Shown: positions 1 through 64,000 of the stretch, in pieces | Layout of the letters: the number at the start of each line of letters is the position of its first letter | Numbering within the stretch: position 1 is the stretch's first letter | Assembly: GCA_947626695.1 (NCBI GenBank) | Contig: CANQTE010000001.1 | Location: 14 to 64,013, forward strand | Length of the DNA: 64,000 bases | DNA from: an uncultured Bacilli bacterium | Lineage (GTDB): Bacteria; Bacillota_I; Bacilli_A; RF39; UBA660 | Direction: 5' to 3' | The notes under the pieces: model-generated | The model's input: only the letters and a program-made list of their open reading frames with translations | The model's database searches: none | Told to the model about the DNA's origin: nothing | Position numbers and translations under genes: made by a program

Positions 1-11
1 TCCTATTATAT

Positions 12-64
12 GAAAAAACTCCCTAAAATAGGGAGATTAAATCCACATGGCGGAGTAGAGAGGA
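12..64. repeat. attL core: 53-bp perfect direct repeat of the tRNA-Ser 3' end plus downstream sequence
   Basis: Sequence 12..64 is identical to 38594..38646. It includes the 3'-terminal 17 nt of the tRNA (tggcggagtagagagga). Confidence 0.85.
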
Positions 65-168
65 ATTATTTAAACTAATTATTTAACTATATTTATTATT
101 AATTACCCTTATTTTACGTTAAATAGTCTTATTAAAAATTAATGTTAATTATTAATTTTTAAAATTAT

Positions 169-188
169 AGGACGTAGAATAGGACGTA
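169..188. promoter_or_regulatory. Tandem AGGACGTA arm-type (integrase-binding-like) sites inside the attL-side prophage end
   Basis: AGGACGTA occurs at 169-176 and 181-188. The same tandem pair occurs at 38560-38578, just inside the other att core. Confidence 0.45.
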
Positions 189-190
189 AA

Positions 191-730
191 ATGAACTGTA
201 AAAATATTAAAATTAAATTAAATAAAATGGTAGTTTGTAAAATTACAAATAAACCTATAAATTTTAAAAAATGCACAATGAAGTGTAAAAACTATATGCC
301 AAAAAATCAAAAATGCACAATAATTTCAAAAAATTGTGCAATTAAGACAAAAAGTCCAAAAAATGTCGGAATTAAAAATAAAACTGACAATTTGTCATAT
401 ATCAGAGATAGTCCTCTTAAAAATAAATCTAAAAAACTCGCTAAGTTAGAAAGAAATAGATTTAGTATCTTTGGAGATGGCAAAAATAAATGCAGAATAT
501 GTGGAGCTACTACTAGTCTAACATGGCATGAAATTTTTGATGAAAAGAATAGGCAAAATTCCATAAAATTAGGCCTATGTTTAAGGCTTTGCCTATCTTG
601 CCATATAAAATATCAAGAAGATAAAGAATTTAACGAATATTGGCATAAAAAGGGCCAATTAAAATTTATGGAATATTATCATAAATCTAAAGAAGATTTT
701 TTAGATATATTTAAAAGAAATTATTTATAG
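191..730 (+). CDS. Lys-rich protein with a C-terminal zinc-ribbon HNH-like endonuclease domain
   Basis: CRIC...WHEIF...NRQN...CLSCH matches the CxxC-H-N-CxxC-H spacing of HNH nucleases. The N-terminus is highly basic. Confidence 0.4.
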   Translation: MNCKNIKIKLNKMVVCKITNKPINFKKCTMKCKNYMPKNQKCTIISKNCAIKTKSPKNVGIKNKTDNLSYIRDSPLKNKSKKLAKLERNRFSIFGDGKNKCRICGATTSLTWHEIFDEKNRQNSIKLGLCLRLCLSCHIKYQEDKEFNEYWHKKGQLKFMEYYHKSKEDFLDIFKRNYL

Positions 731-768
731 GAGGAATTTGGTATTTATGTCTAACTTGACATAATGTA

Positions 769-987
769 ATGACTATTAAAAAAGAAGTATCTTACGATGA
801 CTTAAGAAACTTAATATTATTAAATCAATTTTATCAAAATTATAGTATTTTAAACAACCCAAAAGAAATTAATGATGCTATCAATAAAGTATTAGATCAT
901 CATTATACTAAAATTTATGGTAAAGATTTCAATAACAAAGAAATAGTAAAAACTCAGTTTCAAGTTATTACAAAATATGAAGATTAA
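769..987 (+). CDS. hypothetical small phage protein
   Basis: ORF only; it lies at the prophage left end. Confidence 0.25.
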   Translation: MTIKKEVSYDDLRNLILLNQFYQNYSILNNPKEINDAINKVLDHHYTKIYGKDFNNKEIVKTQFQVITKYED

Positions 988-1047
988 TTAAAATATTTTT
1001 ACCCAAATAAAAAGGACCAATCCCTATTTAAGAGATTGGTATATTTT

Positions 1048-1851
1048 TTATAGAGATTTTATTTGTACTCCGTCAATTTCTTTTCCATAAAGACCAGCAT
1101 AACCATTTGAAGTATTATCTACCTTCGATACCCAGTCTAGCCAAGAACCACCCTTTATATGTACCCGATATTTAGCATTTTCAATCTTAATTCCATCAAT
1201 AGACTTATTCCAAATACCTGCGTAACCACTAGAAGTGGTATCAACTTTAGTGACTTTAGAAAGCCAACTACCACCTATAGTATGAGCCTGATAAACTCTA
1301 TTTTTAACTTGAATACCGTCGATAGATTTACCATAAATACCAGCATAACCTTCATTAGTGTTATCAGCCTTTTTTACCCATGAAAGCCAATTTCCACCTT
1401 TAATGTGTACTCTGTATTCAATTTCATTTGTTGTTGATGTATCGCTAGTAAAATCTGCATCAATGTATGGTGTTGGATCTATTTTAACATCTCCAGCATT
1501 TCTAACTTCAAAATGTAAATGAGCACCTGTGGAACGCCCTGTTGAGCCCATATAACCAATAGTTTGTCCCTTTTTTACAGTATCACCAACCTTTACAGTT
1601 ACACTTCCATATTTCATGTGAGCATAAAGAGTATAATAATTGCTATGTTTTATTTTAACATAATTTCCATAACTAGAGCCTGTTTTATCAGTAGTTTTAT
1701 AATTACTTCTAACACTAACTACTACTCCATCAGAATGAGCTGTAATATAATCTAAAGCATATTTATACCCTACTAAGTCTATTCCATCATGGTAGCCTTT
1801 TTTATATTTTTGAGTTACTTGATTATCTTTATCTTTAAATACTCTACTCAT
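1048..1851 (-). CDS. Endolysin: M23 (LytM) peptidase domain plus three ~45-aa C-terminal cell-wall-binding repeats
   Basis: HxxxD/HLH motifs (YAHMKY...GSTGRSTGAHLHFEV) mark the peptidase. Three YRVHIKGG.WLSWV...GYAGIYGKSIDGIQ repeats follow. It sits at the end of the lysis cassette. Confidence 0.7.
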   Translation of the reverse strand: MSRVFKDKDNQVTQKYKKGYHDGIDLVGYKYALDYITAHSDGVVVSVRSNYKTTDKTGSSYGNYVKIKHSNYYTLYAHMKYGSVTVKVGDTVKKGQTIGYMGSTGRSTGAHLHFEVRNAGDVKIDPTPYIDADFTSDTSTTNEIEYRVHIKGGNWLSWVKKADNTNEGYAGIYGKSIDGIQVKNRVYQAHTIGGSWLSKVTKVDTTSSGYAGIWNKSIDGIKIENAKYRVHIKGGSWLDWVSKVDNTSNGYAGLYGKEIDGVQIKSL

Positions 1852-1918
1852 ATTTACACTTCCTCATATTCTTCTTTTTCTGTTATTTCTTTTACTTCTT
1901 TCATTACTCCTTCGTCCA

Positions 1919-2095
1919 TCATTTTTCACTGTCCTTTCGAGTAAAAAAATAAGTTATGATAGCACCATAACTCGTACAATATAAAGCTACTATTTCATTT
2001 GGTGGATTAATATTTGGTACTAATAAAAGAATTATTAGTCCTATTGTCATACTAATAGTTACAAAAGACTTAACATCACTCCATGCCTTTTTCAT
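1919..2095 (-). CDS. Small single-TM holin-like protein (~58 aa), not in the ORF track
   Basis: Hand translation gives MKKAWSDVKSFVTISMTIGLIILLLVPNINPP... Its ATG overlaps the upstream ORF stop (ATGA), immediately upstream of the endolysin. Confidence 0.45.
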   Translation of the reverse strand: MKKAWSDVKSFVTISMTIGLIILLLVPNINPPNEIVALYCTSYGAIITYFFTRKDSEK

Positions 2096-2295
2096 GAATT
2101 ATTTTCCTCCCTACTAATACCCTTTATTGCCCAAAATTGAGCTTCTTCTAATTTAGTAATAGCAAGACTTGTTTCTCTACTATTTTTACAATGTTCTTCT
2201 ATTGCATCATATACATTACTAAATAGTTGCCTTATACTTTCTATTCTTTTTTCTTGATTATCATTAATCAAATTGAATTTTGCTCTATTATTCAT
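2092..2295 (-). CDS. hypothetical protein in the lysis cassette
   Basis: ORF with translational coupling to its neighbours. Confidence 0.3.
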   Translation of the reverse strand: MNNRAKFNLINDNQEKRIESIRQLFSNVYDAIEEHCKNSRETSLAITKLEEAQFWAIKGISREENNS

Positions 2296-2698
2296 GCTTT
2301 TTTCTCCTTCCTTTATTCATAACTTTATCCCACCAATTATGAATATAACTATTTCCATGATATAATTTGGTGTATTTTTCATAAGCATCATGAGCTCTCT
2401 CTGTTTCAACTTCTGATACTTCTTCACCATCTTCGACATCTGCCAAATACCTAACTAAGTAATTTTTACATTGGTCTGCACCTACTACATTTATTTTCTT
2501 AGATAAATTTTCTATTTCAAGTTCTAAATCTTTTTTATTGCTATTCATTTTATTTAGAATAGGTTCTGTTATAGCTTTATCTAATACTTTTTTTAAATAT
2601 TTTAAAAGGAGTATTATGCCCCCTATAAATGCTCCTAACCATGCAATATTAGAACCAAGTGTGCCTAAAGTTATACTATTCAATATTACCATCTCCAT
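2288..2698 (-). CDS. Membrane protein, a holin or lysis-accessory candidate
   Basis: The N-terminal hydrophobic segment LGTLGSNIAWLGAFIGGIILLL is followed by a charged tail, with lysis-region context. Confidence 0.4.
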   Translation of the reverse strand: MEMVILNSITLGTLGSNIAWLGAFIGGIILLLKYLKKVLDKAITEPILNKMNSNKKDLELEIENLSKKINVVGADQCKNYLVRYLADVEDGEEVSEVETERAHDAYEKYTKLYHGNSYIHNWWDKVMNKGRRKKHE

Positions 2699-2912
2699 TT
2701 AGAATATCTTCTTCTACATATAACTTGCTTATATCTTCTTCTGTTATATCTAATGGTAAATATATTTTAGTTGAATAGTAAGGTATATGTTCTTCGATTA
2801 TATTACCTTCATTATCTTGTGTTTTTTCTTTATAGGTATCATTTACATCCCTGATATGTTTATTTTCATCTGCTATTAAAATGTTCATATTCTTTTCTTT
2901 AACTAATTTCAT
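2676..2912 (-). CDS. hypothetical phage protein
   Basis: ORF only. Confidence 0.3.
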   Translation of the reverse strand: MKLVKEKNMNILIADENKHIRDVNDTYKEKTQDNEGNIIEEHIPYYSTKIYLPLDITEEDISKLYVEEDILNGDGNIE

Positions 2913-3932
2913 TTAACTCACCGTCCAACCTTTATTTGTAGCAATAGCTATTTGTTCTTCACTTAATTTAGCTAAATTTGTTGCTCCTAATACTAATTGT
3001 TGACTATATAACTGCTCTGTATAAACTTGATTTAAATCATATAAGTTATTTATTACATTCATTAGGCTTTCTTCTGTTAGATTAGGTGCTGTTGATAAGT
3101 CTAATTTGTAATTTACATAATTAGCTTGTTTTTGATTATAACTAAAGCCTAGATTTTTGAACCCACCTAAATCTGTTAAGTTATCATGAGAAAATTCAAA
3201 AATATTAGTTATATTTTGTGCTGAACTAAAATCAAGTTCAGGTACTGTTTGCAAAGCTAATGTATTACTAAACATATTAGCCATAATATTACCACGCGAA
3301 GTATTATATTTTGGAATGGAAATTAAATTTAAGCAGCCGCTAAAAGTTCTGTTAAAATTTGTAGCTTCATTTATATCAAATAAAGGTATACTATCTGTTT
3401 GAATGTTTTGAAAGGCACTATCAAAAGAGGTACATTTTAAGAAATCAAGATATTGAATTGAAGATATATCTCTTACATTGTAGCATGACCTTAAGAAAAA
3501 TCGTGCATTTATTATTTTTTTGTTCTTGATTGCATTAACAAAATTATCAATATTGCTTATGCTTCTGCAATTATTTAATGCATACTCTAAATCAACTTCA
3601 TCCAATTGTTCATTTAATTTAATTTCTGGTATTTCTGTTAAATTAACCATATTTCCAAAAAAGCTCTTTAAAACTTCACGATTATTTATATCAGTTAAAT
3701 CCAAATTTGGTATTTTTTTTATTTTGCTTATAAAAAATCTGCTTATAACATCACTCGTTGGAGCTATTAAATTATTTATAGTTTTACTGCTTATATAATC
3801 TTCTATACTCTCAATTTTACTTATTTCATTATCAAACTCACTTGCTTTAATGTTTGTTTGGTCACCCTTTTTATCTTTGATAGCTTTACCAACATCGGCT
3901 AAGTAATTCTTTAAGTTATCTACTCTTGCCAT
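2913..3932 (-). CDS. Tail-associated protein with BspA-type leucine-rich repeats
   Basis: Repeated FxxCxxLxxIxL-like units (FLRSCYNVRDISSIQYLDF, FSGCLNLISIP...). It lies in the tail-fibre region. Confidence 0.45.
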   Translation of the reverse strand: MARVDNLKNYLADVGKAIKDKKGDQTNIKASEFDNEISKIESIEDYISSKTINNLIAPTSDVISRFFISKIKKIPNLDLTDINNREVLKSFFGNMVNLTEIPEIKLNEQLDEVDLEYALNNCRSISNIDNFVNAIKNKKIINARFFLRSCYNVRDISSIQYLDFLKCTSFDSAFQNIQTDSIPLFDINEATNFNRTFSGCLNLISIPKYNTSRGNIMANMFSNTLALQTVPELDFSSAQNITNIFEFSHDNLTDLGGFKNLGFSYNQKQANYVNYKLDLSTAPNLTEESLMNVINNLYDLNQVYTEQLYSQQLVLGATNLAKLSEEQIAIATNKGWTVS

Positions 3933-3934
3933 GA

Positions 3935-5863
3935 TTAATACTCCTCCTCAAGTGCTCCAGTAACAGCTGTTGAAATAGCATTGTTTACAAAATCAATTGT
4001 TGCAAATTGGCCTTTAATAGGGGCTAAATAAGTCATTTCTGCTTCTTTTACTATACCGTTTTTATCTTCAATAGTTATTCTATTGTAACCCTCGAATAAT
4101 TCAATATTTGTAGATTGTAATTGAATTTGTTCAGGTGTTTCTAATACATAATATATTGTAACTGGTGTTCCTGCATCATATTGGTCTTTTAAGAATTGTT
4201 TAAATGTATTAGAATCTTTATTAAATTGTTTCATTTTAATATCAACTTCAGCATTTCTATCTGTTTGTTGTTTTAAAACCATTACTTTATCATCAATTTC
4301 TATTACTTCATTTGGGCTATCTACTTTAAAATTTTTAAACATATTACTTATAAAATCTATTGGTATCGCTTCATTTTCACTTCTTGAATATTCAGATAAA
4401 ATAGTTTGATTGTAGAAATAATTACCCTTTTCATAAAAATTCCATGGTTCATTACCTGTAATAATGTATTTTTTAATTTTTTTATTTAATATTCCACTTA
4501 TAAAATCTAAATCATCTTCTATATCATTTATTTTTGCTAATTCATATTGTTGTCCTTCCTTGTTAGACATTTTTATTGAAAATTCTTTTTCTTTATAAGG
4601 TTCATAAACAAAGTTTTCAGATGTTATTGTTGTATCCTCCAACACACTTATTCTAAATGTAACACTACCACTTTGACCAGCTTCAAACCTAACATCAGTG
4701 TTTAATCCGTTTATATAAGAAGTACCTCCATCATCAACTTTGCTGGGGCGTACTAATTGAATAATATCACCGTTATGTAATTCAGAAAAATTATGCACAA
4801 ACCAGTACACTATTTGCCCACTTCGACTATATGATGAGCATGGCATTAATGCGCCGTCTCCAGTAATATTTTTTATTTCGGTAATAATATTATAGTTAGT
4901 TCCATCTTGAATAAGAGGCAAATTATTAGTGCTATAATGAACATCCTTTTGCTTTTCACCATTAGAATTATCATAAGTTATAGTTATCCAACCATCTTCA
5001 TCAACGGTAGCACCTTCATTTAACACTACATCCTCATAATTATATAAATTTTTACCTGTTGTTTTCCCTTTTAGCAAATAGTTTCCTTCACTTTCAATGG
5101 GTTCAACTGTTTTAATTTCACTAGGTTCCTCAGGAGAAGGACTTGTTTCAGTTATATTTTGCTCACTATTACCATATATTTTTAAATTTTTAACATTGTA
5201 AGGTCCTGCATTTTCTACCGTAATAGGGTAACCTTTTACAGTATTGTGAATATAATCATAACTTGCGTCTTCTAAATTTTTAATAACACCTTCAATATCT
5301 TTTTTCTTAGTATAATTTTTTTCTAAATCAGTGTTATTCGTGTAATTTGTTAAATCATTTACTTCTTTTGTAATGAAATTACTTACATCTGGTATATCTT
5401 TAGTATCTGCTTTTTCTTTTAATTTTTTTTCTAATTCTGTATTATTAGTAAAATTATCTAATTCTTCTACTTCTTTAGTTATAAAGTTTTCAACATTAGG
5501 TATTTCTGTTTTTTTGGCATATTCTTTCTCTAAATCAGCCGTTTTGGTGTAATTATCTAAGTTATTTACGTCCTTTTTAATAAAGTCTTTTGTATCTGGT
5601 ATTTTTCCTTCTGTTTCTTGTATCTTTTCTTCAAGACTGTTATCTTTATTATTTAATTCCTGTATTTTTTCATCAAAGGTAGATTTTTCTATATAATCTT
5701 TTTTAGGTGCTATACCTAAATCATCAAGAGTTTTATTACCTTCTAAAACAACATCATTAATGCTAGGTTTATTTTTGGCTTTATTATAGTCCATATCTAC
5801 TATTACTGAAAGTTCTTTTTCTACTTCAATTTCTTGTTCAGAAATTTCCTTTTCTAACATCAT
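3935..5863 (-). CDS. Tail fibre with three ~35-aa tandem repeats
   Basis: IPDxxNFITKEVxxLxNYTxxTxLEKxYxKK is repeated three times (DNA ~5293..5605). The protein is large with a beta-rich C-terminus. Confidence 0.5.
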   Translation of the reverse strand: MMLEKEISEQEIEVEKELSVIVDMDYNKAKNKPSINDVVLEGNKTLDDLGIAPKKDYIEKSTFDEKIQELNNKDNSLEEKIQETEGKIPDTKDFIKKDVNNLDNYTKTADLEKEYAKKTEIPNVENFITKEVEELDNFTNNTELEKKLKEKADTKDIPDVSNFITKEVNDLTNYTNNTDLEKNYTKKKDIEGVIKNLEDASYDYIHNTVKGYPITVENAGPYNVKNLKIYGNSEQNITETSPSPEEPSEIKTVEPIESEGNYLLKGKTTGKNLYNYEDVVLNEGATVDEDGWITITYDNSNGEKQKDVHYSTNNLPLIQDGTNYNIITEIKNITGDGALMPCSSYSRSGQIVYWFVHNFSELHNGDIIQLVRPSKVDDGGTSYINGLNTDVRFEAGQSGSVTFRISVLEDTTITSENFVYEPYKEKEFSIKMSNKEGQQYELAKINDIEDDLDFISGILNKKIKKYIITGNEPWNFYEKGNYFYNQTILSEYSRSENEAIPIDFISNMFKNFKVDSPNEVIEIDDKVMVLKQQTDRNAEVDIKMKQFNKDSNTFKQFLKDQYDAGTPVTIYYVLETPEQIQLQSTNIELFEGYNRITIEDKNGIVKEAEMTYLAPIKGQFATIDFVNNAISTAVTGALEEEY

Positions 5864-6198
5864 TATTCCCCTCCTTCAAAAGTTACTTCATTTAATATTT
5901 TTATCTTATCTTTATAAATAGTAGTTACAACATTGTCATTTTGCACTTGAATATCACATACATACTTTTTATATTTAAGATTTTTTGTATCACTAGGCTC
6001 TAATGTTACATGATAATATCCATCATCTGTAAATATAATTCCATTATCTAAAGTTTTTTGCAATTTTATAGTTTTAGTTATATAATTATCTTTAACTGTA
6101 AACCATATTTTTTGAGTTTTTAATAAGATTACATCATCTTTATAATCTTTTCTTTGAAATTTAAATTTAAAAGTGTCTCCTCTTGTAATTTCTAACAT
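5863..6198 (-). CDS. hypothetical phage structural-region protein
   Basis: ORF whose start and stop overlap its neighbours. Confidence 0.3.
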   Translation of the reverse strand: MLEITRGDTFKFKFQRKDYKDDVILLKTQKIWFTVKDNYITKTIKLQKTLDNGIIFTDDGYYHVTLEPSDTKNLKYKKYVCDIQVQNDNVVTTIYKDKIKILNEVTFEGGE

Positions 6199-6203
6199 TT
6201 AAC

Positions 6204-6407
6204 TCACTCTCCTTTTTTATTACTTTTTAAACTAGAGTTATATTTTTCTGTTGCGTTCTTTAATTCGCTTGCTTCTAATTGTTTTAATTCGGTAAGTAGT
6301 TTTTCTAAACTTCTTGCCAAAATAAAAGCAGGTAAGCCTGCATTATTAACAAGTTGTATTAAACTTTCGTCTAACTCTTTTATTTTTAATATTAATGGCT
6401 TTTCCAT
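6204..6407 (-). CDS. hypothetical small protein
   Basis: ORF only. Confidence 0.25.
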   Translation of the reverse strand: MEKPLILKIKELDESLIQLVNNAGLPAFILARSLEKLLTELKQLEASELKNATEKYNSSLKSNKKGE

Positions 6408-6421
6408 GTCTTTACTCCTTT

Positions 6422-8323
6422 CTAATTTTCAGCGACAAAACATATTCCTGATAATGATACTGCGTCAAAAGTAACATCATTGTTTAATGTTATTTGACCA
6501 TTAGATGCAACTTGTACCCAAATAAACATATCGCTACCATAACCACTTGCTAAGGCAAATCTATTGTAATTGCCTGCTGGCCTAAAACCAGATGGCAATG
6601 TTGCTATTGTTCTATTAGTTGTAGTTGTTCTACCAATTAAACCTCGCAAATAAACAACTCCATTAATCTTATAATACATAGGCCTATCTGCACTATATCT
6701 ATAATTGTAACCACTATTTAACGATAAAGTGCCACTTTCCATAGCTGTTTGATTATATAACTCCTGCACTCCTTTTAGTGCAAGGGTAGCTAAGGAATAA
6801 ACATTAATTTTCTTATGTTCTCCATCTTGGACTATTGAAGGCGTGTAATACCCATCAGATGGGACATCCTCCTCATTATCTGCAACTAAGCCTAATTGAT
6901 AAACTGGAAAACCAAAACTATCCTCATAACTATATTGAGCAATATCAATTCTTGCAATTTCTTCTAAAAAACTATCGGCATGGCTTAAATTTTCATAATC
7001 ACTTTTTAAAGCTGGAACTTCATACCGCTTAGCTTCTACTCCGCCATCTATAGTTGCACTAGTACTACTATAAAAAGAACCCAAACTATCAGGAAACGTA
7101 TTAACATTAAACATTGTTATACTGCCTGGTCTTATAAACATTGTATTTCCATAACTATCAGAAAAATGTATCTGATTAGAGCGAAAAGAAATTTGCTCTG
7201 TATCTGAAATTATTGAAAGATGTGGGTTATTCCCACCATCATCTTTTATGGTTACGTCCCCGTTTTCACTTAGAGTAAAGTGTTCACTTACAACGTTCAT
7301 TTTTTGCGTAGTTAAATCTATTGTTGTGCCTTCAAAACTAATTTTATCTGCTTTAATTTTTGCTTCTGACGTTCCATCATTATTTATTAATCCGATTATA
7401 GCCTCCAATGTAAAATCAGTGGCATTTAATTTTAGTGCTATTTCTTTTGATTGCACATCTAATTCAGAAGAAAAAGCTGTAAATTTGCCTTCTGTTTCTT
7501 CTTTAAATTCGGCAACAGATACATTAATATTACCTACATCAACTTTTAAACTTGATATTTCTGTATCATAATACTCATACTTTTCATTTGCAGTTTCAAT
7601 TATTTTTTGAGTAGTAGAGGTAACCTCACCTAAAATACTATCTCTTGTCGTTTCAAGTTGAACACTAGTTGCATATGTTGCACTAACATCTTCTTTAAAC
7701 TGATTTAAAACTGCCTCAACATTTTTAGCATAATCATCATTGGAATAATCAGTTGCTTTTATCCAATCTACTTCATTAAAATCACCTTCCGTTCTTTTCG
7801 CTCGACATCTATATAAATCTTTATCTTCTTTAATCCATAAATCTCCTACTTCATAAGGTGGTATAGGTTCTGTTACAAATACTTGCCTTTTTTTATCTGC
7901 TGTATCTTGTGCTGAATTAGCAAGTGCTAGAGCTTCTACTACATCTGTATCTTTTATTTCTATCCATTTAAATACATTATCATTTAGGGAAAATCTATAA
8001 GCATAACCAGTATCTTGGTCATAATATAAATCTCCCAAATGATTATTCTTAGTAACATCATCTAGCCACTCATTTGCAGGAGCATTTTCAAGTGTTGGAA
8101 TACCTTCAAAAAACCAAGTAGTTATATTTCCATCTACTTGGTCTTGAAGTGTTTTTAAATCTTTTGTAACAGCATCAGCAAAATTTTTAATAAGTGTATC
8201 TGTACTATTCAAATTTCTCTCTAAAGAAGTAATAGTTTTTCTATCTTTAACTAAATTATTTAAATTATATCTGCGTATTAAATCTTCAGCAGTAATAGCT
8301 TTACTATAATCATTATAATTCAT
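6422..8323 (-). CDS. Tail spike or receptor-binding structural protein
   Basis: 633 aa, downstream of the giant virion protein, with a Gly/Ser/Thr-rich beta C-terminus. Confidence 0.4.
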   Translation of the reverse strand: MNYNDYSKAITAEDLIRRYNLNNLVKDRKTITSLERNLNSTDTLIKNFADAVTKDLKTLQDQVDGNITTWFFEGIPTLENAPANEWLDDVTKNNHLGDLYYDQDTGYAYRFSLNDNVFKWIEIKDTDVVEALALANSAQDTADKKRQVFVTEPIPPYEVGDLWIKEDKDLYRCRAKRTEGDFNEVDWIKATDYSNDDYAKNVEAVLNQFKEDVSATYATSVQLETTRDSILGEVTSTTQKIIETANEKYEYYDTEISSLKVDVGNINVSVAEFKEETEGKFTAFSSELDVQSKEIALKLNATDFTLEAIIGLINNDGTSEAKIKADKISFEGTTIDLTTQKMNVVSEHFTLSENGDVTIKDDGGNNPHLSIISDTEQISFRSNQIHFSDSYGNTMFIRPGSITMFNVNTFPDSLGSFYSSTSATIDGGVEAKRYEVPALKSDYENLSHADSFLEEIARIDIAQYSYEDSFGFPVYQLGLVADNEEDVPSDGYYTPSIVQDGEHKKINVYSLATLALKGVQELYNQTAMESGTLSLNSGYNYRYSADRPMYYKINGVVYLRGLIGRTTTTNRTIATLPSGFRPAGNYNRFALASGYGSDMFIWVQVASNGQITLNNDVTFDAVSLSGICFVAEN

Positions 8324-11300
8324 TACCAGTACACTCTCCCATCTCTTATTACAAATCCTAATTCTGTTAATATTTTTGTTTTTTCTTCTATTGTTAGATT
8401 TTTATTATTTATATATTCTGCGATTTCTTTATTATAATCATTAAATGTTTTATAATATTGCTTTATAAAGATAGCTCTCTGGGGAATACTTAAATTTAAA
8501 GAATTAATATATTTGATAGTCTCGGTTTTATCATCATCTGTATTATCTCTAATATTTTGAAGTTCTGTTTTATACTTTTGATATTTATCATAAGTTGTTA
8601 TATTAGTTATCACAGAATATTTATCTGGGTAATCAAGAGAATAATCTATCTCTTTTTTATTAGTATAATAATCAGATATTTTACCACCATTTGAAACATA
8701 TTCATTAATCTTATTATAAGTATTAGCCATAGATAAGCCTAAAGTTTCTTCTCTTGCTTTATTATAAGAATAATTTACAACATCATTTATAACACTTGCT
8801 TTATCTTCATTTGACATACTTGTATATTTACTATTTTTAAGTAAATCTTTCATAGTATTCTCTACTATATTACCAGAGATTTTTTGGAAATTAGCTCTAT
8901 CTTTAGAATTAAATTCTAGTAAGTTACCATCTTTATCTTTATATTTATATTCTGGAACTCTTGGCATAACTGATTTATCACCAGTTGCTTTATATACATT
9001 ATATATTTCTTCTGCACCCTTACTTATGTTTTCTGTATTTACATTTGCAGGATTTAAGAAAACATTAAATATATTATTTTTACCACCATATTTCTTTACT
9101 TCTCTACCCATAGTATCAACCGTAGGTGCAAGAGTTTTACTAACAAATGGTATTTTTGCTTTAACACTATTAATAGCGGATTTGATAGGCTTATCATATT
9201 CAAAAGATGTTCTTTGAGTTCCATCAACCATATCCGCGATTTGCTTTGAAAAAGTTGGAACTGCACGTGCTGGAAGTTCTAATATAGCTTCCTGTATGCC
9301 TGAAACAACTCCATCATTATTTGAAAATACTGTTTTTATACTTTCAAAAAAAGATTGTTCCAATAAAATACTTCCTGCAGTATTTAATGAACTTGTAGCA
9401 TTTTCCAATAATGTAGCATTTTCTTTTTGCTTTTGAACGATATTAGCCATTATTGATAAAGGCGCCGCAATTGGTTGAGCCCAATCATAAGTAAATGACT
9501 TATTTCCTATTTTTATTGAATAAGAACTTATGCCTAAAGTGTTTTTCATAAAATTAGATACATCTTTATCATCATCAGCTTCACCACTTATAACACCTGA
9601 TTTAGCTAGTGCATATCCTAAGACATATAACATTGTTCCAGCTGTTGCTTTTCCTAAGTCTTGAACAAATTTATGTTGCATTTGGGGAGTAAATTGTCCA
9701 TTAGTTAATGATTTTCTTAAATTATTACCTTCTACTAAAGTATTAATCATACCTACTGGAGAATAATCAACTATTGCTTTAGTTAAGTTAGCGGGTGTTT
9801 TGGCAAATGGTATCAAAATATCTCCTACACCATAACTGTCCATACCAGGTAAATGTATTTTATTTAACATACGTCTTATATCAAGTACAAATTTAGTGTA
9901 AGAGTTATTATCGTTCCAAGTTCTTTGCAAGCTTTCAGTTCTTGCTATATCTAACATATCTTGAGTAATTTCAGTAGTATTATTAAGTACCATTTGATTT
10001 TGTAAAGAATTTTCAAATGCTGCCTGACTAAATACTCTATCTCCAACGTCCATAATATAATTAAGCATACTTTCTACTTTATTAAGACTTTTGCCCATAA
10101 GAGTTTTATCATTAAAGTTTTTGCCTTCAGTAATTTCAAATCTATTGCCTTTCATATCTTTAGTATTAATACCTTTTTTATAATCATTAGTTGCCTGATA
10201 TGCTCCCTCTTTAATACCTTTTAGCATTGCTTTAATATTAGTTTTTCCAGTTGTTCTAACACCTGTTTTTTTAGATATAATTTTATCAGCATAGTTTGAG
10301 AATAAATCACTAAAAGAGTTTATTGGCATTATTAAAGCATTACCTGCAACGTTTCTTACTTGTGTTTTAGGATTAAATAACATAGATATACGCATCCATG
10401 ATTTTATTCCTGCACCTTTAACTGGTGGAAGTTTATCAGTCATAAGTTTTTGAATTTCGGCAAGTTTAACTCTTTTATCGTAGCCATCTTCCATAGTTGA
10501 TATTTCTTTCATGTTATCCATGATAAATTGTACTTCATCTGGTGTTAAGTCAAAATCCTCTCTATGTTTGTCTATCCATTCTTTAGATTTATTTTTTATC
10601 ATATAGTCGTACGCTTCTTGAAGCTCACTTTGAGCATATTTTACCATGCCTTCAGGTGTCATACGTTCCAAGATATTAAATGCTTGAACTGTTTGACCAG
10701 CAGTACTTCCAATTCTTCGCATAGTTTTAGCAATTTCAACCATACTATCATAATCTTTATTATCAGCATACTGTTTCATTAATATCCAGCCTTCTGCTAT
10801 ATCAACTGCTGTTGGATTTTGTTTCATTTGACCATTTTTATCTGGTGCAAATCTATTTTGCCAGTTTAAAGTTTCAGATAATCCACCATTATTAATTTTT
10901 TCAAATGCTTTTTCTAAGCTTTCTTTATTAGTAACTTTATCATAATATTTTACTTCTTCCTCAGATAATATTCTATTTTTTTGCTCATCATTTAACATAT
11001 TTACTTTATTTTCAATATTAGAAGCAAATCTACTATCTCCATCACTAGTTGTATTTCTATTAACAACTGGTAGTTTAGGAGTAGTATTTGCGTCTTCTTT
11101 AGTTAGTTTAGATATTTCTAATGGATTTAAAGTTTTATTATTTATATTGTTATTTACTGGTGGTAAGTTTATTTTATTTACATCTTTTGATGTAGGTAAT
11201 TTAATATCACTCATATTTGTTCTTGTACCAGATGTTTTATAATGTTTATCTAAGTATTCTTGCCATGAATTGCTGTTCTCGGAATATTTGGCATCAACTT

Positions 11301-14067
11301 TTGCATATTGTCCCTGCGTTGGGTCAATCCATGCAACATCTGTTAAATTAACTTCTTTTGAGTACACTTTCCCTGTGCCAGAATAACTTTCAGCTTCCAT
11401 TTTAGAAGGAGTTACAAATATTCCCTGCTCTATTGGATAAGAACTATACACTGTGATTTTACCAGTATTTAATGCTTCATTAACTATATCAGCACCATAA
11501 TCTGGGTCAAAGTTGTTGTTTTCCCAATCTTCCCAATCACTATCTTGCAATGTTTCTTCAAATGTTTTTACATCATCAATAGTTCGTATCCAAGTTGCAT
11601 TTTCATTGCCTGCTGGATTTGTTTTTAATACTATATCTAGCTGTTGTTGTTTTAACGTATTATTTTGGCTATTTTGCATAGAGTATTTAGTAGGTAATTT
11701 GACATTTTGGCTAGATTGTGGTATACTTTCAGTACTGGAATTACTAATGTTAGAGTATTGTACTCTTTCATTTAAGGTAGTTCCTTTTTTTGTGTATATT
11801 TTTTTAAAATTATTATTTTGTATATATTTTGTAATATTTTTTCTACCATATGCTGATTTAATTTGATTTTCTTCAATATATACATTATTATATGTTCCTT
11901 TACCATCTATTCGTATAGGTACCACTATATTATTACCCTGTTTATCTAATATTTCAGTAATTATTAAAAATTCATTTTGTGAAGTTTTATATATTTCTGT
12001 TGGATTATCTAAACTATCTATAACATTAATCAATGTTTCCTTCCCTAGTCCATGATAATTTACATTTTTTTCATACATATTGCTATTTTTTGCTTCTAAT
12101 TCGGTTAAAATAGTACTTTTTACATGTTTTGCTGTTATCAACATTGGCAAATCTTTTACACCATTATTTACCAAAATTTCAGGTGTAAAATCTCTAGCTT
12201 TAACTTGATTATTACTTTTATATTTTCCTGTTAACACTTCGTCAATCTCATTAGAGAAATTTCTACTAATATGGTAGTTTGCATTATTATTTAAATTATT
12301 AACAGCTTGTTCTTGAGTTGTATTTCTATAAGCAGTCTCCCATTTATTTTTCAAATCTCTAACAAATAATGCTTCATGTGAATTACCAGTTATTTTATTT
12401 GCTAGTGATATTATTGAATTATATATTCTTTTAAAGATACTAGGCTTTTCTAAAGATAAATTATTAATAAATTCTTGATTACCAAATAACTCTCCTGAAA
12501 TATCTGCTAAAACTTCACTAGATACGTCATTTGTTCTATAAGTTGTTTGTAAATCTTTCAATGCTACTTTAAAATCATCATGTTGACTTGCAAAGTTTAA
12601 TACTAAATCCTTCATTTCTTGAGTTTCAATCGCATGAGTTACTTCATGAATAATTAAAAACTCTCCTGATTTAGGAGAATTTGGATTTAATCTTATTTCA
12701 ATTTCACCATTATCTAACGTTTTTATTTGACCATTTACAGTCTTTCCTTCATCATTGACAATATTACTATCAAATATAACATTATAATCTTTATCACTTA
12801 TAATTTTTGAGATATTATCAATAAAGTTATGAGTTTGCTCACTATTGTTAAAATATTTACTAGCAGATTCACGTAAATTATTTACTTTAATGTTATCACT
12901 TTTTTGATATTGATAAACATTAGTAGGCTGTGAATTTTCAAGATTGCTCATACTATTTTTTACATTATTTTGTGATATTAAGTTTTCATTAATAGGAATA
13001 TTTGTATTTGGTAAGGGTAAATTAGTATTATTTCTATTATTTCTTGTTACCATATTAACAGTTGCTGGTAGGCCACCTACTGCACCTGCTAAAGTCCCTG
13101 CAAAGAAGTTTTCCCATAATTCTTCTTTATTAAATTTTTCTGCTAAACTAGGTGCATCTTTATCGACAACATTTTTAAAATAATCTAAAGCATGAGTTCC
13201 AGCATAATTAAGTAAGTATGATGCAATTTCTTCTGTTCCTTCACCTACTGCTTTAATACCTGCAGTTGCTAGTGTTTTAGCAAGTCCACTTTTCATTTTT
13301 TTAGTGACACCTTTTACTATTGCATCATCTAAATCTGACCCACCTAAGCCAAATGTTCCAAAAAGACTTTCTGATACACCTTCTGCTACTCCACCTAAAG
13401 CACCATTTAACCATACTTGCCAATCTTTAGCGCCTTTTTGAGTTGCCTCAGACATACTATTACTTGCACCACTTATCACAGATGTAACAGGCATATTAAA
13501 TGTCTTACCACCTATATTTAGAGGAATATTGCCATTAGCTCCTAGTAAGGCACTAGAAGTTACACCCATAGCATACATATTACCTATTGAATTAGCAACA
13601 CTATCTAATTTTTCACCCATAACAGAGTTTTTATCAACTATATTATCTACTGGCTTAAATACTTTATTAGTTAAACTTTCTGAAGCTGCTTTTCTTACTT
13701 CATCTGCATAATTTTGTATTCCTTTTGAATTAAATACTTTACCAGTCCAATCAATTACTTGTGCTCCTGCATAAGCTCCTAAATCTCCGATAGACTCGCC
13801 TGCACTTACTACACCTTTAGCAAGATTAGTTCCTATATCTCCTGCTGTTCCAAGTACAGTTTTAGTAAAATCACCAAATTGATAACCATCAGAAAAGGCT
13901 CCACTTTGGAACCATGTATTTTTTGTTTTATTTTTCTTTTTATTTTTAGTTGTTTGTTGCGGTATTTTTGCATCAAATACACTTTCAGCTTGTCCCTCAT
14001 AAGGAACTTTTCTATTATTAAAAGCTATATCTATACCGTATTTAGATACATCGCTTAATTTCACCAT
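8323..14067 (-). CDS. Giant 1914-aa virion protein with a Gly-rich N-terminus and an HExxH zinc-metallopeptidase motif
   Basis: The N-terminal GxxGG-rich region resembles tape-measure or ejection proteins. IIHEVTHAIE is an HExxH site. It is the largest gene in the structural module. Confidence 0.45.
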   Translation of the reverse strand: MVKLSDVSKYGIDIAFNNRKVPYEGQAESVFDAKIPQQTTKNKKKNKTKNTWFQSGAFSDGYQFGDFTKTVLGTAGDIGTNLAKGVVSAGESIGDLGAYAGAQVIDWTGKVFNSKGIQNYADEVRKAASESLTNKVFKPVDNIVDKNSVMGEKLDSVANSIGNMYAMGVTSSALLGANGNIPLNIGGKTFNMPVTSVISGASNSMSEATQKGAKDWQVWLNGALGGVAEGVSESLFGTFGLGGSDLDDAIVKGVTKKMKSGLAKTLATAGIKAVGEGTEEIASYLLNYAGTHALDYFKNVVDKDAPSLAEKFNKEELWENFFAGTLAGAVGGLPATVNMVTRNNRNNTNLPLPNTNIPINENLISQNNVKNSMSNLENSQPTNVYQYQKSDNIKVNNLRESASKYFNNSEQTHNFIDNISKIISDKDYNVIFDSNIVNDEGKTVNGQIKTLDNGEIEIRLNPNSPKSGEFLIIHEVTHAIETQEMKDLVLNFASQHDDFKVALKDLQTTYRTNDVSSEVLADISGELFGNQEFINNLSLEKPSIFKRIYNSIISLANKITGNSHEALFVRDLKNKWETAYRNTTQEQAVNNLNNNANYHISRNFSNEIDEVLTGKYKSNNQVKARDFTPEILVNNGVKDLPMLITAKHVKSTILTELEAKNSNMYEKNVNYHGLGKETLINVIDSLDNPTEIYKTSQNEFLIITEILDKQGNNIVVPIRIDGKGTYNNVYIEENQIKSAYGRKNITKYIQNNNFKKIYTKKGTTLNERVQYSNISNSSTESIPQSSQNVKLPTKYSMQNSQNNTLKQQQLDIVLKTNPAGNENATWIRTIDDVKTFEETLQDSDWEDWENNNFDPDYGADIVNEALNTGKITVYSSYPIEQGIFVTPSKMEAESYSGTGKVYSKEVNLTDVAWIDPTQGQYAKVDAKYSENSNSWQEYLDKHYKTSGTRTNMSDIKLPTSKDVNKINLPPVNNNINNKTLNPLEISKLTKEDANTTPKLPVVNRNTTSDGDSRFASNIENKVNMLNDEQKNRILSEEEVKYYDKVTNKESLEKAFEKINNGGLSETLNWQNRFAPDKNGQMKQNPTAVDIAEGWILMKQYADNKDYDSMVEIAKTMRRIGSTAGQTVQAFNILERMTPEGMVKYAQSELQEAYDYMIKNKSKEWIDKHREDFDLTPDEVQFIMDNMKEISTMEDGYDKRVKLAEIQKLMTDKLPPVKGAGIKSWMRISMLFNPKTQVRNVAGNALIMPINSFSDLFSNYADKIISKKTGVRTTGKTNIKAMLKGIKEGAYQATNDYKKGINTKDMKGNRFEITEGKNFNDKTLMGKSLNKVESMLNYIMDVGDRVFSQAAFENSLQNQMVLNNTTEITQDMLDIARTESLQRTWNDNNSYTKFVLDIRRMLNKIHLPGMDSYGVGDILIPFAKTPANLTKAIVDYSPVGMINTLVEGNNLRKSLTNGQFTPQMQHKFVQDLGKATAGTMLYVLGYALAKSGVISGEADDDKDVSNFMKNTLGISSYSIKIGNKSFTYDWAQPIAAPLSIMANIVQKQKENATLLENATSSLNTAGSILLEQSFFESIKTVFSNNDGVVSGIQEAILELPARAVPTFSKQIADMVDGTQRTSFEYDKPIKSAINSVKAKIPFVSKTLAPTVDTMGREVKKYGGKNNIFNVFLNPANVNTENISKGAEEIYNVYKATGDKSVMPRVPEYKYKDKDGNLLEFNSKDRANFQKISGNIVENTMKDLLKNSKYTSMSNEDKASVINDVVNYSYNKAREETLGLSMANTYNKINEYVSNGGKISDYYTNKKEIDYSLDYPDKYSVITNITTYDKYQKYKTELQNIRDNTDDDKTETIKYINSLNLSIPQRAIFIKQYYKTFNDYNKEIAEYINNKNLTIEEKTKILTELGFVIRDGRVYW

Positions 14068-14079
14068 AGAAAAAACCTC

Positions 14080-15231
14080 CTATCTAACTCTACTTACTAG
14101 CTGTACCTCGAAATATTTATTCTGGGAACCGTCCCAAATATAATATTTACCATCTTTAGTTTGCCATATTGTTTGATTATCAAGACTAGCTCCAGTTTCT
14201 CCAAATAATTTGCCTGTGCCAAATATGTCTTTAACTTTATACCCACTTTTAGAAAGTTTTTTCCCTTCATAATTGTCTGGCTGATATTCAACACCGTTTT
14301 TATCTTTAGTTCCAAAAGTTCCATATTTTACATCTTTATTAATTGGTCCGTTCCAATAATCAGTTTCTATTATACGATTATCTTCTAATTCAGCTGAATT
14401 TTCATAAGCTTTCTTTTGTAATTCATATTCTTTTTGCCATTGTTGTTGAGCAAGTCTATCTTGTTCTTTTTGATAAGCCATTTGTTGTTCCCACTGTTGC
14501 TGTGCACGTTGAGCCTGTTCTCTTTGATAAGCAAGATTTTCATTATATTGTCTTTGTTGTTCTGCCATTTCAGCTTCCCACTGTCTAATAGCTTCTTGTC
14601 TTGCAAGTTCTTCTTGATAACGATTATACTCATCACTATAACGTCCATAATATTCACTATCAATATTTTGATTATTTGTTAATTGTTGTTGCGTAATTGA
14701 ATTTTTATTTTGAGTAAATTCTTTTAAAGCGTCCATTTGAGCCTGTAATTTAGCAAGAGCATTCTGAGCCATATTAGAATCATGATTAAGTCTTGCCTGT
14801 GCCATTTCATCATCATATTGTACAAAAGCATCTTGCATAACTTTATTTGCAGTTGCATTTCTATTTTGATAAATAGTATAAGCTCCCATTTGAGCATTTC
14901 CTGAAACACCACTATTAAGTAGTCCTTGACTTCCTAAGGCCTCAGCCTGTGCACCATAAGGATTAATATAATTTAAATAATCATTACGTGCTTTTTTCTG
15001 CTCAGTTTCCATGTTTTTACGTGCTTCTTCTTTATTTCTATTTACTACTTGCTCATTATAGGCAAGTTGTTTATCTAATAATTCATTTTGTGTTCTTTCT
15101 GCATCTTCTGCAAGTTGATATTGTTTATCATATAAATTTTGATTATCTTGAAGCATATCACCATAAGTATTATTACTATTTTGAAGTGCTTGTGCTTTTT
15201 GTCTTTCTAATTCTGCTATTCTTTCGTCCAT
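14080..15231 (-). CDS. Virion protein with a Q-rich coiled-coil N-terminus
   Basis: The N-terminal half is predicted coiled coil with many Gln/Glu/Ala residues. Structural-module context. Confidence 0.3.
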   Translation of the reverse strand: MDERIAELERQKAQALQNSNNTYGDMLQDNQNLYDKQYQLAEDAERTQNELLDKQLAYNEQVVNRNKEEARKNMETEQKKARNDYLNYINPYGAQAEALGSQGLLNSGVSGNAQMGAYTIYQNRNATANKVMQDAFVQYDDEMAQARLNHDSNMAQNALAKLQAQMDALKEFTQNKNSITQQQLTNNQNIDSEYYGRYSDEYNRYQEELARQEAIRQWEAEMAEQQRQYNENLAYQREQAQRAQQQWEQQMAYQKEQDRLAQQQWQKEYELQKKAYENSAELEDNRIIETDYWNGPINKDVKYGTFGTKDKNGVEYQPDNYEGKKLSKSGYKVKDIFGTGKLFGETGASLDNQTIWQTKDGKYYIWDGSQNKYFEVQLVSRVR

Positions 15232-15246
15232 AATTAATCTTCCTTT

Positions 15247-17001
15247 CTATTTTTTAATGTATCCTGCTACAAAGCCCTGTAAAGTACAAGAGAATAGTCC
15301 AAATGGCTTATTTGAACTAAATTTAAGTTGTATATCTTTAAATTTTTTATCTTTTATGCGATAAGTAATATATCCTTTTTCATCACTTAATATTGTTTTT
15401 TCTTTTAAAGTACCATCTACTATTGTATCAACATGAATTTCTTTATTATCCATCTTATATAAATTAGCAACATTTCCTCTTTTATTAGTAGTTTTAGTAT
15501 AACTTGGGTAATTAAAATCATCTTTAGCGGTAGTCCAGTAACTTTCAATATCTTGATTATTATCTATAATTCCATCTAATATAAATAAATCACCCGTTTC
15601 ATTACCTAAATAAAGATTTCCTCTATATTCTTTAATAAATGTAATATTAAATGGTAATTCCCAATAAAACCACTCATACTCAATATCAGTATTATTATTA
15701 AAACGTGCTCTACTATCTGCTAGATAAACATGAGAATTAACTAAGCAAAATAAATAGCCATTATATTCTGCTATTTTCATATCTTCATATCCATGCTCTT
15801 TTAATAATTTAGAATCTATTTTACTAGATCTATGTTGAAGTATTTGCTCACTATATAAAGAGCTATTAGATACACCTTCTAATCCTCTTTTAGAAAAGAA
15901 TACTATATCATCATTAAAGTTTACACCAAGTGAAGTACAACCTAGACTAATAGAACCATTTACACTAGGATATATTTTATTATAAGAACTATCTAATGTA
16001 GGTGTTAAATAATAAATACTACTACTATTTTGCTCCATTTCTTTAATAACCCATAATACACCGTTACCTGGAACAATAGCTCTTATTTTGGCTAAATCCA
16101 TACCACAAGTATAATGGACATCTTCTCTTATGTATCTTGGATTGTCTATCTCACAATGAAAAACTGTATTAGGATAATTAGGATTACCACTAAAAAATAT
16201 TCTATTATCAAATTCACACAATAATTTACAATTAAGTATTCTTTCTTTATTACCTTTTTCAGTCTTACTATACGTAATAATTACTTCAACATCTTTTTCT
16301 GGTGCTTCATTAAATGTTACTATTCCCTTTAATCTATCAACTGAAAAATCAATATTTTCTACTAAAATTTGGCCATTTACTGTTGCAGACATTAAATAAG
16401 TACTAGAACTATCTAAATCTTCACTATTTAAGTGATATTCTGTACTCTCACCATCTCCAATAAATAAATTATTTCTAAGGCTAGTTAAAAGATTTACAGG
16501 CTGATACACTAAATCTGTATCTGTATCACTATCAATTGGAGTTGACCCATCTGGATTACGATAATATGTAACATTAGGAATTGTTCCTTCAACTTGTTTT
16601 AAAGTCTCTCCATCATATTCTAAATAATTTATCCCATCTAAAATAAACAAAGTATTATTAAATATAAACGATTTACTCTCAACAATATTCATAGTATCCC
16701 ATAATTCTGTTGTTTGGGCGGGCATATTAGGGTAATTATTCCATTTTAATAGTTTAGGCCCAGTATGAACTAAAACGTGTTCTACACCATCTAAATTTAA
16801 AAAAAATAAACCTAGAATTTTATTGCCAAAATTATTTAACAATTTCATTCCAGGTCTAGTTTGTACACAATCATTTACATCATATTTTTTCCACATATTT
16901 AGAGCATCAGGACTTCTTTGTAAAGAAACATCGCCATTAGAAAAATCTACTCCTCTAAAATTAGAATATTCTCTAGTTATTAAATCACTTATACTAGACA
17001 T
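15247..17001 (-). CDS. Phage structural protein, a tail-tube or adaptor candidate
   Basis: 584 aa, between the head-completion genes and the giant protein. Confidence 0.3.
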   Translation of the reverse strand: MSSISDLITREYSNFRGVDFSNGDVSLQRSPDALNMWKKYDVNDCVQTRPGMKLLNNFGNKILGLFFLNLDGVEHVLVHTGPKLLKWNNYPNMPAQTTELWDTMNIVESKSFIFNNTLFILDGINYLEYDGETLKQVEGTIPNVTYYRNPDGSTPIDSDTDTDLVYQPVNLLTSLRNNLFIGDGESTEYHLNSEDLDSSSTYLMSATVNGQILVENIDFSVDRLKGIVTFNEAPEKDVEVIITYSKTEKGNKERILNCKLLCEFDNRIFFSGNPNYPNTVFHCEIDNPRYIREDVHYTCGMDLAKIRAIVPGNGVLWVIKEMEQNSSSIYYLTPTLDSSYNKIYPSVNGSISLGCTSLGVNFNDDIVFFSKRGLEGVSNSSLYSEQILQHRSSKIDSKLLKEHGYEDMKIAEYNGYLFCLVNSHVYLADSRARFNNNTDIEYEWFYWELPFNITFIKEYRGNLYLGNETGDLFILDGIIDNNQDIESYWTTAKDDFNYPSYTKTTNKRGNVANLYKMDNKEIHVDTIVDGTLKEKTILSDEKGYITYRIKDKKFKDIQLKFSSNKPFGLFSCTLQGFVAGYIKK

Positions 17002-17013
17002 TTAAATCTCCTC

Positions 17014-17616
17014 CTAAATATTTACTCCACCACTTATTTCAAATAAATTAACACTTGAACGCATATCTATACTATTTTTCATTTCTAAGTATCTATTATA
17101 AAAATAAGTACCATAGTTACTAATCATATCCATTTTAAGTAAATCCGCTGCAATACCATAAGGCATTATTTCAAGTAAAACATTATCAAGTTCAAATTCA
17201 TATGTATTATCATAATTTTCATCATTAGGATTTAATTCTACTAACTCTGGATATTTATAATAATAAACATAAAATGTTCCTTCATAATCACTTGGTAGCT
17301 TCATAGTTAGATCATCAAGCATTTTATATTCTACTTCTTCGTTATATTCTTCTCCAAAATAAATTTTATTTATTTGATATAAGTCCTCAATATAATCTTT
17401 TAAATTAATTATTTTATCATCATCTTTAGTTATTTCTATTTCCGTATTAGCAGTTAATTTACGATATTTCATTAAATCTAACATTGTTTGATTTATTACA
17501 CCATTTATTTTATTTTTAACATCTTCATCTTCTGCTAAGCCATTTGCATTTGGGTAATATTCTTCTATAAGACTAAATGTTTTTTGCTTCATTTCCTTTA
17601 GTGTCATCTTTATCAC
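17014..17616 (-). CDS. Head-tail joining or structural protein
   Basis: Position directly after the capsid and connector genes. Confidence 0.3.
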   Translation of the reverse strand: MIKMTLKEMKQKTFSLIEEYYPNANGLAEDEDVKNKINGVINQTMLDLMKYRKLTANTEIEITKDDDKIINLKDYIEDLYQINKIYFGEEYNEEVEYKMLDDLTMKLPSDYEGTFYVYYYKYPELVELNPNDENYDNTYEFELDNVLLEIMPYGIAADLLKMDMISNYGTYFYNRYLEMKNSIDMRSSVNLFEISGGVNI

Positions 17617-17992
17617 CTTTATATATATCTTTAATATCTTTTATCTCTTCTTCAAGCTCCTCTAAAGTACACATTTGATATTGTGGAACAATAAATCCTT
17701 CTTTTTCGTCCCATATTAAAATAGTTCCTTCTGGTACTTTTACTTTAATGGTACTTTCTTCTTCGATTTCAAATTTACCTGCTGTTTCTTTTCTTTTAAT
17801 GGTAGTTACAAGAGTTAAATCTTTAAGTTCTTGTTTTACAACTCCATTTTCTGTTTGCTCTGTAAATTTAGTATCTTTCATAATTTTTTTGCCATAAATT
17901 TGTTTTAAATTAGGTTTTAATGTATAGTATTCTATCTTTTCTGTCATAAATATTCTTTTCCTTTCATTTAGTCGTGTTTGTAAGAATTGCAC
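17573..17992 (-). CDS. Head completion or connector protein
   Basis: Small ORF immediately downstream of the capsid gene. Confidence 0.3.
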   Translation of the reverse strand: MQFLQTRLNERKRIFMTEKIEYYTLKPNLKQIYGKKIMKDTKFTEQTENGVVKQELKDLTLVTTIKRKETAGKFEIEEESTIKVKVPEGTILIWDEKEGFIVPQYQMCTLEELEEEIKDIKDIYKGDKDDTKGNEAKNI

Positions 17993-18018
17993 TTACTTAA
18001 ACTTTTAACACGATATTA

Positions 18019-18036
18019 AGAGGTTTTTATACCTCT
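18019..18036 (-). terminator. Hairpin after the capsid module
   Basis: AGAGGT-ttttat-ACCTCT inverted repeat overlapping the stop codon of the extension. Confidence 0.35.
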
Positions 18037-18344
18037 ATTCATCTGCGGTTACTTCAATACTAAATTCAGCACTTTCTTTTTCTTTACTGTTTTTATCAGT
18101 AACCTTTACTTTTGCTGTGTAAGTTTTTTCTTCTGTAAGAGCCTCTGCTAATTTAACCTTAGCTTCTTCCTCTTTAAACTTAGCAGCATCTGTACCAGTT
18201 ATTTCATAAGTATATGGTTCTTCACCACCATCAACTGAGATACTAGCAACTTCTTTATCAAGAGTAGCTTCTGATTTCTTAATTGATGCAGCAGTAACAC
18301 TAACTGTTACAGAGTTAATTTCGCCCTTTTCGGGCTTACTAGGG
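18035..18344 (-). other. +1-frame Ig-like (Big_2-type) C-terminal extension of the capsid, candidate programmed +1 frameshift at CCC-UAG
   Basis: The frame-0 gene ends CCC TAG. The +1 frame (CCT AGT AAG CCC...) is open for ~102 codons. It encodes PEKGEINSVTVSVTAASIKKSEATLDKEVASISVDGGEEPYTYEITGTDAAKF..., which is Ig-like. There is no ATG, and a hairpin terminator follows. Confidence 0.5.
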
Positions 18345-19172
18345 TGTTAATCCAGCTTTCTTAGTTTTAAGAACAACTATTTCTTCTTTACGAGTTAATA
18401 GTCCACCAAAAACATAAAGTCCTTTTAAAGCATCTTCAAAAGCATCTTGTGGTCTATATGCTTCTACTTTATTGATTTGTTCAGCAAAAGCAATAGCATG
18501 CTCAGTTCTTAAGATGTTAAATACATCTGTTTCATCATGTGGAAGTAAGTTTTCAATGGTGATGTTAGCATTACCATATTTTCCAACAATACCTTTCTTA
18601 GCCATCTCAACATTGTTAGTTAATAGCTCTGTAATAGATGGTCTAATATATTTGTAATATGATGGGTCAACTTCTAGCCAATAGTTTTCACTAACTTTAC
18701 AATTATTACTATAAAGAGCTGCAAAGCCATCTTCGATATGTTCTATCGCATTAGCTTTTGATGGTGTGATACTATCAATTGCTTTAATGTCCTCATTAGT
18801 TACACCAGTTTTAACGATTTCTGCGACGTATTTATCGCCTTCCTCTGATAATGCAATAGCTCCTTCTTTAGCTGTTGCTTCCATAGCACCTGGAACACTT
18901 TGTGCTTTTTTAACATCATCTAATGCAATGTTAAAATAATAGAATTGGTCCATTTTTAAAGTCATATCAGTTGCACTAATATATTCTTTATCAATTTTTG
19001 TACCAGGTACATATTTTTTAATAGTTGGTCTTACTGCATTTAAGATTTTTACCTCCTTTGCATTTGGAGTATCTTTTTCATATTTGAAATCACAGTGATT
19101 TCTTAAGCTCGTAATTGTTTTTAGAGCTCTTTCATAGGCTTTATGCCAAATAGTTTGCATAGCGCCGTCCAT
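18339..19172 (-). CDS. Major capsid protein (frame-0 product ending ...KKAGLTP*)
   Basis: It follows a scaffold-like acidic protein and a portal. Its size and position are typical of a capsid gene. Confidence 0.55.
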   Translation of the reverse strand: MDGAMQTIWHKAYERALKTITSLRNHCDFKYEKDTPNAKEVKILNAVRPTIKKYVPGTKIDKEYISATDMTLKMDQFYYFNIALDDVKKAQSVPGAMEATAKEGAIALSEEGDKYVAEIVKTGVTNEDIKAIDSITPSKANAIEHIEDGFAALYSNNCKVSENYWLEVDPSYYKYIRPSITELLTNNVEMAKKGIVGKYGNANITIENLLPHDETDVFNILRTEHAIAFAEQINKVEAYRPQDAFEDALKGLYVFGGLLTRKEEIVVLKTKKAGLTP

Positions 19173-19188
19173 AAATTATCATTCCTTT

Positions 19189-20040
19189 CTAACTTTTGGA
19201 AGTCATTGATTTTCTTACCTTTTCCCAAACTCCAGGTTTATCTAAATCTTCTAAGCTAAGTTTAGATATTTCTTCACCAGTATAAAAATCTTTATCTCCA
19301 TTTATTTGAGTGTTTTTCATACTACCTGGATTTTTAAAATTTTTCTTTGGACTGTTATTCATATATAAAGCATAAATATTCTTAACAGGTTCATTAGGAT
19401 TAAATTTCTTTCTAAAAGATATAAAATCTTCATTAGTTAGTAAATCTTCCTTAGCCCCCAAAGATTTTAAAATTTTTTTGTCATTTTCCTCTGTAAGTTT
19501 TTCACTTAAAGTAGTAAAAATAACTTTTTCACGGTCTGTCATATTAGCATAGCCTTTACTAGCTAAACGATTTGCTTCATTTAGCATTGCATCGTAGCCA
19601 TCTTCGATAAATTCATTTGCTTCATCTTTAGCTAAAACTTCAATCTCGTGTTTGGAATATCCAGGTTTTATAGGTTCTGGAATATTTATTCCTTGTTCTT
19701 TATAAAACTCTCGCATTTTTTGATTAGCTTCTTGGATATTTGACGTGCCTAAGCCTGCATTTAAAACAGCTTCAGTATCTTTATAATTAGCATACTTTTT
19801 TTCATAGTCACGCTCTAACTTAGACATTTTTCTTGCCACTCTTTTATCAACTAAATCATTTAGTTCCTCATCAGTAACAAAACGTCCTTGCGGTTTACTA
19901 TCTTCTTCTTTTTCTTCAGTAGCCTCATTATTTTCTACTTCAGCGGTATCAGTTAGTTCTATACCTTCCTCTTTTTCTTCTACTGTTTGAGCATCAGTAT
20001 TTTCAGTAACTTCTTCTGTTACATTTTCTTTTTCCTCCAT
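19189..20040 (-). CDS. Scaffolding protein
   Basis: Highly acidic Glu-rich N-terminus. It sits between portal and capsid. Confidence 0.5.
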   Translation of the reverse strand: MEEKENVTEEVTENTDAQTVEEKEEGIELTDTAEVENNEATEEKEEDSKPQGRFVTDEELNDLVDKRVARKMSKLERDYEKKYANYKDTEAVLNAGLGTSNIQEANQKMREFYKEQGINIPEPIKPGYSKHEIEVLAKDEANEFIEDGYDAMLNEANRLASKGYANMTDREKVIFTTLSEKLTEENDKKILKSLGAKEDLLTNEDFISFRKKFNPNEPVKNIYALYMNNSPKKNFKNPGSMKNTQINGDKDFYTGEEISKLSLEDLDKPGVWEKVRKSMTSKS

Positions 20041-20125
20041 ATATCCTCCTATTTTTTTATAAGTGTTTGCTTCACTATCCCACAGCTTTTAAAGTCATCA
20101 GGCTTTGGACTAAAAAGCATCGACA

Positions 20126-21814
20126 TTACATCGACGTTTGCATTTCATTAATTAAATTATTTCCTTGCTCGGCAATAGTATCTATATCTCTATCATTTGC
20201 CATTTGCATTTGCATGGTATTTTTAAGGTTGTTTGCCTGTTGTTCCATTAAATTAATTTGTTTATCGGCTTCTTTTCTTTTGCGTAATATTTCCTCTAGT
20301 TTAGCTTTAGGCATAACACTATCTGGGTCTAAGCTTTCTACATATTCATCAAAAGAAATTTTATTTTGAATAAACATATTTTCTAAAGAAAGTTCTTGTG
20401 CATATTTGTCATAAGCACCTTTTGGGGTTATATCTACTTTTACACTTGTGTTTAATGCTTCTAATATAAAACTATCTACTTGAGCTAAATTAGTTGTTAC
20501 AGCCCCTGTAATAGGGTCTTTTTCTTCTACTTCAATAATAAGTCCATTTTGGGCATAAGTTTTCCACATATCGAACCAAATTCTTGCAATATCTTCTATA
20601 AAACTTTTTAAGGCTACCATTTGGTCATTTAACGGCTGATTTTGAGCATTTTGTACTGCAAGAATTGCTCTACCACTTGCACTTTCAGGATTAACATTAC
20701 CAGTTGTAACATCACTAGCATTATTTAAATCTCTGGAATAAGTAATAAGTTCTGATTGTAATTTTTCACTATCAGCACTCATTTGAGCAGGTTGAGTAAC
20801 TTGGAAAACATCACTTGCTTTCATCGTTCCATTACCATTAAATTTAACTACTCCACCGACTGTATTTACTGCCTCAGGATTTTTAACCATGCCTATGTCA
20901 ACAACCTTGTTAGGGTAAGCAATATTTTTAACTGTGATTGCTCTACGCATTGCCGTTTTATTCGTTTCTAATTGGTTAGGAATAAGCTGTCTTACCTCTC
21001 CAATACCTCTTGCATTTCCTTCTTGGTCTTCCCAGTTAAAATGTGCTACTGGATAAAGTCTTAACCCCGTATCACTATCTTTTTCAAACTCACAATATTT
21101 AGTAGATTGACTAAAATGTATAGTACCATCTTTGCGATATAACTTAGTAATAAGCCAAGCTTTATCATCTAATTCATCTTTAGCACTTTCACCACTTGCC
21201 TCAGATGTATCATTGTCTCCTACAATACTTTTTATTAATTCATCTGGTAAGCCTTTATCTTTCGCTATTTGTTGTAGTTCTATAATTGTTTTACGTTGTC
21301 TAAGTAAAATATAAGGCTGTAATTGTATTTCTTCTTCGTTTTCATCACCATACATAATATCATTTTTACTTATAATTTCATTTATTGGAATATTATTAAC
21401 GGTATCATAAGTAACATAACATACTGCCTCATCATTAATAGCAGCCTGTTTAGCCCATTTTTTAACCTTTTTGTCCATGAAGTCTTTATCCCAAGCTTTG
21501 CTAGCTTTTTTATTAAGTAAACTACATACTTTACTTGCAGTATCACTAAATTCACTTGTTTCTAAGTTTTCAGGACTATAATTTATAGCAAACAAATTAG
21601 ATGTAATAGTTGATACTTTTTGTTTTACTGTTGTTTTAATAAAATTGTATTGTATCTTCTCAATACCTTTAATATTAAGTCCTGCCCATTGGTCTCCATT
21701 ATACATACGATAATTTAAATCAGTATCAGAAAATATATGCCTTAATCTCATGAAATCTAAATGCTTTTCATAAATTGTCCATATATCTGTTTTTTGTAAC
21801 TCCTCTAAATTCAT
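20126..21814 (-). CDS. Portal protein
   Basis: 562 aa, immediately downstream of terL. Its size and position are typical. Confidence 0.6.
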   Translation of the reverse strand: MNLEELQKTDIWTIYEKHLDFMRLRHIFSDTDLNYRMYNGDQWAGLNIKGIEKIQYNFIKTTVKQKVSTITSNLFAINYSPENLETSEFSDTASKVCSLLNKKASKAWDKDFMDKKVKKWAKQAAINDEAVCYVTYDTVNNIPINEIISKNDIMYGDENEEEIQLQPYILLRQRKTIIELQQIAKDKGLPDELIKSIVGDNDTSEASGESAKDELDDKAWLITKLYRKDGTIHFSQSTKYCEFEKDSDTGLRLYPVAHFNWEDQEGNARGIGEVRQLIPNQLETNKTAMRRAITVKNIAYPNKVVDIGMVKNPEAVNTVGGVVKFNGNGTMKASDVFQVTQPAQMSADSEKLQSELITYSRDLNNASDVTTGNVNPESASGRAILAVQNAQNQPLNDQMVALKSFIEDIARIWFDMWKTYAQNGLIIEVEEKDPITGAVTTNLAQVDSFILEALNTSVKVDITPKGAYDKYAQELSLENMFIQNKISFDEYVESLDPDSVMPKAKLEEILRKRKEADKQINLMEQQANNLKNTMQMQMANDRDIDTIAEQGNNLINEMQTSM

Positions 21815-21826
21815 TTTACACCTCTA

Positions 21827-22102
21827 TTAAAAATCTTTTTGTCCAAGTCCAGTACCATCATAATTTTCAATATTCTCTAAATTAATCTCCATTATTTTGG
21901 CTTTTTCATCTAATTTCTCTTGTTCTATTTTCTCTGTTTTATATTCTTTATATATCTTTACTGGATTTAACTCTGGCATTTTAATTTCTTTGTTATTTTT
22001 TAAGTTATTTCCTAATATTAATCCAAGTGAAAAGCCTCCTATAATAAGGAAACTTATTAATGCTGATAATATAATCATACAACAACTATCTCCTCTCCCC
22101 AA
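21827..22102 (-). CDS. Small membrane protein
   Basis: N-terminal TM segment. It sits between terL and the portal. Confidence 0.3.
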   Translation of the reverse strand: MGRGDSCCMIILSALISFLIIGGFSLGLILGNNLKNNKEIKMPELNPVKIYKEYKTEKIEQEKLDEKAKIMEINLENIENYDGTGLGQKDF

Positions 22103-23451
22103 TCATAATTTCTTGGTCTTTCTATTTCAAAATTAAATACTTCATCTTTATTTATTATTTCTTTACTTGGTGCAGTTCTACTTACGCAAAAATATCTAAG
22201 TGCGTCAGTAATGTGTGTTAATTCATGTGGTTCTGTTGCAACATCATTAGGATTTTTTTCATCGTGTTGTAATTGTGGTAAACATCTAATTAAATTAATA
22301 CAATTACTAAATATTTTTAAATCAGTATCTTCTATTAATTCGCCTGTTTGTTCATGTCTTACTTTCCTTACCTTTAACCACTCTTTAACATTTAACCAAC
22401 CAGCAATTCGATTATTACTTGCTTTAGTTAAATATATTTTACCTTCTGCAAATAACTCCGCTGTACTCTTACCAGTATCTCTATTTTTACTCCAAAGGTC
22501 TGGCGGTGCAAATATATCTTTATACTCATTATTTCGCATTATGCTTTTTAAAGTTTGTCTTGCCTCACTTACAATTAATCCACTTTTATATATTTCATTA
22601 TAAACATAGGCTTTTCCTTTCGTATCTATTGCAATAAAAATAACTGCGAACATATCTAGTCCGTAGTCCATTGCTATATATCTATTCCAATGCTTAGGTA
22701 TCTCAAAAGGTTTTACAACATGTAAACTTCTTTTAAATTCTGGAAAGAACATACCGTCATATATATCCCAGTCACCATATTTTAGAGCTTTTCTTTCTTT
22801 TTCAGGTAGGTTATCTAATCTGTTAATATAATCTGGGTCATAATCTAGCATAAACTTATTATCAGTTACTAAACTAGGAATAAATATTCTTGTACTTGTC
22901 TCAGTTGAATTTTCACCTAATTTGCAGTTATGAATTACATTAGGTTCCCCTATATCTATAAATCTTGTCTTTACCCAACTGTGTCCGACACCTCCTGGAT
23001 TAGTGGAACTTTTCATCATCTTAGGATAATTATTTGCCCCTCTACATCTTGAAATCATATAAGTGTACATATATTCAGTAAAATGAGTTAATTCATCAAA
23101 TCTTATTACATCATACTCTGCTGATTGATACTGATATACATCTTTCTCACTATCAATATAGCCAAAATCTATAATACTTCCATTTTGGAAAGTCCATATA
23201 TGTTTACTAGAATTATAATTTGCTATTTCTTTAGGATATAATTCTAAACTTACTCTAATTAATGATTTTTCTAAATCTGGAAATGTACGTCTAAATATTA
23301 TTTGTTTAGATTTAGAATATTTAAGAGCATATAAAAAGGCATCTATTAATTGCCCATAACTTTTTCCTCCACCTGCTGCACCACCAAATAAAGTTTCAAA
23401 AGCAACACTATCTATAAATGATTTTTGCTTTTTAGTTATTGATAACTTCAT
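22075..23451 (-). CDS. terL: Terminase large subunit
   Basis: Walker A motif GGAAGGGKS near the N-terminus and a nuclease-like C-terminal half. It is followed by the portal. Confidence 0.75.
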   Translation of the reverse strand: MKLSITKKQKSFIDSVAFETLFGGAAGGGKSYGQLIDAFLYALKYSKSKQIIFRRTFPDLEKSLIRVSLELYPKEIANYNSSKHIWTFQNGSIIDFGYIDSEKDVYQYQSAEYDVIRFDELTHFTEYMYTYMISRCRGANNYPKMMKSSTNPGGVGHSWVKTRFIDIGEPNVIHNCKLGENSTETSTRIFIPSLVTDNKFMLDYDPDYINRLDNLPEKERKALKYGDWDIYDGMFFPEFKRSLHVVKPFEIPKHWNRYIAMDYGLDMFAVIFIAIDTKGKAYVYNEIYKSGLIVSEARQTLKSIMRNNEYKDIFAPPDLWSKNRDTGKSTAELFAEGKIYLTKASNNRIAGWLNVKEWLKVRKVRHEQTGELIEDTDLKIFSNCINLIRCLPQLQHDEKNPNDVATEPHELTHITDALRYFCVSRTAPSKEIINKDEVFNFEIERPRNYDWGEEIVVV

Positions 23452-23458
23452 TTAGCAC

Positions 23459-23815
23459 CTATTCAATTACATTAATATCAACTTTAAATGTTGTATTAGT
23501 AGTTGCTTCTCCTTTAGCTAATGCTCTTTTATCATATAATGTCCCTATAACTGTTGTTAAGTTATTTACTGGTATATCATCTTTGTCTAATGCTTTATCT
23601 AAATTATCCATAGCTTTATCTATTATTTTAGTTGCTTTTTCTATAAATTCACTCTTTTTTTGTTCGTATAGTTTTGGATTTTCCATAACTGCTTTTTTTA
23701 CAGTTTTATCATGTATTCCTACTTCTCTTGCAGTTTCACTGTAATTGCCAGTTTTAGCATAGCTAGTAATAGCTTTTACTTTAGTTTCATTATCTATCTT
23801 TTTTCCTTTAACCAT
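23459..23815 (-). CDS. terS: Terminase small subunit (HTH)
   Basis: 118 aa, directly upstream of terL, with an HTH-like segment (YSETAREVGIHDKTVKKA). Confidence 0.55.
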   Translation of the reverse strand: MVKGKKIDNETKVKAITSYAKTGNYSETAREVGIHDKTVKKAVMENPKLYEQKKSEFIEKATKIIDKAMDNLDKALDKDDIPVNNLTTVIGTLYDKRALAKGEATTNTTFKVDINVIE

Positions 23816-23967
23816 AAACTAGCTCCTCTCCATTTGTTTTTATTTTTTGAAAGCATAAAATAATGGAAAGAATTTATTAAATCTAAATATTAAAGTTTTA
23901 TACCATATAAGATAATATAGATTTATGACTATTTTATGCTCTCGAAAAGTAAAAAAAGGTAAAAGAA

Positions 23968-23990
23968 GAATTATGCTCTTTAATAATTAG
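23968..23990. repeat. Left arm of a 23-bp perfect inverted repeat flanking the GC-rich noncoding island
   Basis: gaattatgctctttaataattag is the reverse complement of 24567..24589. Confidence 0.8.
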
Positions 23991-24049
23991 ATATTTGATG
24001 TTCCTCACATTAATTTACTATATAAACATATTTTTTATTTCAGCCATAG

Positions 24050-24565
24050 ATTAACAAAAGCCCTCATTAAGATAGCTAGTCTTAAGTCTCTTTTGCCGTA
24101 CATCACAATCTAAGGAGGCTTGCACTCCTAAATTTCACACGTGTAGGGAATTGTTTCATTTACTGTATTAAAATCCGCTCTAATACTTAAATTCTTGAAA
24201 GAGGTGTAGATTTGTGCTACTTTAACCAGTTTCTAATCTTATAGCCTATCACTAGGTATCAACTACACTATAACTTATTAGCCTGTCTATCATTTAGTCT
24301 TTACTCGCTACAGTAATAACATCAGATTCTTAGTCCCGGTAAGGAGTGTCAGTCCCTACGTTTTCAGAGGTTATTACGATTAGTACTGTGCCTTATACAC
24401 CTACATAGTAAACTACTAATGTCTTTTTTCATACTTTGTATGTCACGATTTTGGTGTTGCCAACAAAATCAACTCAATCCCTTAAAAAGCCACCCTTTTA
24501 AGTAATAAGTATAAGACATTATCCTTGCAAGATTACCTCTCTTGTTTTTCACAAGGTTCAAATAT
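24050..24565. ncRNA. Candidate large structured noncoding RNA, or the cargo of a small TIR-bounded element, between the late-activator gene and terS
   Basis: About 0.5 kb with clearly higher GC than the flanking phage DNA. No ORF of 60 aa or more on either strand. There are many short complementary segments (e.g. cgtgtaggga with tccctacg), and the region is enclosed by the 23-bp inverted repeat. Confidence 0.4.
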
Positions 24566-24566
24566 T

Positions 24567-24589
24567 CTAATTATTAAAGAGCATAATTC
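24567..24589. repeat. Right arm of the 23-bp perfect inverted repeat
   Basis: ctaattattaaagagcataattc; the arms are 576 bp apart. Confidence 0.8.
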
Positions 24590-24659
24590 AAATGAAAAAA
24601 ACAATAAAACTTCCTATAAGATATTAAAAATATCTTATAATACCATAATACCACAAATT

Positions 24660-25103
24660 TTAATGACATTGGGTGACATCTTTTAATTCTTTATAAATTC
24701 TTTGTACTTGCCTTTTAGAATACCCAATTAAAACTGCGATTTCATCATATGAATAGTGCATTTTTTCTTTATAAAACTGTATCATTTCCTCTTTAGTTGA
24801 TTTCTTTTCTTTTTCCCAAATTAATTCTATTAATAAATCTTTATAGCTATAATAAGCTTTTTTAACCTCACTAAGTTCTGTTCTTAAATCATCTTGTTCC
24901 GCGATACTTAGTAATATTTTATCATTAGTTCTTCTTCCACCTTTTACCATAATATCTTTTGGTACTACACTCCTTAATCTTATTTTAGCAAAGTTAATAC
25001 GTAATCTATGAGCTATATCATAGTATCGTATTTTTAGCTTTCCCATTTCTTCTATTACTTCTTCAATAGTTAATTCTTTTCCACTCATATAAATTCCTTT
25101 CAT
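24660..25103 (-). CDS. ArpU/RinA-like phage late-gene transcriptional activator (sigma region-4-like HTH)
   Basis: 147 aa. The C-terminal YDEIAVLIGYSKRQVQRIYKEL matches a sigma-70 region-4-type HTH. It lies immediately upstream of the packaging module. Confidence 0.5.
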   Translation of the reverse strand: MKGIYMSGKELTIEEVIEEMGKLKIRYYDIAHRLRINFAKIRLRSVVPKDIMVKGGRRTNDKILLSIAEQDDLRTELSEVKKAYYSYKDLLIELIWEKEKKSTKEEMIQFYKEKMHYSYDEIAVLIGYSKRQVQRIYKELKDVTQCH

Positions 25104-25113
25104 AGGAAGTTTT

Positions 25114-25467
25114 TTATTTTTTTAATTCATTTATAACACCATTTATTAATTCAGTTAATTTTTCAACAGAACCATCTAACTTACCATGAAATAATTTTTC
25201 TGCTACATAACCTGGGTGTTTTTCAGAATCTAGTTTAAATCCAAATGATCCAATACTCATTACACTTACATATAAATCAGTTTGTTTTAATCCCCGTTGC
25301 AGCATACCAAATTTTTGACAGCCCAAGTTAAATAAAATATCATAATGAGTATATTCCTCATCAGTCCAACCTATAATTACAGGTTCTTTAATTAATAAGA
25401 AATCTGCGATTGTTCTATATGTATTTTTTCCATTTATTACTTCTTCGTATTTATCAAAATTTACCAT
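25114..25467 (-). CDS. hypothetical phage protein
   Basis: ORF only. Confidence 0.3.
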   Translation of the reverse strand: MVNFDKYEEVINGKNTYRTIADFLLIKEPVIIGWTDEEYTHYDILFNLGCQKFGMLQRGLKQTDLYVSVMSIGSFGFKLDSEKHPGYVAEKLFHGKLDGSVEKLTELINGVINELKK

Positions 25468-25747
25468 CTTTAGTTACCTCCAACAATGTATCAATATCAA
25501 CCATTTTTAATTTTACTAAGTTATTTAAACTACTAGCTAGTAATGTATTTATACTTACCATATTTCCATAAAATATCTGTTTACTTGAATCCATGCCAGG
25601 CAATCTATAAACTAAGATTAAACCTTCATAAGGAAGATTATACTTACTTTTATTTAATCCACCTTTTGTTTTAACTTTTAAATCATATTTTTTTAAAATA
25701 TCATCTTCAATCAATATTTGATTTGCTTTCGGTTTTGTTATTTTCAT
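25454..25747 (-). CDS. hypothetical phage protein
   Basis: ORF only. Confidence 0.3.
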   Translation of the reverse strand: MKITKPKANQILIEDDILKKYDLKVKTKGGLNKSKYNLPYEGLILVYRLPGMDSSKQIFYGNMVSINTLLASSLNNLVKLKMVDIDTLLEVTKDGKF

Positions 25748-26017
25748 TTCCTTACCCTACCTTTACCTTTTAAATTTTCTAATTCAATTTTTGCTTTTTC
25801 AAGTTCTATATTTAGTTCAAAAATTAATTTAGTATATATTTCAATTAAATATTCTAATTGTTCTTCTCTAGTTACTTTTCTGTAATTATCATTCATTTAT
25901 CTTCTCCATTAAATGATTTATTATGTTGTATTTCTTCTTTTTCACTGCACCTTTTTGATACGACTAAACAGCAATAAATAAATACAAACATAATTGATAA
26001 TAATATTAGTAATATAA

Positions 26018-26251
26018 TTAACATTGGCTTTCTTCCTTATCTTTTAAAATTAATAATAAATCATCTAAATATGGATTAAAATTGCTACACACTTTACTTG
26101 AATTAATATTACTTATATAAGTTATTGCTTTATCAATTCTTTGTTGTAAATCATAATTTGTTACAAATAGTTGTGCATAATCATCTTTTAAATGATTAAA
26201 AGCAATTATCATTTGTTCTCTATTTAATTTAACAAATTCTCTGCTTTCCAT
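26018..26251 (-). CDS. hypothetical phage protein
   Basis: ORF only. Confidence 0.3.
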   Translation of the reverse strand: MESREFVKLNREQMIIAFNHLKDDYAQLFVTNYDLQQRIDKAITYISNINSSKVCSNFNPYLDDLLLILKDKEESQC

Positions 26252-26626
26252 TTATTCATCTCCTATTCTATAACAATAATTCTCAAATTGTTCTTTAGTT
26301 AAAATTGTTTTAATATCATTTGATAACCAAGACTTATTATGTGATACATTGCCAATTCTAACATATTCGCCTGTTATATCTTGTATTAATTCACCATTAA
26401 CATAATCTCCAACTTCAATTAAATCTGTAATATTATGACTTGCTTTTATAATATTTTGGCTTGTAGCTCTATATCTTTTACGTTCTAAAAGAAAGTTATC
26501 TCTCCAATGATTTTTAGATGGGTGTGTTGGATATTTTTTCTTTCTTTCATCAGCATAATCAATATGCAATATTTTATCAATTTCACCTTTTTTAGTTCTA
26601 CAATACATTCCTACTTCTAATTTCAT
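26252..26626 (-). CDS. hypothetical phage protein
   Basis: ORF only. Confidence 0.3.
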   Translation of the reverse strand: MKLEVGMYCRTKKGEIDKILHIDYADERKKKYPTHPSKNHWRDNFLLERKRYRATSQNIIKASHNITDLIEVGDYVNGELIQDITGEYVRIGNVSHNKSWLSNDIKTILTKEQFENYCYRIGDE

Positions 26627-27051
26627 AGCCCTAATTCCTCTAATGTATATTCTTTATCTAATTCCATGCCTTTGTACATTGTATCTTTATCAAAACTAGG
26701 AAAAATTGCTTGACCTCCTAAATGATTTATTATAATGTATTCCTTTCCATTTTCAATTACGCTATGACTGTAATTATAATGATGCTTAATTATGTATCTT
26801 ACTTTATCTCTAAACGGTCTAATAACACCACTTAAATATCTTCTTTCAACGTCATCAAGTATTGGTTCTTCTCCTTCTAAAATTAGTTTTATTTTTCCTT
26901 GTCTTTTCATTTTTTCCAATATTTTATTATCTTCAGTAGTTAATTTATTTAAAAATTCTATTTCTAAACCATTAGTTGTTTTATCTTCATAATTTTTTAA
27001 TGTATAATTCAGAATAAATTTTTCAATTCTAACTTCTTTTTCCAATTTCAT
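26623..27051 (-). CDS. hypothetical phage protein
   Basis: ORF only. Confidence 0.3.
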   Translation of the reverse strand: MKLEKEVRIEKFILNYTLKNYEDKTTNGLEIEFLNKLTTEDNKILEKMKRQGKIKLILEGEEPILDDVERRYLSGVIRPFRDKVRYIIKHHYNYSHSVIENGKEYIIINHLGGQAIFPSFDKDTMYKGMELDKEYTLEELGL

Positions 27052-27359
27052 TTTTCTTCACCCTCTATTCTCTCTAATTGTCTGTTTATTTTTTGTTCCA
27101 TTGTCATATGTATATCATAAGGTTCTATTTTGTAATATTCCATAAATTGACTAAGCATAACTAATACATCAGCTATTTCTTCAGTAATATGTTCTGTCGC
27201 TATATCACTTGGATAAGCTTCTTGATCATGTCGGATAATAGCTTCATTTAATTCAAATATTTCACTTTGAAAATATTTTAACTGAGGTATTATTCCATAA
27301 TGATTAATTATCTTTAATAAATCTTCGCTCATTTTTTTCACCTGTATTATCTCTTTCAT
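27048..27359 (-). CDS. MazG-like nucleotide pyrophosphohydrolase
   Basis: EHITEEIADVLVMLSQF...EQKINRQLER matches the all-alpha MazG/dUTPase-like EExxD core. Confidence 0.5.
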   Translation of the reverse strand: MKEIIQVKKMSEDLLKIINHYGIIPQLKYFQSEIFELNEAIIRHDQEAYPSDIATEHITEEIADVLVMLSQFMEYYKIEPYDIHMTMEQKINRQLERIEGEEK

Positions 27360-27990
27360 AAATTCTTTTTAAATCATTTAATAAACTATCAATATCCAAT
27401 CCACTAGTATCTTCTATAATTGCCTCTATTAGCATTTCAATACCTAATAGCATAGTTGTATGTGGTGTTCCCATTTCAATCTTTAATTCAGCATTATCCT
27501 TATCTACGGTTTTTATTGTTATCATTTTAATTTTACTTCCTTATCTACAACTTCAATATAGTAAATACTTGATTTTGGGATTATATAGTTTTTAAAATTT
27601 ACACTACTGTCATTGTTGTTCATTTTATTAAAAATATTATCTAAAAATATATAATCTTCTTCTATTTCAATAATTTTTTCATTCATTAAATGTATTAACA
27701 TTTTCTTTTCCATTTTTTTCCTCTTTCTAATTGCCCTAATCAATTTTTAAAGAATAGCCATTATCAAGTAACCATTTTTTAGATTTTTCTACCAAGTTTT
27801 TTGGCATAATAGGAACTTGCAATCTCATTTTATGTAATGCTATTCTAGCTACTTTAGGACTTGGTGGCATATTATTTAAGTTTATATCACTTAATTTATC
27901 TAAAAGTTCTTTATCGCTTAAATCCTCAAATATTATTAATAATTCATTTCTCTTTTTTACATATTCACTTATTTTTATTTCATCGCTCAT
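27304..27990 (-). CDS. Three small hypothetical phage ORFs (27304..27525, 27522..27743, 27736..27990)
   Basis: Overlapping start/stop coupling. Confidence 0.3.
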
Positions 27991-28013
27991 TATTTATTAC
28001 TTCCTTTCTAATC

Positions 28014-28568
28014 TTTCAAAAATCAATTGTTTAGGTAATACCTTATGGCAAAACCAACTTGTATTAAACCAATTACTGCTCCTTTTTTTATCATAGTTTT
28101 CAATCATGTTTTCCATAAATTGGATTCTACCATCAAGCACCATAAATTCTATCCCATTTTTTCTAAACATTTCACCTCTTGTTTTACCCTCTAATGTCGT
28201 AATAGAAAGTAATAAACAAAAAGGTTTTCCATATTCATAACATTTTTTAAAAAATCATCTTTAAGGCTATACGGCGGATTAGTTATAATCATATCAAAAT
28301 CAAAGTTGGCATTATCAGTTAAAAAGTTAAAATTATCTTTATGTGTTGATATTACTTCATATCCATTTTCTTTTAGCACTTTTGTAATATTACTACTACC
28401 ATAATCGGTACATTCCCAGATAATAGGTCTTCTATATTCATAGTTAAAACCATATTGCTTTTCTATTTCTTTAGGTATATATTTTAATAAAGGTTTTATT
28501 GCATAAGCTGGTGTATATATATCATCAAATTTTGGCTTTTGCATATAATCAATCATTGTTTTTTTCAT
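28014..28568 (-). pseudogene. N6-adenine DNA methyltransferase interrupted by a frameshift or stop (fragments 28191..28568 and 28014..28190)
   Basis: The NPPY motif (IITNPPYSL) is in the 125-aa ORF. Translation continues in another frame (TTLEGKTRGEMFRKNGIEFMVLDGRIQF...) directly after the stop. Confidence 0.4.
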
Positions 28569-28899
28569 TTTTGCCTTCTTTCAATTCTTGTAATTTATAT
28601 AAACATTCTTTAAAAATATCATACCTATATCTATCTTCGCCATGTGTAGATAAATAGCAAAATTTTTCATTTTCCAAAGTTGTTTCAAACCAATGTTCAA
28701 ATTCAACTAAAACTTCACTATCTGTTAGTTTATGATTTTCTTTTAAGCGGCCTCCACAATCGTTTCTTTTACAAATATATTTTTTTAATTTTTTATTTTC
28801 TTGTTCCAATTTTTCATAAGCTTTTGCGATTGCTAAAGCATAAGGAAATTCCTCTTGTTTTATTGTATCAATTATTTTTTTAGTTTCTTCTTCACTCAT
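28549..28899 (-). CDS. hypothetical phage protein
   Basis: ORF only. Confidence 0.3.
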   Translation of the reverse strand: MSEEETKKIIDTIKQEEFPYALAIAKAYEKLEQENKKLKKYICKRNDCGGRLKENHKLTDSEVLVEFEHWFETTLENEKFCYLSTHGEDRYRYDIFKECLYKLQELKEGKNEKNND

Positions 28900-29105
28900 T
28901 TTTTACCTCTTTTAAAAAACATATAATCTATCTTCTCTTTTAATTTCAAATATTCTTCATCAAATTCAAAGGATTTACATTCGTGCATATCTTTTAAACC
29001 CATATTAGTTGTATGAATTGACCAAGCTGATATTAAAACCTTTTTACAAGTGCATTTACCTTTATCATTTCTATATTTACATCTTAAATCAGCACATAAT
29101 ATCAT
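28896..29105 (-). CDS. Small Cys-rich protein
   Basis: CxxxxxC...CTCKK...HECK cysteine pattern. Confidence 0.3.
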   Translation of the reverse strand: MILCADLRCKYRNDKGKCTCKKVLISAWSIHTTNMGLKDMHECKSFEFDEEYLKLKEKIDYMFFKRGKK

Positions 29106-29869
29106 TCTTTACCACCTTTATTAACAAAAGCCAAGACTTCTTGGAGTGCTTTTGACGTTGTAGTAAAAATTCCATAATAATTTATCCTATCTACCAAAAA
29201 ATTAACAAGTTGTTGTTTAAATCGGTCATTTTCCTTAGTTGTGTTTGTTAATCTACTTTTTTTAGTATTATCATATAAACTTTCCATTTTATTTTTCTTC
29301 CAACCTTTCTTTTAAGTATTTTTGATTTTTAATAAGTTGATTACATACTGCACCAATTTTTATTAAACATGTATCATAATAACTATCTTCAAATTTATCT
29401 ACAAAATTTATTTCTTTTATGTCTTCCCACCCATTTTCTTCTGGCAGAATTTCAACTGTATCATTTAAAATTGCATATCCTCCTGAAATTTTATAATATA
29501 AATCTTTTTCTCTTTCTAATATTCCATTTAAATAATAATGTGTTGCTAATAATTCAAATATGTCATCATATATTTTTATTTTTTTAGGTGCTTTATTATC
29601 TTTAATAAGCCCAATTAATTCATAAATTGTTATTGTCATTTCTTACCTCCGAAAATGTCCATTTGTTCAACATTTAAACTCTTCAATTCTTCTATTTTAT
29701 CGTTTTGCTCTTTAATAAAATTCTTTAATTTTTCAATATCTTTGTTCTTACACTTTATAATACCTTCTAATGCTAAATTATTAGTTTTTAGCATAGTATT
29801 TTCAGCTTTCAATTTTTCAAAATTTTCTATTTTAAATGCATCGTCCATCGTTAAATATTTTCCTTTCAT
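29102..29869 (-). CDS. Three hypothetical phage ORFs (29102..29287, 29289..29639, 29636..29869)
   Basis: ORFs only; the last is coiled-coil. Confidence 0.3.
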
Positions 29870-30004
29870 TTTACACTCCTATTTAAAAAATAAAGCCCAA
29901 ACCCGCTACTGCAAACTCGACTTTAAGTAAAGGACTCATTTTATATTTGATATGGTGTATTACTTTGCATAGCAGTGACTAGTGATTAGTAGCTTTTAAG
30001 ACAA

Positions 30005-30457
30005 TTATTCAAAAGGCATATCACTTAAGTCAACTTCATTAGCGAACTCCTCAAAAGGATTTGCTTCTTGTGGTATTTCTCCTACATTTACTTGTTCTTG
30101 TGTTGTTCCTTCTGTTTTTCCTTTTGTATCTAAAAATGTAATATTACTACAAATAACTTCTGTAATATATTTTTTAGTACCATTTTGTGCCTGATAATTT
30201 CTTGTTTGTATTCTTCCTTCAACTGCAACTTGACTTCCTTTATGACAATACTTAGTTAAATTATCTGCAAGTTTTCCCCAGGCAACACAGTTGATAAAAT
30301 CTGCGTCTTGCTTTTCGTCATTTTGAGAATTATAAGGCCTCGAAACTGCAAGTGCAAAAGTCGCTACACCTAAATTAGATTGTGTAAATCTAAGCTCTGC
30401 ATCTTTAGTTAATCTTCCAATTAAAATAACTTTATTCATAATCTTCCTCATTTTCAT
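30005..30457 (-). CDS. ssb: Single-stranded DNA-binding protein
   Basis: OB-fold signature (VILIGRLTKDAELRFT...GVATFALAV...NCVAWGKLADN) and an acidic C-terminal DxxDMPFE tail. Confidence 0.8.
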   Translation of the reverse strand: MKMRKIMNKVILIGRLTKDAELRFTQSNLGVATFALAVSRPYNSQNDEKQDADFINCVAWGKLADNLTKYCHKGSQVAVEGRIQTRNYQAQNGTKKYITEVICSNITFLDTKGKTEGTTQEQVNVGEIPQEANPFEEFANEVDLSDMPFE

Positions 30458-30576
30458 ATTTTTCTATTATCTCTAGTAAGTCCTCAATTATTGATATTAA
30501 CTGATCCTTTATAGGCAATTTATCATAATTGTATATTGTTTTTTTACAAGCTTTCTCAACTATTTTTCTATCAAAT

Positions 30577-31050
30577 CTATTTAAATCCATTTTCTAACTC
30601 CTTTAACATTTCTTTTATTTCTTTATCTTCTAAAGTATCTATTCCCAAATTACGTGCTTCTTCATTAACACCATCTATAAATATAGACATTTCTTTAGAA
30701 TTGTACTTACTTGTTCCAATATAGAACATATAACTTTTAAATTTTCTGTTATTTTTAATAAATGTTCCATTTTCTTCATAATAATCACTTATTCTATTTG
30801 GAGATACTTCTGCAGGTATGCAAACATATGCTCTTTGCCCATAATCTTTTAACATTTGAAAATATATTTCCTCTTTAGATAATCTTAATACATTACTTAT
30901 TTGAGTTATTAATTCCCAAGCATAATTATTAGCATTTAAACTCCTTTTATTATGGTGTTTTTCAAGTTTTATGTCCCAGATAGTATCTTTATCTAGTTTA
31001 TATAAAAAGTGGCTTATTTCTTGTTTATTTCCTGTAAATTTCATATTCAC
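30577..31050 (-). CDS. hypothetical phage replication or recombination-region protein
   Basis: ORF only. Confidence 0.3.
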   Translation of the reverse strand: MNMKFTGNKQEISHFLYKLDKDTIWDIKLEKHHNKRSLNANNYAWELITQISNVLRLSKEEIYFQMLKDYGQRAYVCIPAEVSPNRISDYYEENGTFIKNNRKFKSYMFYIGTSKYNSKEMSIFIDGVNEEARNLGIDTLEDKEIKEMLKELENGFK

Positions 31051-31429
31051 CTTTATTAATTAATTTAATTGTTTTTTTTACATCTTCAAATATTTCTTCT
31101 GTTGACCATTTTTTAAGTTTGCAAGATACCATTGGCAAGTATTCTGGGTAAGGGTAATAATCATATGCGTGTGCATAATCCCAACCAATAAACCAACCAT
31201 ATATTGTTTTATCACCTATAAGTAGTTCACTACTGCTATAAGTTAACCCACCATGGACACTCAAATCTATATCAAAATAATCTTTATTAGTTAAATTAGG
31301 ATTAGATTGCACGTCTATATATGCAGTTGGGTGTGTTCCTAAATTCAATATATAAAAAGAATAACCCCTATACTTACCAGAGTGTAATAATTCTACTTTA
31401 CTTTCATGTGTATAAACCATTTTTTTCAT
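31025..31429 (-). CDS. hypothetical phage protein
   Basis: ORF only. Confidence 0.3.
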   Translation of the reverse strand: MKKMVYTHESKVELLHSGKYRGYSFYILNLGTHPTAYIDVQSNPNLTNKDYFDIDLSVHGGLTYSSSELLIGDKTIYGWFIGWDYAHAYDYYPYPEYLPMVSCKLKKWSTEEIFEDVKKTIKLINKGEYEIYRK

Positions 31430-32046
31430 ATAGTATTTTCCCTTTCTTGAAATTTTTTTAAAACATCTAGTATTTCTTTATAACTCTTTCGTTCTATTTC
31501 AACTAGCTCACCATAGCCTTTACGTGGTAACCAAATAGCATATAATTTATCAAATTGTGGTGTATGATACATATATCTATAAGCAAGTTCATATAAGCTT
31601 AATTGCCAACTTAAATATTCTTTATCAAGTTCTGCAGTTGTCTTAATATCACATAAAGAATAAAAATCTTTAACTGTTGCAATCATATCAAATCTTCCTG
31701 CATAAATATCTTTATAGTTTAACATCATTTCTTGCATTTGGACTTTGATGTTATATTTTTCTTTTAGCCTAAGATATTGCTTTAAAGAAAATTGCTGGAC
31801 ATCATTTAGATCTAATGCCACAGTTGTTATGTCAAAAGCTTCATCTTTTTGGACAACCTTTAAATTATGCTCATACATTTCTACTGATTTATGAATTACT
31901 TCCCCATAATCAGCTTTTTTATTTAAAATATACTCTGGAATACTTTTATATTTATCTGGAAAAATGAAGTGTAATATTTCAGATACACTAGGAATAATTA
32001 CTCCATTTTCGCTTAAATAAATATGTCCATCTTCTAAAAAAGTCAT
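31426..32046 (-). CDS. Putative PD-(D/E)xK exonuclease, partner of the annealing protein
   Basis: D...D-I-K arrangement (RFDMIATV...SLCDIKTT). It is adjacent to an SSAP-like gene. Confidence 0.35.
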   Translation of the reverse strand: MTFLEDGHIYLSENGVIIPSVSEILHFIFPDKYKSIPEYILNKKADYGEVIHKSVEMYEHNLKVVQKDEAFDITTVALDLNDVQQFSLKQYLRLKEKYNIKVQMQEMMLNYKDIYAGRFDMIATVKDFYSLCDIKTTAELDKEYLSWQLSLYELAYRYMYHTPQFDKLYAIWLPRKGYGELVEIERKSYKEILDVLKKFQERENTI

Positions 32047-32363
32047 TAGTCTAAAATTTTAAGAGTTAAACTTGAATATGGGTCACCTTGTTTTAAATAT
32101 TCTTCATAAATATCTGGAAGTTCTTGTTCTAATCTTTTTGTATCTACTGACTTTCTACCTTTAGAATATTTTATTTCAGCATATATTCCACACCCACTTA
32201 TTTTTTCGATGTTATTTTCGGTCATTAAGTCTTTTATTTTTTGTTTTAACTCTTTATCCATTAACTCGAATTTTTCAGCTGCCTTTTTTAACTCTTTATA
32301 AGTATTTATATAATCTTCTTTAACTTGAATATTATTATTCTCAAGTGTTATTATTTCGTTCAT
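32046..32363 (-). CDS. hypothetical phage protein
   Basis: ORF only. Confidence 0.3.
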   Translation of the reverse strand: MNEIITLENNNIQVKEDYINTYKELKKAAEKFELMDKELKQKIKDLMTENNIEKISGCGIYAEIKYSKGRKSVDTKRLEQELPDIYEEYLKQGDPYSSLTLKILD

Positions 32364-32971
32364 TATTGGTCCTCCTTCTTCGGTAATCTTTTTGAAATAA
32401 GACTACTTGCCTCTTGTACTGTTAATTCTTCTATTTTGGCCTTTTTTACAATTGCTAAAGCCTTTGTTAATTCTTCTTCTGTATAGAGTTCTTTAATTTT
32501 ATCTAATTGTACATTTGTTGCTAGAATTATTTTTGTTTGATTAGTAGTAGGGGTTCTTCTATTATTTTCTTCTTTACCTGCGACTGCGTCAAACATATCA
32601 TTTTCAACAATGTCAAATGCACTCATGTATAAGTATCTTCTTGAATAAGTTTCAACACCACCTAATGCCTGAATATCATTACACCCTTTAAGTTGTAAAT
32701 CTCGCATTGGACTAGTATATATCTCTTTTTGGTCTTGCTTATCACTATTGATTATTTCTAAAGTAGCAACTTCATTGCTAAATGTAAATTTAGTAAATAA
32801 CCCAACTTCATTACATAGTTTTATAATTGTTGGTGTAAAATCTGATAATTCATAATATTTAAAACCTGAGAACTTATTTTCTCCAGTTTTCTTCAAATTA
32901 GATTCTAATAATTTTTGTTTAACAAATTGAATTTTTTTCCAAATACCCATGTTAGCAAAATCTTTTTCCAT
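32363..32971 (-). CDS. Single-strand annealing protein (ERF/Rad52-like)
   Basis: ~200 aa, next to a nuclease and ssb. The family assignment rests on size and context only. Confidence 0.3.
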   Translation of the reverse strand: MEKDFANMGIWKKIQFVKQKLLESNLKKTGENKFSGFKYYELSDFTPTIIKLCNEVGLFTKFTFSNEVATLEIINSDKQDQKEIYTSPMRDLQLKGCNDIQALGGVETYSRRYLYMSAFDIVENDMFDAVAGKEENNRRTPTTNQTKIILATNVQLDKIKELYTEEELTKALAIVKKAKIEELTVQEASSLISKRLPKKEDQ

Positions 32972-33134
32972 TATTTTTCCTTCTCCCCTAACTCCAATTC
33001 TTTTAAAAGTGTTTTCATATATAATTCATTATTCTTTTTTCGCATTTTATAAAGCTTATTTTCATGTATTATTATAGTTACAAGCCAAACTGTTAAAAGT
33101 ATTAATGCTAATACCTGAGATATTGTCATTATCA

Positions 33135-33326
33135 TTATTTTTTGCCTCCTAATAATTCTGCATTAAAAATGCCAAAGATTAGTGTTACAAGCATAACATT
33201 AGTTGCAATCTCTTTAGGATCATCTTCTGAAAGTTTTTCAGAAAGCATTTTTATTGTTTCAGCCTCAGCCTCAATAATTATTTTTTCTAAGTTTTCGTAT
33301 TTGTAAGTTTTATTTTTTTCTATCAT
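33135..33326 (-). CDS. hypothetical small protein
   Basis: ORF only. Confidence 0.25.
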   Translation of the reverse strand: MIEKNKTYKYENLEKIIIEAEAETIKMLSEKLSEDDPKEIATNVMLVTLIFGIFNAELLGGKK

Positions 33327-34192
33327 TTCAATTCCTCTTCTCTAAAATCTTTAAATAGTTCCTCTAGCTCTTCCCTCTCTTTATCGCTTACTTTTTCTTT
33401 TTTTACATTGTCCCACTTCTCCAGCTTTATCTTGTCTTTAAGAGATTTATTAACTCCTGTAGTCTTGCTCTCTTGAAAGATTTTTTCTCTTTCCTCTGCT
33501 TCTGCTACTGTTGTTATTCCCTCTTTTTGATAAGAGTAAAGAATTTTGTTAATGTATTTTACGTTAAAAACTCTAGCTAGTTCTGCTTGCTTAATAGCAT
33601 ACCTTGTAAGGCTATTATCTTTCCAAGTTCCTATCATTTCAATTTCTGTATCTCCTAGTGGCCTACCAAATGTTTTTTCAACAAACTCAAATAAGTTTTC
33701 GTCCCCGTTTCTCTTGTTCCCATCTCGTTCGCTTATAGTAGTTGTTGTATTATTATCTAATTGTATATCTCTATGTATATCTCTCTTTCTCATTTTTAGA
33801 GTACCCCATTCTAATTTTGAGAGTACCCCATTCTCATTTTTAGAGTACGTACCCTCATTATTAGAGTACCCCTCATATTCATTAGTAGAACGTTTAGGAT
33901 AAGGTGGTTTATTAACTTTAATTATACGTTTTACAATTTCTTTACCATTACGTTCATAATTAATACTAATCCAACCTTTTTCTTTTAAACTTTTAATTAT
34001 TCTTGTAGCATTATTACTGCTTTGACCAAACATCGTTTTAAAATGTTTATTACTAGCATAACAGCCATCATCTTCATTATCTAAACTGTCTATTTCAACT
34101 AAATACATTTTTTCTAGTGGTGTTAAATCATTATTTAACCAAATATCTTTTGGAATCCAAACCCCCTTAAAGTTTCTAGTTTGTTCCTCCAT
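33323..34192 (-). CDS. Replication initiation protein: phage replisome-organizer N-terminus plus DnaD-like C-terminal domain
   Basis: The C-terminal LFEFVEKTFGRPLGDTEIEMIGTWKD...YAIKQAELA resembles a DnaD domain. The gene contains internal iterons. Confidence 0.5.
   Translation of the reverse strand: MEEQTRNFKGVWIPKDIWLNNDLTPLEKMYLVEIDSLDNEDDGCYASNKHFKTMFGQSSNNATRIIKSLKEKGWISINYERNGKEIVKRIIKVNKPPYPKRSTNEYEGYSNNEGTYSKNENGVLSKLEWGTLKMRKRDIHRDIQLDNNTTTTISERDGNKRNGDENLFEFVEKTFGRPLGDTEIEMIGTWKDNSLTRYAIKQAELARVFNVKYINKILYSYQKEGITTVAEAEEREKIFQESKTTGVNKSLKDKIKLEKWDNVKKEKVSDKEREELEELFKDFREEELK
33794..33879. repeat. Four ~21-bp direct iterons (core AGAGTACCC), candidate phage replication origin
   Basis: ttttagagtaccccattct, ttttgagagtaccccattct, ttttagagtacgtaccctcatt and attagagtacccctcatatt, in tandem inside the initiator gene. 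Confidence 0.5.
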
Positions 34193-34250
34193 ATATTTTT
34201 TCCTTTTCCATTATATACTTCCTGTTAATTACGTAATTTTTATTGATTGT

Positions 34251-34544
34251 CTAACCTTCTAAAATTGCTCTTAACATTTCTTTGTTTTCAGCAAAATATT
34301 TTTTCAAACTTGAACCTGTGATATATTCTTTTAACAAACCTGGACTTATTTGATAGGTCCATTTTTTACTACTAATTTGTACAGCAGTCCCAATTGGTAA
34401 TCTATTACATTGGAGCCCTGCTCTTATGTAACTTTCACTTACATCTAATAATTTAGCTGCAACGCATACAGGTACATTTTTATATTTTTCTAAAATTTCC
34501 AGCATTTTAGTCCTCCTATTCGCACAAGATTTTTTTCTTTTCAA
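34251..34544 (-). CDS. HTH DNA-binding protein
   Basis: Candidate HTH at VCVAAKLLDVSESYIRAGLQ. Confidence 0.35.
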   Translation of the reverse strand: MKRKKSCANRRTKMLEILEKYKNVPVCVAAKLLDVSESYIRAGLQCNRLPIGTAVQISSKKWTYQISPGLLKEYITGSSLKKYFAENKEMLRAILEG

Positions 34545-34558
34545 TTACATACTTCCTA

Positions 34559-34813
34559 TTAATTACGTGAAATTTTCTTTAAATACTTGATATTTATATC
34601 AAAATATTTTATAACATATTCTGTAGGGACTAAACCATATGGTGTTTCTTTACCAGTTTCATTTTTAACAAGCTCACGAATATTGTTAAAATGTTTACTT
34701 GCTATACTGTAACCACAGTATGCAATGGCCATAATCCCTCGTTTATCGACCCAAATGCCATTTAATATATCCAGTATTTCAGTAGCATTGGGTCTTTTTG
34801 TTAGTTTTTTCAT
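34559..34813 (-). CDS. hypothetical phage protein
   Basis: ORF only. Confidence 0.3.
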   Translation of the reverse strand: MKKLTKRPNATEILDILNGIWVDKRGIMAIAYCGYSIASKHFNNIRELVKNETGKETPYGLVPTEYVIKYFDINIKYLKKISRN

Positions 34814-34909
34814 AAAACCTCCAGTCTGGTAAGATTATTTTTCAATATTACAAATATTGATTTTTTACTTTTACTCCTTTAAAATACAAGTTCAGAAAGG
34901 AGTATTTTT

Positions 34910-35263
34910 ATGTTAGATAAGAAAACTTATAAATTTTTAATTTTTCTTGTAAATAATAATTCTATTACTCATGAAGAGTATTTTGATTATCATAAAAAGC
35001 ATAAAACTAACAAATGGATTACAATTCAAATGTATATATTTTTGCTAAATAATGGATACATTTATGTAAAAGATGACAAAATTTATTATTCATATCAAAC
35101 TAATATAATTATTAATTATTACAAAGAAAATAAACTAAGCAATATATTTACAAATTATATCTTACCTTACATACAACAATTATTTATATTTCTAATAGGA
35201 CTGCTAACACCATACCTATTAAAAACACTACAGCATATTCTAGAAATCTTAAAATTCTTTTAA
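34910..35263 (+). CDS. Plus-strand membrane protein, possible moron, inside the early region
   Basis: C-terminal hydrophobic segment. It is on the opposite strand to its neighbours. Confidence 0.3.
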   Translation: MLDKKTYKFLIFLVNNNSITHEEYFDYHKKHKTNKWITIQMYIFLLNNGYIYVKDDKIYYSYQTNIIINYYKENKLSNIFTNYILPYIQQLFIFLIGLLTPYLLKTLQHILEILKFF

Positions 35264-35422
35264 TATAGAATATTGTTTCCATTAAATCTTCGACTTCTCC
35301 CTTTCTCCAAATGTGTTTTTCAAACATTGGGAAGTTTTGTCCAAAATCTTTAGATATTTTATCTTTCATATATTCTCCTTTATGAAGTTATACTTCTGCT
35401 TTATTTCCTAAAAAAATAATGT

Positions 35423-35674
35423 TTAACATTTTTGCAATTTCTTATAAGACTTAAAATCTTGTTCTAAAGCATTAAAAAGTTCTTCTATATTTCCGTTAAG
35501 AACAGAAGTAATTTCACACAATTCTATTACAGTAGCATCTAATGGGAATTTTTCTTTTTTCGAATATGTATTTGGGTGCCAACCTAGCAATTTTCCGCTT
35601 TCTTCCTGATTTTTGCCAGCTCTTGCTCTAAAAGATTTTAATACTTTTGTTGTTTCATATTCTATGTTCATCAA
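35423..35674 (-). CDS. Cro-like XRE-family HTH regulator
   Basis: QEESGKLLGWHPNTYSKKE is an XRE-type HTH. It is divergent from the repressor gene. Confidence 0.5.
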   Translation of the reverse strand: MMNIEYETTKVLKSFRARAGKNQEESGKLLGWHPNTYSKKEKFPLDATVIELCEITSVLNGNIEELFNALEQDFKSYKKLQKC

Positions 35675-35703
35675 AAACTTTATCTCCTTTCATGTTTTAT
35701 TTT

Positions 35704-35722
35704 ATAAGATTTTAAATCTTAT
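35704..35722. promoter_or_regulatory. Perfect 19-bp palindromic operator candidate in the CI/Cro intergenic region
   Basis: ATAAGATTTTAAATCTTAT lies between the divergent HTH genes. Confidence 0.45.
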
Positions 35723-35830
35723 GTCAATATAAAATGTGATTTTTATTCTTATAATTTATGATTTTTTCTCTTGTCACTGTTGCTTTTTTTATAAATAAGT
35801 GTTAAAATTGTAATGAAATGAGGTGAAATT

Positions 35831-36190
35831 GTGACATTTAATTTACCTCCTAATTTTCTTTCATCAAATGTTGAATACTTGAGAAAAAAGAACAATATGT
35901 CCCAAGCTCAATTAGGAAAATTGGTAAATAAAGATTATTCAACAATAGGTAAATGGGAAAAAGGAATAAATCAACCGTCAATTGAGGATAGTTTTAAATT
36001 AGCAATTATATTTAATGTAGATTGGAGTTCTTTAATAAGAGAAAATTTACGTAATTCAAAAGCAAATAGTAATGATACTTTTACATTATATGATAACAAT
36101 AAAGATATCCTTACTAAAGATGATGAAGATTATATAAAATTTATAATAGAAAAAAGGAAAAAAGAAAGCGAAGAAGAAAAGAAGGAGTAA
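35831..36190 (+). CDS. CI-like XRE-family repressor (no peptidase domain)
   Basis: MSQAQLGKLVNKDYSTIGKWEKG is an XRE-type HTH, in the lysogeny-side orientation. Confidence 0.5.
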   Translation: MTFNLPPNFLSSNVEYLRKKNNMSQAQLGKLVNKDYSTIGKWEKGINQPSIEDSFKLAIIFNVDWSSLIRENLRNSKANSNDTFTLYDNNKDILTKDDEDYIKFIIEKRKKESEEEKKE

Positions 36191-36240
36191 AAACATTTTT
36201 TCTCTCTATGTTATATTTTTAAAGATAAAAAGGAGTTAAT

Positions 36241-36657
36241 GTGAAAAAAATAATTTGTTTAGTAATTATACTATTTGTAATATGTTTAATATTTTCTATA
36301 AGCATTAATAAAACTTCTTATGCTTCAAGAGGGTGTTGCTCATGGCATGGTGGAGTTAGTTATTGTGGAAGTAACGGTTATTATATTTGCAATGATGGCA
36401 CTCAAAGTCCTAGTTGTAGATGTTCTTCAACATCATTAGAAGATAATAATAATGATAACCATTATTTAGATTTATATGATAGTTCTTGTAATTATTCTGA
36501 TTACGAAAATGAAATTAAAGAACTAAAGGAAAAAAATGAAGATTTAGAAGAAAAAAACAATGACTATTTAGGCTATATTGAATTTTTAATTTTTATCTTG
36601 TTTATAGGAAGCATATATTGTTATTACAAAATTAGAAATTTAAAAAATACAGAATAA
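36241..36657 (+). CDS. Secreted, membrane-anchored Cys-rich small protein, moron candidate
   Basis: N-terminal signal/TM, a CCSWHGG...C..C.C Cys-rich block, an acidic coiled coil and a C-terminal TM. Confidence 0.4.
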   Translation: MKKIICLVIILFVICLIFSISINKTSYASRGCCSWHGGVSYCGSNGYYICNDGTQSPSCRCSSTSLEDNNNDNHYLDLYDSSCNYSDYENEIKELKEKNEDLEEKNNDYLGYIEFLIFILFIGSIYCYYKIRNLKNTE

Positions 36658-36670
36658 AAAAGGAGTAAAT

Positions 36671-37231
36671 ATGTTTGAATTTATTATAGAGCTTTTAGGA
36701 GTTATATTTATTATTTTTTTAATTATATATATTGTATCAGCAATAAAAGATAATTCACCTAAAAAAATTAATTCAATATGTAATAATATATATGATAATT
36801 CTCTTACCATTACTGAAAAATTAAACAATTTATTAAAAATTTATGGATATGAGCCTACAACAGATAATGAAATGACAACATTTTGTGCTGTTTCTTCAAT
36901 GTATTGTTATTACTTCTTTATTTTAGCCTTAAGAAAACATTATGGAGCTTCTAATAAAATATGTTCTACTATAACAAAACAGTTGTTAGGCAAATTATCA
37001 GCTAATATAAATAATATTAGTTTTGAACAAATTTCGAATATATACTTAGAAATAACATCTACATTAATAAAAACTCCTCAAAATAATTATGAAGAATTAG
37101 AAAAATATGTCGGATTATGTTATTTAAATCATGCTATAAACTTTAAAGGAGATGAAGTAGAAACAGATTTACTATTAAATATTTATGAAGAATTTAATAT
37201 CATATTAAAAAATAGTTATAAAATATATTAA
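36671..37231 (+). CDS. Membrane protein, a superinfection-exclusion or abortive-infection-type candidate
   Basis: N-terminal TM. It sits between the repressor and integrase, which is a typical moron position. Confidence 0.3.
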   Translation: MFEFIIELLGVIFIIFLIIYIVSAIKDNSPKKINSICNNIYDNSLTITEKLNNLLKIYGYEPTTDNEMTTFCAVSSMYCYYFFILALRKHYGASNKICSTITKQLLGKLSANINNISFEQISNIYLEITSTLIKTPQNNYEELEKYVGLCYLNHAINFKGDEVETDLLLNIYEEFNIILKNSYKIY

Positions 37232-37436
37232 TTTAATACTAGAAGAAAAAGAAATAATTTTCTTGTATTATATATTTACCAGAAAAAAATTCGGGTATAA
37301 AAAAAGTGCCCCCTACCCGCTGGAACGAGTAGAGGAAAACTGCTATAAGCAGTACATAAAAAATCTCACCAGACTTTTATGTACTCTAATTATAGCAAAA
37401 TAAAAAAATAAATGCAATAATTGGAGGTTAAAATTT

Positions 37437-38561
37437 ATGCCAGTATATCAAGAAAATGAAAATAAATGGACCAAAGATGGTCGTAAATGGTACTTTAAAG
37501 TTTACTATACAGATATGTATGGAAAACGTAAAAGAAAAAGAAGTAAATTATATTTAATGAAAAGAGATGCAATAGAAGCCGAATCTGAGTTTCTAACAAA
37601 AATAAAAACTGTTGATGAAACAGATAATAATATAAAGTTCGATACTGTATATAATGAGTGGCTAGAATTTAAAAAATCAAAAGTAAAGGTTTCTACCTAC
37701 TATAAAATTGTAAAAACATTAAACAAGCATATTTTAGATTTTTTTAAATCTTTTAAATTACATAATATAAAATTGAACTCTATTAATCAATGGAGAATTA
37801 AATTAGTAAATCAAGGACTTGATATAGATTATACAAATATAATTATTAATTATTTAAAAGAAATTTTGAATTTTGCTAAAACTAATTATAATTTTGATTA
37901 TAAAATTATTGATAAAATTTATACTATTAGAGATGACACACCAAAATCTGAAAAAACTGATGCAGAATTGAACTTTTGGACATATAGCGAGTTTAAAAAA
38001 TTTATAAATAAGGTTGATGATAAATTTTACTATTTAATATTTAATTTCTTGTATTTTACAGGTTTAAGAATTGGAGAATTTTCCGCATTAACTTGGAAAG
38101 ATATTGACCTAAGAAATAAAACTGTTAGTATTACAAAAAGTTTAACCTGTAAAGTCATTGATAAAAAATATATGATTACAAGCCCTAAAACTTCTAATTC
38201 TATAAGAGTAATAGATTTAGATGATAATTTAATAAAATTGCTTAAAGAGCATAAAAACAATGAAAAAAATATTCTTGGATTTAATGAGAATATGTTTGTA
38301 TTCGGAAATGTAAAATATATTTCACAAACAACATTAAGGAGGCATATTGCAAATTATGCGAAATTAGCTAAAGTTAAATATATTTCAATACATGGGTTTA
38401 GACACTCTCATGTGAGCTTACTAATATATTTAGGCTGTGATGTAAGAGACGTAGCAAATAGAATTGGAGATACAGTACAAATAGTTGAAAGTACATATTA
38501 TCATATGTTTCCTAAAAAGAAAGAAAATGCAATAAAATTACTAAATAATTTAGAAAAATAG
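37437..38561 (+). CDS. int: Tyrosine site-specific integrase
   Basis: C-terminal catalytic signature (R...HGFRHSHVSLL...Y). It is adjacent to the tRNA attachment site. Confidence 0.85.
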   Translation: MPVYQENENKWTKDGRKWYFKVYYTDMYGKRKRKRSKLYLMKRDAIEAESEFLTKIKTVDETDNNIKFDTVYNEWLEFKKSKVKVSTYYKIVKTLNKHILDFFKSFKLHNIKLNSINQWRIKLVNQGLDIDYTNIIINYLKEILNFAKTNYNFDYKIIDKIYTIRDDTPKSEKTDAELNFWTYSEFKKFINKVDDKFYYLIFNFLYFTGLRIGEFSALTWKDIDLRNKTVSITKSLTCKVIDKKYMITSPKTSNSIRVIDLDDNLIKLLKEHKNNEKNILGFNENMFVFGNVKYISQTTLRRHIANYAKLAKVKYISIHGFRHSHVSLLIYLGCDVRDVANRIGDTVQIVESTYYHMFPKKKENAIKLLNNLEK

Positions 38562-38578
38562 GACGTAAATAGGACGTA
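38560..38578. promoter_or_regulatory. Tandem AGGACGTA arm-type sites at the integrase-proximal prophage end
   Basis: AGGACGTA occurs at 38560-38567 and 38571-38578, overlapping the integrase stop codon, 15 bp from the att core. Confidence 0.45.
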
Positions 38579-38593
38579 ATTAATAAATGATAC

Positions 38594-38646
38594 GAAAAAA
38601 CTCCCTAAAATAGGGAGATTAAATCCACATGGCGGAGTAGAGAGGA
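38594..38646. repeat. attR core, overlapping the tRNA-Ser 3' end
   Basis: Perfect 53-bp copy of 12..64. It overlaps the 3' end of the minus-strand tRNA at 38630..38646. Confidence 0.85.
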
Positions 38647-38722
38647 TTTGAACCTCCGCGCCAGCATTCGCCGACCTAGATCCTTAGCAGGGACCCCTCT
38701 TCAGCCTCTTGAGTACTACTCC
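38630..38722 (-). tRNA. tRNA-Ser (anticodon GCU), long variable arm
   Basis: The reverse complement reads GGAGTAG...CUGCUAA...GGCGCGGAGGTTCAAATCCTCTCTACTCCGCCA. It has an acceptor stem, a T-arm GGTTCAAAT, the anticodon loop and an ~93-nt length. Confidence 0.8.
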
Positions 38723-38866
38723 AAAAAAACTTACATTTAGAGTATAACACTAAAATGGCTATTTAGTCAATAATTATATTGTGCGTTTACCATCTTTTTA
38801 TACATTTTTTTATAAATAATTGCATATATTCCCCTAATTTACTAATACTAAAGGTATGGTGATAGT

Positions 38867-40294
38867 ATGAATAATATTATTAAAAGACTTCAAGAAGAAT
38901 TTAAAAATGTTCCAGATTTAACTATTAAAAAAATTAAATTATCTTTTTTTGATACAGTTTATGTTGCTTATTTAGAAACTATATGTTCTAGTGATAGAGT
39001 TAATGATTATATATTAAAAAATTTAAGTGATTTAAGTGGTAAGAAAAAAAATAAAATTTTAAATACCAATAGTATTCTTCCTGGTCCTAATACTAAAATA
39101 ATAGATAATTATGATAAATTAGAGTTTTATATAAATAATGGATTTGCTATTATTATTAGGAAAAATAGAGCACTTGCAATTGAAGTTAAAGGAGATATAA
39201 ATAGAAGTATTCCAACTCCTGATTCTGAGCCCGCAATAAATGGTCCTAAAGATGCTTTTAATGAAAATTATCAAGTAAATATGGGACTTATTAAAAGAAG
39301 AATTAAAAGTAATACTCTTAAAACAGAAGAGTTTTTTCTAGGAAGAAAAACTAATACTAAAGTAGGTTTATTATATATAGATGATATCGCAGATACAAAA
39401 TTAATTAATAATATTAAGAATAAAATAACAAAAATAGATATAGATGGTATTCTTGATTCTTCCTCTTTAGGACAACTTATAAATAAAGAAAATAAAGTTC
39501 ATTTTCCCACATATATTTTAACAGAAAGACCTGATAATGTTGCAAGAGCTCTTTTAGAAGGTAAAATAGCAATACTTGTTGATACTTCTCCTTTTGTAAT
39601 TATTATACCTGCTTTTTTTGGTGATTTTATTAATCCTGGAGTAGATGCTTACAATAAAAGTAATAATATTAATTTTTTAAAAATAGTAAGACTTGCTTGT
39701 TTTTTCTTATCTATGAGTGTCCCAGCAATATATATAGCACTAGTTAATTATAATCAAGAAACTATACCTACACCCCTTCTTGCTAGTTTTGCTATTCAAA
39801 GAGATGGTGTTCCCTTCCCAGCCATAGTAGAAGCCGTGATGATGCTTTTTATATGTGAAATGTTAAGAGAAAGTGATATAAGGTTCCCTAATTCTTATGG
39901 GAGTGCTATTTCAATACTTGGTGCTTTAGTTTTAGGAGATGCCGCAGTTTCAGCAGGAATTGTCTCCCCTATAATGATAATTGTTATAGCTCTAACATTC
40001 ATGGCTAGTCTAATATTTACCGAAGCAGAAGTTACTAGTGCTCTTAGATTTATGCGTTTTATATTTATTATTTTAGCATCCTTTTATGGAATACTTGGAT
40101 TAGTATTTGGTTTATTTTTCTTTCTTATTAAAATTAATGATATTAAATCATTTGGTATGCCATACTTTTACCCTATTATGCCTTTTGATAAAAATTATTT
40201 CTTTAAAACTATTCTTAAAAAGCCCACAAAAAAAGATAAAAAAAGAAGTTCTATTTTAGCTAAAAAGAATTTGATTAAACAAGGAGAAAATTAA
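38867..40294 (+). CDS. Spore germination receptor, GerA-family A subunit
   Basis: Conserved GerAA core (ILTERPDNVARALLEGKIAILVDTSPFVIIIPAFF...) and C-terminal TM helices. Confidence 0.8.
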   Translation: MNNIIKRLQEEFKNVPDLTIKKIKLSFFDTVYVAYLETICSSDRVNDYILKNLSDLSGKKKNKILNTNSILPGPNTKIIDNYDKLEFYINNGFAIIIRKNRALAIEVKGDINRSIPTPDSEPAINGPKDAFNENYQVNMGLIKRRIKSNTLKTEEFFLGRKTNTKVGLLYIDDIADTKLINNIKNKITKIDIDGILDSSSLGQLINKENKVHFPTYILTERPDNVARALLEGKIAILVDTSPFVIIIPAFFGDFINPGVDAYNKSNNINFLKIVRLACFFLSMSVPAIYIALVNYNQETIPTPLLASFAIQRDGVPFPAIVEAVMMLFICEMLRESDIRFPNSYGSAISILGALVLGDAAVSAGIVSPIMIIVIALTFMASLIFTEAEVTSALRFMRFIFIILASFYGILGLVFGLFFFLIKINDIKSFGMPYFYPIMPFDKNYFFKTILKKPTKKDKKRSSILAKKNLIKQGEN

Positions 40295-41376
40295 TGAAAA
40301 AAATACTATTTATATTAATATTACCAATTTTATTAGGTGGTTGTTATGATTATAATGAACTTAACGATTTAGCTTTAATTTCTGGAATAGGAATAGATTT
40401 TAAAGATAATAAATATGAAGTTACTTTTGAAGTATTAAGTACTAAAAAACAAGGAGAAAGTGCTGGTATCACTAAAACTTATACTGTTAGTGCTATGGGA
40501 AGTAATATTCCAGAAGCTTTTATGAATAATGGTAATAATTTAGATAAAGTTCCCTATTATGACCATGTTGAAGTTGTTGTAATTAGTGAAGATGTTGCTA
40601 AAAATCATTTAGAAGATGTTGCAGAATATATTATTAGAAGTTCTAAATTTCGAAATGAAGTTTATTTAAGTATTGCTAAAAATACAAGTGCTTCTAATTT
40701 ACTCAAAACTACTAGTGAAGATAATCCTGTTGCAAGTACTTTTATAGTTAATTTATTAAATAATAGTAATACTTCTTCTAGTGCAGGCTATTATACTCCT
40801 TTTACAAAATTTTTAAATAAAGTTTTAACTGATGGCGAAGATGCCTTAGCTCCCGTATTTAAAATTCAAGATGAAAAAATTGTTTTAGATGGTATTGGAA
40901 CCTTTAAAGATTTTAAATTAGTTGCTACTTTTAATAATCATGATTCTTCTATTATAAATTTAATTAATAATTTTAAAGCTAAAACAGTAGTATTTTCTAA
41001 AAGTTGTGGGGAAAATAAAACTGTTTTAAGTATATATGATTCTGATATTAAAATACAAGCTTATAAAGATTATGTTAAAATAAGTGGTATGTTAAATGGA
41101 AGAATAAATGCTGATTCATGTGGGTATAATATGAGAAGTATTGATACTTATAAAACCCTTGAAAAAGAATTTAATACTATAATTGAAAAAGAAATAGATA
41201 AAATAATTAATAATTTTAAAGAAATAAAGTCTAATGCTTTTAGTATAGGTAAAATTTATTATAATAAATATCGCGATAAAAATGTGTTTTTATGGACCAA
41301 TCAAGAATTTAAATATGATATAGACTTAAAAATAAATAAGAAAGGATTAATATTTGAGGTGGAAGATGAAAAATAA
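40294..41376 (+). CDS. Spore germination receptor C subunit (lipoprotein)
   Basis: Lipobox LLGGC followed by DYNELNDLALISGIGID, typical of Ger(x)C. Confidence 0.75.
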   Translation: MKKILFILILPILLGGCYDYNELNDLALISGIGIDFKDNKYEVTFEVLSTKKQGESAGITKTYTVSAMGSNIPEAFMNNGNNLDKVPYYDHVEVVVISEDVAKNHLEDVAEYIIRSSKFRNEVYLSIAKNTSASNLLKTTSEDNPVASTFIVNLLNNSNTSSSAGYYTPFTKFLNKVLTDGEDALAPVFKIQDEKIVLDGIGTFKDFKLVATFNNHDSSIINLINNFKAKTVVFSKSCGENKTVLSIYDSDIKIQAYKDYVKISGMLNGRINADSCGYNMRSIDTYKTLEKEFNTIIEKEIDKIINNFKEIKSNAFSIGKIYYNKYRDKNVFLWTNQEFKYDIDLKINKKGLIFEVEDEK

Positions 41377-42367
41377 TATTGGTATTGCCTATTTCTTAAC
41401 TAGAAGTTTATTTTTAGGTTTTGGTATTTCATTGCTTTTTTATCAAAGTGGAAAAGATGCTTATTTTGGGGCTATATTAGGACTTTTTTTAGGCTTAATA
41501 ATAATCTATTTTTATTCTGATATAAAAAGTAAAAGCTTAAATGATTTATATAATATGGGATTAATGGGTAAAATAGCAAGAATATTAATGTTTATTATAA
41601 GTTATATAATATTAATTTATACTTTAGTTTTATATTGTTTATTTGTTATTAGTTTTTTACTTGTAAATAGTACTATATTATATGTTATTATTCCTTTTGT
41701 AATAATAGGTTTTTATCTAGCAAGTAAAGAAATAACAATAATTAGTAGAGTTGCAAATATTTTAATGCCTATAAGTGTTTTATTTAGTATTATTATTTTA
41801 TTTGGCTTAGGAAGTTTTTTTGAGACAACTAATTTTTTACCTATTCTAACTAATAGTCCTAAAAGTTTTTTTATGACGGCTTTTACTTTTGCCGGGATAA
41901 GTTCTTTTCCTAATATTTTAACCCTCCATTTAAATGATACTAAAAATAATATGAAAGGTTATATTTTAGCTAGTATTTTAATAATAATTTGTATTATATG
42001 TATCAATGGTGTTTTTGGTGAGAGTTTAACTAAAATATTTAGATTTCCTGAATATATGGTATTAAAACAAATACAAGTATTTAAATTTATAGAAAAAGTT
42101 GAAAATATATTCTCTAATATTTGGATTTTTGATTTATTTATAACTTCTGTCATGGCTATATATTCCATTAGAAAAACATTAAACTTTAAAAATAATAAAT
42201 TAGTTACTGTTTTAATACTTATTTTAACAGTCACTTTAATAAATAAAATATTAGTCCCAAACTATATAAATGAACTAAAACTCTATTATATACTTCCCCC
42301 TTTATCTCTTATTCTTTCTCTTATTACAATTTGTCTATTTAAGTATTTAATAAAAAAGAATCAATAA
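41354..42367 (+). CDS. Spore germination receptor B subunit (APC-like membrane protein)
   Basis: About 10 TM segments. It is the third gene of the ger operon. Confidence 0.7.
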   Translation: MRWKMKNNIGIAYFLTRSLFLGFGISLLFYQSGKDAYFGAILGLFLGLIIIYFYSDIKSKSLNDLYNMGLMGKIARILMFIISYIILIYTLVLYCLFVISFLLVNSTILYVIIPFVIIGFYLASKEITIISRVANILMPISVLFSIIILFGLGSFFETTNFLPILTNSPKSFFMTAFTFAGISSFPNILTLHLNDTKNNMKGYILASILIIICIICINGVFGESLTKIFRFPEYMVLKQIQVFKFIEKVENIFSNIWIFDLFITSVMAIYSIRKTLNFKNNKLVTVLILILTVTLINKILVPNYINELKLYYILPPLSLILSLITICLFKYLIKKNQ

Positions 42368-42938
42368 TATAATAAACATCAGAATATATAAATTTATCTT
42401 TTTTAGTTAGAGCATATAAAAATATTTCAATATTATTCTTTTTAAAATAAGATAACATAAGAGGAGTTGCAACATCATAAATTAAACCAATAAAATCATA
42501 ATTATAAGTAGGAGTACTATTTAAAACATAATTAAGAACCCCTATTTTAAAGGAAGGATTATGAAAACTTGCAATAACTCTATTAAAAAAACTCATAACA
42601 TATATATTTTTATTTTTATATTTATTTAATAATTTAGTAAATTTATTTATATCTATATTAATATCTTTTATTTCAATTAAAATTATTTTATCAGTATCAA
42701 GTTTTAAGACTTCTTCTAATTTAACTATTCCTTTATTTTTTAATTCTTTATAATTATATTTCCAAATAAATTTGCCTTTTATAACAGGATTATGATTAAC
42801 CACAAACTCTTTATCTTTAGTTGTATATACATCTAGTTCAAAACCAGCATATGATGGGTTATTTATGGCACCTAAAAAGGCTGGAATGGTATTTTCTTTT
42901 TGAATTTTATTTACTATACCTCGATGAGCTATAAACAT
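42339..42938 (-). CDS. Glycerophosphodiester phosphodiesterase family protein
   Basis: HRG...ENT(IPAF)...ELDVY...HN match the GDPD catalytic motifs. Confidence 0.7.
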   Translation of the reverse strand: MFIAHRGIVNKIQKENTIPAFLGAINNPSYAGFELDVYTTKDKEFVVNHNPVIKGKFIWKYNYKELKNKGIVKLEEVLKLDTDKIILIEIKDINIDINKFTKLLNKYKNKNIYVMSFFNRVIASFHNPSFKIGVLNYVLNSTPTYNYDFIGLIYDVATPLMLSYFKKNNIEIFLYALTKKDKFIYSDVYYIIDSFLLNT

Positions 42939-43040
42939 GATATCACCTCTTTAATTATATGAAAATAAAGAGAAAAAAAGTTTAAATAATACGTAATAAA
43001 TGGTATAATTTAGATAGATAAAAATTATGGAGAAACATAA

Positions 43041-43760
43041 ATGAATATTAAAAATATTAAAAATGCATTAACTAATTTATCAGGAAATTTATATCACAGA
43101 ACTCAAATAGATTTTGCATATCATACTAATTATATTGAAGGTTCTACTATTACCCCAAGTGAGGCTCAAAATATCTATGATACAGGAACTATTTTAACTA
43201 GTAAAGATAAAGTTATTGTTTTAAAAGATGTAACTGAAATCAAAAACCATTTTACTTTATTTAAATACATGTTAGATACCATAGACGAAGAATTATCCGA
43301 AGATTTAATTAAAAAATTTCATTTTATCTTAAAAGATGGCACTTTAACGGATGTTGAAAAAACTTGGGTTAATATAGGGGAATATAAATCAAAAAAGAAC
43401 TTTGTAGGTAATATTACTACTTCACTTCCTAAAGATGTTAAAAAAGATATGGAAAATTTACTAGACTGGTACTCTAAAATTCCTAAAAAAAGCATTTTAG
43501 ATATAATAGAATTTCATGTTAGATTTGAACACATTCACCCTTTTCAAGATGGTAATGGTCGTATAGGAAGAATAATCATGTTTAGAGAGTGTTTAAACAA
43601 TGATATAATGCCATTTTTTATTGAAGATAGAAATAAAGATTTCTATATCAGAGGAATTAAAGAATATCAAAATAACAACGAAAAAGGTTATTTAATTGAT
43701 ACTTGTTTAAATAGTCAAGATAACTATGAAAAACTAGTAAAATATTTCTTAGAAGATTAA
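43041..43760 (+). CDS. Fic family protein
   Basis: Fic motif HPFQDGNGRIGR. Confidence 0.85.
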   Translation: MNIKNIKNALTNLSGNLYHRTQIDFAYHTNYIEGSTITPSEAQNIYDTGTILTSKDKVIVLKDVTEIKNHFTLFKYMLDTIDEELSEDLIKKFHFILKDGTLTDVEKTWVNIGEYKSKKNFVGNITTSLPKDVKKDMENLLDWYSKIPKKSILDIIEFHVRFEHIHPFQDGNGRIGRIIMFRECLNNDIMPFFIEDRNKDFYIRGIKEYQNNNEKGYLIDTCLNSQDNYEKLVKYFLED

Positions 43761-43811
43761 TTCTAATAAAAACTAAATCATTTTAATCACACTCCTAATC
43801 ATAATAAATAA

Positions 43812-44162
43812 TTATTTTAAATTAAACATACCATTATATTTATTTATTATTTTTTCTAGATTTACTTCTATCTTTTTTAAATCATTATTAAGTCTTTTAT
43901 GTTCTTTTTCTGTTTTATAATCTTTAATTTCTAAAGCATACATAATATACCTACTAGCAGCGATTGTAAGAAGTGACTTAGCAATCTCTCCCATACCAAT
44001 ATTTCTAAATTTTTTTCTCCAATATTTATACGCTAAATAAGCATTAAAATACCAATAGTGGACATCAAGTATCGAATCATAATACGTATCTACTAGCTCC
44101 ATTTCTTCTTTCTTATAGCATATAAAATATACTTCTACATTTTCTGACTTATCATTATACAT
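43812..44162 (-). CDS. hypothetical protein
   Basis: ORF only. Confidence 0.3.
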   Translation of the reverse strand: MYNDKSENVEVYFICYKKEEMELVDTYYDSILDVHYWYFNAYLAYKYWRKKFRNIGMGEIAKSLLTIAASRYIMYALEIKDYKTEKEHKRLNNDLKKIEVNLEKIINKYNGMFNLK

Positions 44163-44230
44163 AAGTTCGCCTCTTTTCTATGCTATAATCATAATACAAA
44201 ATTATTGATATGTCAAATTGCAGATTTTCG

Positions 44231-44314
44231 AAGATTCACCGACGAATCTTTAAAATTGATGCGCCAATCTTAAAGATTGATTAACCAAACGTGAAGATTG
44301 ATGCACCAATCTTC
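44231..44314. promoter_or_regulatory. Array of three related palindromes built on AAGATTG/CAATCTT upstream of rpn
   Basis: aagattc-accgac-gaatctt (44231-44250), caatctt-a-aagattg (44265-44279) and gaagattg-atgcac-caatcttc (44293-44314). Confidence 0.45.
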
Positions 44315-44421
44315 AAAATTTGCAAAATTTAATTTTTTTTAAATTTTTTTTCTTAGTATAAATAATTTTTTGCTTAAAATACTGATTTCCCCCATAGAAC
44401 GACAAATTTCGCACTTTCTTT

Positions 44422-45351
44422 GTGTTATTATATGCCCTCGAAAGGAGGAAATTCATGAAAATGAAAGAAAAAGTCTTTTTAAAGTTAAGTGATGATTTAC
44501 TATTTAAGGAAGCTTTTGCTCACCCAGATAATCGAGATATACTTATTTACTTTTTATCATGTTTTACTGACTTTACTAAAGAATATTTAGAAAGTGTAGA
44601 TATAAAAGTAGAATATGAAAGTGTTTTAACTAAAACAAAAAGTAACGATAGGTCTGTTCGAGGTGACGTCATAATCAAGTTTGATGGGCATATAATAAAT
44701 TTAGAAGCTTATTCTTCATTTGATAGAAATTCTTTTGATAAATCTATGTATTATATTATGAGAATATTCTCGACTCGAACTAATCGAGGAAAGAAAAGTT
44801 ATAAAAAACTAGAGAAAGTAATTCAAATAAATATAGTAGACGATGTAACACCAAAAGATTTAATCGAAAAAATGGTAGAAAATACTATGTCAGTAAAAGA
44901 TGCTAAAAATAATGAAATATATTCAGATATATTTCAAATAAAATATTATAGGCTTGACACCTTGAAAAAAATGGTATATGATAAAAACAACTTAAAACAA
45001 AGATGGCTTAAATTTATTTGTGCAAAAACTGCCGAGGAAAGAAAGACAATAGCTAAAGGAGATGAATTGTTAATGAAATTTGATAATTGGTGTGAAGAAT
45101 ATGTCAATGACGAGCAAACAAAAAAGATTTTTGCAGATTGGGCTGATTATATTGCCGAGAACAAAGGTATAAGAAAAGGAATTGACATGGGAATTGCTCA
45201 AGGTGCTTTAGAAAAAGCTTATGAGATAGCTAGAAATATGTATAATAAAAATATGAATATTAAAGATATCATGGCTATAACAGAACTTTCCAAAAAAGAT
45301 ATAGCTAAAGCAACAGGTTTATCTATGAAAGAAATACAAAGTTTAGCATAA
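44422..45351 (+). CDS. Rpn (YhgA-like) family PD-(D/E)xK recombination-promoting nuclease/putative transposase
   Basis: The N-terminus DLLFKEAFAHPDNRDILIYFL is typical of the TIGR01784-type family. The C-terminal helical domain reads GIRKGIDMGIAQG...ITELSKKDIAKATGLSMKEIQSLA. Confidence 0.65.
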   Translation: MLLYALERRKFMKMKEKVFLKLSDDLLFKEAFAHPDNRDILIYFLSCFTDFTKEYLESVDIKVEYESVLTKTKSNDRSVRGDVIIKFDGHIINLEAYSSFDRNSFDKSMYYIMRIFSTRTNRGKKSYKKLEKVIQINIVDDVTPKDLIEKMVENTMSVKDAKNNEIYSDIFQIKYYRLDTLKKMVYDKNNLKQRWLKFICAKTAEERKTIAKGDELLMKFDNWCEEYVNDEQTKKIFADWADYIAENKGIRKGIDMGIAQGALEKAYEIARNMYNKNMNIKDIMAITELSKKDIAKATGLSMKEIQSLA

Positions 45352-45365
45352 GTATTACTTATTAA

Positions 45366-45400
45366 AACAGATATTAAAAATTTAAAATATCTGTTTTTCT
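45366..45400 (+). terminator. Rho-independent terminator after rpn
   Basis: aacagatatt...aatatctgtt hairpin plus a T-run. Confidence 0.5.
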
Positions 45401-45513
45401 TTAATTTTAGAAATAGTATTATAAATATATTTCACATAGAATATTATTTTCTTGACATAGTAAGTAAAATAGTATATTATAAAATTGATTTATAATAAAG
45501 AAATGAGGTTATT

Positions 45514-45723
45514 ATGCAATCAAATAAACAGTGCGAAGAATATGTCAATGACGAACAAACAAAAAAGATATTTGCAGATTGGGCTGATTATGTTGCGGAG
45601 AATAAAGGTGCTTTAAAAAAAACTTATGAGATTGCCAAAAATATGTTAAATCTTAATATATCTAAAAAAGATATAGCTAAAGCAACAGGTTTATCTATGA
45701 AAGAAATTAAAAGTTTAGCTTAA
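45514..45723 (+). CDS. Stand-alone 69-aa copy of the Rpn C-terminal domain (RpnS-like small protein)
   Basis: CEEYVNDEQTKKIFADWADYVAENKG...KDIAKATGLSMKEIKSLA is ~90% identical to the Rpn C-terminus, with an internal ~20-aa deletion. It has its own RBS (gaggt), an upstream TTGACA-17-TATTAT promoter and a downstream terminator. Confidence 0.6.
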   Translation: MQSNKQCEEYVNDEQTKKIFADWADYVAENKGALKKTYEIAKNMLNLNISKKDIAKATGLSMKEIKSLA

Positions 45724-45738
45724 ATATTAATTATTAAA

Positions 45739-45772
45739 AACAGGTACTAAAAATTAAAATATCTGTTTTTTT
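45739..45772 (+). terminator. Terminator after the small rpn-C-domain gene (duplicated copy)
   Basis: aacag...ctgtt stem plus a T-run, homologous to 45366..45400. Confidence 0.4.
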
Positions 45773-45814
45773 ATTATATTTAAAATTGTATAAAAAAAGA
45801 TAACCTAAATTATC

Positions 45815-46444
45815 TTAACTTGCACCAGCCGCAGCTGTCTCATTAACTTCATTTATAACAAAAAGTCTTAAACTTACTTTTCCAGAAATTTCATCCGTAA
45901 CTTTACTTTCGTCAACCCAAACTTGTAATTTTTTACTAGTCGTTTTGGCACCAGCATTTAAATTTCCGCTTTCTATTTGATAACCCCAACATTTACTACC
46001 CGCCGTCGTACCTTTAGCAGCACAACCAGTATTTACAGCAGATGTAGTCGCATCTATAGCAACTCCAGAAGCAATCGATGTAAGCAACTGCGCATTTCCA
46101 CCACCAACAGAAATTTTAATCTTACCTAAATCAACCGCATTACTATCATCCGCATATAAATAAAGCTTATATGAACTTGGTAAATTACTACTTGTATTTT
46201 CTATTACATAAGATAGACCAGTACTTGATTTTCCAGTTGCATCATCCGAAACATCAACACTTCCAAGTGCGGTTACACCCGTAATATTTACTTTTAAAGT
46301 TCCCGCGGTTATAACCTGGTTATTTGCATTCTTCTTTACATCAAAAAATACAGCATAACTAACACCCATCGCAGCCATTGCAACTAAAACAACCGCTATT
46401 GCAATAATTGTAGTTTGTTTCTTGATAATATCCTTTACTTTCAT
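45815..46444 (-). CDS. TasA/camelysin-family secreted protein with a SipW-cognate-class signal peptide
   Basis: The N-terminal TM is followed by YAVFFD...ITAGTLKV, matching the AxFxD...AGTL pattern. The body is Gly/Ser/Thr-rich and beta-type. Confidence 0.5.
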   Translation of the reverse strand: MKVKDIIKKQTTIIAIAVVLVAMAAMGVSYAVFFDVKKNANNQVITAGTLKVNITGVTALGSVDVSDDATGKSSTGLSYVIENTSSNLPSSYKLYLYADDSNAVDLGKIKISVGGGNAQLLTSIASGVAIDATTSAVNTGCAAKGTTAGSKCWGYQIESGNLNAGAKTTSKKLQVWVDESKVTDEISGKVSLRLFVINEVNETAAAGAS

Positions 46445-46511
46445 ATACTATCACCATATTATTATAATACCATAAAAGACTAATAATTAAAAGATAATTT
46501 TCTCATTTTAT

Positions 46512-46973
46512 TTAAAAATTAACATTTTCTTCAAAAATATAAGCATAATTAGTTGTTTTTCCATATAAATTAGGTGTAATATCATAGTGTAAAACTTCGT
46601 CAGTAATATAATCTGCTACTATTGTAAAGTAATAGTTATTTTCTCTTTTTTCTTTATTAAATTCATTTAACCCATAACTTTTATCATTAATAATTAAACT
46701 AGATTTACCAATATTGACATTTTTATCTACTCTTAAAGTTATTCTAAAACTTTTATTTACTCCATACTGATTTGTAATAATTAAAATTTCCCCTTTTTCT
46801 TTACTTTCTATATCAAAATCTAAATGTAAATCATCAACAGTCATTACCTCTGCACTACTAAGTATTTTTCCAAAAGTATTCCATACAGGAATTGATATTA
46901 TAAGTAAACTTAAAGCTATTATTATTTCAATAATTTTTCCCCTGATAAGTGCCTCAACCATAAAAACCTCCAC
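46512..46973 (-). CDS. hypothetical membrane-anchored protein adjacent to the TasA-like gene
   Basis: N-terminal TM; no signal-peptidase motifs seen. Confidence 0.3.
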   Translation of the reverse strand: MEVFMVEALIRGKIIEIIIALSLLIISIPVWNTFGKILSSAEVMTVDDLHLDFDIESKEKGEILIITNQYGVNKSFRITLRVDKNVNIGKSSLIINDKSYGLNEFNKEKRENNYYFTIVADYITDEVLHYDITPNLYGKTTNYAYIFEENVNF

Positions 46974-47012
46974 AATTTAGGATGTATTATAGCAAAACTT
47001 ATCTTTAAAGTC

Positions 47013-47055
47013 AAATAATTTACATAAAAACATCACTTACCTTTTTAAGTAAATG
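47013..47055 (-). terminator. Terminator downstream of leuS
   Basis: catcacttacc...gtaaatgatg hairpin followed by a T-run on the minus strand. Confidence 0.4.
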
Positions 47056-47067
47056 ATGTAATATTTT

Positions 47068-49884
47068 TTATTTAACAACAATATTTACTATTTTACCTTT
47101 AATAACTATTATTTTAACTATTTCTTTTCCTGTTATATATTTTTTTACATTTTCATTTTCTAAAGCTTTATTTTTAATACTTTCTTCATCTTCATTTATA
47201 GAAATAGTTACTTCCCCTCGAAGTTTACCATTTACTTGAACACCAATAGTTACTTCATTATCAACAGTTTTTTCTTCGTCATATTTAGGCCAAGATAGCT
47301 CTGCAATAGGTTTATAGCCTAATTCTTCATTTAATTCTTCCGTAATATGAGGAGCAATAGGATTTAATAAAATAAGTAATACTTGATAATCTTTTTTAGT
47401 TATTTCTTTTTTATCTTCATAGTTATTTGCTAAAATCATTAAACTAGATACTGCTGTATTATATTTCATTGTAGATAAATCATTAGTTACTTTTTTAATA
47501 GTTTTATGAATAATATTTTCTAAATCTTTAGAATATTCTTCACTTTGATTAACTTTATCTTTAAGTTTAATTATTCTATCTAAAAATCTCCTACAACCTT
47601 TAAGACCTTCATTACTCCATGGAATATCTTTTTCATAATCTCCCATAAACATTTCAAATAATCTTAAAGTATCTGCCCCATATTTATTTACAACATCAAC
47701 TGGATTAATTCCATTTCCTTTAGATTTACTTATTTTAGTTCCATCTTCCGCTAAAACCATACCATGAGCAACTCTCTTTTTAAATGGCTCTTTAGTAGGT
47801 ACTAAGCCTTGGTCATAAAGAAATTGATGCCAAAATCTCGCATAAAGTAAATGGCGAGTGGCGTGCTCCATACCACCATTATAATAATCAACCATACCCC
47901 AGTATTTAAGAGCATCTTTTCCCACAAACTCTTTATCATTATGAGGGTCCATATATCTTAACCAATACCAACTAGAACCAGCCCAATTAGGCATTGTATC
48001 TGTTTCTCTTTTCGCAGGTTTACCACATTTAGGACATGGAGTATTTACCCAATCTGTAATATTTGCAAGTGGGGATTCTCCTGTATCAGTAGGCTCATAA
48101 TGAGCAACAGTTGGTAATAATACAGGAAGTTTGTTTTCTGGAACAGGAACCCAACCACAAGTATCGCAATAAATCATAGGAATAGGTTCACCCCAGAATC
48201 TTTGACGAGAGAATATCCAATCTTGTAAACGATAATTAGTTGTTTTCTTACCAACATGATTTGCTTCTAAAAATTCTAACATTTTTTTAATTGCATCTTC
48301 TTTATTAAGACCATTTAGAAATTCAGAATTAATATGTTTACCATCACCAATCATAGCACCAGGATTTAGAGCATATAGATAAGTTTTCGCGTGAAGTTCA
48401 TCTTTAACTTCTTCTAATATAGTTTTTTTATCTACCCATTCACAATCAAATTTTTCATCATCATCTAGATTTTTAGAATCTTGTTCATAATTATCTAATT
48501 CAAAATATAGTCCTGTTGAATTAATATCAAAATATTTATCTTTATTATAAGCATAATAATGATGTTCAATAATTGGTAAAGTATATTTTAATGTTAAATT
48601 TTTATAACCTGTTTCTTCTTTTATTTCCCGTATAGCACAGTCTAAAGGACTTTCATTTTCTTTTATTGTTCCTCCAATAAATAAGCGTCCTCCTAATTCA
48701 TGCCAGTTAAGAGTTAAATATTTATCTTCTTTTTTATCATAGACAATAGCAACGATAGAATTTTTTTTGATTTCGTGCGTTTTAGGAGTACCTGTTTCTT
48801 CTGCTAGAACTTGAATAATTGGTATATTAAATTTCTTAGCAAAAGCATAATCTCGCTCATCATGAGCTGGAACAGCCATGATAGCACCAGTTCCATAACT
48901 TGCTAAAACATAATCACTTATCCATATTTCTATTTCTTTATTATTTACAGGATTAATAGCTACAAGTCCTTCTAATTTAACACCTGTTTTATCTTTAGTT
49001 ATATCTGTTCTTTCAATATCACTTTTTTCTTTAGCTTTTTCTTGATAAATATTTACTTCTTTAATATTTTTAATTTTATCTTTATATTTTTCTAAAAAAG
49101 GGTGTTCTGGAGACATAACCATAAAAGTTGCTCCAAATAAAGTATCACATCTTGTTGTAAATACTTTTAAGACATCTTCTGTTCCTTTAAGTTTAAAATC
49201 TACTTCAGCACCAATGCTTTTACCTATCCAATTTATTTGAGCAGTTTTAATTTTTTCTTCAAATTCTGTATCTTTAAGACCATCAAGTAACCTTTCAGCA
49301 TAATCACTCATTCTAAGTATCCATTGTGATTTTAACTTTTTAGTTACTTTAGAGCCACATCTTTCACATACTCCTCCAGCAGCATCTTCATTTGAAAGAC
49401 CTGTTTTACAATTAGGACACCAATTTATTTCTTTTTCACCTTTATAGGCCATACCTTTTTTATAAAATTGTAAAAATTGCCATTGGGTCCATTTATAATA
49501 TTCAGGGTCTGTTGTAGAAAATTCTCTTGACCAATCAAAGGACATACCTAAAGATTTTATTTGTCCTTTAAAAGTTTTAATATTTTCTCTTACAGCATCC
49601 TCAGGATAAATATGATTTTTTATGGCATATTGTTCTGCTGGAGCCCCAAAAGCATCCCAACCCATAGGAAATAAAACATTATAGCCTTGTAACCTTTTCA
49701 TTCTTGCCATGGCATCTAATGCGGAATAACTCCTAACATGACCAACATGTAAGCCAGAACCACTAGGATATGGAAACTCTACTAAAATATAATACTTTTC
49801 TTTAGTTCCTCCATTTTGAGCTTCAAAATAATGATTTTCTTCCCATTTTTTTTGCCATTTCTTTTCAATTTCAATATTATTCAT
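47068..49884 (-). CDS. leuS: Leucyl-tRNA synthetase carrying an inserted Nudix hydrolase domain
   Basis: HVGH class-I motif, editing-domain motifs (AVPAHDERDYAFAKK) and KMSKS-region equivalents are all present. At 938 aa it is ~130 aa longer than typical bacterial LeuS, because of an insertion carrying a complete Nudix box. Confidence 0.9.
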   Translation of the reverse strand: MNNIEIEKKWQKKWEENHYFEAQNGGTKEKYYILVEFPYPSGSGLHVGHVRSYSALDAMARMKRLQGYNVLFPMGWDAFGAPAEQYAIKNHIYPEDAVRENIKTFKGQIKSLGMSFDWSREFSTTDPEYYKWTQWQFLQFYKKGMAYKGEKEINWCPNCKTGLSNEDAAGGVCERCGSKVTKKLKSQWILRMSDYAERLLDGLKDTEFEEKIKTAQINWIGKSIGAEVDFKLKGTEDVLKVFTTRCDTLFGATFMVMSPEHPFLEKYKDKIKNIKEVNIYQEKAKEKSDIERTDITKDKTGVKLEGLVAINPVNNKEIEIWISDYVLASYGTGAIMAVPAHDERDYAFAKKFNIPIIQVLAEETGTPKTHEIKKNSIVAIVYDKKEDKYLTLNWHELGGRLFIGGTIKENESPLDCAIREIKEETGYKNLTLKYTLPIIEHHYYAYNKDKYFDINSTGLYFELDNYEQDSKNLDDDEKFDCEWVDKKTILEEVKDELHAKTYLYALNPGAMIGDGKHINSEFLNGLNKEDAIKKMLEFLEANHVGKKTTNYRLQDWIFSRQRFWGEPIPMIYCDTCGWVPVPENKLPVLLPTVAHYEPTDTGESPLANITDWVNTPCPKCGKPAKRETDTMPNWAGSSWYWLRYMDPHNDKEFVGKDALKYWGMVDYYNGGMEHATRHLLYARFWHQFLYDQGLVPTKEPFKKRVAHGMVLAEDGTKISKSKGNGINPVDVVNKYGADTLRLFEMFMGDYEKDIPWSNEGLKGCRRFLDRIIKLKDKVNQSEEYSKDLENIIHKTIKKVTNDLSTMKYNTAVSSLMILANNYEDKKEITKKDYQVLLILLNPIAPHITEELNEELGYKPIAELSWPKYDEEKTVDNEVTIGVQVNGKLRGEVTISINEDEESIKNKALENENVKKYITGKEIVKIIVIKGKIVNIVVK
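48361..48801 (-). other. Nudix hydrolase domain inserted in the LeuS editing-domain region (residues ~362-508)
   Basis: GGTIKENESPLDCAIREIKEETGY fits the Nudix box GX5EX7REUXEEXGU exactly. The insert lies between ...NIPIIQV and GDGKHINSEFLNGL, which are contiguous in ordinary LeuS. Confidence 0.7.
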
Positions 49885-50261
49885 TTTTTTCTTTCCTCCA
49901 TTTTCTTTAAGTATCTACCATATATCTCATATAAAGCATATATTAAGCTAAATAATAAGGCAAAGGCAATTAATAATTGTAAAACTATCATAATATCTAG
50001 AAGCATTACTATACTAGATACAAAAGATATAATAAAACTATTTAAAAGAGATATTACAATAATTACTTTATCTTTATTTAATTTCTTTTCATTTAGTTTA
50101 AATTTACTTACTAAATAATCTAATTCTCCAATTCTTTTTATTTTCTTTTTTCTTTTTTTATTTTTGTTTTCCATATTACTTAATTTTCTTTTATTAATAA
50201 AGAAATAATCAATTATAAAAACAATAATAAAGAGTCCTATAAACCAATAAAGTGTTTGCAA
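49881..50261 (-). CDS. Small basic membrane protein co-transcribed upstream of leuS (TTG start)
   Basis: A GGAGG RBS lies 8 nt before the TTG start. Two hydrophobic segments flank a Lys/Arg-rich stretch. The stop overlaps the leuS start. Confidence 0.35.
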   Translation of the reverse strand: MQTLYWFIGLFIIVFIIDYFFINKRKLSNMENKNKKRKKKIKRIGELDYLVSKFKLNEKKLNKDKVIIVISLLNSFIISFVSSIVMLLDIMIVLQLLIAFALLFSLIYALYEIYGRYLKKMEERKK

Positions 50262-50269
50262 ATAAATAC

Positions 50270-50470
50270 CTCCTTTAACTAAAAAAAGTGATTACCAAAG
50301 GGCGAGATAAACCCGCGGTACCACCTTTATTTATTACTCTTTTATTTATATAGGAATAACCCTAAATACTCTAAAAAGCAAGTTCATAAATTTTTATTAC
50401 TTAGTTACACCTACCCTAAGTTCTCTATAAATAAATTAATTTATTACTACTCTTTTCTTCAACATATTAC
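50270..50470 (-). promoter_or_regulatory. T-box leader (likely Leu-specific) controlling the leuS operon
   Basis: The minus strand carries AAAGGTGGTACCGCGGG, the conserved T-box sequence. An upstream AGAGA element and a candidate specifier ACUUA (CUU Leu) are present, and a T-run precedes the small ORF. Confidence 0.55.
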
Positions 50471-50480
50471 AAGTATTTTA

Positions 50481-52886
50481 CTAAATTTCTGAGACATATT
50501 CAAGTAGTTTTATAAACATTCTAATAAAAATATCTTTTAAACCTTTTCTTTTTAATTTCCTTATTTCTATTCTTTTTTTATTAACTTCTAAATTACTAAA
50601 CATAATTGAGGCTATTTTTTCTTTTAGATTAGTATTAATTCTTGCATCACTTATAATGGAATTAATATCTTCATTAATAAGTCTTACAGCATCTATTTCA
50701 ATATCTTTTCCTTTACAATTAATAGTTAATTGACAAGTTGTAGGTATTTTTTTTACTTCAACAATAAAATCTACATCATCACTATAGGCATCAAGTGGTA
50801 TTTCTTCACCATTAATATAGGCTTTAACATCTTCAGCCTCTCGGGTATTCCTAAATCTAATTTTATAATTACGCATTTTTGGAATAATACCTGCTTTACC
50901 TTCTATTGGCCTAATAATTAAAGTATAGTTATTGGCAAGATAATTATAATCAATCGCAGTTACTATATAATAGCCTTCTTCTTGTAAGTTAGAATAGCCA
51001 TCATCTTCATATAATTTATAAATATTACTACGCCCTGGGAAAACATGGATTTCAAGGGCTGTTGGGGGGTTAGTATCATTTATGTTTTTAGGTAAAATTG
51101 CTAAAGGAATAATAGCACCACTTTTAGCAAATACAGGATAATCATCATCTTTATAGAAAGCAACATATCTTCTATTACCAGGGAATTTTTTACCTGTTTT
51201 AAAATCATACCAAGTTCCTTTAGGTAAAAATATTTGTTCTACACATCTATTCATAACATTATCTTGTTTTTTAGTAATAGGTTTTACTAAAAATTCACTT
51301 CCAAAATAATATTCATTTTTATAAGCTGGTTCATCATATATTTCGGGGTAACTATAATAGAGAGGTTCTACTAGAGGAAGGCCTGTTTTATGATATTTAT
51401 AATTTTCTGTATATAAATAAGGGATTAATCTATGTCTTAAATTACAATAATATTTAGCTATAGTATATGTTTTAATATCCCAAGCCCATGGTTCTCTTTT
51501 ATAATAGTGTCCCCGTTCTGATGCAAATCTAAATATTGGACTAAAACACCCAAGTTCAACATATCTAATATAAAGTTCACTATCTTCCATGCCACCTTTA
51601 AAGCCTCCAATATCATGACTCCACCAAGATATACCTATATTAGAAGCACTTGAATTAAATGATGGTAAATAATTAAGAGTATCCCAACTAACACTTGTTT
51701 CTCCTGAGTAATGAATACCATTTAAGTGAGAAGATATACCACTTGCTCTACTTAGTAAATTAGGACGTTTACGATTATCTTTGCGATAATTATAAAAATG
51801 ATAATGATTTAAAGCTTTTAAACTGTCTAAATCTTTATGATAATCTAACCAATAAAAATCTACTCCTAAACTATCTAAAGGTTTAATTAAATGGGTAAAA
51901 TAAATAGCCATGAAAGTTTTATCAAAAGCATTAAAAGGTATATTTCTTGTGTTTATAAGTCCTAGTTCAGTTGAGATAGTTCTAAATTTTTCTTCATGTT
52001 CCCCAATACCCTCAGTTGGGTCAATATTAATACCTACTCTTACTCCTCTTTCATGCATATAAGTTGTAAATTCATAAGGGTCTGGGAATAAGTCTTTAGC
52101 AAAAGTAAAGCCTGTTTTATGTTTATTTAAATCTCTTTTATCTTTTAAATGCCAAAATTCATTAAGTAAGAATACGGAGATAGGAATTTCATGACTATTA
52201 AAAGCTTTTAATAATTTTTGACAATCTTTAAAAGAATATATAACATCTTTATTCCACCAAATACCTAAAGCATATCTTGGAATTAAAGGAGGATAACCTG
52301 TTAGAGTAAAATAATCTTTTAAACATAAGCCAAAATCTCTTCGATATATAAATAAATAAGTATCTACTCTTTTTACTGTTGGTTTTACTAAAAAGCCATC
52401 TTCCATATAGACTAAGCTTTTAGAATCATCAAATGAAGCAAAGCCATCAGTAGAATATAATCCCCGATTTAAAGGGCCTCTTATACCCCTATCTAAAGAG
52501 ACTTTAGTTCCTCCAAAATTACGAGCTTCAGGGTGATTAAAATACCATATTTTATCACTATTCATAAGGCCTACTTTAAGATAACTATCAGGAGCATATT
52601 TAGGGCCTTCAAAGGGTCGCTCTTTTACATATTGTAAAACAAAATATTTAGTTTGAATAACTAACATTTTATCATTTTCTTCAACTTGAAATTCAGGCAC
52701 AGGAAAGTTACGGAATCTAGCAAATTCTGTTGGGTGGTCAAAAAATGTTCCATTAACGTCATATTCTAGTCTAATAAGCCTTTCTGATAAAATAGTAATA
52801 CGATATTTAGCTCCCCGAAAGATGGCTTTACTTTGACTCATAGCGTTCTCATAATCAACTTTAAAATGAGCTTCTAACTGTGCCAC
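50481..52886 (-). CDS. Glycoside hydrolase family 31 enzyme (alpha-glucosidase/xylosidase-like)
   Basis: PRYALGIWWNK, GVDFYWLDY (nucleophile region) and WSHDIGGFKGG...ELYIRYVELGCFSPIFRFAS follow the GH31 pattern. Confidence 0.6.
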   Translation of the reverse strand: MAQLEAHFKVDYENAMSQSKAIFRGAKYRITILSERLIRLEYDVNGTFFDHPTEFARFRNFPVPEFQVEENDKMLVIQTKYFVLQYVKERPFEGPKYAPDSYLKVGLMNSDKIWYFNHPEARNFGGTKVSLDRGIRGPLNRGLYSTDGFASFDDSKSLVYMEDGFLVKPTVKRVDTYLFIYRRDFGLCLKDYFTLTGYPPLIPRYALGIWWNKDVIYSFKDCQKLLKAFNSHEIPISVFLLNEFWHLKDKRDLNKHKTGFTFAKDLFPDPYEFTTYMHERGVRVGINIDPTEGIGEHEEKFRTISTELGLINTRNIPFNAFDKTFMAIYFTHLIKPLDSLGVDFYWLDYHKDLDSLKALNHYHFYNYRKDNRKRPNLLSRASGISSHLNGIHYSGETSVSWDTLNYLPSFNSSASNIGISWWSHDIGGFKGGMEDSELYIRYVELGCFSPIFRFASERGHYYKREPWAWDIKTYTIAKYYCNLRHRLIPYLYTENYKYHKTGLPLVEPLYYSYPEIYDEPAYKNEYYFGSEFLVKPITKKQDNVMNRCVEQIFLPKGTWYDFKTGKKFPGNRRYVAFYKDDDYPVFAKSGAIIPLAILPKNINDTNPPTALEIHVFPGRSNIYKLYEDDGYSNLQEEGYYIVTAIDYNYLANNYTLIIRPIEGKAGIIPKMRNYKIRFRNTREAEDVKAYINGEEIPLDAYSDDVDFIVEVKKIPTTCQLTINCKGKDIEIDAVRLINEDINSIISDARINTNLKEKIASIMFSNLEVNKKRIEIRKLKRKGLKDIFIRMFIKLLEYVSEI

Positions 52887-52948
52887 ACTTATTCTCTCCC
52901 TTTAACTAGTATTATAATATCACAAAATAGATTTTAACACAATTATTT

Positions 52949-54931
52949 TTAAAAAATATTAATTATTAAACATAAAATTATTCCTACTAACAAAGGTATT
53001 AAAAAGGCTAAAATGGTGTAATAAAGACTATTAGTTTCTTTTTTTATAGTAAGTAGAGTTGTGGAACATGGATAGTGAAACATCATTAAGAGAATAAAAC
53101 TAATAGCCATTTTAATATTCCAACCATTCATAATTAAAATATTTTTTAAAGTATCTAAACTATTATATTCTATTAAAGTATTAGTTTTTAAATAACCCAT
53201 AAGCATAACAGGAACTACTATTTCATTTGCCGGAAACCCTAGTAATAAAGCAAGAATTATTACTCCATCTAAACCTAACACGTTTCCTACTGGATTTAAG
53301 TATGTAATTAAATATTCCATGATAGATAAATTTCCAATATGAATATTTGCTACACACCATATTATTGCACCTGTTGGAATTGACACTTTAATAGCTCTAA
53401 TTAAAACAGAAAGAGCTTTATCTTTAATACTTCTAATAATAGATTCTAATATCTTAGGTACTCGGTAAGGGGGTAATTCGAGAGTAAAACTAGATGTTTC
53501 TCCTTTTAAAATAAATTTTGATAAAATAAAACTAATAATAAAAGTAATAATTATACCTATAAATATAAAACTAGTTAAGATAAGAGCACTAATTAAACTA
53601 CCAAAGTGGGACATGCTACCCATAAACATAGATATAATAGCAATTAAAGTAGGAAATTTACCATTACAAGGCATAAATACATTAGTAAGTATTGCTATTA
53701 TTCTTTCTCTTTTAGAATCAATAATACGAGCATTAGTAACTCCAACAGCATTACAGCCAATTCCCATACACATAGTTAGTGCTTGTTTTCCTGATACTTT
53801 ACATTTACAAAAAAATTTATCGATATTAAAAGCTATTCTTGGTAATAATCCTAAATCTTCTAATAAAGAAAATAAAGGGAAAAATATTAACATGGGAGGC
53901 ATCATAACAGATATAACCCAATATAATGTTTTATATACACCATCTACTAATAAAGAGATAATATTACTTGGCAAATGAATAAACTTTAATATATTAATTA
54001 TATTATCTTCTAAGCTTTGGAAAAATTTAAATAAAAAATCAGAGGGATAATTTGCAAGTTTTATAGTTATGTAAAATAATATAAAAAGTATTGATAACAT
54101 TATAGGTATGCCAAATATTTTACTAGTTATTATTTTATCAATTTTTCTTTCTCTTTCTAGATTATCTTTTTTATAGGTGATTACTCCTTTTAATCTTTTT
54201 TTAACTTCTTTTTTTATTTTAATTACTATTTCTAATGATATATCAATATTATTTAAGTTTTCTAAATTAATATTTTTAGAAAACACAATATTACTTTTAA
54301 ATAGATTAATGTAATGTTTATCATTTTCAAGTATTCTTAGGGCAAGCCATTTTTTATTTCCTTTAAAATCCTTAATAGAGTTTGATATATCTTTTATACT
54401 TTTATTTAATATACCATAATCAATATCTAAGTAAGGTTCTTCTTTTACATCTTTTATTTTTTCTAATAGTTTATCTAAGCCAATATTTTTTTTAGCACTA
54501 ATAGATACAAGAGGACAATTTATGTTTTTAGATAATAATTCATAGTTTATTACTATTCCCTTTTTTTCTGCTTCATCTATTAAATTTATGCATAAGACAA
54601 CTTTTTTGGCAAGTTCTTCTACTTGTAATAATAAATTTATACCCTTTTCTAGGCTTGTTGCATCACAGACTACAACGGCGACATCAAAATTTTCTTTTAC
54701 AATAAAGTCAGTTGTTACTACTTCTTCTTTGGATTTAGAGATAAGAGAATATGTGCCTGGTAAGTCATAGAATATATATTTGATATCATTTTTAATGCAT
54801 GTTCCTTTAGAAAATTCGACTGTTTTTCCGGCCCAGTTTCCTGTGTGGACATGATTGTTAGTTAAAGCATTATAGACAGTAGATTTACCAACATTAGGAG
54901 TTCCTATTAAAGCTACTTTAATTTCTCTCAT
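52949..54931 (-). CDS. feoB: Ferrous iron transporter FeoB
   Basis: N-terminal G-domain (LIGTPNVGKSTVYNALT) and a polytopic C-terminal membrane domain. Confidence 0.85.
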   Translation of the reverse strand: MREIKVALIGTPNVGKSTVYNALTNNHVHTGNWAGKTVEFSKGTCIKNDIKYIFYDLPGTYSLISKSKEEVVTTDFIVKENFDVAVVVCDATSLEKGINLLLQVEELAKKVVLCINLIDEAEKKGIVINYELLSKNINCPLVSISAKKNIGLDKLLEKIKDVKEEPYLDIDYGILNKSIKDISNSIKDFKGNKKWLALRILENDKHYINLFKSNIVFSKNINLENLNNIDISLEIVIKIKKEVKKRLKGVITYKKDNLERERKIDKIITSKIFGIPIMLSILFILFYITIKLANYPSDFLFKFFQSLEDNIINILKFIHLPSNIISLLVDGVYKTLYWVISVMMPPMLIFFPLFSLLEDLGLLPRIAFNIDKFFCKCKVSGKQALTMCMGIGCNAVGVTNARIIDSKRERIIAILTNVFMPCNGKFPTLIAIISMFMGSMSHFGSLISALILTSFIFIGIIITFIISFILSKFILKGETSSFTLELPPYRVPKILESIIRSIKDKALSVLIRAIKVSIPTGAIIWCVANIHIGNLSIMEYLITYLNPVGNVLGLDGVIILALLLGFPANEIVVPVMLMGYLKTNTLIEYNSLDTLKNILIMNGWNIKMAISFILLMMFHYPCSTTLLTIKKETNSLYYTILAFLIPLLVGIILCLIINIF

Positions 54932-55181
54932 AAGATACCTCGATATTTTTAGAATCTATATCTCTAATAGCAATAATATTATTATTAATTAAATATGCTT
55001 TTATTCCTTTAAAAGGACTAATAAGAAGACATTTTGTAGTTTCTCCAGGAATAAAGCCTAAATCTAAAAATCTTCTTTTTATATCACTTTCTCCCCCAAC
55101 TTTTTTTATATAAACAGTTTCATTTATTAAAACTTTGTCTAAAGTCATAATCATACCCCTAACTACTTTAATATATGACAA
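54918..55181 (-). CDS. feoA: FeoA
   Basis: Small SH3-like protein immediately upstream of feoB, overlapping it. Confidence 0.7.
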   Translation of the reverse strand: MSYIKVVRGMIMTLDKVLINETVYIKKVGGESDIKRRFLDLGFIPGETTKCLLISPFKGIKAYLINNNIIAIRDIDSKNIEVSYERN

Positions 55182-55371
55182 AAAAATAGAGATGTGTTCT
55201 CTATTTCTTTGTACCTCGTTAGGTTTGACATAGTAAAGAAAATAGAATGATGGTATAACTCTATCTTCTTATTAAGATAAATGTGTGTCATTTAACTGAC
55301 ACGTTTATTATTATACACTTATTTCTAAAAAAGTAAAGAAAAAATTACTAAAAGTAAAAATTTTCTTAATT

Positions 55372-55845
55372 CTATTTTAAATATTTAGGACTATCTATCC
55401 TACCAAGTAGATAATCTGCACTTATATTATATTTTTTACAAATAGTATAAAGAAAGGGAGTTGCTATTAAGTTTCTACCTTTTTCATAAAAAGCTATATT
55501 AGAAAAAGTAGTATTTAAAATGTTTGCTAATTTAACTTGAGTTAAATTTTGTTCTTTTCTAAATTCTTTTAATCTATTACCTGATTTTATTTCATCTATC
55601 TTTTTACTAGAATTAGAATAATTTTTTATAGAAGATAATTCAAATAAATAATCTATGGAAATATTAAAAAAATTGCATATATCATTTAAATGTTTAACTG
55701 GAATAATTTTATCTTGAAGCTCATAACAAGTATAAGTTCTTCGAGAAATATTTAAAATATCTGCAATTTCCTTTTGTGTGATTTTTCTCTTATCATTACT
55801 ATATTCTCTCAATTCTTTTAATCTTTCGCCATAGTTCATTATCAA
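55372..55845 (-). CDS. Transcriptional regulator with two tandem XRE-type HTH domains
   Basis: Two HTH segments (ITQKEIADILNISRRT and LTQVKLANILNTTFSNI). Confidence 0.6.
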   Translation of the reverse strand: MIMNYGERLKELREYSNDKRKITQKEIADILNISRRTYTCYELQDKIIPVKHLNDICNFFNISIDYLFELSSIKNYSNSSKKIDEIKSGNRLKEFRKEQNLTQVKLANILNTTFSNIAFYEKGRNLIATPFLYTICKKYNISADYLLGRIDSPKYLK

Positions 55846-55890
55846 TCACCAATCTAATTTTCTCACTTTTTGCTATTCAAAAAAGATTTA

Positions 55891-55991
55891 GGATACTACT
55901 GTGTTATAAAAAACATATTATTTTAAATAATACATAAATATATCTTTTTAATTTTTATATTATCATCTTTTTTTGGATACTACTGTGTTAT
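55891..55991. promoter_or_regulatory. Two copies of the 17-mer GGATACTACTGTGTTAT (55891-55907, 55975-55991), candidate regulator sites, next to a consensus promoter
   Basis: The direct repeats are 84 bp apart. The second abuts TTGACA(55997)-17 nt-TATAAT(56020), which would drive the 56081 gene. Confidence 0.45.
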
Positions 55992-56080
55992 TTTTCTTGA
56001 CATTTGCTATTTTTAAGTTTATAATTTAAATATAAATTAGAAATTTCTAATATTATTGATAATTAGAAAGAAAGGTTGAT

Positions 56081-57409
56081 ATGAAATTAGAAAAGTTAAG
56101 TAAGGGAAGATTTATTAAAGCTAGTATTATAGTTTTAGTAGTAATAAGTATATTTGGAGTTATATTTATAAATAGAAGTAAGGCTAAGTATAGAGTAACT
56201 CAAAGTATTCAAATAGTTAATGGTGAAGTTAATTATACTAACCCTGATTTTAGTATGCTAGGAGTAAAATTACAAAGTGCTAAAGGAAGTAGTGATTATG
56301 TTTCGGCTAGTAATAATGAAGTGCCTGCAAGTGGTTATAAATTAAAGCCTTTAGGTGATAGTGCAACTGATAGTTATTGTACTATTAATGGAGAAAAAGA
56401 TAATACAGGTATTAGCATTACTTATGAAAACGGAACTGTGACTTTTAAAGGTATTAAAAAACAAGGAACTAGGTGCTATTTGTTTTTTGACCTACAGACA
56501 GACCAAACTGGGACAGAATTATTAGGAAAGTATACCGTAAATAGTACAAGTGAGGGATGTCCTAATTATGAAGATGCACCATCAGTAACAAGTGTAAAAT
56601 CTTCAAAAAGTTTATTATGTAAGGGAAAAGATGATTTTGGAGATACTTATTATTTTAGAGGAAACCCAACAAATAACTGGGTTAAAATTGGAAATTTCTA
56701 CTGGAGAATAATAAGATTTAATGGTAATGGTAGTATAAGATTAATATATTCTGGAAATGGTAAAGCTGAAACAAGTGGAACAGGTACACAGATAAGTACT
56801 TCTGCATATCATTCACAAGATAATAGTGCAAATTATGTAAAATATATGAACGGTAGTACAGATAGTACCATAAAAGGTGTATTAGATAGTTGGTATAATA
56901 CTAACTTAAAGAGCACTTATGGAAGTAAGATGGATGGAAGTGTAGGTTTCTGTAATGATGCTGATAACGGAACATATTCTGGTGGTACACAATATTTTAA
57001 ACCATATGATAGAATAGCAACTAATAAAAAACCAACGTTTAAATGTGGAACACCAACAACTAACTTATTTACAACAAGTGGAGGTACAAAAGGTAATCAA
57101 AAATTAACAAACCCAATAGGTTTAATTACGATTGACGAAGTAAGTTTTGCGGGTGGACTTTATGATACAGCTAATTCAGGTTATTATTTATATACTAATA
57201 GTGCATACTGGACAATGTCTCCGTGTTACTTTAATGGCGGTCGCGCGCGCGTGTTCATTGTGGGTAGCAATGGTACCCTCTACCCCAGCAACTATGTGGG
57301 CGACACGTTGGGTGTGCGCCCAGTAATAAATCTGAAGGCTGATACACTGTTTAAAACAGCATCAGAAGTTGATAAAGGGACAGCTGATAATCCATATATA
57401 GTGCAATAA
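56081..57409 (+). CDS. Secreted, membrane-anchored protein with a C-terminal DUF1566/C-type-lectin-like domain
   Basis: N-terminal TM. The C-terminus reads GLITIDEV...YWTMSP...GVRPV, resembling the WRLPTIxEL...YWSST...VRCVR pattern of DUF1566 (Lcl C-terminal) domains. Confidence 0.4.
   Translation: MKLEKLSKGRFIKASIIVLVVISIFGVIFINRSKAKYRVTQSIQIVNGEVNYTNPDFSMLGVKLQSAKGSSDYVSASNNEVPASGYKLKPLGDSATDSYCTINGEKDNTGISITYENGTVTFKGIKKQGTRCYLFFDLQTDQTGTELLGKYTVNSTSEGCPNYEDAPSVTSVKSSKSLLCKGKDDFGDTYYFRGNPTNNWVKIGNFYWRIIRFNGNGSIRLIYSGNGKAETSGTGTQISTSAYHSQDNSANYVKYMNGSTDSTIKGVLDSWYNTNLKSTYGSKMDGSVGFCNDADNGTYSGGTQYFKPYDRIATNKKPTFKCGTPTTNLFTTSGGTKGNQKLTNPIGLITIDEVSFAGGLYDTANSGYYLYTNSAYWTMSPCYFNGGRARVFIVGSNGTLYPSNYVGDTLGVRPVINLKADTLFKTASEVDKGTADNPYIVQ
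57220..57355 (+). other. GC-rich, A-poor, NNC-codon-biased patch at the 3' end of the gene, candidate DGR variable repeat
   Basis: Codons GGC GGT CGC GCG CGC GTG TTC ... TAC CCC AGC AAC ... GGC GAC ACG ... GTG CGC occur in a genome that otherwise uses AT-ending codons. The patch covers exactly the YW...VRPV segment of the lectin-like fold. Confidence 0.35.
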
Positions 57410-57412
57410 TTT

Positions 57413-57490
57413 AACTTGCTTAAGTAGCTCTAATTCATACTTAAGCAAAAAATTTAGGTGATACTCTCACCTATTTTTATTTTTATCTAT
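57413..57490. terminator. Two hairpins between convergent genes
   Basis: TTGCTTAAGTA-gctctaattca-TACTTAAGCAA (11-bp perfect stem), then AGGTGA-tactc-TCACCT followed by a T-run. Confidence 0.5.
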
Positions 57491-57493
57491 TTG

Positions 57494-58750
57494 TTAATAA
57501 TCTAAACAACTATCATCTAGTAAAAAATTATATATACCCACTATAGTTATTCCATTATCGTCTTTTCTTGGTTTCATATCGGCTTTTACAATAATTATCT
57601 TTTTAAAAGAGTCGTTTATACTAATTAATGATTTTTTTTCTTGTTTTGCTTTTTCTTCTGTATCAATATTTAATGCTGATTGTATATAATATTTATTATC
57701 TCCCATTGTTGCAACAAAATCAACTTCATAATTTTTTCTTATAGTATTGCCATTTTTATTTTGAGTGGTAGTTTCCACTATACCTACATCTACATTATAA
57801 CCTCTAATTTTTAATTCATTATAAATAATATTTTCCATGATATGGTCCTCTTCTGTTTGTCTAAAATTTAGTCTAGCATTTCTAAGGCCTATATCTTCAA
57901 AATAGTATTTATATGGAGAATTAATATAATTTTTCCCTTTAATATCATATCTTTGGGCTTTACTAATAAGAAATGAATCTTCAAAATATTCAATATATTT
58001 ACTTATAGTTTTATCACTTATTGTTTTATTTTTTATACTTTTAAATGTATTTGATAATTTTATTGGATTAGAAAGTGAACCAATAGATGAAGATAAAATA
58101 TTTAATAGTTCGTTTAATTCTTCTTTATTTTTTATTTTATTATGTCTTTCTAAAATATCAGAAATATATACTTTTTCAAACAAAGATTTTAAATAGTCTT
58201 CTTTTCTTTTTTTAGTATTACATGATAATATAAAAGGCATACCACCATAATTATAGTAATCATCCCATGCTTGATAAATTGAACCATTGTAGGCACTAGT
58301 ATATTCTTTAAAACTAAGAGGAAAAACATGAATTTCGTCCCCTCTACCCCTAAATTCTGTAATAACATCAGTTGATAAAAATTTTGAATTACTGCCTGTT
58401 ACATATACATCTACATTTCTAATATGTAATAAACTATTTAAGACATCTTCAAATTCATTCATTAATTGTACTTCATCAATTAATATATAATATAATTTAT
58501 CATCTATTATTTTTGAGTTTATAAACTTAAGCATATTATCAGGATCTCTTAAATCTTTATAAATTCTATTATCTAAAGCTATATCAATTATATGACTTTT
58601 TTCTATTCCTTTATCAAGTAAATAATTATAAAATATATTAAATAGCAGAAAAGTTTTTCCCGCTCTCCGTAACCCTGTGATAACTTTAATAAGTCCATTT
58701 TCTTCTCTTGCTTTTAATTCATTTAAATAGTAATCTCTTTTTATTTCCAT
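57494..58750 (-). CDS. AAA-family ATPase (DUF4143-type ATP-binding protein)
   Basis: Walker A GLRRAGKT and Walker B ILIDEVQ, ~418 aa, the typical COG1373 architecture. Confidence 0.6.
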   Translation of the reverse strand: MEIKRDYYLNELKAREENGLIKVITGLRRAGKTFLLFNIFYNYLLDKGIEKSHIIDIALDNRIYKDLRDPDNMLKFINSKIIDDKLYYILIDEVQLMNEFEDVLNSLLHIRNVDVYVTGSNSKFLSTDVITEFRGRGDEIHVFPLSFKEYTSAYNGSIYQAWDDYYNYGGMPFILSCNTKKRKEDYLKSLFEKVYISDILERHNKIKNKEELNELLNILSSSIGSLSNPIKLSNTFKSIKNKTISDKTISKYIEYFEDSFLISKAQRYDIKGKNYINSPYKYYFEDIGLRNARLNFRQTEEDHIMENIIYNELKIRGYNVDVGIVETTTQNKNGNTIRKNYEVDFVATMGDNKYYIQSALNIDTEEKAKQEKKSLISINDSFKKIIIVKADMKPRKDDNGITIVGIYNFLLDDSCLDY

Positions 58751-58806
58751 AATTTTATCACACTTTCTAAGATAATTATAAAATATATTTAATAATAAAT
58801 CAATAT

Positions 58807-58852
58807 TTAACTCCGAGATTTTGCATATTTATGCACTTTCTCGGAGTTATAA
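58807..58852. repeat. 46-bp direct repeat copy 1, containing a 10-bp-stem hairpin
   Basis: ttaactccgagattttgcatatttatgcactttctcggagttataat, with internal AACTCCGAGA...TCTCGGAGTT. It is identical to 59036..59081. Confidence 0.8.
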
Positions 58853-58924
58853 TCACTTTTTAACTACTTGTTTTTAATTTAAAAATACTTGCATTTTATA
58901 TACTTTTTAGTGTATAATACTAAT

Positions 58925-59012
58925 AGGACAAACAAAAAGAGACACTTTGTTGGTGTTTCTAAAGTCCATTGCTGGAATACACCTAACAAATCGTAGGTGT
59001 TTTATTTTTTTA
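58925..59012 (+). ncRNA. Candidate ~85-nt small RNA with its own promoter and terminator
   Basis: TTGCAT (58889) -18 nt- TATAAT (58913), then ~85 nt without an ATG, then an ACACCTA...TAGGTGT hairpin plus T7 terminator. Confidence 0.4.
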
Positions 59013-59035
59013 TTTTTTCTTTAAAACTTTGATAA

Positions 59036-59081
59036 TTAACTCCGAGATTTTGCATATTTATGCACTTTCTCGGAGTTATAA
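59036..59081. repeat. 46-bp direct repeat copy 2
   Basis: Identical to 58807..58852. It sits immediately downstream of the tadC stop. Confidence 0.8.
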
Positions 59082-59088
59082 TTATTTT

Positions 59089-59784
59089 TTAACTACTAAT
59101 AAACTTTATTAATAAAGGCCCTAATATTATTAATAACATAATAGGAATAAAGAATATAACACTTATAACACTTATTTTAGTAGGTAATTTAGCTATTTCC
59201 CCTTTTACTCTTAATATTTGTTTATTTCTTAAGAAATCTATTTCATTATATATAGCTTCTTTAATATTAGTACCATAATTACTTGCTTGAATCATATTTA
59301 ATATAGTATTATTTATTACTTCACTAGGTATTCTTTTTTTCATATTTTCTAAACTTTCATTTAAACTTTTACCTAATCTAACTTCTTTTAAAGTTATTTC
59401 AAACTCATGAGATATTTCTGAATCTACATTATTAATAGTTAATCTAAGAGCATTTTCTAAATTTCTTCCTCCCTCTAAAGTTAAAACTAATACTTCCATA
59501 AATAATATAGCTTCTTTTTCTAATTTTTCGCCTCTTTTTTTTATCTTATAATCTAAACATATTTTTTCAAAAAGAATATACGTTGTAATACATAATATAG
59601 GGCCCATAATAAAACCATATTTAAAATATATTAAACTAATAATTAATATAAGTATAGAGGTTAATACTCTCATATTTAAATATTTATAAACTAAACTTTT
59701 ATCATTTATTCCAAGTAATTTTAATTTATGTTCTACTCTTTTAATAGTATTTTTAGCATATATTTTAGAACTAATATCATCCAT
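59089..59784 (-). CDS. tadC: Tad pilus assembly protein TadC-like (T2SS F-domain)
   Basis: Polytopic membrane protein with GspF-type topology, downstream of the tadB-like gene. Confidence 0.55.
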   Translation of the reverse strand: MDDISSKIYAKNTIKRVEHKLKLLGINDKSLVYKYLNMRVLTSILILIISLIYFKYGFIMGPILCITTYILFEKICLDYKIKKRGEKLEKEAILFMEVLVLTLEGGRNLENALRLTINNVDSEISHEFEITLKEVRLGKSLNESLENMKKRIPSEVINNTILNMIQASNYGTNIKEAIYNEIDFLRNKQILRVKGEIAKLPTKISVISVIFFIPIMLLIILGPLLIKFISS

Positions 59785-60779
59785 TATAAATCTACCTCCA
59801 ATACTTTTTGAACTACTAATATATATAAAATATATAATAATATTATAAATATTAATAATATAATCCCTAAAGGTTCTTTAATCATTACTTCAAAATAACT
59901 AGGATTTAACATAAATATTAAACTAACTAATAAAAGAGGTAAAAATATTAATAATTTAAAGACAAACTGACTAGAAGCTGTTAAACTATTAAGTTCATTT
60001 TTTAAATTCTTTTTTTCAAAAATAGATTTTTCAATTAAAGAAAATACTTTAACTATATCTCCTCCTGTTTTATTAAGAAGAGTTAGAGAAGAAGAAATAT
60101 ATTTAGCGTCCTCTAATTTTACACGTTCATAAAATCTTTTAAAGACTAAATCTAATTCTAAACCATAAGTTATATCTAAATATATTTTTTTAAATTCATC
60201 TTGGATAGGTCCATCTAGTTCATCTTTAACTACTTCTACTGCTTGCATGATATTGCGACCACTTTTAAATGCACTATTCATAATAATTATAGCTTTTAAT
60301 AAATCATTTTCTACTATCTTTCTTTTTTTATTATAATTAATAGTTAAATATATATCTAAACTATAAAAACCAATTAAAAATATTAATAATAAAACTGGAA
60401 AATCTAATTTTATTTTATAAAAACTAGATATAACTATACTTAGTATAATACTTAATATACTAATTAATATCTTTAAAGAAACATAATCTATTTCATTATA
60501 TTTATCTTTATCTTTATATTCTATATATTTATTATATTTTAAACTATATTTACTTAAAAAAACTGAATGTTTAATAACTTGAGATATTTTTTTTATGAGC
60601 TTATTTTTTATATTAATTATTTTATCTAATAGAGAATAATTTTCTTTATCTAGATTAGAACTAATCGCATACTCGCCTATTCTTTTTTCTAATTTTAAAG
60701 TATGAGAAAGACGAAGTAAATACCATATTACTCCTAAAATAATAACTATAATTAATATTTTTATTATATTAAAAGCCAT
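59784..60779 (-). CDS. tadB: TadB-like inner-membrane platform protein
   Basis: Membrane protein of T2SS-F type, paired with tadC. Confidence 0.55.
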   Translation of the reverse strand: MAFNIIKILIIVIILGVIWYLLRLSHTLKLEKRIGEYAISSNLDKENYSLLDKIINIKNKLIKKISQVIKHSVFLSKYSLKYNKYIEYKDKDKYNEIDYVSLKILISILSIILSIVISSFYKIKLDFPVLLLIFLIGFYSLDIYLTINYNKKRKIVENDLLKAIIIMNSAFKSGRNIMQAVEVVKDELDGPIQDEFKKIYLDITYGLELDLVFKRFYERVKLEDAKYISSSLTLLNKTGGDIVKVFSLIEKSIFEKKNLKNELNSLTASSQFVFKLLIFLPLLLVSLIFMLNPSYFEVMIKEPLGIILLIFIILLYILYILVVQKVLEVDL

Positions 60780-60791
60780 AAAAACTCCAAT

Positions 60792-62123
60792 CTATTCATT
60801 TATATTAAATATATCATCTATATCTGTTATACCTCTTGCTTTTATCTTTTTATATACTTCTGGTAATGTTTTATATTGGATAAATTCACCATCTACTTCC
60901 CCTTTTAGAGTTAAACCTTTTTGTTTAAAAGCAAATATTTCTTTTAATTTTATTTCCCCATTATTAAAGCCTTCTAATTCAGAAATACTAGTAATTTTTC
61001 TTTTTCCATCACTCATTCTTTCAATATTAATAACTAAATCTATGGCACTAACAATATATTCTCTTATAGCTTTAATTGGTATTTCTACTCCACCCATTAG
61101 AACCATTGTTTCTAGTCTATTTAAAGCGTCTTGGGCACCATTCGCGTGCATTGTTGTAAGTGAACCATCATGACCAGTATTCATGGCTTGTAACATATCA
61201 AATGCTTCTTTTCCACGAACCTCTCCTACTATTATTCTATCAGGCCTCATACGAAGAGAATTAATAACTAAGTCTCTAATTGTAATTTCTTTATCTTTAC
61301 TGTAATTAAATGATTTTGTTTCAAGTGATATAACATGATTTTGTTTTAATTTTAATTCAGCAGCATCTTCAATAGTTATTATTCTTTCATTATCACTAAT
61401 AAAACCACTTAAAATATTTAAAAGAGTAGTTTTTCCAGAACCTGTTCCACCGCACACAATCATATTACATTTACCACGTACTGCAGCATCTAAAAATCTT
61501 GCCATATAAGGAGTAAGAGTTCCAATTCTAATTAATTCATCTATATTATTCATGGATTCTTTAAATTTTCTAATTGTAACGACAGGGCCTTTAGTAGATA
61601 AAGGAGGTATTACAGCATTTATTCTTGAACCATCAAGTAATCTAGAATCTACCATGGGGTTACTCGCGTCTATTGTTCTTCCTAAAGGTTGAATTAATCT
61701 TTGAACTGTTCTTATAATATGTTCATCATTTATAAAAGAAACGCTTTCATCTTTAACTAATACTCCATCTATTTCAATATATATTTCATTAGGAGAATTA
61801 ACCATTATTTCTGTAACATTTTTACTATTTAAAAGTTCTGTTAAAGGTCCGTATCCACTTATTTCATTATCTATTAAATTAAATAAATGACTTCTTTCTA
61901 AATTAGATAAATCATAGCCTTCAAGTTTTTTATCTATCTCATTATTTATCCATTCATTTAAACTTATATCATTTGGCATTTCATTATCTATTAAATCTTC
62001 TACTATTTCTGTTCTTAATTTATCAAGTAATTTTTTATCTTTAAATATTTCATAATCATTTAATATTCTTATATCTTTATCTTTTATTTTAATATCAAAA
62101 GCACTTCTTAAACTTTGTCTCAT
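60792..62123 (-). CDS. cpaF: CpaF/TadA secretion ATPase
   Basis: Walker [11 protein letters not shown] plus VirB11/CpaF-type Asp and His boxes. Confidence 0.85.
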
Positions 62124-62881
62124 TATTTTACCTCCTCTTTATATATGTCGGTAATAAGTTGCATAAATGTTGTATAATCTTTACTAAATGTCGAGGCAGC
62201 CTTAGGATTTAAAGTAATAATATCTCCTTTCATAATTATGCTATCTATATTTTTAATATAAAAATCTTTAGAAATAACATAATCAATATTATTACCTATA
62301 ATATTTTTAATATCATATAAACTAAAATATTTTCTAAATGGGTATATACTTTCATTTAATATTACTTTATAATTATTATAATTAACATCTTTTAAAATAC
62401 TCATTAAGCTCCGCATATTCTTTAAATCAAGAGGGTCATTAGTCATAACAAAAACTATTTTATCGACTAAATCCATAGTAAATATATTAAAATCATTTAA
62501 TTCATGAGAAGTATCTATTAAAACAATATCATAATTAAAAACTGCTTTATCAAGAATTAATTCCACATATTTAGGATTAATTTTACTTGCTTGTCTTGGG
62601 TCTTTAGGACTTGCTAAAATATCTATTTTATCATCATATTTAGTAACATAATCATTAAATTCTTTATATCTATTATTATTATAATCATCAACTAAATTAT
62701 AAATACTTTTACGAGGGTTTCTATTTAAAGAAGCACATATACCTCCACTTGCTAAATCAAAATCAATGATTAAGACTTTTTTATCTAATATTTCATATAA
62801 GCCTGCAAGATTAAGAGTTGTAATTGTTTTACCTACTCCACCTTTCGCAGATGATATACATATTGTAATTCCTTTATTCAT
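62123..62881 (-). CDS. CpaE/TadZ-like ParA-family ATPase
   Basis: Deviant Walker A (SAKGGVGKTT). Confidence 0.65.
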   Translation of the reverse strand: MNKGITICISSAKGGVGKTITTLNLAGLYEILDKKVLIIDFDLASGGICASLNRNPRKSIYNLVDDYNNNRYKEFNDYVTKYDDKIDILASPKDPRQASKINPKYVELILDKAVFNYDIVLIDTSHELNDFNIFTMDLVDKIVFVMTNDPLDLKNMRSLMSILKDVNYNNYKVILNESIYPFRKYFSLYDIKNIIGNNIDYVISKDFYIKNIDSIIMKGDIITLNPKAASTFSKDYTTFMQLITDIYKEEVK

Positions 62882-62890
62882 AATATCACC

Positions 62891-63259
62891 CTAATCTATA
62901 ACTATTTTATTATTATTTATATACCCCTTTAAATTAACTTTAATTTCATATTTTTTAATACCTATTATACTGCCAAAAATACTATTTATTTCTATTTTAT
63001 TATTAACTTCTATTTCTTTATTAGCAACATTTAATTTTAGGTTATCTATATCTATTTTATTTTTAATAAATAAATCATGTATTTCATCTTCTGTTAAATC
63101 TTTTTCTATTCCCTCATGTATAATTAATTTAGTAACTTCTTTTAAATTAGTTGTTTTACTCATAATTAAGCCTATATCAACTACAAAGGCCATGATACCT
63201 ATTATTAATGGTAATAGAAAGACAAATAATATTAAAGTTTGACCCTTTTTATTAATCAT
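62891..63259 (-). CDS. TadE/TadG-like pseudopilin
   Basis: N-terminal KGQTLILFVFLLPLIIG, a prepilin-like hydrophobic segment. Confidence 0.5.
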   Translation of the reverse strand: MINKKGQTLILFVFLLPLIIGIMAFVVDIGLIMSKTTNLKEVTKLIIHEGIEKDLTEDEIHDLFIKNKIDIDNLKLNVANKEIEVNNKIEINSIFGSIIGIKKYEIKVNLKGYINNNKIVID

Positions 63260-63665
63260 TTATAATACTCCTTTTTACTTCTAATTTATAAGGATTATTT
63301 AATATTAAATTTAAGCCAGGAGTAATGATTTCTATTTCTTTTGCTAAACTAATTTCTTTATAAGAAGTATCTTCATTTATAATTAAATTCATATCTTCTA
63401 GGTTTAATTTTTCCTTTATTTCTTCTTCACTCATATTATTTTCATTTAAACTAATAATATCATTTATTGTACTTTCTAAAATAATTTTATTGTAAAATAT
63501 TTTTCCAAAATCTATAACTCCTAAAAAAAGCATTAAAAATATTGGTAAAATAATTACAAATTCTACTAGTGCTTGCCCTTCTTTCTTTAAGGAAAAGTTA
63601 TTCTTCTTTTTTCTCTTCACACTTACCATCTCCAGGTTTATCTCCTTTAATATATACTTCATCAA
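63252..63665 (-). CDS. TadE-like pseudopilin (true start probably internal, near 63629)
   Basis: EGQALVEFVIILPIFLMLFLG, a G/XXXXEF prepilin-type motif. Confidence 0.5.
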   Translation of the reverse strand: MMKYILKEINLEMVSVKRKKKNNFSLKKEGQALVEFVIILPIFLMLFLGVIDFGKIFYNKIILESTINDIISLNENNMSEEEIKEKLNLEDMNLIINEDTSYKEISLAKEIEIITPGLNLILNNPYKLEVKRSIIND

Positions 63666-63798
63666 CTAAACTACAAGATGTTTTAGTAATCGCATCTTTA
63701 AGGTATCCCCCAAAATAATTAACTAGTGCAATGGCAATAACACTAATAAGTGCAATAATTAAAATATACTCTACTAATGCTTGGCCATTTTTTTTCAT
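63598..63798 (-). CDS. flp: Flp-family type IVb pilin (likely start MKKNGQALVEY)
   Basis: Flp motif GQALVEY followed by a hydrophobic helix. The track ORF 63598..63849 carries a spurious N-terminal extension. Confidence 0.65.
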   Translation of the reverse strand: MKKNGQALVEYILIIALISVIAIALVNYFGGYLKDAITKTSCSLVDEVYIKGDKPGDGKCEEKKEE

Positions 63799-64000
63799 AA
63801 CTTTCACCCTTATCATAATAATGATATAATAAAATAAAATAAAAGTCAATTTTTAAGAATTAAAAACTTAAAAAGATTTACTTTTATTAAAAAATGTAAT
63901 ATACTTAATTTAAGCGAGACACTTATAGTGCTTGCCTAAAATATTTAGTAACAAGCGCCATATAACATGAAGCAAATTTGAGGCGCTTTTAATATGTAAC

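What the first reader, a model, noticed from the sequence alone, without database searches (positions are those of the whole stretch)
48361..48801. Intact Nudix hydrolase domain inserted inside leucyl-tRNA synthetase
LeuS is 938 aa. A ~147-aa insert between ...NIPIIQV and GDGKHINSEFLNGL carries a perfect Nudix box, GGTIKENESPLDCAIREIKEETGY. The rest of LeuS is canonical, so this looks like a genuine domain insertion. Nudix enzymes hydrolyse nucleoside diphosphate derivatives such as Ap4A, which aminoacyl-tRNA synthetases produce. Hydrolysis of misactivated aminoacyl-adenylates is also possible. This suggests built-in hydrolysis or clearance of such by-products. I do not recall a described LeuS-Nudix fusion.
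Basis: partly seen in the sequence, partly recalled or inferred. Interest (0 to 1): 0.7.

Follow-up and report, generated by a model that had tools for sequence, protein, structure and literature searches.

The report
Nudix hydrolase nested inside leucyl-tRNA synthetase
The housekeeping leucyl-tRNA synthetase of this uncultured gut bacterium has a complete, conserved Nudix hydrolase domain nested in its editing domain, and relatives of that domain are repeatedly fused to or encoded beside tRNA synthetases elsewhere, an association I found in no paper.

Summary

The insert replaces a 14-15-residue loop of the CP1 editing domain. All LeuRS catalytic and editing motifs are intact. A Leu-specifier T-box lies upstream.

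The insert is not a one-off:
- 117 of the 121 closest LeuRS sequences (query included) and 80 of 80 species-level MAG loci keep the strict box.
- For the closest pairs, omega is about 0.05 in both the insert and the scaffold.
- Syntenic orthologues exist with no insert, or with a different Nudix (type B) at the same loop.

A profile search showed a wider pattern. The same Nudix clade is embedded in LeuRS at four or more sites, with up to three copies, in lineages that include candidate-phyla-radiation (CPR) bacteria. It is also embedded in an IleRS. Stand-alone members sit directly upstream of LeuRS, ValRS and ThrRS genes and a MetRS-like fragment.

The substrate is unresolved. Weak sequence affinity points to RppH/NudH-type enzymes. 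Hydrolysis of Ap4A-type synthetase by-products is the leading guess and is untested. No publication describing this fusion was found.

The parts
50295..50471 (-). T-box leader upstream of the leuS transcription unit. The probable specifier codon is CUU (Leu) at 50380-50382. The conserved T-box sequence GGUGGUACC is at 50317-50325.
   Evidence: Rfam RF00230 scores 87.8 bits with E 6e-20, full length 1-219, but just under the gathering score of 93. The specifier was read from the alignment as GAA-CUU-G.
49881..50261 (-). Small ORF of 126 aa between the T-box and leuS, hydrophobic at both ends by inspection of its sequence, overlapping the leuS start by 4 nt. No Pfam match and unknown function. 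A small ORF of 131-136 aa occupies the same position in the orthologous loci.
   Evidence: ORFs of 136 aa and 131 aa sit at the same position in L094/L095 and L096. Their sequences were not compared with this ORF.
47068..49884 (-). leuS, the gene for leucyl-tRNA synthetase with a nested Nudix domain (938 aa plus stop).
   Evidence: TIGR00396 scores 957.5 bits against a cutoff of 548.4. The PDB LeuRS match to 1h3n has E 4e-210 in three stretches.
49234..49884 (-). N-terminal half of the catalytic (Rossmann) domain, residues 1-217. It includes the HIGH motif HVGH at residues 46-49 (49738-49749).
48802..49233 (-). CP1 editing domain, the part before the insert (residues 218-361). The editing-site motifs are intact: threonine-rich FTTRCDT at residues 242-248 (49141-49161), and GTGAIMAVPAHDERDY at residues 331-346 (48847-48894). 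D345 aligns with T. thermophilus LeuRS D347 (counted from the alignment); that this is the universally conserved editing Asp is from my own knowledge.
   Evidence: PF13603 at residues 218-373. Alignment to T. thermophilus LeuRS. Motif scan.
48349..48801 (-). The Nudix insert, residues 362-512 (type A). The folded domain spans about residues 372-506 (48367-48771). The linkers are short, about 7 residues on the N side and 9 on the C side. It replaces a 14-15-residue loop of insert-less orthologues, and the roughly 10-residue loop 370-381 of T. thermophilus LeuRS.
48604..48672 (-). Nudix box GTIKENESPLDCAIREIKEETGY, residues 405-427. It carries all consensus residues (G405, E411, R419-E420, E423-E424, G426).
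   Evidence: The strict box is kept in 117/117 insert-bearing sequences, query included, and in 80/80 species loci, while non-consensus positions vary.
48538..48564 (-). HHYYAYNKD, residues 441-449. It lies at the turn after the first strand that follows the Nudix helix, which is the position of the specificity 'X-loop'. Y444 and K448 are invariant across type A and type B inserts. They are candidate substrate-contact residues; this is an inference.
   Evidence: Invariant columns Y85 and K89 of alignment A1. Secondary structure. The X-loop concept is from PMC5389931.
47071..48348 (-). Remainder of LeuRS, residues 513-938. It comprises the end of CP1, the second half of the catalytic domain with KISKS at residues 717-721 (47722-47736), the anticodon-binding domain and the C-terminal domain. 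The leucine-specific domain of T. thermophilus LeuRS (about residues 580-637) is absent.
47030..47059 (-). Terminator-like hairpin followed by a T run, 9 nt after the leuS stop codon.
   Evidence: This is a consensus scan only: one site was found against 1.1 expected by chance, so position is the only argument.

Best explanation
The gene encodes the cell's ordinary, T-box-regulated leucyl-tRNA synthetase. A complete Nudix pyrophosphohydrolase domain is nested in a surface loop of its CP1 editing domain, held by short linkers about 17 residues after the editing-site aspartate. The product is a two-enzyme polypeptide.

What is shown:
- The domain is real.
- It keeps every Nudix-box consensus residue.
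- It evolves under purifying selection as strong as that on the synthetase scaffold.
- It belongs to a Nudix clade whose members are mostly either embedded in class Ia synthetases or encoded immediately upstream of synthetase genes.

What is inferred:
- The domain is catalytically active.
- Its function is tied to the synthetase rather than being an unrelated passenger.

The mechanism I think most likely is this. The Nudix domain hydrolyses adenylate-derived dinucleoside polyphosphates (Ap4A, Ap3A, Ap4N). Synthetases make these when the enzyme-bound aminoacyl-adenylate is attacked by ATP or another nucleotide. The hydrolysis would return AMP plus ATP close to the site of production, limiting alarmone output and Np4A capping of RNA in small-genome bacteria.

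My approximate confidences by step are: domain genuine 0.97; catalytically competent 0.8; function linked to the synthetase 0.6; ApnA as the physiological substrate 0.3.

For: Housekeeping LeuRS status:
- TIGR00396 scores above its cutoff.
- The HIGH and KMSKS motifs and all three editing motifs are intact in the query and in 119 of 121 clade members.
- A T-box with a CUU specifier lies upstream.
- Synteny with insert-less leuS is preserved, with a GH31 gene, a small ORF and then leuS.

Selection:
- The box is strict in 117/117 and 80/80 sequences while other box positions vary.
- Pairwise identity is 0.70 in the insert against 0.72 in CP1.
- By Nei-Gojobori counting, the 7 closest pairs give omega 0.054 for the insert and 0.051 for the scaffold.

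Synthetase linkage:
- 102 of the 149 best 50%-identity cluster representatives are LeuRS-like proteins with embedded Nudix domains.
- These domains sit at four or more different positions, with one to three copies per protein.
- An IleRS also carries the domain.
- Of 8 stand-alone members examined, 5 lie directly upstream of a synthetase gene. These are ThrRS, ValRS, a LeuRS with an insert, a LeuRS without an insert, and a MetRS-like fragment.
- The type B insert, found in the query's closest relatives, is 62% identical to the stand-alone gene beside ThrRS.

For ApnA specifically:
- Synthetases are a main source of Ap4A, and Nudix enzymes hydrolyse it asymmetrically (PMC10148737).
- For most clade members checked, the weak best hits among curated families are RNA pyrophosphohydrolase RppH/NudH; for the query's own insert the top weak hit is the YtkD RNA-deprotection model.
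- Invariant tyrosines sit in the X-loop, where ApnA hydrolases have a specificity tyrosine.
Against: - No substrate was tested.
- All matches to curated RppH, Ap4A, MutT and ADP-ribose families lie far below their cutoffs, at 16-40 bits against 80-259.
- The closest structure, 2azw, has undetermined function.
- ADP-ribose pyrophosphatases, NTPases and RppH score about as well as Ap4A hydrolases in fold search.
- Structural equivalence of the X-loop tyrosine with NUDT2 Y87 was not tested.
- Insert-less orthologues nested inside the insert-bearing clade show the domain can be lost.
- Related LeuRS proteins in the wider set, one of them labelled Candidatus Paceibacterota, also host unrelated hydrolases such as Ham1 and Ser_hydrolase, and an IleRS hosts His_Phos_1. 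This fits a picture of LeuRS as a permissive host for passenger domains.
- Two of the stand-alone members examined are not next to a synthetase.
- From my own knowledge, LeuRS is not among the most active Ap4A producers in the species studied so far.
- The spatial relation of the Nudix site to the synthetic site, the editing site and the tRNA could not be measured, because no coordinates were available.
Confidence: 0.5

Rival explanations
1. Passenger housekeeping enzyme. The Nudix domain is an ordinary 'house-cleaning' nucleotide pyrophosphatase, for example acting on oxidised or otherwise non-canonical NTPs or on ADP-ribose. It merely rides inside a large, essential, constitutively expressed gene in small genomes. 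There would be no mechanistic coupling to leucylation. The CP1 loop would simply be a permissive insertion site.
For: - LeuRS proteins in the wider set, one of them labelled Candidatus Paceibacterota, also carry Ham1/RdgB (an ITPase family) and Ser_hydrolase domains. An IleRS carries His_Phos_1 as well as Nudix. An M17 peptidase with GNAT domains also carries this Nudix.
- The insert was lost in close, syntenic orthologues without loss of leuS.
- The loop is short and variable in other LeuRS sequences.
- Fold matches include NTPases such as NudI, MutT and ADP-ribose pyrophosphatases.
Against: - The clade is overwhelmingly synthetase-associated. 102 of 149 top representatives are LeuRS-embedded, at four or more sites and in up to three copies.
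- Free-standing members lie directly upstream of LeuRS, ValRS and ThrRS genes and a MetRS-like fragment.
- After loss of type A, a different member of the same clade (type B) occupies the same loop in sister lineages. This is hard to explain by neutral hitch-hiking.
Confidence: 0.27
2. RNA-directed Nudix of the RppH or YtkD type. The domain would remove pyrophosphate or a non-canonical cap (Np4, NAD) from the 5' end of an RNA held by the synthetase, most obviously tRNA-Leu. The 5' end of a tRNA lies next to the 3' acceptor end that visits CP1.
For: - The best, though weak, curated-family hits across the clade are RNA pyrophosphohydrolase and YtkD 'RNA deprotection' models.
- The best PDB sequence hits after 2pqv include Dcp2 and B. 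subtilis RppH.
- E. coli RppH bound to RNA matches with TM about 0.66.
- Genes next to stand-alone members include the tRNA-modification genes MiaA and a TsaD-like ORF.
Against: - All of these hits lie far below family cutoffs.
- Mature tRNAs normally carry a 5' monophosphate left by RNase P (established knowledge), so no obvious substrate exists.
- Insertion at four or more different LeuRS positions argues against a precise geometry aimed at the tRNA 5' end.
- No structural placement could be computed.
Confidence: 0.12
3. Non-catalytic module. The Nudix fold would serve as a nucleotide-sensing, tRNA-binding or protein-interaction domain that modulates LeuRS, as in Nudix-fold regulators such as NrtR.
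For: - A sub-class of the LeuRS-embedded domains in the wider set has a non-canonical box ('GQT...A-x-E' in place of 'GE...RE'). This may indicate altered or lost catalysis in those copies.
- Nudix-fold regulators (NrtR, AraR, NadQ) appear among the fold matches.
Against: In the query's clade every catalytic consensus residue is invariant in 117/117 and 80/80 sequences, while neighbouring positions vary. That is the signature of a maintained active site.
Confidence: 0.06
4. Artefact or selfish element. Under this view the insert is an assembly chimera, a mis-called ORF, an intein or another mobile insertion.
For: The insert shows presence/absence polymorphism among close relatives.
Against: - An identical protein came from an independent assembly, and more than 100 clusters and 80 species share the architecture.
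- The reading frame is continuous.
- GC content matches the neighbouring sequence.
- Pfam finds no Hint or endonuclease domain.
- The junction residues (..IIQV|LAEE.. and ..AMIG|DGKH..) lack intein splice-site residues (sequence inspection).
- Omega is about 0.05.
Confidence: 0.01

Closest known systems
Asymmetric Ap4A / (di)nucleoside polyphosphate hydrolases and RppH/NudH (Nudix family)
   Same: Nudix fold and a full Nudix box. These are the best, though weak, curated-family affinities of most clade members. Aromatic residues sit in the X-loop. Their substrate Ap4A is made by aminoacyl-tRNA synthetases (PMC10148737).
   Different: All scores lie far below family cutoffs. Those enzymes are free-standing, whereas this domain is nested inside a synthetase. 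Activity is untested.
2AZW, the Enterococcus faecalis MutT/nudix family protein (a structural-genomics target)
   Different: Only 14-15% identity. It is stand-alone, and its function is listed as undetermined (PMC5389931), so it gives no functional lead.
Class Ia synthetases carrying an extra embedded enzyme domain, for example NCBIfam NF040702 'isoleucine--tRNA ligase, N-acetyltransferase domain-containing'
   Same: A class Ia synthetase that carries an additional, unrelated enzyme domain in the same polypeptide. The family appeared in the scans.
   Different: The guest domain is GNAT rather than Nudix, and the host is IleRS rather than LeuRS. No curated model exists for the LeuRS-Nudix architecture, and NCBI names members 'class I tRNA ligase family protein'.
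NadM-Nudix bifunctional NMN adenylyltransferase / ADP-ribose pyrophosphatase (for example 2qjo)
   Different: It is described as a fusion of the two domains rather than a Nudix nested within the other enzyme (PMC7824862). Its described activities are on ADP-ribose (PDB title) or NAD+. It is unrelated to translation.
CP1 editing domain of LeuRS, IleRS and ValRS
   Same: It is itself a hydrolytic domain inserted into the Rossmann fold of the synthetase. The Nudix domain is a second level of nesting inside it.
   Different: CP1 hydrolyses mischarged aminoacyl-tRNA esters. Nudix chemistry targets pyrophosphate bonds. The two folds are unrelated.

Membership tests
Nudix hydrolase superfamily (PF00293) | Nudix box GX5EX7REUXEEXGU | tested here: met
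   The strict regular expression matches residues 405-427. It is conserved in 117/117 and 80/80 relatives.
Nudix hydrolase superfamily (PF00293) | Profile match above the curated threshold | tested here: met
   49.4 bits against a gathering score of 21.1, E 6e-13, residues 377-499.
Nudix hydrolase superfamily (PF00293) | Alpha/beta/alpha Nudix fold | tested here: met
Nudix hydrolase superfamily (PF00293) | Metal-dependent pyrophosphohydrolase activity | not testable with these tools
   Requires an enzyme assay.
Bacterial leucyl-tRNA synthetase (TIGR00396) | Equivalog HMM above its cutoff | tested here: met
   957.5 bits against 548.4.
Bacterial leucyl-tRNA synthetase (TIGR00396) | HIGH and KMSKS class I signature motifs | tested here: met
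   HVGH at residues 46-49 and KISKS at residues 717-721.
Bacterial leucyl-tRNA synthetase (TIGR00396) | CP1 editing site: threonine-rich motif, GTG motif, conserved Asp | tested here: met
   FTTRCDT, GTGAI and PAHDERD are present. They align to T. thermophilus residues 334-347.
Bacterial leucyl-tRNA synthetase (TIGR00396) | Regulation as leuS by a Leu-specific T-box (typical of Bacillota, not defining) | tested here: inconclusive
   RF00230 scores 87.8 bits with E 6e-20 but lies below the gathering score of 93. The specifier is read as CUU.
Asymmetric Ap4A hydrolase / RppH-NudH family | Match to curated family models above their cutoffs | tested here: not met
   Against the RppH models, the query insert scores 16.3 bits and clade members up to 39.8 bits, with cutoffs of 116-259.
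Asymmetric Ap4A hydrolase / RppH-NudH family | Specificity tyrosine in the X-loop downstream of the Nudix box (Dunn 1999, as cited in PMC5389931) | tested here: inconclusive
   Y443, Y444 and Y446 lie 16-19 residues after the box, at the strand-turn position. Y444 is invariant. Structural superposition on NUDT2 Y87 was not possible.
Asymmetric Ap4A hydrolase / RppH-NudH family | Hydrolysis of Ap4A to AMP plus ATP | not testable with these tools
   Requires an enzyme assay.
MutT 8-oxo-(d)GTPase | Match to TIGR00586 or NF008044 above cutoff | tested here: not met
   16-18 bits against cutoffs of 97.9 and 148.
Intein / mobile protein insertion | Hint domain and splice-junction residues (N-terminal C/S, C-terminal HN followed by C/S/T) | tested here: not met
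   Pfam finds no Hint or endonuclease domain. The junctions read IIQV|LAEE and AMIG|DGKH.

The most novel reading that the evidence does not exclude
A dedicated, previously unrecognised clade of Nudix hydrolases works in partnership with aminoacyl-tRNA synthetases, mainly the class Ia enzymes LeuRS, IleRS, ValRS and MetRS, and also ThrRS. The clade has been captured into LeuRS repeatedly and independently, at four or more sites and in up to three copies, in lineages that include candidate-phyla-radiation (CPR) bacteria and a lineage of gut Bacilli. Under this reading it acts in cis on nucleotides made at the synthetase active site, namely Ap4A/Ap4N alarmones and cap precursors. Small-genome bacteria would then control dinucleotide-alarmone output at its source instead of with a free ApaH or YqeK enzyme.
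Probability: 0.3. Interest if true: 0.85.

Novelty: new variant of a known kind. Interest (0 to 1): 0.72.

Why it matters
Aminoacyl-tRNA synthetases are among the best-studied enzymes. A second catalytic domain of an unrelated superfamily, nested inside the editing domain of a bacterial LeuRS, is not in any paper I could find. It is conserved across at least 80 species-level MAGs, and the same Nudix clade is embedded in LeuRS in other lineages too.

If the domain acts on synthetase by-products, it would be a direct, genetically encoded link between Ap4A/Np4A production and its removal. That would make the long-debated question of whether synthetase-made Ap4A is signal or waste testable with a single recombinant protein and one point mutant.

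If the domain is instead only a passenger, the family still documents a striking evolutionary mode in reduced genomes. Small hydrolases are repeatedly nested inside an essential enzyme, then lost and replaced at the same loop.

There are also practical consequences:
- NCBI's pipeline currently names these proteins 'class I tRNA ligase family protein' rather than leucine--tRNA ligase.
- One such LeuRS is named as an RdgB/HAM1 pyrophosphatase.
- The architecture therefore causes mis-annotation of an essential marker gene in MAGs.

Tried and rejected
- Foldseek against AFDB50 was not available on the machine, so UniProt-level structural neighbours were not obtained.
- Rfam at gathering thresholds found nothing in the whole window. 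The T-box appeared only with the E-value threshold.
- Seven of the eight literature searches, combining Nudix with LeuRS, synthetase, editing domain, CPR, fusion or operon, found no description of the fusion; the eighth located the Nudix review. That review (PMC5389931) contains neither 'tRNA' nor 'synthetase'.
- Substrate assignment by curated HMMs gave only sub-threshold hits spread over RppH, YtkD, NudB, MutT, NudE and NudI.
- Substrate assignment by fold gave a top hit of unknown function, followed by a flat list of many activities.
- dN/dS over the 80 loci is mostly saturated, with median dS about 1.3. Only the 7 closest pairs are informative. One search was an empty script.
- The word-index search with the insert alone found only 6 fragments. 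The full-length search and the exhaustive profile search were needed to see the real spread.
- Intein, mobile-element and assembly-artefact explanations were considered and rejected (see rivals).
- I could not test whether the genome has a second leuS, a YqeK or ApaH, or other Nudix genes, because only 64 kb is available. tblastn of three clade members against the window found only the insert itself.
- The full-length AF2 model gave confidence values only and no coordinates. The distance from the Nudix site to the synthetic site, the editing site or the tRNA could therefore not be measured.


Full report
**1. Checking the observation**

The ORF at 47068-49884 on the minus strand encodes 938 aa. 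It is a bacterial LeuRS by the curated equivalog model TIGR00396, scoring 957.5 bits against a cutoff of 548.4. The match is split into two stretches.

Pfam places the domains as follows:
- The LeuRS editing domain, PF13603, covers residues 218-373 but only profile positions 2-153 of 185.
- A NUDIX domain, PF00293, covers residues 377-499, with E 6e-13 and 49.4 bits against a gathering score of 21.1.
- The remaining LeuRS domains follow after that.

The strict pattern GX5EX7REUXEEXGU matches residues 405-427, which is window 48604-48672.

Alignment with solved LeuRS structures shows what the extra segment replaces. It takes the place of the short loop between residues 370 and 381 of T. thermophilus LeuRS, about 17 residues after the editing-site Asp347. 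Against the closest insert-less orthologues, it replaces a 14-15-residue loop.

**2. The host gene is the ordinary leuS**

All the expected motifs are intact in the query and in 119 of 121 clade members:
- HIGH, as HVGH.
- KMSKS, as KISKS.
- The threonine-rich editing motif, as FTTRCDT.
- The GTG motif.
- The editing Asp motif, as PAHDERD.

A T-box leader lies upstream at 50295-50471 on the minus strand. It scores 87.8 bits with E 6e-20, slightly under the Rfam gathering score of 93. Its specifier reads GAA-CUU-G, which is leucine.

Between the T-box and leuS sits a 126-aa ORF, hydrophobic at both ends. A small ORF of 131-136 aa occupies the same position in related loci. A terminator-like hairpin follows leuS.

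The full-length AF2 model has mean pLDDT 84.8 and pTM 0.70, with the Nudix segment at 87-95. In that model only about 7 coil residues separate the last CP1 strand from the first Nudix strand, and about 9 follow the last Nudix helix. The guest domain is therefore held close to CP1. Its orientation could not be examined, because no coordinates are returned.

**3. Spread and selection in the immediate lineage**

Of the 121 closest sequences (69-100% identical), 117 are 935-948 aa long and carry the insert. All 117 have a strict Nudix box whose non-consensus positions vary. The other four are 797-799 aa long and lack the insert.

A scan of one genome per GTDB species returned the capped maximum of 80 loci carrying the insert at 52-74% identity. 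There are more: 506 candidate stretches were confirmed before the cap, though some of these may be unrelated Nudix proteins that match the short search patterns.
- Almost all are uncultured MAGs from rabbit, ruminant, human, chicken and mouse guts.
- Most are labelled Bacilli, Erysipelotrichaceae, Tenericutes or Mycoplasmatota. A minority carry other labels, such as Muribaculaceae, Clostridia, Clostridium or Roseburia.
- Six of the loci checked have about 25-32% GC, like the window at 26.7%.
- All 80 keep the strict box, and 72 have a complete ORF longer than 900 aa.

The insert is about as conserved as the CP1 domain, with mean pairwise identity of 0.70 against 0.72. Synonymous divergence is saturated for most pairs. 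For the seven closest pairs, Nei-Gojobori omega is 0.054 in the insert and 0.051 in the scaffold. The domain is thus under strong purifying selection, including on its catalytic residues.

**4. Turnover at the same loop**

Three clusters (P0015, P0048, P0071) have a scaffold 82-83% identical to the query, but their Nudix insert is only 27-32% identical to the query's. I call this type B, and the query's version type A.

The insert-less LeuRS genes are positional orthologues. They share the window's order of a GH31 gene, a small ORF and then leuS.

In a rough neighbour-joining tree of the scaffold, the insert-less and type B forms group together. They nest among type A forms, and the deeper branches are all type A.

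The simplest reading is that type A is ancestral, followed by loss and, in some lines, occupation of the same loop by a different member of the same Nudix clade. This shows two things:
- LeuRS works without the domain.
- A Nudix at this position has been acquired more than once.

**5. The wider pattern (new relative to the finding)**

I searched a profile of the insert against 1.84 billion cluster representatives. It found 3539 hits at E <= 1e-3, 333 at E <= 1e-10 and 26 at E <= 1e-30.

Of the best 149, 102 are LeuRS-like proteins with embedded Nudix domains. In query numbering, the domains sit at four or more positions:
- After about residue 361, which is the query's site and the majority case.
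- After about residues 203-207.
- After about residues 230-237.
- After about residues 613-615.

Some proteins carry two or three copies. P0128, at 1140 aa, has three NUDIX stretches by Pfam. The editing and catalytic motifs are retained in most of these proteins.

Where sources give names, the organisms are candidate-phyla-radiation bacteria. Examples are KKP58971.1 from Candidatus Moranbacteria and MCK5490653.1 from Candidatus Paceibacterota. The second is a 1330-aa LeuRS that also contains a Ham1/RdgB domain and is mis-named after it.

Other cases in the same search:
- A LeuRS that also hosts Ser_hydrolase.
- An IleRS (TIGR00392, 775 bits) that hosts this Nudix plus His_Phos_1.
- An M17 peptidase with GNAT domains that hosts this Nudix.

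A sub-class of the embedded domains has a non-canonical box, with the first Glu changed to Gln and the Arg lost. The query does not belong to that sub-class.

**6. Free-standing members sit beside synthetase genes**

I examined eight stand-alone proteins of the clade. Five lie directly upstream of a synthetase gene:
- P0283 lies 87 bp upstream of ThrRS, which is followed by MiaA.
- P0151 lies 4 bp upstream of ValRS, with a TsaD-like ORF before it.
- P0163 lies immediately upstream of a 951-aa LeuRS that itself contains a Nudix.
- P0220 lies immediately (2 bp) upstream of an insert-less LeuRS, confirmed by TIGR00396 at 946 bits in a single stretch.
- P0183 lies 40 bp upstream of a MetRS-like C-terminal fragment.

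Two are not next to a synthetase, and one contig was too short to tell. The type B insert is 62% identical to P0283, the gene beside ThrRS.

Fusion in some genomes, and operon-like adjacency of the separate genes in others, is the classical signature of a functional link. The sample is small and was chosen by similarity to a LeuRS-derived profile, so this needs a proper census.

**7. What the domain does**

Catalytic competence is inferred from the invariant box. The substrate is not determined.
- Curated NCBIfam models give only sub-threshold hits. Most often these are RNA pyrophosphohydrolase (RppH/NudH, which also hydrolyses dinucleoside polyphosphates) and the YtkD 'RNA deprotection' model. 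They score 16-40 bits against cutoffs of 116-259.
- The closest structure, 2azw, is of undetermined function.
- Behind it come ADP-ribose and NDP-sugar hydrolases, Ap4A and Ap6A hydrolases, RppH, diphosphoinositol polyphosphate phosphohydrolases (DIPPs) and NTPases, all at similar scores.

Y444 and K448 are invariant and lie in the turn that corresponds to the Nudix 'X-loop'. ApnA hydrolases carry a specificity tyrosine there. Structural equivalence was not tested.

Synthetases are a main cellular source of Ap4A, and Nudix enzymes cleave it asymmetrically (PMC10148737). Hydrolysis of Ap4A-type by-products in cis is therefore the most economical mechanism that explains a synthetase-specific association. 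I give it about 0.3.

That would require cleavage of an acyl-phosphate, which is not Nudix chemistry (established knowledge of the family).

The main rival is that the domain is a passenger house-cleaning enzyme. The co-inserted Ham1 and other hydrolases and the natural loss of the insert favour this. The clade's strong and repeated synthetase association counts against it.

**8. Comparison with what is known**

The protein is a member of both the Nudix superfamily and the bacterial LeuRS family by every sequence and fold criterion tested. It is not a member of any curated Nudix subfamily.

The closest analogues in architecture are NCBIfam's IleRS with a GNAT domain and the NadM-Nudix bifunctional enzyme. 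In logic, it resembles the LysRS, Ap4A and NUDT2 axis, which works in trans.

Seven full-text searches aimed at the fusion found no description of it. The main Nudix clan review does not mention tRNA or synthetases. Database records exist but are generically named or mis-named.

I therefore class it as a new variant of a known kind: a new, widespread bifunctional architecture built from two well-known families.

**9. Verdict**

It is one instance of a recurrent association between a Nudix clade and aminoacyl-tRNA synthetases. Function remains to be established experimentally, and the assays needed are straightforward. Interest is 0.72.

Noticed in passing
window 50295-50471 (-): A T-box leader with a probable CUU (Leu) specifier lies about 410 nt upstream of leuS. 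It scores 87.8 bits, just below Rfam's gathering score of 93, so a default Rfam scan of the window reports nothing.
   Followed up: yes
window 49881-50261 (-): A 126-aa ORF, hydrophobic at both ends and with a TTG start, lies between the T-box and leuS and overlaps the leuS start by 4 nt. It has no Pfam match. A small ORF of 131-136 aa sits at the same place in the orthologous loci L094/L095 and L096; sequence similarity was not checked. Function is unknown.
   Followed up: partly
P0015, P0048, P0071 (type B); P0014, P0060, P0061, P0094 (no insert); loci L094-L096: Close, syntenic orthologues of this leuS carry either no insert or a different Nudix at the same loop. That type B domain is 27-32% identical to the query's and 62% identical to a free-standing gene beside ThrRS. 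This points to loss and re-acquisition at one site.
   Followed up: partly
P0171/P0276 (1330 aa), P0184 (1153 aa), P0247 (1345 aa), P0272 (1318 aa): Several proteins in the wider set host further guest enzymes. One LeuRS, labelled Candidatus Paceibacterota, hosts Nudix plus Ham1/RdgB and is named RdgB/HAM1 in NCBI. Another LeuRS hosts Nudix plus Ser_hydrolase. An IleRS hosts Nudix plus His_Phos_1. An M17 aminopeptidase hosts GNAT domains plus Nudix. The taxa of the last three are not known.
   Followed up: partly
P0127, P0128, P0133, P0135, P0141, P0170, P0181, P0206, P0254 and others: A sub-class of the synthetase-associated Nudix domains has a conserved non-canonical box, 'ITGGxExGQTxEEAAxxEIxEETGY'. 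The first Glu is replaced by Gln and the Arg is lost. In multi-copy LeuRS proteins it is often the second copy. It may be catalytically altered or inactive.
   Followed up: no
L086 40-1218: A stand-alone Nudix gene is followed 40 bp later by an ORF that matches only the C-terminal half of MetRS (profile positions 303-506 of 530). This may be a split or interrupted MetRS with a Nudix between the halves. The contig is too short to tell.
   Followed up: no
window 47071-48348 (LeuRS residues about 712-718): This LeuRS lacks the leucine-specific domain that T. thermophilus LeuRS has at about residues 580-637.
   Followed up: no
window 38630-38722 (-): ARAGORN finds a tRNA-Ser (GCU). The Rfam gathering-threshold scan of the whole window reported no match at all, not even to the tRNA model.
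   Followed up: no
window 8323-14067 (-) and 44422-45351 (+): A 1914-aa ORF has a phage MuF C-terminal domain, as in polyvalent proteins of mobile elements. A PD-(D/E)XK family transposase-like gene also lies 1.7 kb from the leuS terminator. This suggests mobile-element content in the window, unrelated to the finding.
   Followed up: no
L073 (record labelled Candidatus Paceibacterota, 25% GC): One locus carrying the Bacilli-type (type A) insert is labelled as a CPR bacterium. Its ORF is only 220 aa long. It is probably a mis-binned or broken contig rather than a true CPR occurrence of type A.
   Followed up: no

What the first reader, a model, noticed from the sequence alone, without database searches (positions are those of the whole stretch)
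57220..57355. Compositionally foreign, NNC-biased 3' segment in a lectin-like secreted protein gene, a candidate orphan DGR variable region
Within an AT-rich gene, a ~130-bp stretch abruptly becomes GC-rich and adenine-poor. Codons ending in C are heavily enriched (GGC, CGC, CGC, TTC, AGC, ACC, CTC, TAC, CCC, AGC, AAC, GGC, GAC, CGC). This is the signature expected when AAC-rich template-repeat codons are adenine-mutagenised by a diversity-generating retroelement (DGR). The patch encodes YFNGGRARVFIVGSNGTLYPSNYVGDTLGVRPV, exactly the YW...VRxV ligand-binding tip of C-type-lectin/DUF1566-type DGR targets. It lies ~25 codons from the stop, the typical place for a variable region. No reverse transcriptase or template repeat is visible in this window, so the template may be remote or this may be a relic.
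Basis: partly seen in the sequence, partly recalled or inferred. Interest (0 to 1): 0.7.

Follow-up and report, generated by a model that had tools for sequence, protein, structure and literature searches.

The report
Remote variable region of dispersed DGR
The odd GC-rich patch is very probably the hypervariable binding tip of a surface lectin-like protein, rewritten by a diversity-generating retroelement whose reverse transcriptase and template RNA genes lie elsewhere in the genome, a scattered layout shared by related uncultured gut bacteria.

Summary
Codons 382-410 of ORF 56081-57409 have no third-position adenine (rest of gene 0.39), 48% third-position C (rest 0.05) and unchanged T.

The DGR interpretation is supported. 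The protein has a C-type-lectin fold and belongs to a family of more than 4,000 members that varies almost only in this patch. A relative, L040, carries a non-coding copy whose 16 differences from its own VR are all template adenines. About 35 such templates turned up. Each is a free-standing, structured RNA gene of about 300 nt with its own promoter and terminator. A profile of them matches the window only at 57213-57325.

Relatives also carry a MutS-like/bAvd/DGR-type RT cassette at a housekeeping locus, with no template or target nearby. One MAG holds all three parts on separate scaffolds. So an "orphan" VR is the normal state in this lineage.

The window's VR keeps the exact 35-nt 3' junction typical of adenine-depleted family members, so it looks like a competent target.

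Not shown: the cognate template and the RT of this particular genome, which is not in any searchable collection, and any ongoing variation.

The parts
55372..55845 (-). Divergently transcribed double-HTH (XRE-type) regulator, a conserved neighbour of family genes.
   Evidence: Pfam HTH_19/HTH_3 twice. The same gene lies upstream of homologues in L001, L002 and L123. A role in regulating the target is inferred only.
55997..56025 (+). Consensus sigma-70-type promoter (TTGACA, 17 nt, TATAAT) upstream of the target gene.
   Evidence: 12 of 12 match. This is a consensus match only, and function was not tested.
56081..57409 (+). DGR target gene: a 442-aa protein with an N-terminal membrane anchor and a lectin-like surface domain.
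   Evidence: ORF. More than 4,190 homologues. AlphaFold2 model with pLDDT 77.
56081..56200 (+). N-terminal hydrophobic anchor or signal segment (about aa 1-40, 'IIVLVVISIFGVIFI').
   Evidence: Read directly from the translation. pLDDT is low over residues 1-56. Membrane topology is inferred.
56609..57358 (+). DUF6273-like C-type-lectin-fold domain (about aa 177-426, approximate limits).
57215..57325 (+). Variable region: the segment homologous to the family's template repeats, from 'ATGTCTCCG' to 'GGTGTGCGCCCAGTA'.
   Evidence: The nhmmer profile of template elements hits 57213-57325 over profile positions 64-178, the template part (E 7.7e-12).
57224..57310 (+). The 29 diversified codons (CYFNGGRARVFIVGSNGTLYPSNYVGDTL), adenine-free at third positions.
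   Evidence: These are the hypervariable columns of alignment A1.
57311..57345 (+). 3' junction. GGTGTGCGCCCA is GC-rich and shared with the template 3' end. The target-side flank GTAATAAATCTGAAGGCTGATAC follows. Together they are a candidate homing-recognition (IMH-like) site.
   Evidence: The window matches the 35-nt consensus exactly. Distance from this consensus correlates with loss of adenine depletion over 90 modules (Spearman 0.39, p 1.6e-4). The template reads CCCAATA where every VR reads CCCAGTA. Function is inferred.
57455..57473 (.). Bidirectional intrinsic-terminator-like hairpin shared with the convergent AAA_14/DUF4143 gene.
   Evidence: This is a consensus match only.

Best explanation
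Window 57215-57325 is the variable region (VR) of a target gene of a diversity-generating retroelement (DGR).

Proposed mechanism:
1. Elsewhere in the genome, a free-standing RNA gene of about 300 nt carries an AAC/AAT-rich template repeat (TR) and a structured spacer.
2. A chromosomal bAvd plus DGR-type reverse transcriptase cassette, which also includes a small MutS-domain-I protein, copies that RNA into cDNA and misincorporates opposite template adenines.
3. The cDNA replaces the VR between the fixed 'ATGTCTCCG' 5' anchor and the GC-rich 'GGTGTGCGCCCA' 3' end.
4. This rewrites up to about 15-17 codons on the ligand-binding face of a membrane-anchored C-type-lectin-fold surface protein.

The patch's foreign composition is the imprint of a template that avoids adenine wherever variation would be silent or harmful.

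Shown here: the compositional imprint, the fold, patch-confined family variation, genuine TR/VR pairs, and TR RNA genes and RT cassettes in relatives.

Inferred: that this genome holds its own TR and RT, and that the VR is still being rewritten. I put about 0.55 on current activity.
For: Compositional imprint.
- Adenine-specific, strand-specific depletion: third-position A 0.00 and C 0.48, with T unchanged. It is unique among 15,092 codon windows.
- Templates of the family confine adenine to codon positions 1-2 (0.44, 0.44, 0.02). They are dominated by AAC and AAT, and only 1 of 712 codons could mutate to a stop. The window VR mirrors this at 0.26, 0.23, 0.00.

Link to templates.
- A profile of 10 template elements matches the window only at 57213-57325, exactly over its template part (E 7.7e-12).
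- L040 VR against its own downstream template: 16 mismatches, all at template A, none elsewhere, no gaps. Fisher p 1.8e-9, with A changed to G 7 times, C 5 and T 5.
- Window VR against the best foreign template (L061a): 18 of 32 A sites differ against 13 of 73 non-A sites (OR 5.9, p 1.4e-4).

Protein and family.
- Variation among the 27 closest homologues is concentrated between YWTMSP and GVRPVINL.
- 22 of 92 family VRs have no third-position A.
- The fold is C-type lectin, with matches including the DGR target TvpA. DUF6273 is a published DGR target domain whose VR lies at its C-terminus (PMC11792537, PMC10743442).

RT in relatives.
- A MutS_I-like, bAvd (PF22296) and RVT_1 cassette is present with IGNMTSQ and YMDD motifs. 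It aligns with Brt at E 6e-28.
- The cassette sits in conserved synteny on all 5 places shown, out of 24 contigs read that carry the RT.
- In MAG GCA_023663235.1 the RT is on scaffold 6, while a template gene and targets are on scaffolds 1, 2 and 8.

Competence of the window's VR.
- The window keeps the exact 35-nt 3' junction typical of adenine-depleted VRs.
Against: - No template or RT from this genome could be examined. The genome is absent from the species-representative collection, and the adenine-tolerant pattern did not even find the VR itself. The protein is not on record in the contig index.
- The best available foreign template leaves 13 non-adenine mismatches and a one-codon indel.
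- Only one perfect cognate pair (L040) was found among 32 templates and 45 VRs.
- In MAG GCA_023663235.1, the one template seen is not cognate to the four VRs seen.
- The same two-gene locus in two samples (L003, L004; 99.8% identical) shows no VR change.
- The window protein itself does not reach any Pfam DUF6273 threshold.
Confidence: 0.87

Rival explanations
1. Relic VR. The patch was written by a DGR in the past, but this genome has since lost or silenced the RT or the cognate template, so the sequence is now frozen.
For: - No RT or template lies in 64 kb.
- The family shows a continuum from adenine-free to ordinary VRs, so decay does happen.
- L003 and L004 show no VR turnover between samples.
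- In one MAG that has an RT, the targets seen are decayed and not cognate to the template seen.
- Treponema isolates with targets but no core DGR are documented (PMC4891356).
Against: - Third-position A is exactly 0, and rare codons such as CGC, GCG, CCC and CTC persist in a 27% GC genome. AT-biased mutation should erode them.
- The 35-nt 3' junction is an exact match, whereas decayed paralogues have lost it.
- Absence from the window carries no weight, because RT, template and targets are unlinked in every relative examined.
Confidence: 0.3
2. Recombination mosaic. The patch was imported by gene conversion from a GC-richer homologue or a paralogue, using the conserved YWTMSP and GVRPVINL flanks as anchors, with no reverse transcription involved.
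For: - Many paralogues per genome share conserved flanks.
- Paralogues show indels in the patch.
Against: - T content is unchanged and only A is depleted, on the coding strand only. A GC-rich donor would lower both A and T.
- Non-coding AAC-rich template copies exist and obey the adenine rule.
- No second copy lies in the window.
- No similar DNA was found in the phage collection.
Confidence: 0.05
3. Composition artefact. Selection for a Gly/Arg/Ala/Val-rich peptide, local codon bias or chance produces the GC-rich stretch.
For: The other GC-rich coding stretch in the window (45978-46110) is explained by amino-acid composition.
Against: - Synonymous choices are what deviate here: CGC rather than AGA, GGC/GGT rather than GGA, GTG rather than GTA. 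Third-position C is 0.48 against 0.05.
- The stretch at 45978-46110 keeps ordinary T- and A-ending codons.
- The probability is about 2e-7 per window, and the patch is unique in the window.
Confidence: 0.02

Closest known systems
Remote (non-adjacent) DGR targets, e.g. Treponema denticola TvpA paralogues and Lineage-4 cellular DGRs (Wu et al. 2018, PMC5758913; PMC4891356)
   Different: - In those systems a core cassette still holds RT, template and a target together, and at most 7 non-adjacent targets were reported.
- Here no template or target lies within 10 kb of the RT.
- The templates are separate multi-copy RNA genes.
- At least 13 family loci per MAG were recovered.
Trichodesmium erythraeum DGR (Pfreundt et al. 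2014, PMC4143802)
   Same: The template is transcribed from its own promoter as an abundant non-coding RNA of about 265 nt, and it serves at least 12 target genes in trans.
   Different: - Trichodesmium has a single template located directly downstream of the RT gene, and its targets are FGE-sulfatase-type domains on kinases.
- Here templates are unlinked to the RT and occur in several diverged copies per genome, often in tandem.
- The targets are one expanded family of membrane-anchored DUF6273-like proteins.
DUF6273-type DGR targets of gut phages (Faecalibacterium prophages, PMC11792537; 'tentaclins', PMC10743442)
   Same: The domain type and C-type-lectin fold are the same, and the VR maps to the C-terminal end of the domain.
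   Different: Those are phage receptor-binding proteins inside compact phage DGR cassettes. Here the gene is chromosomal, lies outside the window's prophage (1-38.6 kb), has an N-terminal membrane anchor, and is served by a housekeeping-locus RT.
MSL-containing DGR cassettes (Architecture D of Wu et al. 2018, including the Legionella DGR)
   Same: The cassette combines a small MutS-like accessory protein, avd and RT.
   Different: Per the architecture scheme in Wu et al., published cassettes are built around RT, template and target genes together. The cassettes seen here have neither template nor target within 10 kb.
Bordetella phage BPP-1 mtd/avd/TR/brt (prototype)
   Same: - Adenine-only TR/VR differences and AAC-rich template codons.
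- A GC-rich shared 3' end.
- A C-type-lectin-fold target with a C-terminal VR.
- The relatives' RT aligns with Brt at E 6e-28, with the SQ and YMDD motifs conserved.
   Different: BPP-1 is a compact phage cassette with one template and one target. Its spacer RNA is contiguous with brt. Here the template and spacer form an independent terminated transcript.

Membership tests
DGR variable region (target of mutagenic retrohoming) | A template repeat exists that differs from the VR only at template adenines. | tested here: inconclusive
   - No copy in the window.
- Adenine-tolerant pattern scans of viral and genome collections found nothing, and this genome is not in the collection.
- Against the best foreign template, 18 of 32 A sites differ against 13 of 73 non-A sites (p 1.4e-4).
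- At family level the feature is met: L040 has 16 of 16 mismatches at A.
DGR variable region (target of mutagenic retrohoming) | A DGR-clade reverse transcriptase, usually with Avd, is present in the same genome. | not testable with these tools
   - Absent from the 64-kb window (Pfam on ORFs of at least 150 aa; phmmer with Brt and Avd).
- The rest of the genome is not retrievable.
- Present in relatives as bAvd plus RVT_1 with IGNMTSQ and YMDD, E 6e-28 to Brt.
DGR variable region (target of mutagenic retrohoming) | Codon imprint of an AAY-rich template: adenine absent from third positions, NNC/NNT codons, no stop-prone codons. | tested here: met
   - Window VR adenine by codon position: 0.26, 0.23, 0.00; third-position C 0.48.
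- Templates: 0.44, 0.44, 0.02, with 1 of 712 codons stop-prone.
- Unique in the window.
DGR variable region (target of mutagenic retrohoming) | The VR lies at the C-terminal end of a C-type-lectin (or Ig) fold ligand-binding domain. | tested here: met
DGR variable region (target of mutagenic retrohoming) | A GC-rich 3' end is shared with the template (IMH-like), followed by a target-specific flank. | tested here: met
   - GGTGTGCGCCCA is identical to the template 3' ends, and TR CCCAATA versus VR CCCAGTA is a fixed difference.
- The 35-nt junction is exact in the window and is enriched among adenine-depleted VRs.
- The homing function itself was not tested, and no conserved downstream hairpin was established.
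DGR variable region (target of mutagenic retrohoming) | Hypervariability is confined to the VR among otherwise similar sequences or strains. | tested here: inconclusive
   - Met among paralogues and species.
- No strain-level data exist for this locus.
- The one same-locus pair available in relatives (L003, L004) shows identical VRs.
Pfam DUF6273 (PF19789) | Match to the family HMM. | tested here: not met
   - The window protein has no hit even at E<=1.
- 14 of 27 close homologues match (best E 8.7e-5), and several homologues carry the precomputed tag.
- Structural top hits in BFVD are DUF6273 proteins.
- I therefore call it DUF6273-like rather than a formal member.
MSL-type DGR cassette (Architecture D, Wu et al. 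2018), for the relatives' RT locus | MutS-like accessory gene, avd, RT, template and target together in one cassette. | tested here: not met
   The MutS_I-like, bAvd and RVT_1 genes are present. No template element or VR lies within 10 kb in L126-L131. L125 has a target 1.6 kb upstream but no template.

The most novel reading that the evidence does not exclude
This lineage of uncultured low-GC gut Bacilli runs a fully dispersed DGR made of three unlinked kinds of part.

- One core-genome MutS-like/bAvd/RT cassette carries no template.
- Several diverged, free-standing template RNA genes are present (5 in 40 kb of one MAG, often in tandem). Each has its own promoter, a covariation-supported fold that closes the template into a loop, and its own terminator.
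- A family of at least 13 membrane-anchored lectin-like surface proteins is present, with different members assigned to different templates.

The window's gene would be one live member. The arrangement would amount to a cellular, multi-template, multi-receptor repertoire system rather than a single cassette.
Probability: 0.55. Interest if true: 0.72.

Novelty: new variant of a known kind. Interest (0 to 1): 0.55.

Why it matters
Taken alone, the patch is one more DGR target, of a domain type already known from gut phages.

Following it showed that standard DGR finders would miss this whole system. Those tools start from an RT and look for a template and VR nearby. Here the RT cassette has no template. 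The templates are independent small-RNA genes, absent from Rfam. The targets are a large chromosomal family.

If this holds, three things follow:
- DGR activity in reduced-genome gut Bacilli is under-counted.
- The conserved template-spacer RNA fold gives a natural, compact RNA that an RT-Avd complex must recognise in trans.
- Multiple templates serving one receptor family would be a step toward a combinatorial surface-receptor repertoire in bacteria.

Tried and rejected
- **Second copy in the window.** blastn with word size 7 using 57150-57420 found none.
- **Other GC-rich stretches as candidate templates.** One is a tRNA-Ser. The other is an Ala/Gly-rich coding segment.
- **Rfam.** Nothing on the window at gathering thresholds. 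On a template element there were only sub-threshold chance hits.
- **Phage collection.** blastn 'distant' with the VR gave no match.
- **Adenine-tolerant template pattern** (each VR base or A). Zero hits in viral contigs and zero in genome contigs, not even a self hit.
- **Exact-protein contig look-ups.** P0001, P0003 and P0015 are not on record. Cluster membership gave no accessions or names.
- **RT motif regex** on all loci found nothing. It would have matched the RT found later, so the negative result is meaningful.
- **phmmer with BPP-1 Brt and Avd** against 3,641 ORFs found nothing.
- **Spacer motif in viral contigs.** Two hits, both chance, because neither matches the profile.
- **Cognate pairing of L045's template** with the four VRs of the same MAG was rejected, with 26-29 non-A mismatches in the two alignable VRs and no usable alignment for the other two.
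- **Conserved downstream hairpin.** The window has an imperfect inverted repeat at about 57336-57366, but inspection shows it is not conserved in other family members. This was not tested formally.

Full report
**1. Observation**

The window averages 26.7% GC. Only three stretches exceed 45% GC per 100 nt. One is a tRNA-Ser beside a phage integrase. One is an Ala/Gly/Thr-rich coding segment with ordinary codons. The third is the reported patch.

The patch lies in ORF 56081-57409, which encodes 442 aa. Between the codons for YWTMSP and GVRPV (57224-57310), adenine falls from 0.40 to 0.17, thymine is unchanged (0.28 against 0.30), and G+C makes up the difference. At third codon positions A is 0.00 (rest of gene 0.39) and C is 0.48 (rest 0.05).

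Among 15,092 sliding 29-codon windows in the 43 ORFs of at least 150 aa, only those at about 57,200 reach such values. The anomaly is therefore real, strand-specific and adenine-specific. It shows in synonymous codon choice (CGC, GGC, GTG, CCC, CTC), so amino-acid composition does not explain it.

**2. The protein**

- The gene has a perfect consensus promoter at 55997-56025 and a bidirectional terminator at 57455-57473.
- A divergently transcribed double-HTH regulator lies upstream. The same regulator recurs next to homologues.
- The product has an N-terminal hydrophobic anchor.
- The AlphaFold2 model has mean pLDDT 77 and pTM 0.70, with 85-98 over most of the C-terminal domain.
- Phage proteins named DUF6273 lead the viral structure search.
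- The window protein itself misses the Pfam DUF6273 model, but 14 of its 27 closest homologues hit it.
- DUF6273 is published as a C-type-lectin-like DGR target domain with the VR at its C-terminus (PMC11792537, PMC10743442).

**3. The family**

More than 4,190 homologues exist. In the 27 closest (55-82% identity), almost all variation lies in the roughly 30 residues between YWTMSP and GVRPVINL.

A scan of species-representative genomes found 355 relatives. The 80 kept are nearly all from uncultured gut Bacilli MAGs (rabbit, Hadza, 'Mycoplasma sp. CAG:776'), with one MAG labelled Ruminococcus sp. Two MAGs have at least 13 loci each in the list.

Of 92 VR modules, 22 have no third-position adenine. 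The rest form a continuum up to ordinary composition.

**4. Templates**

VR-like sequences outside family genes appeared in several loci.

In L040, the copy 300-400 nt downstream of the gene differs from that gene's VR at 16 positions. All 16 are adenines in the non-coding copy, with no other mismatch and no gap. Fisher p is 1.8e-9, with A changed to G 7 times, C 5 and T 5. This is the defining DGR signature.

Twenty-three in-frame templates carry adenine at codon positions 1, 2 and 3 at 0.44, 0.44 and 0.02. AAC and AAT dominate, and only 1 of 712 codons could be mutated into a stop.

A profile built from ten elements hits the window only at 57213-57325, over exactly the template part of the profile (E 7.7e-12). 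It finds no full element in the window.

Against the best foreign template, the window's VR differs at 18 of 32 adenine sites and 13 of 73 other sites (OR 5.9, p 1.4e-4), plus one codon indel. That is what a related but non-cognate template should give.

**5. The template is a free-standing RNA gene**

Ten genomic copies and about 25 metagenomic copies share one architecture:
- a TATAAT box;
- a 'GGTTAATCT' leader;
- the template, from 'GTCTCCG' to 'GGTGTGCGCCCA';
- 'ATATCC', followed by a conserved spacer;
- a long hairpin and a T-run.

The copies often occur in tandem.

RNAalifold predicts four structural elements:
- a 10-bp helix pairing the leader with the spacer, which encloses the template;
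- a 6-bp helix pairing the bases just 3' of the template with 'AGGAUA';
- an internal hairpin;
- the terminator hairpin.

On 27 distinct copies, 97.8% of cells pair, against 33-45% when partners are slid. 24 of 39 pairs show double changes, against 5-11 in slid controls. None of 500 shuffles reaches the observed values. Rfam has no matching family.

The elements sit in varied housekeeping contexts. Their recurrent neighbours are family genes, a YhcG/DUF1016-like gene, XRE regulators and prepilin-like genes, never an RT.

**6. The reverse transcriptase**

A close relative's contig, L125, carries the following in order. It comes from the same sample as L002 and L003, whose family proteins are 57-72% identical to the window's.
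- a family gene;
- a MYG1-like gene;
- a 135-aa MutS-domain-I protein;
- bAvd (PF22296);
- a 370-aa RVT_1 protein with IGNMTSQ and YMDD motifs.

The RT aligns over its full length with Brt of phage BPP-1 (E 6e-28). It has 3,076 homologues at E<=1e-20.

One homologue, carried on 24 contigs that were read, sits at a conserved locus in all 5 places shown: PheRS, then the cassette, then DUF378, FtsEX, TilS and FtsH. No template element or VR lies within 10 kb. MutS-like accessory genes are a known feature of some avd-containing DGRs (PMC5758913).

In MAG GCA_023663235.1 the RT cassette is on scaffold 6. A template gene with two targets is on scaffold 1, and further targets are on scaffolds 2 and 8. 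All three kinds of part therefore co-occur, unlinked, in one genome.

**7. What this means for the window**

The window contains no RT, Avd or template. In this lineage that is the normal state for a target.

The VR has the template-type 5' anchor. It also matches exactly the 35-nt 3' junction GGTGTGCGCCCA|GTAATAAATCTGAAGGCTGATAC. Distance from that junction rises as adenine depletion is lost across 90 modules (Spearman 0.39, p 1.6e-4).

In a 27% GC genome, A-free third positions and rare codons should erode once rewriting stops. The paralogue continuum suggests that they do. I therefore favour a still-competent target (about 0.55) over a relic (about 0.3). This is an inference.

**8. Limits**

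- The genome of the window is not in any searchable collection, so its cognate template and RT were not seen.
- Only one perfect cognate pair was found among 32 templates and 45 VRs.
- In the MAG that has all three parts, the template seen is not cognate to the four decayed VRs seen.
- The only same-locus comparison between samples shows no VR turnover.
- No transcription, cDNA or population data are available.

**9. Comparison and novelty**

Already known:
- Remote targets: up to 7 in Treponema, some more than 100 kb from the RT (PMC5758913).
- Trans action between loci (PMC10907252).
- Two templates in one cassette (PMC6642488).
- A template expressed from its own promoter as a 265-nt ncRNA serving at least 12 genes in Trichodesmium, though located next to its RT (PMC4143802).
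- DUF6273 targets in gut phages.

What I did not find described in the papers I read:
- an RT cassette with no template at all;
- several diverged, independently terminated template RNA genes scattered through the chromosome;
- a single expanded chromosomal family of membrane-anchored lectin-like targets.

The window's patch is thus a new member of a known kind, embedded in what looks like a new architectural variant of DGRs.

Noticed in passing
L040 2112-2734; L061 5723-6348 and 9227-9544; L062 7832-8465; L045 11467-11791; L035 2902-3225; L077 2834-3166; L087-L121 (about 25 more): Free-standing template-repeat RNA genes of about 300 nt with promoter, leader, template, structured spacer and terminator, often in tandem. 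The fold is supported by covariation and has no Rfam family.
   Followed up: yes
L125 2723-4563; L126 9288-11128; L127-L131: A MutS_I-like (135 aa), bAvd and DGR-type RT cassette at a conserved housekeeping locus. It is preceded by a MYG1-like exonuclease gene and has no template or target within 10 kb.
   Followed up: yes
L061 8310-9218; L113 5975-6931 (7 loci in all): A YhcG/DUF1016-like (PD-(D/E)XK) gene of about 300-320 aa lies directly upstream of template RNA genes in 7 loci. The reason is unknown. It could be hitch-hiking or a functional partner.
   Followed up: partly
L061 11622-12579; L001 11534-12503; L117 1048-1392; window 59089-62123: Small prepilin-like genes ('KGFTLIELL') follow family genes in several relatives. 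In the window a Tad-type T2SSF/T2SSF/T2SSE operon lies 1.7 kb away on the opposite strand. The target family may belong to a pilus-associated surface apparatus.
   Followed up: no
window 1-38722: A likely prophage carrying peptidase M23, a 1,914-aa MuF-domain protein, portal, terminase, SSB, ERF, a DnaB-like protein and an integrase (37437-38561), integrated next to tRNA-Ser(GCT) at 38630-38722. It carries no DGR parts.
   Followed up: partly
window 47068-49884 (-): A leucyl-tRNA synthetase of 938 aa with a NUDIX domain inserted at residues 377-499, just after the editing domain. This is an unusual fusion.
   Followed up: no
window 45815-46444 (-): A small secreted or anchored protein with an Ala/Gly/Thr-rich segment. 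It causes the third GC-rich stretch (45978-46110). Its codons are ordinary, so it is not DGR-like.
   Followed up: yes
window 44422-45351 (+); L040 2797-3318: The window holds a PDDEXK_2 (Rpn-type 'transposase') gene. An ORF that looked similar by eye follows the tandem template genes in L040. Similarity between the two was not tested.
   Followed up: no
L003 1-3170 vs L004 1-3149: Two tandem family genes with an HTH gene between them come from two samples. The loci are 99.8% identical over 10.3 kb and both VRs are identical, although one of them is strongly adenine-depleted. This locus shows no sign of recent turnover.
   Followed up: yes
L125 2664 and 4921: 'AGTTTAATCT', resembling the template-element leader 'GGTTAATCT', occurs just upstream of the MutS-like gene and again downstream of the RT. 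This may be chance or a shared recognition or promoter-proximal motif.
   Followed up: no
window 57494-58750 (-); L123 9291-10547: An AAA_14/DUF4143 ATPase gene converges on the target gene in the window, and a similar gene lies 5 kb from a family gene in L123. This is probably coincidental.
   Followed up: no
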